Shown: piece by piece, positions 1 to 16,231 of the stretch
Layout: every line of letters begins with the position of its first letter
Numbering within the stretch: position 1 is the stretch's first letter
DNA from: a virus
Taxonomy: Duplodnaviria; Heunggongvirae; Uroviricota; Caudoviricetes
Strand: one strand, 5' to 3'
Virus record (IMG/VR): IMGVR_UViG_3300047445_000122
DNA: 16,231 bases
Position numbers and translations under genes: made by a program
Notes under the pieces: model-generated
Databases searched by the model: none
What the model was told of the DNA's origin: nothing
What the model saw: only the letters and a program-made list of their open reading frames with translations

Positions 1-1
1 T

Positions 2-880
2 CCAAGCCAATTCGAGCAAGAGCACAACGTCAAGTTCCTGGGTTCCTCAGGCTCCCTGATCCCAGCTCTGGTACTGGAGAAGATGCAGTGGGCAAACCCA
101 CTCAACTTTGACCCATTCTTCCAAGTGTATGAATACCCTCAAGAGAATCGCCGCTATGTTGCTGTGGCTGACTGCTCTGAGGGTGTTGGTCAAGACTATG
201 CTGTATGTACAGTCTTTGATGTCAGTGTGATCCCGTACAAAGTCGTGGCTAAGTACAGGAATAACGAGATTGGTCCACTGCTGTTCCCATACCAGCTCAT
301 GTCGATCTGTGAGAACTACAACAACTGTCCTCTCCTGATCGAATCCAACAATGACGTTGGCGGTCAAGTGTCCTACATCATGTATTATGAACTTGAGTAC
401 CCGGAGGTCATCTTGACCTCCAACGACGACAAGGGCATGAGTGTGAAGGTTGGTGGCGCTAGACCGAAGCCTGGTGTGAAAACAACAAGCAAGGTGAAGA
501 TGATTGGTTGTGCCAATCTGAAGACCATGCTTGAGAACGGCAAGTTGCTGATCGAAGACCAGACTATGCTGGAAGAGCTGGGAACATTCATCGCCAAGGG
601 CAACAGTTACGAGGCCGATGAGGGTTGTCATGATGATACTGTGATGACACTGGTTCTCTTCTCTTGGTTGATGAAGCAAGACTGGTTCGTGGACTACACA
701 TCGACCAACATCCAAGACAGTTTGCACGATAACAACATTCAGCGGCTGAAAGATGAGCTGCTGCCATTCTTCCCTCCAGCGAATCATGAGGCCGACAAGC
801 CAGTGATGATCGTCAATGGATTCATCTGTACTGATGGCTCAGCCTCCGGGTTGAGCTTTGATGACTGGATGCGTTCTTGA
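2..880 (+). CDS. gp17: Large terminase subunit, C-terminal nuclease part (5'-truncated by window edge)
   Basis: The frame of ORF 83..880 is open back to position 2 (PSQFEQEHNVKFLGSSGSLI, resembling T4 gp17 QFRQEH...GTSGTLI). Nuclease motifs VADCSEGVGQDY and HDDTVMTLVLFSWL are present. Lies upstream of the sheath gene as in T4-like phages. Confidence 0.96.
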   Translation, partial: PSQFEQEHNVKFLGSSGSLIPALVLEKMQWANPLNFDPFFQVYEYPQENRRYVAVADCSEGVGQDYAVCTVFDVSVIPYKVVAKYRNNEIGPLLFPYQLMSICENYNNCPLLIESNNDVGGQVSYIMYYELEYPEVILTSNDDKGMSVKVGGARPKPGVKTTSKVKMIGCANLKTMLENGKLLIEDQTMLEELGTFIAKGNSYEADEGCHDDTVMTLVLFSWLMKQDWFVDYTSTNIQDSLHDNNIQRLKDELLPFFPPANHEADKPVMIVNGFICTDGSASGLSFDDWMRS

Positions 881-892
881 TCAAGCTGGCTG

Positions 893-899
893 CTAAATA
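893..899 (+). promoter_or_regulatory. Putative late promoter -10 element (CTAAATA) for sheath operon
   Basis: Intergenic, 33 nt upstream of the gp18 ATG and followed by an AGGAG SD. Resembles T4 late TATAAATA and the CTAAGTA motif seen before other late genes here. Confidence 0.7.
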
Positions 900-932
900 G
901 ACTGTACGACTTTAATTCATAGGAGTGACACA

Positions 933-3410
933 ATGTTCAACATTTCTCCGAGCATCACCATCCAAGAGACAGACCTGACTCTGAGCGTGGTGACTCTGGC
1001 TGATTATATCGGCGCATCCGCCGGTTTCGCCCAGTGGGGCCCAGCCGACAAGCCAACGCTGATCACGACCGGCGAAGATGAACTGATCTCCATCTTCCAG
1101 AAGCCAGATGACAACACGTATCTGGACTTGCTGACGATGACTGACTTCTTCGCTTACTCTCCGAAGGCATGGTACACACGCGTGGTTGGCCCAACGGCTA
1201 AAAACGCCACTGAGAGCGGTTTCACTGCCCTCCTGGCGAAAAACGATGACGACATTCAGGTGGGCCAAGACATCGGCACATTCAACGGCATCCAGTTCCT
1301 GGCGAAATATCCGGGCGCTCTGGGTAACGGTCTGATGGTCGATATCGCTGACACCGCTAAGTTCCAGACCTGGGAGTTCAAGAACGCCTTCAACTACGCA
1401 CCGAAAGCTGGTGAGTATGCTATCGCCGTGGTAGACACGAGTGGCAACTTCAGCTCTGGCGTGGGTGAAGCAAAGCAACAAGAACGCCTGAGCCTGTATG
1501 GCGCGAAAGTAGTTGGTGGCGTCCGTGAAGCCCGTACCGCGACCCTGTCCGGTGCTGTCTCCGTTGGTACCAACCAAATCGACAACATCAGCTTCCAAGG
1601 CACCCTGACTGCTGACACCACCCTGACCCTGTCTGGCGTGACTGTGAATCTGCTGTCTGGCGACACCGCCCTGACTGCTGCAACCAAGACCGCTACGGCT
1701 CTGGCTGCTGCCACCGCAACCTACTCTGCTGCGACTGCTACTGGCACGACTGTCAGCGCAACTCGCACCGCCAAAGGTCTGTTCGCCGCCCCGGCTTCGA
1801 GCAATGCCAATGGCCTGACCGTTGTGGGTACTATCGCCCTGCCAGGTTCCAACACCGGCAATCTGACCATCATGGATATCACAATCCCTGTGGTTGATGG
1901 CGATTCCATCGCAACGACCCGTCAAGCGATCATCGACGCAATGCTGGCTCGCCCGAACCAGTACACCGCCGTGACTCCTGGCGCCGCTGGCGTGATCAAC
2001 TTCTCCTACACGGCTTATGGCCCTTCCGGGAAGCCAACCGCCAACGAGACCTCCGCTGGTGTGACTGCTGCCTACACCATCACGACTCCTGGTAGCAACT
2101 CTGCTAACATCAGCGTGTTCGGTAACACTGTGGCCGTCCTGAACGGCGAATCCCCAGCCCAGACCGCTGTTCGCATTGCGACCGTTCTGCAAGGTGACGC
2201 AGCCTTCTCGAACCTGTATGAAAGCGTGACTGCTGATGGCGCTTCGGTGACCTACCGTCGCAAGGTTGTGGGACGTTTCGACTTCGCTGCGAATCCTGCT
2301 GACCAAGTTGGTATCTCCTTCGGTGTGTCAGCTTCAGTGGTTGGACGCCTGGGCACGATCCTGGAACAGTATGAGATTGTCACCACTGACAAGACCTCAC
2401 GCTATCCTGACGGCAGCTCCCGCTACTACGCTGATGCGATCAAGAGCCGTTCCAAGTATGTGTTCGTTGGTGACCGCAAGGTTGCTCTGAGCGCACGCTC
2501 TGTGAAGCTGGTTGGCGGTGTGGACGACTACAACACCACTCGTGTTGCTGCTCTGTCTCGCTACGACAACGCCGAACAAATGGATCTGAACTACGTGTTC
2601 ACCGCTGGTGGCCCGACTGAACAGAAAGCCATTGGTGATGTCGTTGAGACCCGCCGTGACTGTATCGCCTTCTTCGCCCCGGCTCTGTCGGATGTGGTTA
2701 ACACACCTGGCAATGAACTGGCGAACGTCAAGACCTGGCGCAACAACGTCCTGAACCGCGATACCTCGTATGGCGTGTGCGTGGACAACTGGGGTCTGGT
2801 GTACGACAAGTACAACGATGTGAATCGCTGGATTCCTGCTGTTGCTGGTACTGCTGGTCTGATGGCCCGTACTGCTTATGAAGTTGACCCATGGGTAAGC
2901 CCAGCCGGTCACCAACGTGGCAAGTACAAGCGCTACCTGAAGATGGCCTGGTCTGCGAACAAAGCACAACGTGACGAGCTGTACAAGATCGGTGTGAACT
3001 CCATCGTGACCTTCCCGAATGAAGGCATCGTTCTGTTCGGTGACAAGACCGCAACGACCCGCCCAAGCTCATTCGACCGCATCAATGTCCGTATGGCATT
3101 CATTGTGGCTGAGAAGTCCATCGCCAACTTCGCCAAGCAGTTCCTGTTTGAAGTGAACGATGCCTTCACCCAGTCGCAGTTCTTGAACGCTGTCCGTCCA
3201 TTCCTGCGTAACATGGTCTCGCGCCGTGCGTTCGAGGATGCAAAGGTCATCGCTGACGACACCAACAACACCGGCTACATCAAGTCCACGAACCAGTTTG
3301 TGGGTACGATCCTGCTGAAACCTCTTTACTCGATCAATTTCATCAACCTCAATTTTGTCGCAGTGGGCCCATCGGTCAGCTTCGATGAAGTGGTTTCCCA
3401 ACTGAGCTGA
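933..3410 (+). CDS. gp18: Tail sheath protein with large repeat-containing insertion
   Basis: N-terminus SPSITIQETDLT...GFAQWGP and C-terminus WVSPAG, GIVLFGDKT, FDRINVR, INFINLNFVA are typical of T4 gp18. AGGAG SD at 921-925. Confidence 0.97.
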   Translation: MFNISPSITIQETDLTLSVVTLADYIGASAGFAQWGPADKPTLITTGEDELISIFQKPDDNTYLDLLTMTDFFAYSPKAWYTRVVGPTAKNATESGFTALLAKNDDDIQVGQDIGTFNGIQFLAKYPGALGNGLMVDIADTAKFQTWEFKNAFNYAPKAGEYAIAVVDTSGNFSSGVGEAKQQERLSLYGAKVVGGVREARTATLSGAVSVGTNQIDNISFQGTLTADTTLTLSGVTVNLLSGDTALTAATKTATALAAATATYSAATATGTTVSATRTAKGLFAAPASSNANGLTVVGTIALPGSNTGNLTIMDITIPVVDGDSIATTRQAIIDAMLARPNQYTAVTPGAAGVINFSYTAYGPSGKPTANETSAGVTAAYTITTPGSNSANISVFGNTVAVLNGESPAQTAVRIATVLQGDAAFSNLYESVTADGASVTYRRKVVGRFDFAANPADQVGISFGVSASVVGRLGTILEQYEIVTTDKTSRYPDGSSRYYADAIKSRSKYVFVGDRKVALSARSVKLVGGVDDYNTTRVAALSRYDNAEQMDLNYVFTAGGPTEQKAIGDVVETRRDCIAFFAPALSDVVNTPGNELANVKTWRNNVLNRDTSYGVCVDNWGLVYDKYNDVNRWIPAVAGTAGLMARTAYEVDPWVSPAGHQRGKYKRYLKMAWSANKAQRDELYKIGVNSIVTFPNEGIVLFGDKTATTRPSSFDRINVRMAFIVAEKSIANFAKQFLFEVNDAFTQSQFLNAVRPFLRNMVSRRAFEDAKVIADDTNNTGYIKSTNQFVGTILLKPLYSINFINLNFVAVGPSVSFDEVVSQLS

Positions 3411-4051
3411 TGCTGACAGTTCGATCACAGCTCTATTGGGAACGATACTGCAGGTTGATCGAACTGGTAAGGGCAAATCCTAATTTACAGGGGTATGTGG
3501 AGAAACACCACATTCTTCCTGTAAGTCTGGGAGGAACAAACGAAGCCGACAACCTGATCGACTTGACTGCCAGACAGCACTTCCTTGCACATTGGTTGCT
3601 ATGGAAGGCTCTGGACTCCAAAGAAATGGCCTCTGCCTTTGTTCTGATGACCCACCGCATGAGCAATCGTCGCGGGAAGGATTATGAGCAGGCTAAGGTC
3701 AAACACGCGGAGTCCATGAGCATCAAGTTCACAGGAAGCAAGCGCAGCGATGAGTTGAAAGCTAAGATGTCTGCCATCTGGAAGGGCGTACCCAAGACTG
3801 AACCCCAACGTGAGGCCATGAGACGGTCAAACAAGAGGGCGATGCTTGGTAAAACTCTTTCTGACGAGACCAAGACAAAGATGAGTGAAGCCCGTACCGG
3901 CGCGACACACTCTGAAGACGTCAAGGAGAAAATCAGACAGGCCGCTTTGAACAAACCAAAGACAGCTTGTACTCACTGTGGGACTTTGTGCGCTCCTCAT
4001 ACCCTGAAGCGTTTCCATATGGACAATTGTAAAATTTTAAGGAATAACTGA
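3410..4051 (+). CDS. Free-standing HNH homing endonuclease (NUMOD3-like repeats, C-terminal Cys/His zinc motif)
   Basis: EKHHILPVSLGGTNEADNLIDLTARQHFLAHWLL HNH motif; repeats KRSDELKAKMS, TLSDETKTKMSEARTG, HSEDVKEKIR; C-terminal CTHCG...HMDNC. ATG overlaps the gp18 stop (TGATG). Confidence 0.9.
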   Translation: MLTVRSQLYWERYCRLIELVRANPNLQGYVEKHHILPVSLGGTNEADNLIDLTARQHFLAHWLLWKALDSKEMASAFVLMTHRMSNRRGKDYEQAKVKHAESMSIKFTGSKRSDELKAKMSAIWKGVPKTEPQREAMRRSNKRAMLGKTLSDETKTKMSEARTGATHSEDVKEKIRQAALNKPKTACTHCGTLCAPHTLKRFHMDNCKILRNN

Positions 4052-4052
4052 T

Positions 4053-4580
4053 ATGAGTTCAATCTCTGCATTCCGTGGCGCGATCCGCTCCGGTGTCCAA
4101 AGACAGCACAAGTGGGAAGTCCAAATCAACTTCCCAGCCTATGCTGGCTCCAATGACACCGTGCGTCAAGCCTCCCTTCTGGCCCGCACTACCGCACTGC
4201 CAGAATCCACTCTGGGTGTGATGGACGTGAACTGGGGTGGTCGTACACTGCCTCTGCCAGGCGACCGCACCTATGGTGAGTTCAGCATCAACTTCATCGG
4301 TGTGAACGACAACAACGTCTACTTCGCATTCCAGCGTTGGTCTGAAGCCATCAACGGCTCGGACAGCAACTCCGGTCTGACGGCTCTGGACGACTTCATG
4401 CGTGACGTTCAACTCCAGCTGAAGGACATGGGCGATGCCACCACCATGACCTACATTCTGCGCGACGCATGGCCTACCGTGGTCAGCGGTGTGGAACTGG
4501 ACTCCGGTGCTCTGGACAGCTACACTGACTTCACCGTCACGTTCCGCTACGTCAACTACAGCAACGACGTTTCCCGCTAA
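4053..4580 (+). CDS. gp19: Tail tube protein
   Basis: 175 aa; LPESTLG...WGGRTLPLPGDRTY and RDAWPT..SGVELDS...FTVTF are gp19-like. AAGGA SD; position after the sheath gene. Confidence 0.95.
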   Translation: MSSISAFRGAIRSGVQRQHKWEVQINFPAYAGSNDTVRQASLLARTTALPESTLGVMDVNWGGRTLPLPGDRTYGEFSINFIGVNDNNVYFAFQRWSEAINGSDSNSGLTALDDFMRDVQLQLKDMGDATTMTYILRDAWPTVVSGVELDSGALDSYTDFTVTFRYVNYSNDVSR

Positions 4581-4599
4581 ACGTCAGTTGGCAATACTG

Positions 4600-4630
4600 A
4601 AAGCCCCTGGATCACCCAGGGGCTTTTTCT
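4600..4630 (+). terminator. Rho-independent terminator after gp19
   Basis: AAAGCCCCTGG-atcac-CCAGGGGCTTT stem followed by TT; GC-rich stem plus U-tract. Confidence 0.9.
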
Positions 4631-4639
4631 TTGAGTATG

Positions 4640-4647
4640 TATAAGTA
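4640..4647 (+). promoter_or_regulatory. Putative late promoter (TATAAGTA) for portal
   Basis: One mismatch from T4 TATAAATA, 27 nt upstream of the gp20 ATG, immediately after the terminator. Confidence 0.75.
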
Positions 4648-4674
4648 CCATATACATTCAACAAGGAGCGCCTG

Positions 4675-6510
4675 ATGGCATTCACTTTCGGTAGCAACAC
4701 CGGCATGTTCGGTGGCCGATTCGCCCAACTCTTCAATCCAGGCTGGGTCAAGCCCCAATCAGAAGATGCCCAAGAGTTGCGAATCCAAAAACAAGCCCTT
4801 CAGGTATTGGAACCTGACAGCGGCGCACAGATCATTGATGATAGCCTGTATCACAGCCCGACACTGGCTATCGAAGCATCCTTCCAATCCTCAGCAGCCC
4901 TCATCAATGAGTACCGGGCGATGGCGGTTGACTTGGATGTTGACATGGCAATCGATGACATCATCAACGCCATGATCACCACTGACGAGGATGAACCATG
5001 TATCTCCCTGAACCTGGATGACGTAGATGGGTTGTCTGAGTCCACAAAGAACGCCATCATTGAGGAATTCCAAATCATCCTCGACCTCCTGGAAATGGAG
5101 GAGACTGCCTATGAGAAGGCCAAGTCATGGTATGTGGACGGTCGACAATACTACCAAGTGGTGGTTGACGATGTCAACAAGAAAGACGGCATCCAAGCTC
5201 TGATCCAGCTCGATCCACGAGCCATGAAGAAGATCAAGGAAGTGACTCGCAGGACTGACCCTGAGTCCCGAATCGAAGTGGTTGACAAGGTCGATGAATA
5301 CTATCTGTACAACCCTGCTTGGGTAGTGGACATGACTGGTAACGCTGCCCTGGGTATCCCAGGCGGTATCGCCCCTCACTCCTTGACTGGTCGCATCGGA
5401 GCCCAACAAGTCCTGAAGATTCCGACTGACGCTGTGTCCTTTGTGCACTCAGGCTTGATGTCTCCAGAAGGCAACCTGGTCTTCAGTAACCTGGAGAAGG
5501 CTCGCAAGCCCCTCAACAACCTGCGCATGATGCGTGACGCATTGGTGATCTATCGTATCACCCGCGCCCCGGAGCGCCGTGCGTTCTACATTGACGTTGG
5601 TTCTCTGCCGAAGAAAGCAGCTGCTGAGTACGTCACCGAGTACATGAACCGTCACCGCACCAAGGTCAACTATGACCCTGTGTCTGGTAAGGTCTCCGGG
5701 AACTCCTACCAGCAGACAATGCTTGAGGACTTCTGGTTGCCTCGCCGCGAAGGTGGGCGTGGTACTGAGATTGTCCAGCTGGAAGGTGGGCAACACCTCG
5801 GAGAGATTGATGACATCATGTACTTCCAGAAATTGCTGTTCCGTGCACTGAACGTGCCGATGAACCGTCTGGAGGATGATGGTGGCGCTAGTCTGATCCT
5901 GGGTGGTAGCGGCGCTGAGATCACTCGTGACGAATGGAAGTTCAACAAGTTTGTCCAACGCCTGCGCCGTCGCTATTCCGGCCTGTTCAAAGACCTCTTG
6001 CGGATTCAATTGGATCTGAAGGGCATTTGCAAGGCCAATGAGTGGGACGAAATGGCTTCAAAAATCCGGTTTGACTACGCTTCTGACTCATACGTCAAGA
6101 ACCAGCAGGAAAGCCAGGAAATGATCAACCGCCTTGGTGCGCTTGCTCAAGCCGATGCCTTTGTTGGCAAGTATTTCTCCCGCGATTGGGTGCGCCGTGA
6201 AATCCTGAAGCAGTCTGATGAAGAGATCACCCACCAGGATGAACTCATGGAAACTGAAAATCAAGCCGACCTCGACAACAAGGTGACAGAGCAAGAAGCC
6301 ATGAACTCAGTCGATCCACGCTTGTCAGCCTTCAACGGGCTTGAGCCTGCTGACGATGATGGTGGTGGAGACAACCCGTTTGCTAAGGGAGGTGGCGCAG
6401 CGAAGCCTGCTAAGCCTGCTGCGAAGTCAGCCGGGAAGTCACCAGAAAGCCCTTCCTCAGGCACCGGAGCCATTCAACCTGAGAAACCCTCAGGCGGCAC
6501 CAAGAAGTGA
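4675..6510 (+). CDS. gp20: Portal protein
   Basis: Motifs LINEYRAMA, WYVDGR, NNLRMMRDALVIYRITRAPERRAFYIDVG.LPK, MLEDFWLPRREGGRGTEI, DDIMYFQKLLFRALNVP. AAGGAG SD. Confidence 0.98.
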   Translation: MAFTFGSNTGMFGGRFAQLFNPGWVKPQSEDAQELRIQKQALQVLEPDSGAQIIDDSLYHSPTLAIEASFQSSAALINEYRAMAVDLDVDMAIDDIINAMITTDEDEPCISLNLDDVDGLSESTKNAIIEEFQIILDLLEMEETAYEKAKSWYVDGRQYYQVVVDDVNKKDGIQALIQLDPRAMKKIKEVTRRTDPESRIEVVDKVDEYYLYNPAWVVDMTGNAALGIPGGIAPHSLTGRIGAQQVLKIPTDAVSFVHSGLMSPEGNLVFSNLEKARKPLNNLRMMRDALVIYRITRAPERRAFYIDVGSLPKKAAAEYVTEYMNRHRTKVNYDPVSGKVSGNSYQQTMLEDFWLPRREGGRGTEIVQLEGGQHLGEIDDIMYFQKLLFRALNVPMNRLEDDGGASLILGGSGAEITRDEWKFNKFVQRLRRRYSGLFKDLLRIQLDLKGICKANEWDEMASKIRFDYASDSYVKNQQESQEMINRLGALAQADAFVGKYFSRDWVRREILKQSDEEITHQDELMETENQADLDNKVTEQEAMNSVDPRLSAFNGLEPADDDGGGDNPFAKGGGAAKPAKPAAKSAGKSPESPSSGTGAIQPEKPSGGTKK

Positions 6511-6517
6511 ATCTAGG

Positions 6518-6552
6518 GTGGTTCTGCTGGCTCAGAGAACCACTCAATTTTT
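6518..6552 (+). terminator. Weak hairpin/possible terminator after portal
   Basis: GTGGTTCT (6518-6525) pairs with AGAACCAC (6536-6543); a T-run follows only after a short gap (TCAATTTTT). Confidence 0.45.
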
Positions 6553-6557
6553 ATCAA

Positions 6558-6564
6558 CTAAGTA
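6558..6564 (+). promoter_or_regulatory. Putative late promoter (CTAAGTA) for gp67-gp21
   Basis: Recurrent intergenic motif, 28 nt upstream of ATG 6593. Confidence 0.75.
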
Positions 6565-6592
6565 CGTTGTACAATCAAACTGGAGACCAGTA

Positions 6593-6751
6593 ATGGACAA
6601 AGATGAACTGATCGAAACGATCCTGGAAGGCAACGAAGCGACTGCCAAGGTGAACATTGAAGCTCTGTTGAACCAGAAGCGCGATGAAGTCCTGGCGATT
6701 GCCAAGCAGAAATACGGCAAGACCGCCCTGACCGGCGCGAACGCTGAGTAA
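6593..6751 (+). CDS. gp67: Prohead core protein, gp67-like (52 aa)
   Basis: True start is ATG 6593 with a GGAG SD (ORF track over-extends to 6341). MDKDELIETILEGNEATAKVNIEALLNQKRDEVLAIAK resembles T4 gp67 (LIEAIKSNDLVAARKLF). Syntenic between portal and protease. Confidence 0.75.
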   Translation: MDKDELIETILEGNEATAKVNIEALLNQKRDEVLAIAKQKYGKTALTGANAE

Positions 6752-6786
6752 CGGCCTAGCCGTTGACCTGAGAGAGGTATGTCACA

Positions 6787-7440
6787 ATGAAGATGCTACG
6801 CGAGACCTCAGCCCCGATGCTGGAGGTGTTGACGGAGCAGACTGCTACAGGCAAGAAGCTGTATCTGGAAGGCCCGTTCCTACTGGCCGAACGCTACAAC
6901 CGCAACCGCCGCCGCTACAGCCGCCCGGTTATGGAGTCTGCTGTTGACCAATACATTCAAGAGTACATCAGTGAACGTCGTGCCCTTGGTGAACTCAACC
7001 ACCCTGATTACCCATTCCCTGATCCTCGCAAAGCGGCGATCATGACCCAATCCCTGGATTGGAAAGGCGATGAGGTGATTGGTAAAGCGCTGGTGTTGAA
7101 CACCCCGGACGGCGAGATCATCAAAGCCCTCCTGGATGCTGAATTCAAACTTGGCGTGTCCAGCCGTGGTCTTGGTGATGTCAATGAGAATCGTGACGGA
7201 ACATCTGATGTCATCAGTTTCCTCCTGAACGCCATTGATGCTGTTGACCTCCCATCTGGCCAGACCTGCTACGTGAACTCTGTGAATGAGTCTGTGTCAT
7301 GGGTTCAAAAGAATGGTGTCTGGATTCATGAGATGGCCAAGACACAACCAGGCTCGAAGCCTGACCGCCTGATCGAAGCACTGGACGAAATGTTCAAGAC
7401 CTTCCGCAAGTCTGAGGGTGGCTTGATCTTGGCAAATTGA
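6787..7440 (+). CDS. gp21: Prohead protease
   Basis: LYLEGPFL, NRNRRRY, ALGELNHP (catalytic His region) and LGVSSRGLG (catalytic Ser region). GAGGT SD. Confidence 0.97.
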   Translation: MKMLRETSAPMLEVLTEQTATGKKLYLEGPFLLAERYNRNRRRYSRPVMESAVDQYIQEYISERRALGELNHPDYPFPDPRKAAIMTQSLDWKGDEVIGKALVLNTPDGEIIKALLDAEFKLGVSSRGLGDVNENRDGTSDVISFLLNAIDAVDLPSGQTCYVNSVNESVSWVQKNGVWIHEMAKTQPGSKPDRLIEALDEMFKTFRKSEGGLILAN

Positions 7441-7443
7441 TGC

Positions 7444-7450
7444 CTAAGTA
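7444..7450 (+). promoter_or_regulatory. Putative late promoter (CTAAGTA) for scaffold
   Basis: Intergenic copy of the motif, 39 nt upstream of ATG 7490. Confidence 0.75.
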
Positions 7451-7489
7451 GTTTTGTTACCAATTCAACAAATAAGGAATCCCATCCAA

Positions 7490-8515
7490 ATGGATAAAAT
7501 CAAACAACTGATGGAACAGGCTGGCATCCCAGCTGAGTTCGGTGCTAAGGCTTCAGTGCTGTTCAGTGCCTCCGTGAATGAGGCTGTTGAAGACCGCGTT
7601 GCCAAGGAAGTGAAGCGTATCCAAGAAGCTGCTGAAGCTAACCTGGATAAGGCCAAGGAAGACTGGATCAAGGAATCTGAAGAAGACCTCGACAAGTTCC
7701 TGGACACAGCCATCAAAGAATGGACCGAAAAGAACGCCTCTGCTCTGGCTGGCTCCGTGAAAGTCTCGATGGCTGAGAAGGTGCTGCGTAGCATCAAGGA
7801 AGCCCTGGAAGCTGAAGGCATCGAAGCTCCTGAAGCCGACAAAGACGGCGCACTGAAGGAAGCTCAAGATGAAATCGACGGCCTGAAAGAGTCCATCGAA
7901 GACCTGAAGGCTGAGCTGGAAGAGTCCAAGCGTCAAGTCGTGGAGTTCACCAAGCGTGACATCCTCCGCGAAGCGACTGCCAAGATGACCCGTGTGTCTG
8001 CTGACCGCGTGACGAAGCTGGCTGAGAACGTCACCTTCAAAGATGCCAAGCAATTCGCACGCTCTGTTCTGACCCTGGCTGAAGCATTCGGCGCGAAGAT
8101 CAAGCTGAAGGAAGACCTGGCTGATGAGAACAAGGATGGCGACAAGCCTGGCGTTGCTGGTTCTTCCGATGCTGGTCCTGGCGAACAAGACAAGGCTGCT
8201 ATCGGCACCCTGAACGCTGACGGCAAGCTGCTGGAAAATGACGGTGACAAGAACAGCCCGACTGTTCCTGCTCTGGATGCTGGCGCCAACAGCGAAAACG
8301 CCTCTGTGGGCTCCTACTTCTGCGTTGAGTCGGAAGACATGACGGACGAAGACAAGGCCAAGCTGGAAGAAGCAAAACGCAAGCTGAAGGAAGATGCTGG
8401 CGTTGACACCGTTGTGAACGATGATGGCAAAGGCGACAAGTCGCAAGAACCAAAATCTGTGACTGAATCCACCCTGGACATCGTGGCTCTGACCATGAAG
8501 TCCCTGCGCGGTTAA
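7490..8515 (+). CDS. gp22: Prohead core scaffold protein (341 aa)
   Basis: ATG 7490 preceded by AAGGA SD (7474-7478). Acidic coiled-coil sequence with FLDTAIKEW..KN, between protease and major capsid genes. Confidence 0.9.
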   Translation: MDKIKQLMEQAGIPAEFGAKASVLFSASVNEAVEDRVAKEVKRIQEAAEANLDKAKEDWIKESEEDLDKFLDTAIKEWTEKNASALAGSVKVSMAEKVLRSIKEALEAEGIEAPEADKDGALKEAQDEIDGLKESIEDLKAELEESKRQVVEFTKRDILREATAKMTRVSADRVTKLAENVTFKDAKQFARSVLTLAEAFGAKIKLKEDLADENKDGDKPGVAGSSDAGPGEQDKAAIGTLNADGKLLENDGDKNSPTVPALDAGANSENASVGSYFCVESEDMTDEDKAKLEEAKRKLKEDAGVDTVVNDDGKGDKSQEPKSVTESTLDIVALTMKSLRG

Positions 8516-8529
8516 TCAATTTCAACCCA

Positions 8530-8536
8530 CTAAGTA
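8530..8536 (+). promoter_or_regulatory. Putative late promoter (CTAAGTA) for major capsid gene
   Basis: Intergenic copy, 81 nt upstream of the gp23 ATG. Confidence 0.75.
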
Positions 8537-8544
8537 AATCGTTA

Positions 8545-8577
8545 GCAGGGAGAGAAGACAAAAGTCAACCTCCCTGC
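8545..8577 (+). promoter_or_regulatory. 5'-leader stem-loop of gp23 mRNA
   Basis: GCAGGGAG (8545-8552) / CTCCCTGC (8570-8577) 8-bp stem with inner GAC-AAAA-GTC, located just after the predicted start site. Confidence 0.65.
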
Positions 8578-8617
8578 AAGATTCAACAAATTCATCCTAT
8601 TTTGAGAGGAAGTTAAG

Positions 8618-9970
8618 ATGACTCAACTGGTCACCGAACAAATGCGTAAAAAGTGGGCTCCTGTACTGGAGGCCAAAGCCACCGACGACAAGACCAAAGC
8701 CCTGTCGAAAGGCGACATCGTCACCCGCCTGATGGAAAATCAGGAAAACTGGATCAAATCCAACCAAGCCCTGATCGAGGCCGCTGCTCCTGGTAACGCT
8801 ACCGGCGCTGCTGTTGCTACCTGGTCCCCAGTGCTGATCAAGATGGTGAAGCGTACCGTGCCGAACCTGATCGCCATGGACTTCTTCGGCACCCAGCCGC
8901 TGAGCACCCCTGATGGTCTGATCTTCGCAATGCGCGCCCGATACAACGGCCCAGCGAACACCAACGCTGAAGCCTTCTACCAGAGCATTCAGTCTGGCTT
9001 CTCCGGTAACGGCACTGCTGACGCTGGCGATCCTGCTGGTTTCCCACAGTTCCTGTGGAATGCTGCTGCTCCAACCTCCGCAACTGGTAAAGACACTCCT
9101 GCTGCCAACCCAGCCTTCGGCAAGGGTATGGCCACTTCTGCTCTGGAAACCCTGGGCTCACAAGGTGGTACTGCATGGGGCAAGATGGGTGTGTCCATCG
9201 AGAAGCAGAGCGTGACCGCTGTTGGTCGTGGCCTGTATGCTGACTACAGCCACGAGCTGCGTCAGGACATGCAAGCAGTTCACGGTGAAGACGTGGATGC
9301 TATCCTGTCCGACATGCTGGTGACTGAGATCCAGTCCGAAATGAACCGTGAGTTCATCCGCACGATGAACCTGGCTGGTAAACTGGGCTGTGCCGCTGGC
9401 ACCTCTGTTCCAGGCGTGTTCAACCTGGCTGCTGACTCCGATGGCCGCTGGCTGCTGGAGCGTCTGAAGTCCCTGATGTTCCGCATCGAGAAAGAAGCGA
9501 ACGCAGTGGCACTGGACACCCGTCGCGGCAAGGCTAACCGCCTCCTGTGCTCGCCTAACGTGGCTTCGGCTCTGGCGATGTCCGGTATGCTGGACTTCAC
9601 CCCTGCACTGGCTGCTAACGCTGGCCTGGAAGTTGACCCAACCGGTCAAACCTTCGCTGGTGTGCTGGCCAACGGTATGCGCGTCTACATCGACCCGTAT
9701 GCTGGTTTCGACTACATCACTGTAGCATTCAAGGGCGCAACTGAGATTGACGCTGGTATCTTCTTCGCACCGTACACTCCTCTGGAAATGTACCGCACTG
9801 TGGGTGAAGATTCCTTCCAACCTCGTATCGCGTTCAAGACCCGTTACGGCGTTGTGGCCAACCCATTCTACGCTCAAGCTGCTGACGGCACCGTTGCCAC
9901 CGGCAAGGGTCTGGGTCAAGGCGAGAACGGATATTTCAGAAAATTCGCGGTACTCGGCGTGAACGGCTAA
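8618..9970 (+). CDS. gp23: Major capsid protein
   Basis: KKWAPVLE, LMENQE, PVLIKMVKRTVPNLIA, GTQPLSTPDGLIFAMRARY, GIFFAPYTPL, FQPRIAFKTRYGVVANPF. GAGGA SD. Likely gp21 cleavage at LIE/AAAP (E54). Confidence 0.98.
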   Translation: MTQLVTEQMRKKWAPVLEAKATDDKTKALSKGDIVTRLMENQENWIKSNQALIEAAAPGNATGAAVATWSPVLIKMVKRTVPNLIAMDFFGTQPLSTPDGLIFAMRARYNGPANTNAEAFYQSIQSGFSGNGTADAGDPAGFPQFLWNAAAPTSATGKDTPAANPAFGKGMATSALETLGSQGGTAWGKMGVSIEKQSVTAVGRGLYADYSHELRQDMQAVHGEDVDAILSDMLVTEIQSEMNREFIRTMNLAGKLGCAAGTSVPGVFNLAADSDGRWLLERLKSLMFRIEKEANAVALDTRRGKANRLLCSPNVASALAMSGMLDFTPALAANAGLEVDPTGQTFAGVLANGMRVYIDPYAGFDYITVAFKGATEIDAGIFFAPYTPLEMYRTVGEDSFQPRIAFKTRYGVVANPFYAQAADGTVATGKGLGQGENGYFRKFAVLGVNG

Positions 9971-9971
9971 G

Positions 9972-10000
9972 ATTGAATGAAGGCTTCGGCCTTCTTCAAT
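9972..10000 (+). other. C(UUCG)G tetraloop hairpin immediately after gp23 stop
   Basis: ATTGAA-t-GAAGGC-TTCG-GCCTTC-TTCAAT. Confidence 0.75.
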
Positions 10001-10010
10001 GCCAAAATGC

Positions 10011-10044
10011 AAAAAGCCCCTGGAGAAATCCAGGGGCTTTTTCT
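10011..10044. terminator. Bidirectional Rho-independent terminator between gp23 and the convergent polymerase operon
   Basis: AAAAAGCCCCTGGA-gaaa-TCCAGGGGCTTTTT; perfect 14-bp stem with an A-tract and a T-tract. Confidence 0.93.
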
Positions 10045-10055
10045 TGTCTGTACTA

Positions 10056-10232
10056 TCACCAGACTACAGGACCATTCACACCAGCAAATGCGAACATGGC
10101 GAAGGCGATCAGGGCTGCGATCAACAATACAACCACGAACGCAAACTTGATGAATCCCCCAACGACTTTGGAGAGGGGCACACCGGCCATCAACAATGCG
10201 GCCGCGATCAGGAGTAAGAGACCGCCGTGCAT
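10056..10232 (-). CDS. Small hydrophobic membrane protein (58 aa, about 2 TM), absent from ORF track
   Basis: Manual translation MHGGLLLLIAAALLMAGVPLSKVVGGFIKFAFVVVLLIAALIAFAMFAFAGVNGPVVW. ATG overlaps the stop of the upstream ORF (TGATG), AAAGGTGG SD, ends just before the terminator. Confidence 0.75.
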   Translation of the reverse strand: MHGGLLLLIAAALLMAGVPLSKVVGGFIKFAFVVVLLIAALIAFAMFAFAGVNGPVVW

Positions 10233-10423
10233 CACACACCACCTTTCACAACTTGTTGGCCTAACAACATCACCAGGAACAGGTAGCCTCCCAAGACGGC
10301 GAGACCACCGCCGATGATGACGGTCAAACGGGTTGGAGTATCTTCACCAAATGTTTCCAGGAAGTTGTTTTGGGCCTGGAACACATTGGCGTTGGTGAGA
10401 TTCGCGTAGTGTGCTTGTTTCAT
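10232..10423 (-). CDS. Hypothetical small membrane protein (63 aa, 1 TM)
   Basis: Hydrophobic LTVIIGGGLAVLGGYLFLVMLLG segment; tightly packed in the operon; no clear SD. Confidence 0.6.
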   Translation of the reverse strand: MKQAHYANLTNANVFQAQNNFLETFGEDTPTRLTVIIGGGLAVLGGYLFLVMLLGQQVVKGGV

Positions 10424-10432
10424 GGTCTGAGG

Positions 10433-10999
10433 TCAGTTAGTTGTGGATGGAATAGACTTTACCTGAAGATGTTCCAAAAGTAAAGCGCTTTCTTTTCGAT
10501 CCAGATACTTCCCAAGGAGCATCGACGACAGGGCAATACTCACACACAACATAGTCGCCCCAAAGCTGAAGTACAAGTCGCCAATGAAGGTCGTTGTGGG
10601 AGTAGCGGCCAGGAAGGTCACACCAGTCATGGTCAAGTGGCGGCTGCGCTTGACGTATCTGATCTTGTACTCATTGATTTGACCAACAATCTCCCGGAGG
10701 AACGACTTGAAGTCAGCCATGTCGACATAGCGCCGCTTCGTCAGAGTTGCCATGATAGTCATGGACAGCATCATGTCGTCCTCTTTGTGATGGTAGTTGT
10801 TGATGGAGCTACCGGAGAACAACAACTTGGTCACTGCATTGTCCACCAGATACACCATCCCATCAACAGCCTCTTTCAGCTCTTGGCGACTTGGGATCAA
10901 GTCGAATTGTTGGGCCAGTTCGTTGTAGTAGTCGAACATGTCCTGTTGGTAGTGGAGGCGCTGTTTAGCGCCCCCTTTCTTGAATTTGAGATTGAACAT
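10433..10999 (-). CDS. Hypothetical protein with C-terminal hydrophobic segments (188 aa)
   Basis: AAAGGA SD, 8 nt downstream of the polymerase stop; hydrophobic stretches TMTGVTFLAA and LYFSFGATMLCVSIALSSMLLG. Confidence 0.75.
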   Translation of the reverse strand: MFNLKFKKGGAKQRLHYQQDMFDYYNELAQQFDLIPSRQELKEAVDGMVYLVDNAVTKLLFSGSSINNYHHKEDDMMLSMTIMATLTKRRYVDMADFKSFLREIVGQINEYKIRYVKRSRHLTMTGVTFLAATPTTTFIGDLYFSFGATMLCVSIALSSMLLGKYLDRKESALLLEHLQVKSIPSTTN

Positions 11000-11007
11000 T
11001 GTGTCCT

Positions 11008-13737
11008 TTACACGAAGAAGTTCATCACTGATGCCTGAGGTTCATGACTCCATTTAATCGCCACCAAGAAGTTGTTCAGTGGATCGACAAAATACTTATT
11101 GAACGATGCCGACTTATCCACCCACTGGTCCATCCCGAACTCAGGACTCAGGAACTCAGGGAAGCCAAAGACCTCCATGCCGTGCGGCGCTCCCTTCTTC
11201 AGGGGAACCATCAGGATTTTGTCGCCACTGACGATCAGCTTCTCATCCAGCTTCTTTGCATAGATGATGCGGTTGTGGTTGATCGCAGCCTTGAGTTGAG
11301 GCGGACACTTCGGAAGCCAGGTGCCCTTGATTGGGTCATCCAGGTACTTCTCCAGGTTGTTGATCGACCGGGGAGCCGCGATCTGGTGAACCGGGAAGGA
11401 CATGAACTCTGCCTTGACGGCCTGGACCTTCTCATGGATAGCGCTCTCAGGTTGAGTCAGAGCCAGCTTGTAGCACTCCTTCAGCCAGTTGCGGCAGAAT
11501 GCTGGATAGTCAGACTTCTTCGCCTCCAGACCCACATACTTCAGCTTCGGCTCCTTGTAACGCACTCCCTCAGAGTCAGCCACCATCAGGGCATAGCGCT
11601 TCTTGGCGGTGAAGATGCCCACATTGAACAGGGTCTCGCGTTTGAACACCAGCTTCGGAGCGTAGCAGTTCAGAGCATTCGACAGTTCCTTCGCCCACTC
11701 CAGCAGCTTCGGTTCAATCTCCTCAGTAAACATCTTGTCCATGAAGTCGATGGTCTCGACATCGGTCATACCAGCACAGACCTTGCTGATGTATGGATCC
11801 AGGCACATGTAGATGGAGTCGGTGTCGCCGGTGATGATGAAGTTCTCACCAGTTGTACCCAGCTTCGCATTGAAGTAGTCATTCATCTTCTTCATGGTAT
11901 AGCGGAGACCGACTTGACCGCCAGAGGTGATGCCCTCAGCGATGCGAATGTCGAAGTATTCGCGCAGCCAGCGGTTCGCAATCGCGCCATAGCCGCCGTT
12001 CGCCACAATCTTGATGCCCCACTGAACGTTGTGCTTGGAGGCGATCAGACCTTCCAGAATCTCAACTGCAGCCTCCTCATACGCATCCAGACCCTTCAAG
12101 TCAACCAGCTCTTGCTCGTGCTTCAGCATTTCCTTCTTCACGACCTTACGCTCAGCATACAGCTCCTCGAACGTCTCAGACAGAATGGATTGCTTATCGA
12201 GGCGGAAGAAAGCACAGTTTGGAGTCATGGTCAGGCCCAGCTTCTTCAGGGTCTTGAACTCATACGCCTCTTCCCAGTAGAACTCATTGATCAGAGCACC
12301 CTGGCGGATGTGTTCCTTCAGTTGACGAATGTATGGTGTAGGTAGCTCTTGGTCCAACTCCTTCACGAGCGCCATACGGACATCATAGGCTTCACGATCA
12401 GACAGGATCGTTTCTGGACCCATGTTGAATTGCATCGCCATATGCGGATACAGAGCATTCGCATCAATCGACACACCCCACTTGTAGCGTCCCGGCTTCG
12501 GTTCCTGGACAAACGCGCCCAGATACTGAGTATCACCCTGGTATGGGGACTTCAGCTCAGGTTCCTGGCCCCGTGCGTGCAGCTTCGCATACAGCATAGC
12601 CGACCACGGTTGAACCGTACCCATGGTGTCTTGAGGGTTGCAGTGGCACAGGTACGCCAGAACATACACCAGCTCGAAGAACTTGTTGACCGCCTCCATA
12701 CGCACGACCAGATTCACGTCTTGGATGTTGTATTGGATGTACTTCTGGTAGTTGGTGAAGTACAGGGTGGTGAGGGACTTGGCCTCATCATAGTTCAGCT
12801 TTTCCTCGTTGAGGTAGTGCTTCGCCGCCGTGTTCAGCTTCTTGTTCTCCAACTCGACATAGCCGTGCTTCTCAACCAGAGCCTTGAAGTCCAGCAGGGT
12901 CACACCATAGATTTCATACTCCACGGTGTCTTTACCGAAGGAGCCGGTGAAGGTGCGTTGGCGGATGATGTTCCATGGGCTGAACTTCTTGGCCCAATCG
13001 TCACCCAGGATTTTCTTCACACGGTTGATGATGTACACCACGTCAAAGGTGTCGCTGTTCCAGCCGGAAATGAAGTCAGGCTCGATACCAGACATCAGAT
13101 TCACGAGGGCGATCAAGAGCGCACGCTCATCATCAAAGCCCTTGTACACCACCTTCAGCCCCCCGGTCTTGGGTTGGGTCTTGTCGTGGACATATGTGCC
13201 GAGTCGGACACCCTTGAAGACTTCCAGACCCAGTGTGATGAACGCCTTCGTTTTCGTGTCGTACACAGTCACGGCGGTCACAGGGTAATTCGCATCTTCA
13301 GGCTCCGGGAAAGGCCCACGAGTCATATTCACGATCTTGCCGCTGGCGTCCACTTCGATGTCGCCGGATTCAACTTCAATGTCCAGGATAGCCCCACGGA
13401 CATGCTTGAACACGTGCTTGATCTTGCCTGGGTAGTTGTTGGCGATGTATTGATACGCCACATCGCGACAACCGTACATCTTGAAGCCCTCAGTGTCCTT
13501 GTAGCGCTCCTGGAAGTCTTCAAACTCGTTAATGGTGTCGAAGTCCATACGCTCTAAGGGTTCATCCCTCAGACTCCGGGCGACCGCCGCAGCGACATTG
13601 TTGGTCTTCATGTACAGGAACGGTTTGAACTCCTCTTGGAATCGCACACGTTCACCAGTTACCTGGTCGATTGCTCGTACATACACTTTGTTGCCTCGTT
13701 TGAAGACATCCGAGTACAACAGGTTTTCATTGGCCAT
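11008..13737 (-). CDS. gp43: B-family DNA polymerase with 3'-5' exonuclease
   Basis: ExoI LDIEV, ExoII GWNSDTFDVVYIINR, ExoIII YNIQDV; Pol motifs IDANALYP, KIVANGGYG, GDTDS, KKRYAL; C-terminal clamp-binding QASVMNFF. AGGAG SD. Confidence 0.98.
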   Translation of the reverse strand: MANENLLYSDVFKRGNKVYVRAIDQVTGERVRFQEEFKPFLYMKTNNVAAAVARSLRDEPLERMDFDTINEFEDFQERYKDTEGFKMYGCRDVAYQYIANNYPGKIKHVFKHVRGAILDIEVESGDIEVDASGKIVNMTRGPFPEPEDANYPVTAVTVYDTKTKAFITLGLEVFKGVRLGTYVHDKTQPKTGGLKVVYKGFDDERALLIALVNLMSGIEPDFISGWNSDTFDVVYIINRVKKILGDDWAKKFSPWNIIRQRTFTGSFGKDTVEYEIYGVTLLDFKALVEKHGYVELENKKLNTAAKHYLNEEKLNYDEAKSLTTLYFTNYQKYIQYNIQDVNLVVRMEAVNKFFELVYVLAYLCHCNPQDTMGTVQPWSAMLYAKLHARGQEPELKSPYQGDTQYLGAFVQEPKPGRYKWGVSIDANALYPHMAMQFNMGPETILSDREAYDVRMALVKELDQELPTPYIRQLKEHIRQGALINEFYWEEAYEFKTLKKLGLTMTPNCAFFRLDKQSILSETFEELYAERKVVKKEMLKHEQELVDLKGLDAYEEAAVEILEGLIASKHNVQWGIKIVANGGYGAIANRWLREYFDIRIAEGITSGGQVGLRYTMKKMNDYFNAKLGTTGENFIITGDTDSIYMCLDPYISKVCAGMTDVETIDFMDKMFTEEIEPKLLEWAKELSNALNCYAPKLVFKRETLFNVGIFTAKKRYALMVADSEGVRYKEPKLKYVGLEAKKSDYPAFCRNWLKECYKLALTQPESAIHEKVQAVKAEFMSFPVHQIAAPRSINNLEKYLDDPIKGTWLPKCPPQLKAAINHNRIIYAKKLDEKLIVSGDKILMVPLKKGAPHGMEVFGFPEFLSPEFGMDQWVDKSASFNKYFVDPLNNFLVAIKWSHEPQASVMNFFV

Positions 13738-13823
13738 ACTTTCTCCTGTTCATGGGTTGGTCAATTTGGATTTATGGGAATGGCTGACTCAGACCTACAG
13801 GGCGGCATTGCACCGCCAGAGCC

Positions 13824-13861
13824 AGAACCCGGATTATAGCGCCATACGTGGACGCCGGTAA
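13824..13861 (-). promoter_or_regulatory. Putative sigma70-type early/middle promoter of polymerase (TTTACC...TATAAT-CCGGGTTCT)
   Basis: Perfect TATAAT on the minus strand (plus 13833-13838), TTTACC 18 nt upstream; the 15-mer is repeated exactly at 16052-16066. Confidence 0.65.
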
Positions 13862-13873
13862 AGCAGGGCATGA

Positions 13874-13880
13874 CTAAGTA
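13874..13880 (+). promoter_or_regulatory. Putative late promoter (CTAAGTA) for gp3
   Basis: Intergenic copy, 29 nt upstream of ATG 13910; AAGGA SD follows. Confidence 0.75.
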
Positions 13881-13909
13881 CAATATTCATACTCAAGGAC
13901 TCATATATC

Positions 13910-14422
13910 ATGGCCGGATATGTAAATTACGATAACGCCCAGTCAAACAGATGGTTCGCCGTCATCAACAACCTACCAGGTGTGGAGTTGAGGTTGCACA
14001 ATTTCGTGATGCCCGGTCTCTCCATTGGTAGCGACAGTATCATACACCGTGGGGACAACATGGTCACAATCCCCGGCGACGCAATCAACATCGAGAACAT
14101 CACTCTCCAATTCCTGGTGGACTCGAAGTATCACAACTACTTCCAAGCCTATCGCTGGATGCGCTCCAACGTAGCCAACAACGCCCCAGAGGTGAGTGAC
14201 ATCACTGTGACTCTGCTCGACAACCAAGGCAATCCACAAGGCACCCAAGTCGTGTACAAAGAGTGCTACCCTCTGGCTCTGGATCAAGTTGAACTGGACT
14301 CCGGTGGCGAGGTACATGACATCATCGGTACATTGACGATAGTTTGTAATGACCTATCCATGCAAGTCAAGCTGGATGAGAAAACCATCCTGTCCTACCC
14401 GGACGATTACGGTTCAGTATAA
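13910..14422 (+). CDS. gp3: Tail tube terminator / tail completion protein, T4 gp3-like
   Basis: 170 aa; MPGLSIG, IPGD...ITLQFLVDS.Y.NY...YRWM, DITVTLLDN, YPLALDQVELDS parallel T4 gp3. Late promoter, and adjacent to uvsY/exonuclease. Confidence 0.8.
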   Translation: MAGYVNYDNAQSNRWFAVINNLPGVELRLHNFVMPGLSIGSDSIIHRGDNMVTIPGDAINIENITLQFLVDSKYHNYFQAYRWMRSNVANNAPEVSDITVTLLDNQGNPQGTQVVYKECYPLALDQVELDSGGEVHDIIGTLTIVCNDLSMQVKLDEKTILSYPDDYGSV

Positions 14423-14423
14423 C

Positions 14424-14454
14424 AAAAGGCTGTGGGAATCCCACAGCCTTTTTT
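14424..14454. terminator. Bidirectional terminator between gp3 and exonuclease
   Basis: AAAAGGCTGTGGG-aat-CCCACAGCCTTTTTT. Confidence 0.92.
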
Positions 14455-14457
14455 CTA

Positions 14458-15204
14458 TCAGTCCTTGAAGCCGCCTTCGGCCTTGAACTTGCGAGCCATT
14501 TCCATCACCTTTGGTACCCAGTCAATCGTGTTCTCCACAACGACTTGACATTCACGATGTACATGGTCTTCTACTGCCAACAGCACCACAATCTTCTTCG
14601 GCAGAACTCCATACATACACTTGTGCATGATGGCGTAGATGGTACACTGGATGAAGTAGTCCTCAATGTCCTCCCGCTTGCTGAGGCGGTTCTTGTTCTT
14701 GAAGTCGATGATGGCAAGTTCGCCGTTCCAGATACCACACAAGTCGACACGACCGGCGAGACCCAGTTCAGCTGAGTACAGGGCGTGCTCTGAGTAGCAT
14801 ACAGCGTCCAGCTTGCGATCAATCACCCGGCGAATCTGGTTGAACATGAATCGATATTGATTCGCATCCATCTCATTCCAGTTCGGATCGTTGGTCACAT
14901 ACAACTCCAGACATTTGTGTACCAACTCACCACGATGACAGGCCCGTTCGGAAATGGCTTGGGCTTCTGCCTCTCCGCCTTCAAGACCGGCCACCCACTT
15001 GGCTCTCCATGAGTCGTCCTCGAAGTATCCAAGGAACGTTGTGACCGATGGGCGCTTGACGCCGTCCGGGCAGTGGTAGTAGCGACGATCATTGACATAC
15101 GTGGTCTCGCCCCAAGCTGACTCCGGGATGATGAGGAGCGGCGGTTGTTGCTTGAAGGTCTTGCGTTTGCCCTTGAGGGCTTTCAATTGGTCCAGACTTG
15201 GCAT
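14458..15204 (-). CDS. PD-(D/E)XK (RecB/Cas4-like fold) exonuclease typical of T4-like phages
   Basis: RPSVTTFL, RGELVH, LAGRVDL...IIDFKN, YFIQCTIYA. ATG 15204 with a GGGGA SD is preferred over the TTG at 15210 used by the ORF track. Confidence 0.85.
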   Translation of the reverse strand: MPSLDQLKALKGKRKTFKQQPPLLIIPESAWGETTYVNDRRYYHCPDGVKRPSVTTFLGYFEDDSWRAKWVAGLEGGEAEAQAISERACHRGELVHKCLELYVTNDPNWNEMDANQYRFMFNQIRRVIDRKLDAVCYSEHALYSAELGLAGRVDLCGIWNGELAIIDFKNKNRLSKREDIEDYFIQCTIYAIMHKCMYGVLPKKIVVLLAVEDHVHRECQVVVENTIDWVPKVMEMARKFKAEGGFKD

Positions 15205-15206
15205 GA

Positions 15207-15632
15207 TCAAATCCCCAATTGTGTCTTCTGGAAGTCGATGGCCAGACGCAGGTTGAAGTTGCGCTCCGCCAGTTGCTTCTTGGAGTCTTCCAGATACTTG
15301 ACAATGCGTTCTTGCTCGTTCAAGATACCCTTCGTCTCAATCATCTTCGGATCGACCTTCAAAAGGTCAGGAATGTCCCCCTTGAGAACTGAGACCCGGA
15401 GCGGTTCTGCCTTGTACTCCTCTGCTGTCGCCTTGCCGCTGTAGTATTGAGTGCGCTTGGCCTTGACCTTCTCAAAGTTGGTGATTGTAGTCTCCAGCTT
15501 CCGAGTCTCAGTTACGTACATGCGTTGGATGGCCGAAAAGATTTTCACCTGGCGGAGGCTTTCATTGCCCAAGTTACCTGCGTCAATCTCCAGTTGTTTG
15601 TCAACTGAGTCCATGATTTCTTCAAGAGTCAT
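15207..15632 (-). CDS. uvsY: Recombination mediator protein UvsY
   Basis: 141 aa; MTLEEI..., EIDAGNLGNES, RTQYYSGK, AERNFNLRLAIDF follow T4 UvsY. AAAGGA SD. Confidence 0.9.
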   Translation of the reverse strand: MTLEEIMDSVDKQLEIDAGNLGNESLRQVKIFSAIQRMYVTETRKLETTITNFEKVKAKRTQYYSGKATAEEYKAEPLRVSVLKGDIPDLLKVDPKMIETKGILNEQERIVKYLEDSKKQLAERNFNLRLAIDFQKTQLGI

Positions 15633-15681
15633 TCTGTTTCCTTTGATATGTTAGTCCACGAAGGGAGTTGGGTGTTGCCAT

Positions 15682-15690
15682 TGTTATACT
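15682..15690 (+). promoter_or_regulatory. Possible extended -10 promoter (TGtTATACT)
   Basis: TG-n-TATACT match with no -35; could be incidental in an AT-rich patch. Confidence 0.3.
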
Positions 15691-15702
15691 GTATATATTA
15701 CA

Positions 15703-16055
15703 GGGCGAAGCCCGTTGAGCTCCGGGCAGGTGAAATTCGGACAGAACTAGCCCACAGAATCATCCCCAGTTAGGTTCAGATTCTGATGGAAGTTCTGTCC
15801 TGTTGTCCGTAACTGGAGCCAACCCGGAATAACGATTCACACTCACGTGTCGTTATCAGCGTCCACATAGACTTCGAGAGTGAAGCCCTACCGCCCCTGG
15901 ACGCAATCCCATGAAGGGAATACTAGCGGGGTTCGCATTTGGTAGTCCCTGGTATGCGAATTATAAAACACAGCGCCACGTCATAGGTGTTACCGTCACT
16001 GTGAGTTGTACTTAGGGGATTGAACCAGCAAGAATATGCTGGATAAAGGTGAGAA
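15703..16055 (-). ncRNA. Candidate structured non-coding RNA or long structured leader upstream of uvsY (family not recognised)
   Basis: No credible ORF. At least six helices of 6-10 perfect bp plus loop-complementary segments. G-U wobbles extend helices mostly on the minus strand. A TATAAT lies just upstream on the minus strand. Confidence 0.5.
16009..16015 (-). promoter_or_regulatory. Putative late promoter (CTAAGTA) on minus strand, inside the structured region
   Basis: Minus strand reads CTAAGTACAA, identical to the gp3 promoter context. Confidence 0.5.
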
Positions 16056-16066
16056 CCCGGATTATA
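16052..16066 (-). promoter_or_regulatory. Putative -10 promoter element TATAATCCGGGTTCT
   Basis: Exact 15-bp copy of the polymerase upstream motif (13824-13838), same orientation relative to a downstream replication/recombination operon. Confidence 0.6.
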
Positions 16067-16075
16067 CCCTCATGT

Positions 16076-16082
16076 CTAAGTA
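16076..16082 (+). promoter_or_regulatory. Putative late promoter (CTAAGTA) for GIY-YIG gene
   Basis: Motif copy 82 nt upstream of ATG 16165. Confidence 0.65.
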
Positions 16083-16164
16083 TTGAGTTAGAGTGAGGTT
16101 GCCGCCTCAACTCAACCAGCTAGGTCAAACTGGCTGTCCTCAATGCTTTGTATATAGGTTAACA

Positions 16165-16231
16165 ATGAACAACATGTATTACGTGTACCAATTGCGTCGC
16201 GCCGACCGCGATCAACCATTCTATGTTGGTA
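16165..16231 (+). CDS. GIY-YIG endonuclease, N-terminus only (3'-truncated by window edge)
   Basis: Manual translation MNNMYYVYQLRRADRDQPFYVG shows the Y-V-Y-x10-F-Y-V-G GIY-YIG signature. AGGT SD at 16156-16159. Alternative ATG at 16174. Confidence 0.8.
   Translation, partial: MNNMYYVYQLRRADRDQPFYVG

Follow-up and report, generated by a model that had tools for sequence, protein, structure and literature searches.

A three-copy, structurally conserved non-coding element in divergent intergenic regions of a T4-type phage genome

The genome of an uncultured T4-like, PhiW-14-like phage carries, in three intergenic regions, a non-coding element that is structurally constrained: seven hairpins are kept in all three copies while the sequences of their stems differ from copy to copy. 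The element is probably read, to judge from its sequence, as a minus-strand RNA from its own promoter box. At roughly even odds, it is a promoter-proximal structured leader RNA that acts in cis and is recognised through invariant loops. As far as sequence and covariance searches can tell, it is without a match among the catalogued RNA families.

The stretch of DNA analysed here (termed the window; 16,231 nt) belongs to IMG/VR virus record IMGVR_UViG_3300047445_000122, a 165,148-bp genome with terminal repeats, of which it represents positions 40818-57048 on the minus strand. The closest cultured relative is Delftia phage PhiW-14, whose UvsY is 45% identical. Within the window, the structured element (15697-16066) lies in a divergent intergenic region of 533 nt (15633-16165) between uvsY and a GIY-YIG gene, after which, beyond the window, comes a gene for a UvsW-like helicase. 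A search of the genome against itself found the element three times (as copies c1, c2 and c3; Table 1), at 63-67% identity over about 300 nt, and a covariance model of its 3' domain (termed R1), when run on the same genome, matched exactly these three copies. All three sit between divergently oriented genes, and the orientation of c2 and c3 relative to their neighbours is the same as that of c1. The RNA strand (minus) has the sense of uvsY and is antisense to the genes for GIY-YIG, gp6 and gp39. A comparison of both flanks revealed neither a neighbour gene common to the three copies nor a partner protein gene that travels with them, and the small ORFs beside the copies received no function from Pfam or PHROGs. 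Between the element and the gene that follows it on the RNA strand lie 71 nt for c1 (uvsY), 28 nt for c2 and about 260 nt for c3, where that next gene has a strong TTTACT-17-TATAAT promoter of its own.

Table 1. Locations of the element's copies, of the parts of c1, of neighbouring genes and of the PhiW-14 leaders (window coordinates unless another record is named)
Feature	Position	Strand	Description
c1	window 15697-16066	minus	before uvsY
c2	L002:1278-1606		between a 108-aa ORF without known function and a gp6-like baseplate gene
c3	L003:1259-1589		flanked by a series of small ORFs without known function and by the gene for the large subunit of topoisomerase II (gp39)
TATAAT box	16061-16066	minus	-10-like; putative start of the minus-strand transcript
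c1-only 48-nt stretch	16004-16052	minus	missing from c2 and c3 (alignment A2 and anchor-based alignment)
Ha	15969-16003	minus	7 bp, ~21-nt loop; 5'-terminal hairpin of the conserved core; 16003-15997 pairs with 15975-15969
Hb	15932-15960	minus	7 bp; conserved loop start ACCAGGG
Hc	15859-15904	minus	7 bp; encloses Hd; 4 compensatory pairs
Hd	15887-15882 with 15875-15870	minus	inside Hc; 3 compensatory pairs
He	15828-15857	minus	7-8 bp; 5 compensatory pairs; closing G-U in all three copies
Single-stranded box CCGGGUUGGCUCC	15815-15828	minus	GGCUCC invariant in all three copies
Hf, long hairpin	15739-15800	minus	9 + 11 bp with internal loop
Conserved single-stranded tail UCACCUNCCC	15722-15735	minus	invariant block (alignments A2, A3)
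Hh, terminal GC hairpin (GGGCUUCGCCC), then CUGU	15703-15713	minus	
A+T-rich patch	15673-15702	minus	just 3' of the RNA core; 73% A+T over 30 nt, top 0.3% of the genome
Mini-version before the DNA polymerase gene	13796-13838	minus	same promoter and initial box, one hairpin, then CCCUGUA
DNA polymerase	11008-13737	minus	
gp19-like tail-tube-family protein	13910-14422	plus	weak, sub-threshold Pfam match
PD-(D/E)XK nuclease	14458-15210	minus	
uvsY	15207-15632	minus	downstream of c1 on the RNA strand; Pfam PF11056, E 4.4e-12
GIY-YIG (seg-like) cassette	16069-16231	plus	separate from the RNA element; own leader with CTAAGTA (16076) and hairpin
PhiW-14 leaders S1, S2	NC_013697.1 25552-26070; 136404-136957		

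An earlier reading of the window from its letters alone (the original prediction) had described c1 as non-coding, and none of the three copies contains an open frame. A coding function was considered and rejected on the grounds that stops occur in all six frames of every copy and that tblastx similarity is equal in every frame, which places the conservation at the nucleotide level. The same reading had been unable to match c1 to a tRNA, tmRNA, RNase P, riboswitch or intron core, in agreement with what Rfam 15 and ARAGORN return: at gathering thresholds, no Rfam family matches the window, the riboswitches, RNase P, tmRNA, 6S, GOLLD/ROOL/HEARO, ribozymes and YrlA included; within 15600-16231, the sole match at E<=10 is to a 27-nt plant-virus pseudoknot and, at 16.6 bits, is put down to chance; ARAGORN finds neither a tRNA nor a tmRNA gene in the window; and no Rfam family matches within c2 or c3. 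(The only Rfam match in the c2 and c3 loci is a YrlA-like RNA about 900 nt from c2.) Two particular candidates were also rejected. Group I introns often carry GIY-YIG genes in T4; a group I intron core (P3-P9; RF00028) gave no match here even at E<=10, the structured strand is antisense to the GIY-YIG gene, and all three copies lie between divergent genes, so that none has same-strand exons on both sides. A Y RNA-like or tRNA-mimic RNA was set aside in view of the lack of any YrlA or tRNA-like match within c1-c3 and of any shared neighbour gene.

Alignments of c1-c3 alternate between invariant blocks and stretches that are wholly different. Base pairs were counted over the whole element in an anchor-based alignment on the hairpin arms, made in Python (MAFFT misaligns the variable stems of the 5' domain, and only the 3' domain was counted with an automated tool). 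Across the three copies, the 59 pairs comprise 155 Watson-Crick cells, 15 G-U cells, no A-C cells and 4 other mismatches--that is, 97.7% of cells are paired on the minus strand, versus 89.1% on the plus strand--and 27 of these pairs show a compensatory double change. When the 3' partners are slid by 1-3 columns as a control, 39-44% of cells are paired and 2-4 pairs are compensatory. For the 3' domain, counted in a model-derived alignment (A7), every cell is paired (100%; slid controls 37-52%) and 4 pairs are compensatory. Within-column shuffles reach the observed values for the whole element in 0 of 1000 trials, and for the 3' domain 6 of 500 shuffles reach the value; these statistics overstate significance inasmuch as they are based on only three related sequences. 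The central claim of the original prediction, namely an undescribed structured RNA of a non-coding or cis-regulatory kind, stands: the structure is conserved through compensatory changes.

In minus-strand order, the conserved core consists of Ha, Hb, Hc (enclosing Hd), He, the long Hf and the small GC hairpin Hh, among which Ha, Hd, He, Hf and Hh are recovered in independent single-sequence minimum free energy (MFE) folds of each copy. The stems of Ha read CACAGUG/CGCUGUG in c1, GUCAUAG/CUAUGAC in c2 and GAUAGUG/CGCUAUC in c3, with five of seven pairs compensatory and a U-G in c1 and c3. Those of Hb are wholly different between copies and pair in all of them (6/7 compensatory), and its loop begins with ACCAGGG in c1 and c2 and with ACCUAGG in c3. 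Those of He are AUAACGA/UCGUUAU, AGCGCC/GGCGCU and AGUGAG/CUCACU. A G-U pair stands at the same position of Hd in all three copies, and Hf has G-U pairs in c2 and c3; the plus-strand equivalent is, in both hairpins, an A-C mismatch. Hh is identical in the three copies and so shows no covariation. Outside the stems, the 17-nt loop of Hf, UGAACCUAACUGGGGAU (15778-15762), is nearly invariant; the box CCGGGUUGGCUCC resembles the start of the polymerase leader, CCGGGTTCTGGCTC; and a search for a conserved pairing partner of the tail UCACCUNCCC found none.

The helices that had been listed for c1 are all present in the sequence where they were placed. Five of them recur with the same placement in c2 and c3, namely the long GGACAGAACT hairpin with its inner CAGAATC, ATAACGA/TCGTTAT, GCGTCCA/TGGACGC, TTCGCAT/ATGCGAA and GGGC/GCCC, the last of which (Hh) is the only one whose stem does not differ in sequence between copies; Ha and Hd are conserved hairpins additional to that list. 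The other two, the long-range helix CAATCCC/GGGATTG and the hairpin CCAGCA/TGCTGG (16042-16025), lie partly and wholly, respectively, in the 48 nt that only c1 possesses, so that the paralogs give them no support. Among c1-c3, a search for conserved long-range or pseudoknot pairings produced only invariant candidates of 4-5 bp (GGCUCC with the GGGG of the Hf loop; a CCCC/GGGG helix crossing Hc), none of which is convincing. Neither a conformational switch nor the long-range helix particular to c1 is supported, the long-range candidates being invariant and the RNAduplex partners differing from copy to copy.

Folding better than that of dinucleotide shuffles, which the original prediction implied, holds for c1 on both strands: z is -3.57 for the plus strand (15700-16060) and -3.52 for the minus strand (15697-16060), and 0 of 100 shuffles are as stable in either case. 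For the whole 533-nt spacer, z is -4.55 (plus strand) and -2.77 (minus strand). Strong thermodynamic support is limited to c1; the minus-strand folds of c2 and c3 are not significantly better than those of shuffles (z -0.26 and -1.77), and the corresponding plus-strand values are +0.10 and +0.16.

Wobble pairs and folding energies point to the minus strand as the RNA strand. The observation that A-C mismatches on the plus strand become G-U pairs on the minus strand was correct, and it applies to all 15 wobbles, with the reservation that the initial choice of helices was made by eye on that strand and may favour G-U; internal non-Watson-Crick positions alone number 10 G-U versus 0 A-C and amount to no more than about 6 independent events. 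The MFE values of the two strands (minus/plus), computed over identical intervals, are for the three copies -109.6/-104.0, -103.4/-97.7 and -115.1/-91.0.

The minus-strand TATAAT noticed earlier does lie upstream of all of the helices. Such a box heads every copy on the minus strand and is followed by CCGGGTTC or a close variant (1-2 changes in c2 and c3); moreover, an identical 14-mer of TATAAT plus CCGGGTTC precedes the DNA polymerase gene (13838-13825). A -35 sequence, TTTAC(T/C), is found at a distance of 18 nt in the c2 and polymerase versions; for the TATAAT of c1 no good -35 is recognisable, and a T4-early-like TTTACT is missing from c1 and c3. In c2 and c3, Ha begins a few bases past the start site expected after TATAAT; in c1, the extra 48 nt intervene between box and hairpin, and the sequence CTAAGTA (16015-16009) stands 5 nt before Ha. 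CTAAGTA is a late-promoter-like motif with 16 sites in the genome; at least 11 of them precede a long ORF on the same strand, for the most part a structural gene, by no more than about 80 nt, a distribution that supports CTAAGTA as the late-promoter motif. The T4-type late promoter, TATAAATA, does not occur in the genome. Each of the plus-strand neighbour genes has a promoter-like motif between its start codon and the element (CTAAGTA for gp6 and GIY-YIG; a sigma-70-like one for gp39), and hence the element is not part of the leaders of these genes. Both ends of the element bear inward-facing ATATAA-type boxes.

The core closes with a weak terminator-like hairpin, and a canonical strong terminator is missing from the 3' end of every copy: none was flagged for c1 or c2, and among the versions of Hh that of c3 alone passes a loose terminator scan. 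In c1, the run from Hh into CUGU is paralleled in the polymerase mini-leader, where a hairpin likewise runs into CCCUGUA. An A+T maximum equal to that of the patch beyond c1 occurs at the same end of c2, over the start of orf110.

The suggested tie to the GIY-YIG gene, to the exonuclease or to recombination is not supported, both on account of the unrelated genes beside c2 and c3 and on account of the GIY-YIG gene itself. This gene starts at 16166 on the plus strand behind its own leader (16069-16165), and the leader with the first codons (16069-16209) shares 77% identity with the leader and start of another GIY-YIG gene of this genome, the two proteins being 40% identical. It is missing, moreover, from the equivalent spacer in PhiW-14 and in a metagenome contig (L009). 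It is therefore a separate inserted cassette, and no link of the element to homing or recombination is shown.

Detectable homologues seem so far to be confined to one uncultured phage lineage. A BLASTN search of the spacer against 50,697 phage records gave no match; exact-motif scans of IMG/VR gave nothing, or a single chance match in a coding region; a two-block motif scan of JGI metagenome contigs gave no match; model R1 matched neither PhiW-14 nor L009 nor L027-L029; and a UvsY-based locus search of IMG/VR found no relatives. A UvsY protein search returned identical contigs with 100% identical spacers (i.e., no micro-variation) and one 48% relative. Covariation, which had been proposed as a check, is seen among the three paralogs, and homologues from outside the lineage were not found.

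What recurs more widely is the layout. In PhiW-14, the uvsW-uvsY spacer is about 390-520 nt long, depending on which uvsY start is used, and a second spacer of 554 nt lies antisense-upstream of the topoisomerase II gene; part of the first matches the second on the equivalent strand. The leaders in these two spacers (S1 and S2) align over about 400 nt, start with TATAAT or TATACT and keep many hairpins via compensatory changes. They thus resemble the c1-c3 family in genome position (two of the positions), in orientation, in starting at a box, in length (about 400 nt), in their many hairpins and in being paralogs that keep their stems; however, they have no detectable sequence or covariance-model similarity to it, with the sole exception of a 15/17 match (the UGUCCGAAAUUCAC region) between the two uvsY-linked copies, that is, c1 and its PhiW-14 counterpart. 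The PhiW-14 leaders are at most candidate homologues of the c1-c3 family, and concerted evolution of the paralogs inside each genome would be consistent with this pattern. In the genome paper on PhiW-14 (PMC5977210), S1 and S2 are not mentioned, and the words 'promoter', 'non-coding' and 'uvsY' do not occur in it. Long spacers at these positions are found also in L009 (626 nt between uvsW and uvsY) and in L028; at the topoisomerase position, a contig whose gp39 is 63% identical to that of the phage studied here shows a spacer of 644 nt that includes a TATAAT box. Two more distant phages with a UvsY, Acinetobacter phage SH-Ab 15599 and Vibrio phage K469, lack a long spacer upstream of uvsY.

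The favoured explanation, a cis-acting leader, would involve a family of three RNAs of about 330 nt and seven hairpins, transcribed from the minus strand, each with its start at a sigma-70-type TATAAT box or a few bases past it and, at its end, a small GC hairpin with an A+U-rich stretch behind it. Because c1 has no canonical terminator and runs straight into uvsY, it would most likely be the 5' leader of a uvsY-exonuclease message. Acting at the RNA level, the leader may be recognised by a phage or host factor through ACCAGGG, GAACCUNACUGGGGA, GGCUCC and UCACCUNCCC, and this recognition would decide the fate of an early or middle transcript, either through stabilisation or through processing at the A+U-rich site; alternatively, its outcome could be a put-like modification of the transcribing polymerase. 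A gene-specific leader is a poor fit to the variable gap before the next gene and to the separate downstream promoter of c3. Those same two features, the second of which makes c3 look like an independent unit, speak for a processed, stable, trans-acting ncRNA, the core of which would be freed by cleavage in the A+U-rich stretch and would serve as a decoy or sponge via its invariant loops. Such an RNA would also account for a core that is capped by Ha and Hh and followed by the A+U-rich single strand typical of RNase E sites, and for loops and linkers that are conserved while stems drift; yet it would lack a defined terminator and a partner protein gene travelling with the copies, and no conserved complementarity to anything was found, so that this explanation, though ranked directly after the cis leader, is considered unlikely. 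The ranking adopted here then continues with an origin pre-primer and, below it, with a DNA-level cassette or a plus-strand RNA.

An origin pre-primer would be a structured, promoter-driven transcript, combining features of oriF and of ColE1 RNA II, that forms a lasting hybrid at the A+T-rich patch and primes leading-strand synthesis. All copies lie at divergent junctions, c1 before uvsY and c2 before gp6 with a small divergent gene, and the positions of these two match those of T4 oriF and oriE (we take oriE to be beside gene 6, and repEA presumably lies between genes 5 and 6). Several copies per genome would suit a multi-origin phage; the patch at the 3' end is among the most A+T-rich sites of the genome; the positions recur in PhiW-14; and about 4 kb past c3 there is a gene for RNase H. 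Against these points, divergent junctions are few, which makes positional coincidence cheap; c3, at topoisomerase II, has no T4 origin counterpart; the RNA strand has no G-over-C skew; and the origins of T4 have no sequence in common and do not depend on RNA structure (PMC3016281). A pre-primer is accordingly rated as rather improbable, and no better prospects are given to the wider proposal that the three copies and their positional counterparts in PhiW-14 may be the lineage's replication origins, each with a folded, RNA II-like pre-primer RNA that would begin at an early or middle promoter. There is a slimmer chance that the repeats act as DNA, as a PeSL-like module or a decayed mobile repeat serving mainly as a divergent promoter block or recombination site, with hairpins that would be by-products or would act in single-stranded DNA: they are repeated intergenic DNA of a T4-type genome with sigma-70-like boxes at the edge, as PeSLs are (PMC2839356), and the inward-facing boxes at the two ends would fit, but 27 compensatory pairs in seven hairpins would be unexpected of protein-binding duplex DNA, the wobbles are strand-asymmetric, seven hairpins in 330 nt go far beyond the size of a PeSL, and the copies number only three, their positions being matched in PhiW-14. 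Least probable of all, and at long odds, is that the RNA with a function is that of the plus strand, where it would form the leader of the messages for GIY-YIG/uvsW, gp6 and gp39. On that strand c1 folds equally well and the whole spacer better, and TATAAC- or TATATT-like boxes occur at the left edge; nevertheless, the 15 minus-strand G-U pairs would become mismatches and lower the paired fraction, c2 and c3 have positive z values, the MFE is weaker in all three copies, and the genes' promoter-like motifs come between the element and the start codons.

Large structured RNAs without known function are rare and have repeatedly led to new biology. Here the internal evidence is unusually clear, in that three paralogs have drifted to about 65% identity with seven hairpins and the invariant loops preserved, and the comparable leaders in PhiW-14, a cultivable Delftia phage, allow the role of these RNAs to be taken to the bench. 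If they should prove to be origins or to control early replication or recombination operons, they would bear on how T4 origins are defined and on how early transcripts are controlled; as origins, they would be the first of T4 type to have a shared, recognisable signature of sequence and structure. If they merely stabilise transcripts as leaders, they would be a modest addition to the catalogue of phage RNA elements.

Among known systems, putL and putR of phage HK022 are paralogous cis-acting antiterminator RNAs of about 70 nt with two stem-loops, situated just downstream of early promoters and present in more than one copy per genome. The element resembles them in that it, too, consists of paralogous structured RNAs just past promoter boxes in several copies per genome; it has, however, no sequence or structural similarity to put, and for it an effect on polymerase is only proposed. 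In T4, oriF is the uvsY promoter region and oriE, near repEA, is marked by iterons, and both of these, like oriG, are at points of transcriptional divergence (PMC3016281); origins of the oriF/oriG type consist of a middle promoter with an adjacent unwinding element and have a minimal length of about 100 bp (PMC3016281; Kreuzer and Brister 2010). In common with oriF, c1 has a putative transcript driven by a promoter ahead of uvsY, where transcription diverges, and, in common with ColE1 RNA II, a folded RNA of several hundred nucleotides ahead of an A+T-rich site; it differs from oriF in that its A+T-rich patch is about 330 nt downstream of the promoter-like box rather than adjacent to it and in that it has no R-loop-prone G skew. 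Finally, the PeSL (promoter-early stem-loop) cassettes of the T4-type phages RB49 and phi1 (Arbiol et al. 2010, PMC2839356) likewise are repeated intergenic modules of T4-type genomes; they combine a sigma-70-like early promoter with an RNA stem-loop structure, to which the TATAAT boxes, with a T4-early-like -35 in c2 alone of the three copies, and the hairpins of the element would correspond. PeSLs, however, are small and numerous, consist of a promoter and one terminator stem-loop, and cluster in hyperplastic regions, whereas the element described here, without a canonical terminator, has a length of about 330-370 nt, seven covarying hairpins with invariant loops and three copies, and adjoins core replication and structural genes.

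The heptamer CTAAGTA occurs 16 times in the whole phage genome, which is approximately the number expected by chance; at least 11 of these 16 sites lie directly upstream of long ORFs on the same strand, most of which are structural genes. The late box of T4, TATAAATA, has no occurrence anywhere in the genome. Together, the placement of CTAAGTA and the missing T4 box fit a late-promoter consensus that would have shifted in this phage. CTAAGTA is found, along with a hairpin, in the leaders of two GIY-YIG (seg-like) genes: the one in the window, which together with its 97-nt leader covers positions 16069-16231, and a second copy of gene and leader elsewhere in the genome (locus L004). Leader and first codons are 77% identical between the two copies, and the encoded proteins are 40% identical. 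This duplicated unit of gene and leader looks like a mobile endonuclease cassette carrying its own late promoter.

The leader of the DNA polymerase gene is the seven-hairpin element in miniature: the two have in common a promoter box and a CCCUGUA ending, and the hairpin loop of the polymerase leader, GCAAUGCCGC, matches the loop pattern GC-AAUNYC-GC. Near the copy of the element at the gp6-like locus (c2) there is a sub-threshold Rfam match to YrlA, a Y RNA-like family (41.6 bits, E 8e-7), with its own promoter (TTTACG-17-TATAAT, L002:1987-2015). Downstream of the topoisomerase II copy (c3), an array of small early ORFs of unknown function ends in a gene for a cellular-type RNase H (E 4e-24).

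Locations of the features described in the text
Feature	Location	Strand	Remarks
Polymerase leader, mini-version of element	window 13796-13838	minus	
CTAAGTA	window 249, 6558, 7444, 8530, 13874, 16076	plus	
CTAAGTA	window 16015	minus	
Second GIY-YIG copy	L004, about G000:C1:156483-156551		
YrlA-like match	L002:2500-2598	plus	~900 nt past c2 on RNA strand
RNase H gene	L030:4237-4803 (G000:C1 about 151136-151702)	plus	PF00075
Non-coding spacer, topoisomerase II position	L028:1420-2063		644 nt
Non-coding spacer, uvsW-uvsY position	L009:3375-4000		626 nt
PhiW-14 leader before uvsY	NC_013697.1 25552-26070 (L005:3482-4000)		
PhiW-14 leader antisense-upstream of topoisomerase II	NC_013697.1 136404-136957 (L013:1905-2458)		

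The two leaders located in Delftia phage PhiW-14 are paralogues of each other; each is about 400 nt long and rich in hairpins, and a long-range helix, formed by CGAGUAYCUG with CCAGGUAUG, is conserved in them. Neither is mentioned in the PhiW-14 genome paper (PMC5977210). In two metagenomic relatives, contigs L028 and L009, the spacers combine boxes resembling TATAAT with numerous GC hairpins, some of which have UUCG or GAA(G) as their capping loop. Short motifs of the L028 spacer recur in the leaders of PhiW-14.
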